In this document: in pieces, positions 1 through 11,924 of the stretch
Position numbering within the stretch: the stretch's first letter is position 1
Layout of the letters: every line of letters begins with the position of its first letter
NCBI GenBank assembly: GCA_048939245.1
Contig: JBHLPR010000068.1
Location: 1 to 11,924, forward strand
Direction of reading: 5' to 3'
DNA length: 11,924 bases
Source: Promethearchaeota archaeon
GTDB lineage: Archaea; Asgardarchaeota; Hermodarchaeia; Hermodarchaeales; Hermodarchaeaceae
Program-made: the position numbers and the translations under genes
The notes under the pieces: model-generated
The model's input: only the letters and a program-made list of their open reading frames with translations
Told to the model about the DNA's origin: nothing
Database searches by the model: none

Positions 1-756
<756 letters not shown>

Positions 757-758
757 CT

Positions 759-1277
759 ATGCCTCGGTCAAAAAGCAAAGCATCTAAAACAAAAACCAAT
801 GATCGCCCAACTGAGCTTCGGGTTCAAAAAATCCAGGCCGGAACGGTGATAGATCATATCACCGCTGGATATGCGCTTGCCGTATTACAAATCCTTGGTA
901 TAACCGGGCGTGAAGGAGACATCATAAGCATCGCAATGAATGTCCATAGTAAACGCATGGGCAAAAAAGATATTATCAAAGTTGAGGGTCGTGAACTCAC
1001 AGCTGAAGAGATTAATCGTATCGCCTTAATTGCTCCTCAAGCTACCATCAATATCATCCGCAACTACAAGATCTTTTCTAAGATGCGAATCAAAGTGCCA
1101 GATGAAATCATCGGAATCGTTCAATGTGTCAACCCAAGTTGCATAACCAACAATGAACGCGGGATTACGAGCCACTTCACGGTAGTAGACCGTTCACCTG
1201 TGACTCTTCGGTGCTCATACTGCAAACGAATCACTAGTCAAGACTTTATTATTGAACAACTTCAAGTTCAAAATTAA
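759..1277 (+). CDS. pyrI: Aspartate carbamoyltransferase regulatory subunit
   Basis: GTVIDHI, NVHSKRMGKKDIIKVEG, IALIAPQATINII and the Zn site CVNPSCITN...RCSYC. Starts 2 bp after the pyrB stop. Confidence 0.97.
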   Translation: MPRSKSKASKTKTNDRPTELRVQKIQAGTVIDHITAGYALAVLQILGITGREGDIISIAMNVHSKRMGKKDIIKVEGRELTAEEINRIALIAPQATINIIRNYKIFSKMRIKVPDEIIGIVQCVNPSCITNNERGITSHFTVVDRSPVTLRCSYCKRITSQDFIIEQLQVQN

Positions 1278-1310
1278 ATCTGCCCAATCAACTGCAGGAG
1301 ATCTATCGCA

Positions 1311-2699
1311 ATGACAAAACTGGTGGGACAAACTTTCATCAAAGTACTAGAAAAAAGAACGGCTTCTCATCAAACCCGAGTTATACACGCATTGGATATT
1401 GCAAATGCGTTCTCACCTGGAGTTTCCGAATCTGATCGTGTTGCTCTAATTGAACGTGCGTGTCATCTTGCAGCTGCTGTTGCACCATACGTTGTAGCAA
1501 TTAAACTGAATTATCCTCTGGTTCTTGCAGTGGGATTAGAAATTGTCCATCACCTGAAATTGGTGGTTCCAGATGTTCCGCTCATTGCAGATTTTAAGGT
1601 CGCAGATATTGACAATACCAACGCATGGATTAGTCGACATGCATTTGCGGCAGGATTTGATGCCATTATCACACATGGGTTTATCGGTGATGATGCTATC
1701 AAGGCAGTCATAGCTGAAGCTAAGAAAGCTGGTGACCGTGGAGTCATTCTTGTTGTAGATATGAGTCATCCCGGCGCTACTCAATTTATTCATCCACAAA
1801 CTCCACAATTAATCCACCTAGCAAAACAGATGAAAGTAACAGGAGTCATTGCCCCTGGCACCCGACCTGCTCATGTACGTGAAATCCGAAATCTCATCGG
1901 TTCTGAAATATTAATTCTAGCCCCTGGAGTCGGAGCCCAGGGTGGACAACCTGGGTCTGCTATTGCTGCTGGGGCAAACTATGAGATTGTGGGCCGTTCC
2001 ATTTATACCGCAGAGAATCCTGCAATAAAAGCAGGAGAATTCGCTAAACACACATATGCTGCACCTTTTGACCCAAGCATCTCACCTCAAGAGGCAATCG
2101 TTAAAGAAGTAGCTATTCTTCTCGCTGATGTGGGTGCAATTCAATTTGGCGACTTTATTCTGGTTTCTGGAAAACCGAGTCCCTATTATATTGACTTACG
2201 AGTGATTCCTTCTTATCCTAGCGCATTCACAAGATTGACTACTCTCTTTACACAATGGTTGAAAGCCCATCCCAAAGTTACCTTCAATCGTATCGCTGGA
2301 GTACCCACGGCCGGCATCTCCTTCGCTACTGCCATATGTAATCGCTTAAACGTCCCTCTTCTATACATCCGAAGTAAATCAAAACAATATGGTCGCCAAA
2401 AACGAGTCGAAGGAGTGCTCGAATCAGGGGACCATGTATTAGTGATTGATGATCTAATCACCGACGGAGGGAGTAAAATCGAAGCAGTAGAAGCACTCCG
2501 AAAGGCAGGTGCTAAGGTGAGTGATGTATTGGTCGTAGTGGACCGTCAGCAGGGTGGCGCACAGCAGCTAAAGAAAAGAAAATTAACCCTTCATGCTCTG
2601 GCTCCCATTTCTCAGATTATTCGAGCATTAGAGGTTGAGAAGCGCTTATCCAGTTCTGACGCTAAACAGATACTCACCTACATTACGAATCAGGAATAG
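1311..2699 (+). CDS. pyrFE: Bifunctional OMP decarboxylase - orotate phosphoribosyltransferase (PyrF-PyrE fusion)
   Basis: N-terminal ~250 aa: ALD, IKLNYPL, DFKVADIDNT (DxKxxDIxxT), MSHPG, PGVGAQGG, IVGRSIY. C-terminal ~200 aa: FGDFILVSGKPSPYYIDLR, RSKSKQYG, VIDDLITDGGSK (PRPP loop), VVVDRQQGG. No internal stop. Confidence 0.95.
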   Translation: MTKLVGQTFIKVLEKRTASHQTRVIHALDIANAFSPGVSESDRVALIERACHLAAAVAPYVVAIKLNYPLVLAVGLEIVHHLKLVVPDVPLIADFKVADIDNTNAWISRHAFAAGFDAIITHGFIGDDAIKAVIAEAKKAGDRGVILVVDMSHPGATQFIHPQTPQLIHLAKQMKVTGVIAPGTRPAHVREIRNLIGSEILILAPGVGAQGGQPGSAIAAGANYEIVGRSIYTAENPAIKAGEFAKHTYAAPFDPSISPQEAIVKEVAILLADVGAIQFGDFILVSGKPSPYYIDLRVIPSYPSAFTRLTTLFTQWLKAHPKVTFNRIAGVPTAGISFATAICNRLNVPLLYIRSKSKQYGRQKRVEGVLESGDHVLVIDDLITDGGSKIEAVEALRKAGAKVSDVLVVVDRQQGGAQQLKKRKLTLHALAPISQIIRALEVEKRLSSSDAKQILTYITNQE

Positions 2700-2704
2700 G
2701 GCTC

Positions 2705-3406
2705 TCAGGTTTTTACAATCAACTTTTTGCTCGTTAATCGTTGGCCAACCAAAGTTATCACTACGACTCCAAAGTAGCCTAATAGAAAGGCAAGTGGATA
2801 ATGGACAAGCTCAAATGGGGCTAAGCCAACGGCTGGGGCAAAGAGTTCAATAAAAATCCTAAACAAGTTTCCCAGTACGATAATACAAATGGCAATAAGC
2901 ACTACACCCACATGATCGGGTTTAGGTTCATGGTTTTTATCTGCAAGCACAAGGAGGGTTAGACAAGGAATCAAGGCGATTAGCCCAGCACATGCGTTGT
3001 CAATTTCTCCCCCGATAATCCGGAAAGTTACGGCTTCGTTTACAAAAATCAGTACTTGGGCTCCTCCGAAATGAGGGACAAAGTACAAAATGGGATTAAC
3101 GCCGATGAATTGGAGAAGTGACGCAACGGTTTGCGAATAGAGCCATTGAATTGGCCAAAAATCAATTAAAATTACAAGAAGCGATGAAAAGATGATGGCT
3201 GAAATGAGTTTCACATCATTGTTAGTTTTGAAGGCTTTCGAGGACTGGAAGAGAATCGTTATTCCAAGTACTATTAAAAAGAGTGCAACCGGAATTAGAA
3301 TACTTTGTGGAAATGAATAAATGACTCCTCCTGCTACAATAAGGGTGGTTCCTACAAGAAATAGAAGCCATGGCGAATAGTCAATAAGGAGATTGGAATG
3401 TTTCAT
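2705..3406 (-). CDS. Archaeosortase/exosortase family multi-pass membrane protease (transpeptidase-like)
   Basis: Several hydrophobic helices plus the family's Cys-Arg-His order: EIDNACAGL, GNLFRIF, ELVHYPL. Confidence 0.8.
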   Translation of the reverse strand: MKHSNLLIDYSPWLLFLVGTTLIVAGGVIYSFPQSILIPVALFLIVLGITILFQSSKAFKTNNDVKLISAIIFSSLLVILIDFWPIQWLYSQTVASLLQFIGVNPILYFVPHFGGAQVLIFVNEAVTFRIIGGEIDNACAGLIALIPCLTLLVLADKNHEPKPDHVGVVLIAICIIVLGNLFRIFIELFAPAVGLAPFELVHYPLAFLLGYFGVVVITLVGQRLTSKKLIVKT

Positions 3407-3433
3407 TTCACTTTCCCCTTTTGTGTTACAAGT

Positions 3434-4324
3434 CTAGGGTATGCATTCTTCATCTTTGGTGCTGAGGGGCAGATGTTTACCCGTGCTATCGCGTATTAAT
3501 ATTCCAAAGTCTGAATTTTTTAGAGTCTTCGCCTCAAATACAGGGCCTTCTACGCACACACGCGATCCACGGTTGTCGATTATGCAATGACCACATAGAC
3601 CCACGCCACATTTCATGTATCGCTCCAAACTTACCTGTAATGGAATTGGATAATTAGCCAATAACTCAGTAAGGCTTGTTAGCATTGCCTCAGGACCACA
3701 GGCAAAGCAGGCTGCATACCGAGAATCGACATCGAGAAGAAATGTTGCCGCATCAACGGCTGTTCCCTGAATTCCATCGGATCCATCATCTGTGGCAATT
3801 ATGACTTTCTGTGCATTCTTTTCAAATCTTTCTCGGAAAAGAAGTTCAGAACGTGAGGTGGCTCCTAAGGCAACATGAACCTCATGACCTTTCTTCACAA
3901 CTACTTCAGTAGCATATGATACAGGGGGCGACCCACAGCCACCAGCAACAAAGAGCAAAGGACCTCTATCAATTGACCGTGGGATAGTAAATCCATGGCC
4001 CAATGGTCCCCGTAGGCCTAAGAGATCTCCTTCTTTCATTCCATGAAGCGCAGCTGTTGCCTTTCCAACGTTTGCTGCAGCAAATTCGATAAGTCCTGGA
4101 GATTTTTGCGTTGAAGAGATGCTCATGGGGATTTCATCAACCCCTGGAATCCAAACCATTAGAAATTGGCCAGGTACGGCGTTACGTGCAATCTCGGGTG
4201 CAGATAGGATAAACGTCTTTGTTCGAGGAGTTTCCTCCCGGATCTGCTGAATCGGTCCCACAATGGGTCTGAGTCCGTGGACAAGTTTTGAAGGGCTTTT
4301 CTTTGGTTTTTTGAATGTGCTCAT
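3434..4324 (-). CDS. pyrK: Dihydroorotate dehydrogenase electron transfer subunit
   Basis: PGQFLMVWIPGVDEIPMSIS, RGPLGHGF, VAGGCGSPP, TDDGSDG, CGPEAML and the [2Fe-2S] motif ERYMKCGVGLCGHC...VCVEGPVF. ATGA overlap with the pyrC stop at 4321-4324. Confidence 0.95.
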   Translation of the reverse strand: MSTFKKPKKSPSKLVHGLRPIVGPIQQIREETPRTKTFILSAPEIARNAVPGQFLMVWIPGVDEIPMSISSTQKSPGLIEFAAANVGKATAALHGMKEGDLLGLRGPLGHGFTIPRSIDRGPLLFVAGGCGSPPVSYATEVVVKKGHEVHVALGATSRSELLFRERFEKNAQKVIIATDDGSDGIQGTAVDAATFLLDVDSRYAACFACGPEAMLTSLTELLANYPIPLQVSLERYMKCGVGLCGHCIIDNRGSRVCVEGPVFEAKTLKNSDFGILIRDSTGKHLPLSTKDEECIP

Positions 4325-5640
4325 TGAATCTCTCCATTAAAGATGGTTTGTCCTCCTAAAACGGTTTGACGCACTCTGCCTCTAACCTTCCATCCCTCAA
4401 ATGGCGTTAAGGTGGCTTTTCCATGCAGGGCATCTCCCCGGATGCTATACTTGGCTTTGGCATCAAAGATAACGAAGTCCGCATCAGCACCCACTTCCAG
4501 TTGGCCTTTTTCAATCCACTGAGAATTACGGATTCCAAACCACGAGGCAGGATTCAGTGCCATCATACACATTAGTTGGTTGAGGGTCATTTCTGCCTCA
4601 TGGACTAATCGGGTATACATTAGAGCAAGCATTGTTTCAACTCCAATGATGCCAGCAGGCGCAGAGGCGAAATCAGCGTCAGCACTCGTTTTTTCTTCTG
4701 CAGTGTGTGGTGCATGATCAGATGCAATGATTTTAATTTGCCCCGCCAAGCATGCGTTAAGTAGGGCTTCTGTATCAGTCGTTGAACGTAGGGGAGGAAA
4801 AGATTTCGCAACAGGGCCAATTTTCGCTAAATCCTTTACTGTGAGGAGAAGATGATGCGGAGTTACTTCGGTGGTTACAGGCGTTCCTTTATGCCATGCT
4901 GCAAGGATGGCTCGAAATCCAGCTGCTGTCGATAGATGACAGATATGAAACCCACACTGGGGAGCATTATTGAGAAGGTGGTTAATCGCTTGCACTTCGG
5001 CTTCTGGTGGTCGACTGGCAAGAAATGCGAAGGAAGAGCCATCCGTTGGTGTACTGAGTAGCTTTGGGTCTTCAGCATGCACCGTGAGAAGATGGCCAAG
5101 GGGACTTAGAATAGGAATTGCTGACGCTTCATGGTGTGGCATATAGATCTTAAACGAAACAATGCCGGCCTCGATAAGCTGGTTAGCCATATCGAGGATC
5201 GTGCTCTCATCACAGTCTATGAGTGGTCCTTTAGGGTTTTCACCCCGATAGGGACCTCCGTGAAAAGCAAAATCCACAAGGCAATTTTGTGTTGCACGTG
5301 CTATCTTCTCTTGCAGTCGTTGAGGTGTTGTAGTTGGTGGATTGGTATTTGGCATGTCCACGATTGTGGTCACTCCACCTGCGGCGGCTGCCAGCGAACC
5401 GGAAGCAAAGTCTTCTTTTGATGGATATCCGGGGTCACGAAAATGCACGTGTACATCCACTAGCCCAGGGAGCACTAAGAATCCCGAGGCATCAATCACT
5501 TCACTAGCGGTTTCTAATTTTGATAATGCTGGGTTCAGAATTGTAGAAATTCTTCCATCATCGATTAATAAGTCCGCCTTTTCAACCCTGTCCGGTAATA
5601 CCAAGTGTCCATTAATCACTTTGAGGTCATGAACAGCCAT
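4321..5640 (-). CDS. pyrC: Dihydroorotase (amidohydrolase superfamily)
   Basis: PGLVDVHVHFRDPG, AAAGGVTT, DMPNTNP, FKIYM, VHAED, CHLS, EVTPHHL, ASDHAPH. Start moved to ATG 5640 (MAVHDL), which has GGAGTGA upstream and lies 2 bp after the pyrD stop. Sits between pyrD and pyrK. Confidence 0.9.
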   Translation of the reverse strand: MAVHDLKVINGHLVLPDRVEKADLLIDDGRISTILNPALSKLETASEVIDASGFLVLPGLVDVHVHFRDPGYPSKEDFASGSLAAAAGGVTTIVDMPNTNPPTTTPQRLQEKIARATQNCLVDFAFHGGPYRGENPKGPLIDCDESTILDMANQLIEAGIVSFKIYMPHHEASAIPILSPLGHLLTVHAEDPKLLSTPTDGSSFAFLASRPPEAEVQAINHLLNNAPQCGFHICHLSTAAGFRAILAAWHKGTPVTTEVTPHHLLLTVKDLAKIGPVAKSFPPLRSTTDTEALLNACLAGQIKIIASDHAPHTAEEKTSADADFASAPAGIIGVETMLALMYTRLVHEAEMTLNQLMCMMALNPASWFGIRNSQWIEKGQLEVGADADFVIFDAKAKYSIRGDALHGKATLTPFEGWKVRGRVRQTVLGGQTIFNGEIQ

Positions 5641-5642
5641 GG

Positions 5643-6608
5643 TTAGGGGATCACTCCTGATTCCTGCATGCGACCAATCAAGTCTGTTACATGATGTATC
5701 TCGTGGTGGGTCAGATACTCTGCAATTTCTTGACACACAGCAGTAAAGATGGCTGATCCTCGAGTTAATACACCAGTTCCTATTTCGACAGCGGTGGCTC
5801 CTGCAAGAAGGTATTCGATCACATCTTCTCCAGTCAGTATGCCTCCTACTCCAATTATTGGAATTCTAAGTTCAGCACGGTGAAGTTCCCAAACAGCTCG
5901 TATGCTAATTGGCTTGATTGCTGGACCTGATAAGCCGCCGATTTCTGCACCTAAAAAGGGTTTTCGTGTTTCTGTATCGATAGCAAGAGCAGGAAGTGTG
6001 TTCAGGGCCACAACTGCGGATGCTCCGGCAGATTCAGCTGATTGAGCGACTTTGATTAGTTGAGGATAATCCGTTGAACCAGGGAGTTTGACCCAGATAG
6101 GAACCTTCTTCTTCGTTTCTTGTACGACTTTTGTCACCACATCGGCTACACCATTTGGATTCATACCTAAAAGGTACAAGGAGCCCATGTGGGGACAGGA
6201 AACGTTTAACTCGATTGCAGCTACTCCCGCTTTTGCTAATTGGGATGCCACTGTAGCAAACTCTTCTGGCGTATTTCCTAATACGCTCCCGATGACGGAT
6301 ACACCTTGTTCAAGGGTCACTTCAATTTCGGGGAGGTAATCCTTAATCCCTGGATTAGGAATCCCCATGGCATTCATCAAACTATCACCGTATATTCCAA
6401 CTATACGAGGGCCCGGATGGCCGGAACGGGGGTCCAATCCTACCGTCTTTGTGACTACTGCTCCTGCGCCATTATTCCAAGCTCGTAGGAGACCACCAGC
6501 AGCGACCCCCCAAGCACCTGAAGCCAAAATTGTGGGGTTCCTGAGTTGGATTGAACCTATTTTCAATTCTAATCGCGAATCGATTTCCGTTTCAGTATCC
6601 GATGTCAC
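5643..6608 (-). CDS. pyrD: Dihydroorotate dehydrogenase catalytic subunit (family 1B)
   Basis: LRNPTILASG, GAVVTKT, NAMGIPNPG, ELNVSCPH (catalytic Cys), GGLSGPAIKP, PIIGVGGI, AGATAVEIGT. pyrK is in the same operon. GTG start is uncertain by a few codons. Confidence 0.95.
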   Translation of the reverse strand: MTSDTETEIDSRLELKIGSIQLRNPTILASGAWGVAAGGLLRAWNNGAGAVVTKTVGLDPRSGHPGPRIVGIYGDSLMNAMGIPNPGIKDYLPEIEVTLEQGVSVIGSVLGNTPEEFATVASQLAKAGVAAIELNVSCPHMGSLYLLGMNPNGVADVVTKVVQETKKKVPIWVKLPGSTDYPQLIKVAQSAESAGASAVVALNTLPALAIDTETRKPFLGAEIGGLSGPAIKPISIRAVWELHRAELRIPIIGVGGILTGEDVIEYLLAGATAVEIGTGVLTRGSAIFTAVCQEIAEYLTHHEIHHVTDLIGRMQESGVIP

Positions 6609-6680
6609 AGTCGTTTTTTCTCCGTTTCATTTCAGTTTCTTTATGCTTTGTAGATTCTTTGCTTATCTAAATTGCCATGG

Positions 6681-7196
6681 CTAATACCGAAATTGCAATC
6701 CAAGAAAATGCAAGGGTTTCCGTTGAATCCTTTCCTCTGGGACCTCAGTTCGTAATTCCATCGTATTAATGATATCATAACCACGACGAACAAAGAATCG
6801 CACAGCATCGATATTTCGCGGGATGACGGAAAGATAGAGATTGGTTTCACCGACTGATTGAATATGGTCTTCTGCCGCTCGGAGTAATGCAGTTCCAACC
6901 CCTCGTATTCGCCAATTCTCTGTGACTCCAATTTCCCGTAGAAAATAGGCGCCTTCGTGTAGTTCAATGCGGCAGAATCCGATAATTCGGTTCGTATGAG
7001 GATCTTCAGCCACAAGAATATATGAGGTTTCTTGAAGCATATCTCGTGGAATTATCATTGCAGCTTCTTCTTGTGGTAGGGGGCCTCGACCATTTAGTCG
7101 GTGATGGAAAGAAAAAAATTCAGCAACAAGTGTTGATAATCCTTCAAAATCCTTAACATTGTATGGACGAATTGTAATTCCATTCTCAGAGCTCAT
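6681..7196 (-). CDS. GNAT-family N-acetyltransferase
   Basis: Acetyl-CoA motif A IGVTENWRIRGVGTALL and motif B NIDAVRFFVRRGY. SD-like TGAGGGAT precedes the ATG. Confidence 0.88.
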   Translation of the reverse strand: MSSENGITIRPYNVKDFEGLSTLVAEFFSFHHRLNGRGPLPQEEAAMIIPRDMLQETSYILVAEDPHTNRIIGFCRIELHEGAYFLREIGVTENWRIRGVGTALLRAAEDHIQSVGETNLYLSVIPRNIDAVRFFVRRGYDIINTMELRTEVPEERIQRKPLHFLGLQFRY

Positions 7197-7252
7197 ATCA
7201 ATCCCTCAATTACTCTTTCCAAAAGGATTGAACTCCAGATAAACATTGTGAG

Positions 7253-7300
7253 AAAAAAAGGAATAGTGGGGCAGCACGCACTTAACAGCGTACCACCCCA
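7253..7300 (-). terminator. Hairpin plus U-tract, candidate terminator of the padR-HAAS transcript
   Basis: Minus strand TGGGGTGGTACGC-TGTTAAGT-GCGTGCTGCCCCA: a 13-bp stem with three G.U pairs that form only on the minus strand, then CTATTCC and T7. Begins 21 nt after the stop at 7322. Confidence 0.65.
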
Positions 7301-7321
7301 GGTGACGGACATATTGACGAT

Positions 7322-8485
7322 TTAAAACTCGTCGATTGAGACTTCGTAACCGTTGTGTAATGGTTGAATGTAGACGTTCACTTGTACCAGTTCGATAATC
7401 ATAGCGATTAGGGCTATGAAAATTAATATGGGTCCAAGCCACCAGATCCAAGGCATTATGAGGGATTTCCAGACAATCAGCGTCCAGAATGCTCCGTTCC
7501 AGATGGGAATCGGCCAGGACAATGGCCCATAGAAGAATAGGCTAAGTGTCCAAACCCCGACGAGTGCATAAAGGGTGTCAATAGATGCAAAGAGTCGTGC
7601 GGCAGCTAGAGAACTGTCACCAACAAGAATTCTAACAGTTGTGAGTCCTGCATGTGTCAAGCCGAAAAAGGCTAACCAGTAAAGTACACTAATATCAAAG
7701 GTTGGATAGGTTGGAGTGATCACTGGTAAAACAATGGCAAAGATGAGGGCAAAGGTGATGCCAAGGATGTGACCAAATAGTTTGCCTATAAGATGACCTC
7801 GTCCAGTAAGTTCGTTGTATTTTTTAACGCGTTTTTGAACCCGCTTTTTGGTGCGGTGAATGCGTCGTTCTTCTTTTCTATCATAATCCTGCATGATGCC
7901 ACGCAGAATCTCAGTAATCGGGGGACCAGATGGGTGGGATAAGAGTAACATCACCAGATAAGAGATGATGATTCCTGCAAAGACCCAAACCTGAGCGACG
8001 ACCCCTAATAAGATGTAGGGGAGGAGGAAAATGATGGGTACAACACTCATGTTGAGTAGGACTACAGAGACAAGATATGCAATTAGGGCCAGGTCCGCGA
8101 TAACAATTCCGATGATGATCCACCAGAAATATTGACGGTATTGTGGTGTTAGAGCATCAAGAAAGTTGTGGGCTTTTTCAATGTCGCTTTGTTCCTTCTC
8201 CCGTCGGAATTCCCGTGCTACGATGTCAGGGCTGCCCATTGAAACAACGGCATCCCATGCAGCTGCAGTAGTCAGATGTCCACTAGGTTGACTAGCTTGT
8301 TCTAGAAGGTGGGACCGGAGTTCAGGAATTACTTCGGCGGCGACATCTGAAGGAAGTCGGGCCTTCACTTGATCTAGGTAGTCTGCGATGATTTTTCGAG
8401 CAGAAGCCTCATCACCAGGTGAGGGTGCTTGTGGAGGTTTCCCATCGCCCGAATATTCGTCATTTGTTCTAGGATTGTTTGACAT
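7322..8485 (-). CDS. HAAS-like N-terminal helical domain multi-pass membrane protein (PadR partner)
   Basis: IADYLDQVKARLP...ELRSHLLEQ...AVVSMGSPDIVAREF matches the YL..L...EL..H...G.P..A pattern of HAAS/DUF1700-type domains, followed by about 6 TM segments with a basic cytoplasmic loop. Start moved to ATG 8485 (MSNNPR), 1 bp after the padR stop (TGA-A-ATG). Confidence 0.75.
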   Translation of the reverse strand: MSNNPRTNDEYSGDGKPPQAPSPGDEASARKIIADYLDQVKARLPSDVAAEVIPELRSHLLEQASQPSGHLTTAAAWDAVVSMGSPDIVAREFRREKEQSDIEKAHNFLDALTPQYRQYFWWIIIGIVIADLALIAYLVSVVLLNMSVVPIIFLLPYILLGVVAQVWVFAGIIISYLVMLLLSHPSGPPITEILRGIMQDYDRKEERRIHRTKKRVQKRVKKYNELTGRGHLIGKLFGHILGITFALIFAIVLPVITPTYPTFDISVLYWLAFFGLTHAGLTTVRILVGDSSLAAARLFASIDTLYALVGVWTLSLFFYGPLSWPIPIWNGAFWTLIVWKSLIMPWIWWLGPILIFIALIAMIIELVQVNVYIQPLHNGYEVSIDEF

Positions 8486-8486
8486 T

Positions 8487-8963
8487 TCAATCACTTTTTG
8501 AGATTTCCGCTCCGCAATTTGCACAGTAGATTGCTCCAGGGTACACTTGGTTTCCGCAGGAAGTGCAAAACTGCACTTGTTCTTGGTAATCGCCGTTTGC
8601 TTCACGCCCTACCGCGATCGTACGGAAGAGCGGGTCCAATGACGTCACTAAGTCATTCCAAAATTCTAGCATCGCAAGAAGCTGTTTGTCACCATTGGTA
8701 GTGAGTTGATAGTATTTGCGTGGTCGTTCACCGGAGACGTCCCAGGTGCTGCGGACCATTTTTTGTTCTTCGAGACGGCGGAGCAACGGATAGAGGGTGC
8801 CATCTTGAACGATGAGTCGATCAGCGGTGCGTTCGCGGATGCTTTGAGCAATAGCGTAGCCGAAGGTGGATTTTGTTTCCTTGATGACGGCGAGGACAAG
8901 GAGGCGCAAAAGACCCCGGCGTACGTCGCTTTCCCATGTTTCAGGTATTGTTTGTTTCGGCAT
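8487..8963 (-). CDS. PadR-family transcriptional regulator with C-terminal zinc ribbon
   Basis: RRGLLRLLVLAVI, FGYAIAQSI, GTLYPLLRRLEEQKMV, RPRKYYQLTTNG. C-terminal CTSC-x10-CANC. GGAG upstream of the ATG. Confidence 0.92.
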   Translation of the reverse strand: MPKQTIPETWESDVRRGLLRLLVLAVIKETKSTFGYAIAQSIRERTADRLIVQDGTLYPLLRRLEEQKMVRSTWDVSGERPRKYYQLTTNGDKQLLAMLEFWNDLVTSLDPLFRTIAVGREANGDYQEQVQFCTSCGNQVYPGAIYCANCGAEISKSD

Positions 8964-9058
8964 TTTGCTGTTCTCCGCCTGAGAGCGGTTGTCGTTGATG
9001 GCAAAGGTGCTTGTGTGTTAGACCATGCGCCTTGATAGGCACACAATCTCGTTAAGCA

Positions 9059-9083
9059 ATATACCTTGCCACGCTATGTATAT
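9059..9083. promoter_or_regulatory. Imperfect palindrome, candidate PadR autoregulatory operator
   Basis: ATATAC-CTTGCCACGCTAT-GTATAT, with 9 of 11 symmetric positions complementary. Overlaps the start site predicted from the adjacent TATA box. Confidence 0.5.
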
Positions 9084-9096
9084 CGATTGGCATACC

Positions 9097-9110
9097 TATT
9101 TAAACTTAAC
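9097..9110 (-). promoter_or_regulatory. Archaeal BRE-TATA promoter candidate for padR
   Basis: Minus strand GTTAAG-TTTAAATA (9110 to 9097): BRE-like hexamer followed by a consensus TTTAWATA. Confidence 0.55.
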
Positions 9111-9128
9111 GGACGCTAGCAAAAATGA

Positions 9129-9304
9129 GTACAGGCAGACCACAAGCTGGAGGGTTCCCAAAAAGAAGGGTCTGCCTGTACGGGGCGGTTTATCCGCCAT
9201 TTCCAGGGCACCACTTAATGCCCTAGAAACCCATGCGTATTCCCTGGACTACTGTTCTGGAAGGTATGTGGTCGCAAAACCACGTAACCAGCGTAATGGA
9301 AGTG
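9129..9304. repeat. Copy 1 of a ~176-bp tandem multi-hairpin element (candidate structured ncRNA)
   Basis: Stems GTACAGGCAGACC/GGTCTGCCTGTAC (9129-41/9169-81), GGCGG/CCGCC (9184-88/9194-98), TTTCCAGGGCA/TGCCCTAGAAA (9200-10/9219-29), TATGTGGT/ACCACGTA (9265-72/9279-86). Colinear with copy 2. Confidence 0.85.
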
Positions 9305-9480
9305 GTACAGGCAGATCCTTGCAGGAGGCTAAGAAAATGTGATCTGCCTGTACGAGCGGTTTGTTCCGCAAATTCTAGGATGCTTCCCATCATCCTAGAA
9401 ACCCACGCGATTTCCCTGGAGTCAGTGTTGTGGAAGGATGGCCAAAGAGGTTGCCATCAAAATCAGCAGGATGCAAAGGC
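9305..9480. repeat. Copy 2 of a ~176-bp tandem multi-hairpin element (candidate structured ncRNA)
   Basis: Stems GTACAGGCAGATC/GATCTGCCTGTAC (9305-17/9341-53), GCGG/CCGC (9356-59/9366-69), TTCTAGGATG/CATCCTAGAA (9373-82/9391-9400), GATGGC/GCCATC (9437-42/9453-58). Right boundary approximate; overlaps the 3' end of the 9422 ORF. Confidence 0.85.
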
Positions 9481-9772
9481 AAGCCAAGGCTAAGAGAATA
9501 CACTGAAACCAAGTTTCTGTGATATTGTTGAGAAACCAAGTGGCTAGCCTAAGTGATAACATTTCCTGGGTTCTATCAACGTCAGATGAAAAAATAGGAT
9601 TAGAGCCTGTCAAATTGGAAGGACTTGTGACCGGAGCTGGATTTGCTTGTGTTTCTACAGGCACGATATTCACGTGAAATCCAAAATAGAATCCAGCGGC
9701 TACGAAAATCGTTAGTAAGAAAAGTGCCCACCTTTTTGATGTGGACCAGTTCATCGACTGTCGTCGAGTCAT
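9422..9772 (-). CDS. Hypothetical small membrane protein (two hydrophobic segments flanking a P/S/T/N-rich linker)
   Basis: KRWALFLLTIFVAAGFYFGF ... CILLALACLCILLILMATSLAIL. ATG 9772 is preceded by TGAGGGATTG, the same 10-mer found before the GNAT start. Alternative starts are TTG 9781 and ATG 9754. Confidence 0.6.
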   Translation of the reverse strand: MTRRQSMNWSTSKRWALFLLTIFVAAGFYFGFHVNIVPVETQANPAPVTSPSNLTGSNPIFSSDVDRTQEMLSLRLATWFLNNITETWFQCILLALACLCILLILMATSLAILPQH

Positions 9773-9810
9773 CAGCTCCAATCCCTCAGTGGCGCTGTCT
9801 TTTTTTTCTC

Positions 9811-9819
9811 TTATAAATA
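9811..9819. promoter_or_regulatory. TATA-like element in the divergent gap between the small ORF and pyrG
   Basis: TTATAAATA on + (TATTTATAA on -). Direction cannot be assigned from sequence. Confidence 0.4.
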
Positions 9820-9884
9820 TGTAATGATGGAGGCACTAGCTAGCTTACCGCTAGCCTTATGTAGTGGTTAGTAAAGGAGGAAAT

Positions 9885-11543
9885 ATGCCTAAGTTTATTT
9901 TTGTAACAGGTGGGGTCTTGTCCGGAATCGGAAAAGGGCATACCACTGCAAGTATTGCTAAGCTGTTACAGTTTCGTGGCTATGAAATCGATTTAGTAAA
10001 AATTGATCCATATCTCAATGTAGATCCTGGTACCTTAAATCCCGTTGAGCATGGAGAGCCGTTCATTACCGATCAGGTTTTTGAATTTAATCCGGCTCCT
10101 AGTTTTGAATATACTTCTGCAGAAGTGGATCAGGATTTCGGGACCTATGAGCGGTTTATTGGTCGGGCGATTCATCCTCGGAATAATATCACTTCTGGAC
10201 AGGTCTATCTGAGTGTGATTTTGCAGGAACGATTGGGAACGTTCTTGGGGAAGACGGTCCAAATTATTCCACATGTCACTGATGAGATTAAACGCCGTTT
10301 ACGAGATGTTGGACGTGCTGTGAAGGGATTAGATGTTGTTATGGTTGAAATCGGAGGGACTGTAGGAGATATTGAAGCAGCACCTTTTCTGGAAGCGATC
10401 AGACAGTTTCGGCTGGAAGAGGATTCGTGTGATACCCTACTAGCACATGTGACCCTTGTTCCTTTATTGTCTACTGTTGGTGAATTGAAAACTAAACCCA
10501 CCCAACACTCAGTAAAGCAACTACAGGCCTTGGGATTACAACCTGATGTGATTATTGCACGGGGTAAGATCTCGCTCACAGAAGATGCACGTCGGAAAAT
10601 CGCTTTACACAGTAATGTTCCCCAGGAGGCTGTCATCTCTAATCCGGATCTTGATGAAATCTATGAATTGCCCTTGAAATTTTATGAGCAGGGATTGGAT
10701 GCAATTATTCTTCAGCGATTGGAAATGATGGCTCGACCACCAGCTGGGATGGCAGCTTGGCAACAAGTGGTGGAACGTTTCGTGAATACTTCCAGGCACC
10801 TTCGTGTTGCTATGCCTGGGAAATATGTAGCCATGGCTGATACCTATGTTAGCATTAATGAGGCTTTGCGAGCTGCCGGAGCCCATCAGGGTACAGCCGT
10901 GAGTATTGATGTGGTTGATTCGGAACAACTGGAGGAAAATGAGAACGCGAGGAATCAACTCCTTCAATATGATGGACTGCTACTCACTCCGGGGTTTGGC
11001 ACCCGTGGAACTGAGGGAATGATTCGTGCAGCTTGGATAGCTGTTGAAAAGGATTTACCCTTTCTTGGTATTTGCTTTGGCGCACAACTACTCTTCGTAG
11101 CCTTGTGTCGAAACGCACTTGGGATGAAAAAAGCGAATAGCACCGAGCTTGATGAGAACACACCCTACCCCGTTGTCGATTTTCTTCCAGAACAAAAGGA
11201 GGTTGAAGAGAAAGGAGGAACCATGCGACTAGCAGGGCATCCCGTCCATATTAGACCTTCTACAAAACTGCGGAGTATCTACAAGAAATCGAAGGTCCGT
11301 GAACGATTCCGACACCGTTATCACCTAATGTGGGATCCCGCCAAAAAAGCGGAAGAGATTGGCTTGCTCGTTTCAGCTACGGATAAGACTGGAAAAATCA
11401 TAAATGCGATTGAAATGGCAGATAAGTTTTGGATGGTCGGCGTTCAGTATCATCCTGAATATATTTCTCGTCCTGATACACCTCATCCACTCTATTCTTC
11501 CTTTGTAAAAGCAATGCTCCAGCGAAAGCACGCGAAAAGATAA
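9885..11543 (+). CDS. pyrG: CTP synthase
   Basis: [64 protein letters not shown], and glutaminase motifs GICFG and QYHPE. Start set at ATG 9885, 4 nt after AGGAGG (9875-9880). Confidence 0.98.
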
Positions 11544-11583
11544 GGGAAATAAGGAACCAAAGTACACCAAGGGCGCGACAACA

Positions 11584-11924
11584 ATGACTGATTCAGAAAT
11601 ACCTCAAGAAAACGAACTTGTACCGGCCAAGGATCAACCTGGTTTAATACGTCTACGCCCCACGATTGACGAGTACTTCTCCCAGTTTGCCGATCTTGCA
11701 GCAACTCGTTCCACCTGTATTCGGCGTCAAGTTGGTGCAGTTCTTGTACGTGATAAACACATTCTCTCGACTGGTTATAATGGCGCTCCAGCACATATGA
11801 AGCATTGTACTACTGAAACCTGTTTACGGTTAAAAGCCGATGTAAAGCCTGGAGAACGTCATGAATTATGCCGAGGAGTACACGCTGAACAGAACGCGAT
11901 TATCCAATGTGCCTTGCATGGTGT
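11584..11924 (+). CDS. dCMP deaminase (ComEB-like cytidine/deoxycytidylate deaminase family), 3'-truncated
   Basis: Absent from the ORF track because there is no stop in the window. Manual translation gives MTDSEIP...RPTIDEYF...[30 protein letters not shown]...HC...CLR...[20 protein letters not shown], with the HAE zinc motif. Confidence 0.93.

Follow-up and report, generated by a model that had tools for sequence, protein, structure and literature searches.

What is encoded by a hairpin-rich block of 176 nt that stands twice in tandem between padR and pyrG in a hermodarchaeal genome, and from which strand is it expressed? We addressed this question in a window of 11,924 nt (the whole stretch of DNA analysed, positions 1–11,924 of contig JBHLPR010000068.1, Hermodarchaeaceae). 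The window carries pyrimidine genes, and the element lies between padR and pyrG. The padR gene, with a zinc ribbon, is its downstream neighbour (8487–8963, minus strand; Pfam PF03551 and PF13240), and pyrG, encoding CTP synthase, is the divergent upstream neighbour (9885–11543, plus strand; Pfam PF06418 and PF00117). The BRE-TATA of the downstream padR operon (9097–9111, minus strand) is conserved in genomes with and without the element.

Further features of the window were recorded in their own right. A CCGC-N6-GCGG hairpin adjoining the padR ribosome-binding site (8975–8988) and palindromes beside the padR TATA box (9060–9095) are conserved in all 17 syntenic genomes read; together they are likely PadR operators and a leader hairpin. 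At the start of the pyrG leader (9847–9875), a hairpin-like block, ACCGCTAGG...AGTGGT, is conserved in all genomes of the genus and is possibly a CTP-linked control element. By inspection, pyrF and pyrE appear to be fused in one 462-aa ORF (1311–2699, plus strand). Positions 2705–3406 (minus strand) encode a 233-aa membrane protein without a Pfam match, whose Cys, Arg and His motifs we take to be reminiscent of exosortase/archaeosortase.

The tandem repeat, its strand and its fold

The two copies are colinear, start at 9129 and 9305 and repeat with a period of 176 nt, as a sequence-only reading of the window had claimed. Comparison of copy 1 with copy 2 gave a score of 82 against a maximum of 26 among 1000 shuffles, and blastn detected the similarity with an E value of 7e-10. 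Each copy folds with a z-score of –3.3 to –5.7 relative to shuffles, whichever strand is considered. Much of the local detail of the earlier reading was reproduced: P1 is a perfect 13-bp stem in both copies, with loops of 27 and 23 nt, a 27-nt block is identical at 24 of 27 positions, P3 contains three compensated pairs around 8-nt loops, and positions 9204 and 9225 in P3 are C and A. Its claim that the loops drift held only in part: CCUCC(A/U)GC and a U-run are retained in the P1 loop, and most homologs have NNGGGAAG as their P3 loop. Comparison with homologs confined the aberrant P3 loop to the distal copy of this lineage.

The strand had been left undecided. Across 25 distinct homologous units, reading P1 and P3 on the minus strand makes their non-Watson-Crick pairs G-U at 11 distinct positions, A-C at none and U-U at one. 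This asymmetry between G-U and A-C has a binomial p of 0.001, to which strand-biased mutation could contribute, as both wobble-producing mutation types are deamination types. We therefore assign the RNA to the minus strand; the strand of an overlapping ORF, described below, agrees independently.

On the minus strand, the proximal unit (copy 2, 9305–9480) runs 5'-P0-CCUUCCA-stop-P4-P3-P2-P1-3', as supported by a covariance-model score of 189 bits and by pair counts. P0 (9437–9458) is a hairpin in the last ORF codons that is 86% paired, with two-sided changes in three of its six pairs. P4 (9402–9420), right after the stop codon in the 27-nt block, is likely a fifth small helix, of 4 weak base pairs and a purine-rich loop; it is 94.8% paired, and its sequence is conserved without two-sided change, so that its structure is only suggested. 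P3 (9374–9399), a 9-bp stem, is 99.6% paired and has four pairs with two-sided changes. P2 (9356–9369), a short GC-rich hairpin, is 95% paired and folds in 24 of the 25 units, being absent in G009 and weak in the distal unit of G013. The 13-bp P1 stem (9305–9353) is 100% paired, with nine invariant pairs and one pair showing two-sided change. Its loop, which ranges from 23 to 37 nt across homologs with the CCUCC motif retained, holds a U-run and CCUCCUGC (9321–9328), predicted to be 0.83 unpaired. Taken over all helices, 93% of cells are paired and there are 44 two-sided changes versus 15 in shuffles (0/500), a figure inflated by a control that ignores kinship and hence supportive rather than a formal test. 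The invariant single-stranded blocks are CUUCCA, CCAGGGAA, GUGGGUU and GGGAAG.

The distal unit (copy 1, 9129–9304, minus strand; 157 bits) repeats this order, with P0 at 9268–9283, P4 at 9230–9248, P3 at 9202–9227, P2 at 9184–9198, P1 at 9129–9181 and the P1 loop motif CCUCCAGC at 9146–9153. The last P1 is followed by a U-tract (9121–9125), the predicted 3' end of the transcript. A U-tract follows the last copy in all homologs, and CACUUC takes its place at the tandem junction. At ~12630–13700 of G000:C118, we also observed two tandem cassettes, each consisting of a 40–46-aa basic ORF and an ensuing ~125-nt element, which a 13-bp helix and a T-tract close; their layout resembles that of the tandem element, without sequence similarity.

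Searches of the window, the short region and three homologous loci gave no match to any Rfam 15 family (riboswitches, ribozymes, snoRNAs, HEARO, SRP and RNase P among them) better than E 3.4 over the element, which bears out its absence from the catalogued families. HEARO/IscB RNAs likewise showed no similarity. Other identities were rejected on specific grounds. A TnpB omegaRNA or IS200/IS605 right end is contradicted by the absence of a linked tnpB and of similarity to right ends, and a MITE or REP by one locus per genome in place of many dispersed copies; homologs support the lack of an IS or MITE identity. For a retron msr-msd, there is no reverse transcriptase at the locus and no RVT_1 in G000, G003 or G008. 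In G013 (L154–L158) we observed nine reverse-transcriptase matches, with none in the four congeners searched. SECIS was dismissed as the stop codon is UAA in three lineages and no tRNA-Sec scored above the cut-off in five incomplete genomes, and read-through or frameshifting at the stop was dismissed since neither the stop codon nor the downstream frame is conserved. An RNA derived from or pairing with SRP RNA was rejected as well: there is no profile match, SRP RNA is unchanged where the element changes, and an 8+9-nt two-site complementarity between the two (post hoc p 0.004) occurs without covariation. Ordinary copies of SRP and RNase P RNA are also present, which speaks against a replacement for either. 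Self-cleaving ribozymes (hammerhead, HDV-like, twister, pistol) had no Rfam match, their cores were not seen by inspection and the candidate pseudoknot lacks covariation. Guide-like complementarity to the partial 16S rRNA or to the genome was at chance level. The 16S rRNA gene of a relative (G008:C48) carries a ~616-nt insert with an apparent ORF (L146:130–745) and two short inserts near its 3' end (L146 ~1172–1200 and ~1328–1425), which are probably archaeal rRNA introns.

An overlooked membrane-protein gene

The element had been taken as free-standing and intergenic. Instead, it is the 3' portion of a small membrane-protein gene on the minus strand, whose last ~18 codons it overlaps. This orphan ORF (9422–9772, 116 aa) is supported by homologs, dN/dS, hydropathy and a helical model. 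Hydropathy places two transmembrane helices at residues ~16–34 and ~92–110, after a basic N-terminus. Homologs with the same length and frame occur in 8 of 19 family genomes, with dN/dS values of 0.21–0.67. Only about 15 relatives of the protein are known, all of them at this locus where DNA or gene order is readable; two protein searches returned 13 and 6 matches, none beyond this group where traced. The protein belongs to no Pfam family, and searches of Pfam and the ESM Atlas gave weak leads only. Its AlphaFold model is helical and of low quality (pLDDT 61, pTM 0.32), and is therefore unfit for a fold search. A plus-strand 33-aa peptide starting at ATG 9125 was rejected, as its frame is not conserved.

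Upstream, a BRE-like motif and a TATA-like box form a predicted archaeal promoter (9810–9826, minus strand), the box itself (9810–9818) keeping a constant distance from the leader in nine lineages. The short leader (9773–9788, minus strand; predicted start near 9787) contains the SD-like TGAGGGATTGGA, unchanged in 9/9 lineages and also found before a GNAT gene and the neighbouring surface-protein gene of G003 and G004. In most lineages, a TCGAC-N4-GTCGA palindrome or hairpin (9754–9767, minus strand) directly follows the start codon. Between element and padR, G004 (L003:1870–2850) and G003 (L004:1–760) have an extra gene of ~225 aa with a signal-peptide-like start, a C-terminal transmembrane helix, its own promoter and the same GAGGGATTG leader.

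The stop codon of the orphan ORF falls within copy 2, and the last hairpin of that copy (9437–9458) is therefore also protein-coding. The distal unit arose by duplication of the 3' UTR together with the final ~60 nt of the ORF, and is now entirely non-coding. Comparison of the homologs establishes that the last ~18 codons and the 3' UTR make up a conserved multi-hairpin RNA ending at the U-tract. On the same comparative footing, the element is real: an undescribed, genus-restricted structured RNA that forms the 3' end of an orphan gene for a membrane protein.

Conservation, distribution and loss

Between lineages whose pyrG 4-fold sites are 57–77% different, the RNA core differs by 10–30%, and 44 stem positions show 0–8 differences. 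SRP RNA differs by 2–12% over the same genomes in comparable pairs; the element is therefore less constrained than SRP RNA, yet in the same order. Within the orphan ORF, 4-fold sites are 15% different in the last 18 codons versus 60% elsewhere. The non-coding 5' spacer of the distal units, which is their copy of this stretch, is only 9–28% different among five lineages and 48–60% different in G013. From the frozen silent sites and the conserved non-coding copy it follows that the functional RNA begins within the ORF and that both copies are usually maintained. The alignments place both units under purifying selection. The tandem repeat is thus real and under RNA-level selection, which bears out the original suggestion of selection on a folded nucleic acid. 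The accompanying claim that conservation is not protein-driven needs correction for the plus-strand sequence 3' of 9421, which lies within the conserved minus-strand ORF and is also protein-coding.

A neutral, decaying duplicate of an ordinary terminator hairpin could account for the microhomology at the tandem junction and for the lineages that have lost or partly eroded one copy (the proximal copy in L137, the distal copy in L043 and G013). The sequence-only reading had likewise named a decayed local duplication as the alternative. However, silent sites have diverged far more than either copy, and five helices with invariant loop motifs amount to more than a terminator. The conservation refutes this explanation, which is left scarcely credible. 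We consider the duplication to be old, since all two-copy genomes have essentially one common junction sequence and proximal and distal copies largely cluster apart.

The same 8 of 19 genomes, and no others, carry both the gene and the RNA, at one locus each. The carriers are this genome and 7 of the 14 other genomes of the genus, and tabulation of the neighbouring genes placed the element in the padR-pyrG interval in every one. Four of the seven other carriers have two copies and three have one; with three of eight carrier genomes single-copy, the tandem state is optional. In non-carriers, the padR promoter is followed almost immediately by the pyrG leader or by a radical SAM gene; most absences therefore represent genuine empty sites. 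The covariance-model search that had been proposed found homologs at the same locus within the genus, and no credible match beyond it under strict filters in 150 Asgard genomes. Matches in three other Asgard families (E 0.001–0.01) were rejected, as they mostly covered the U-rich helix-coding part without P1 or P3. Pattern scans of all GTDB species genomes matched only these lineages, and plasmids, phages, viral, metagenome and JGI contigs yielded chance stems only.

In a pyrG phylogeny (FastTree, with the sister genus as root and without L043), carriers are scattered across the genus and include the deepest branch. This spread suggests ancestral presence, gene and RNA having been lost together at least four times, the alternative being repeated gain by recombination. 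The padR-pyrG interval is, on the gene orders compared, a hotspot of gene gain and loss. A radical SAM-like gene occupies it on the minus strand in G004, G007 and G014, with a fragment in G005 (L011, L017, L018, L028).

Such patchiness could also mark a DNA-level element, such as a MITE or IS end, an attC-like site or a single-strand origin, that carries the gene as cargo. The locus gains and loses radical SAM and surface-protein genes as well, the 13-bp inverted repeat is invariant in sequence, and the G-T asymmetry is also compatible with single-stranded DNA. Yet each genome has a single locus, always between padR and pyrG, and the element does not resemble any of 16 tnpB 3' ends taken from these genomes. 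Moreover, plasmids, phages and viral contigs have no match beyond chance stems and the spacer is variable (23–37 nt). A DNA-level element is largely refuted and would now be very improbable.

We give little credence to an arrangement akin to type I toxin-antitoxin loci, in which the hydrophobic protein would be the toxin and a plus-strand antisense RNA would start about 30 nt after the TATA box at 9097–9104. A small hydrophobic orphan with a structured 3' UTR would suit it, as would the near-symmetric TATA, which lies 30–32 nt from the edge of the element in all genomes. However, a BRE-like motif orients this box toward padR, the box is retained at empty sites, and the wobble asymmetry points to selection on the minus-strand fold only. 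The single locus per genome, apparently vertical descent and repeated loss also speak against it, and 116 aa is long for a type I toxin. There is no fold-back on the SD sequence, and each lineage has different predicted pairing partners for the leader.

Possible roles and known systems

Protein identity between lineages is 29–44%, and the RNA core is about 75% identical. As the RNA is far better conserved than the protein, it is probably a second, regulatory product of the orphan gene. We tentatively favour, at somewhat less than even confidence, a regulatory RNA derived from the 3' UTR, with an anti-Shine-Dalgarno CCUCC exposed in its loop. Like such sRNAs, it lies at the 3' end of an mRNA on the same strand, shares with it the U-tract at 9121–9125 as predicted terminator, and is more conserved than the ORF or than neutral change would allow.

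In this scheme, the orphan gene would give a dual-output transcript from the minus strand. The second, non-coding unit came from an old duplication, in tandem, of the final 176 nt. Transcription would start at the promoter of the gene (no internal TATA was seen) and end at the U-tract, and the RNA would persist as a stable 3' domain or as a processed fragment of ~160–350 nt. The long P1 stem would keep open a pyrimidine loop of 23–37 nt with a U-run, a possible Lsm/SmAP site, and CCUCC. The latter is the core of the 16S anti-Shine-Dalgarno and could pair with GGAGG ribosome-binding sites of other mRNAs, repressing their translation; two units would offer two loops with different flanks. We favour a regulator acting in trans, either freed from the 3' end or still borne on it, because the strongest stem opens a large pyrimidine loop in which nothing but the U-run and CCUCC is fixed. 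Lsm genes are present, and the 16S 3' end, GAUCACCUCCU, matches the loop motif. GGAGG and GGTGA prevail in start regions, a partly circular result given that starts were picked by SD score. CCUCC occurs in most units, predicted 0.44–1.0 unpaired, being mostly unpaired in proximal copies and half-paired in most distal copies of this lineage; some units have UCUCC, CCUCU or CUUCC instead. In G000, no specific mRNA target stood out: of 2134 crude gene starts, 273 have GGAGG nearby, and the best predicted duplexes form a continuum under these crude gene calls. Masking of ribosome-binding sites is the mode of action of Methanosarcina sRNA154 loop 2 and sRNA41 (PMC5867862), and CpxQ from cpxP exemplifies a dual-output mRNA in bacteria (PMC4817254).

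The near-invariant stem sequence and the invariant single-stranded blocks exceed the needs of a base-pairing sRNA and would fit an RNA bound by protein, or one with a tertiary fold, just as well. A 3' domain that acts in cis or binds a protein competes closely with the anti-Shine-Dalgarno reading, if doubtful in itself. It would control its own mRNA by blocking 3'-5' decay, by directing termination or processing, or by binding a protein for localisation or timing of translation. The structure spans the last codons to the U-tract, the RNA is never found apart from the gene, and the short invariant leader and post-start hairpin suggest post-transcriptional control. Nevertheless, whole-mRNA folds of nine lineages contain no conserved pairing between leader and 3' domain, and a leader-to-3' fold-back was rejected accordingly. 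The RNA is also much more constrained than the protein it would serve, and a second complete unit, including the copy of the ORF end, is retained under selection. Against the anti-Shine-Dalgarno scheme, two copies are not required, as single-copy genomes exist and one copy is partly decayed in L137, L043 and G013.

A compact tertiary-folded RNA is unlikely. It could be a ligand-binding aptamer, a self-cleaving ribozyme or an RNP scaffold, perhaps with the membrane protein (compare OLE RNA/OapA). Invariant single-stranded purine and pyrimidine blocks could pair across loops, RNA and membrane-protein gene are lost jointly, and the units are arranged in tandem, as are some riboswitches and ribozyme arrays. 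Against this, Rfam contains no matching ribozyme or riboswitch, and the candidate pseudoknot between GCUGG and the loop CCAGC is 72% paired without two-sided change. A possible CUUCC-GGAAG contact is broken in one distal lineage and in L042, and the 3'-end position, together with padR having its own promoter, leaves no clear expression platform. Decidedly unlikely, too, is that the RNA is the main product, a new functional class released as ~176-nt units from the tandem 3' array (ribozyme, aptamer or membrane-tethered RNP).

In the open-access literature, we found no paper describing the element and none that deals with hermodarchaeotal small RNAs; next to nothing has been charted of RNA-based regulation in Asgard archaea. 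The element offers a defined molecule of ~180 nt with 25 natural variants for probing, cleavage and pull-down experiments, its general importance being limited by a narrow range of one genus with frequent loss.

Comparison with known systems reveals several partial likenesses. Staphylococcus aureus RNAIII combines, in a single transcript, a membrane-active ORF and a 3' hairpin domain with C-rich loops. The likeness is one of layout only, as the ORF here encodes a two-helix protein of 116 aa, and the 3' domain is duplicated and of lesser length. TnpB omega/reRNAs (IS200/IS605) are structured RNAs overlapping the 3' end of an ORF, whereas our element lacks a nuclease gene and a transposon end and is unlike the tnpB ends found in the same genomes. 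Loci of the txpA/RatA type comprise a small hydrophobic protein, a structured 3' UTR and a convergent promoter. Our locus shares with these type I toxin-antitoxin systems of Firmicutes (see PMC8309996) the small hydrophobic protein, the structured 3' UTR and possibly the convergent promoter; it differs in showing no sign of a selected antisense fold, in its single locus with apparently vertical descent, in its larger protein and in that no SD sequestration was found.

Closer in host and size are sRNA154, sRNA41 and sRNA162 of Methanosarcina mazei (PMC5867862, PMC3510493), archaeal multi-stem RNAs in an organism with SD-led translation. Loop 2 of sRNA154 bears an anti-RBS sequence, as the CCUCC loop of the element would. 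Whereas these RNAs come from intergenic genes, each with a promoter of its own, and have proven targets, ours is embedded in an mRNA, and no sequence similarity to them was detected.

The overall arrangement is most reminiscent of bacterial 3'-UTR-derived sRNAs such as CpxQ (PMC4817254), NarS and MicL. In both cases, a conserved RNA ends the mRNA of a small envelope protein and is more conserved than its surroundings; the bacterial sRNAs share promoter and terminator with that mRNA, as the archaeal element would. However, those RNAs consist of a short seed and a terminator, whereas the archaeal element is ~176 nt long with five helices, overlaps ~18 codons, is tandemly duplicated and has no sequence relation to them; any processing would be by analogy. 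If the favoured reading is correct, the element would be what 3'-UTR-derived regulators are in bacteria, here in an archaeon: part of a dual-output mRNA in which the 3' RNA, retained in tandem, is under stronger selection than the protein.
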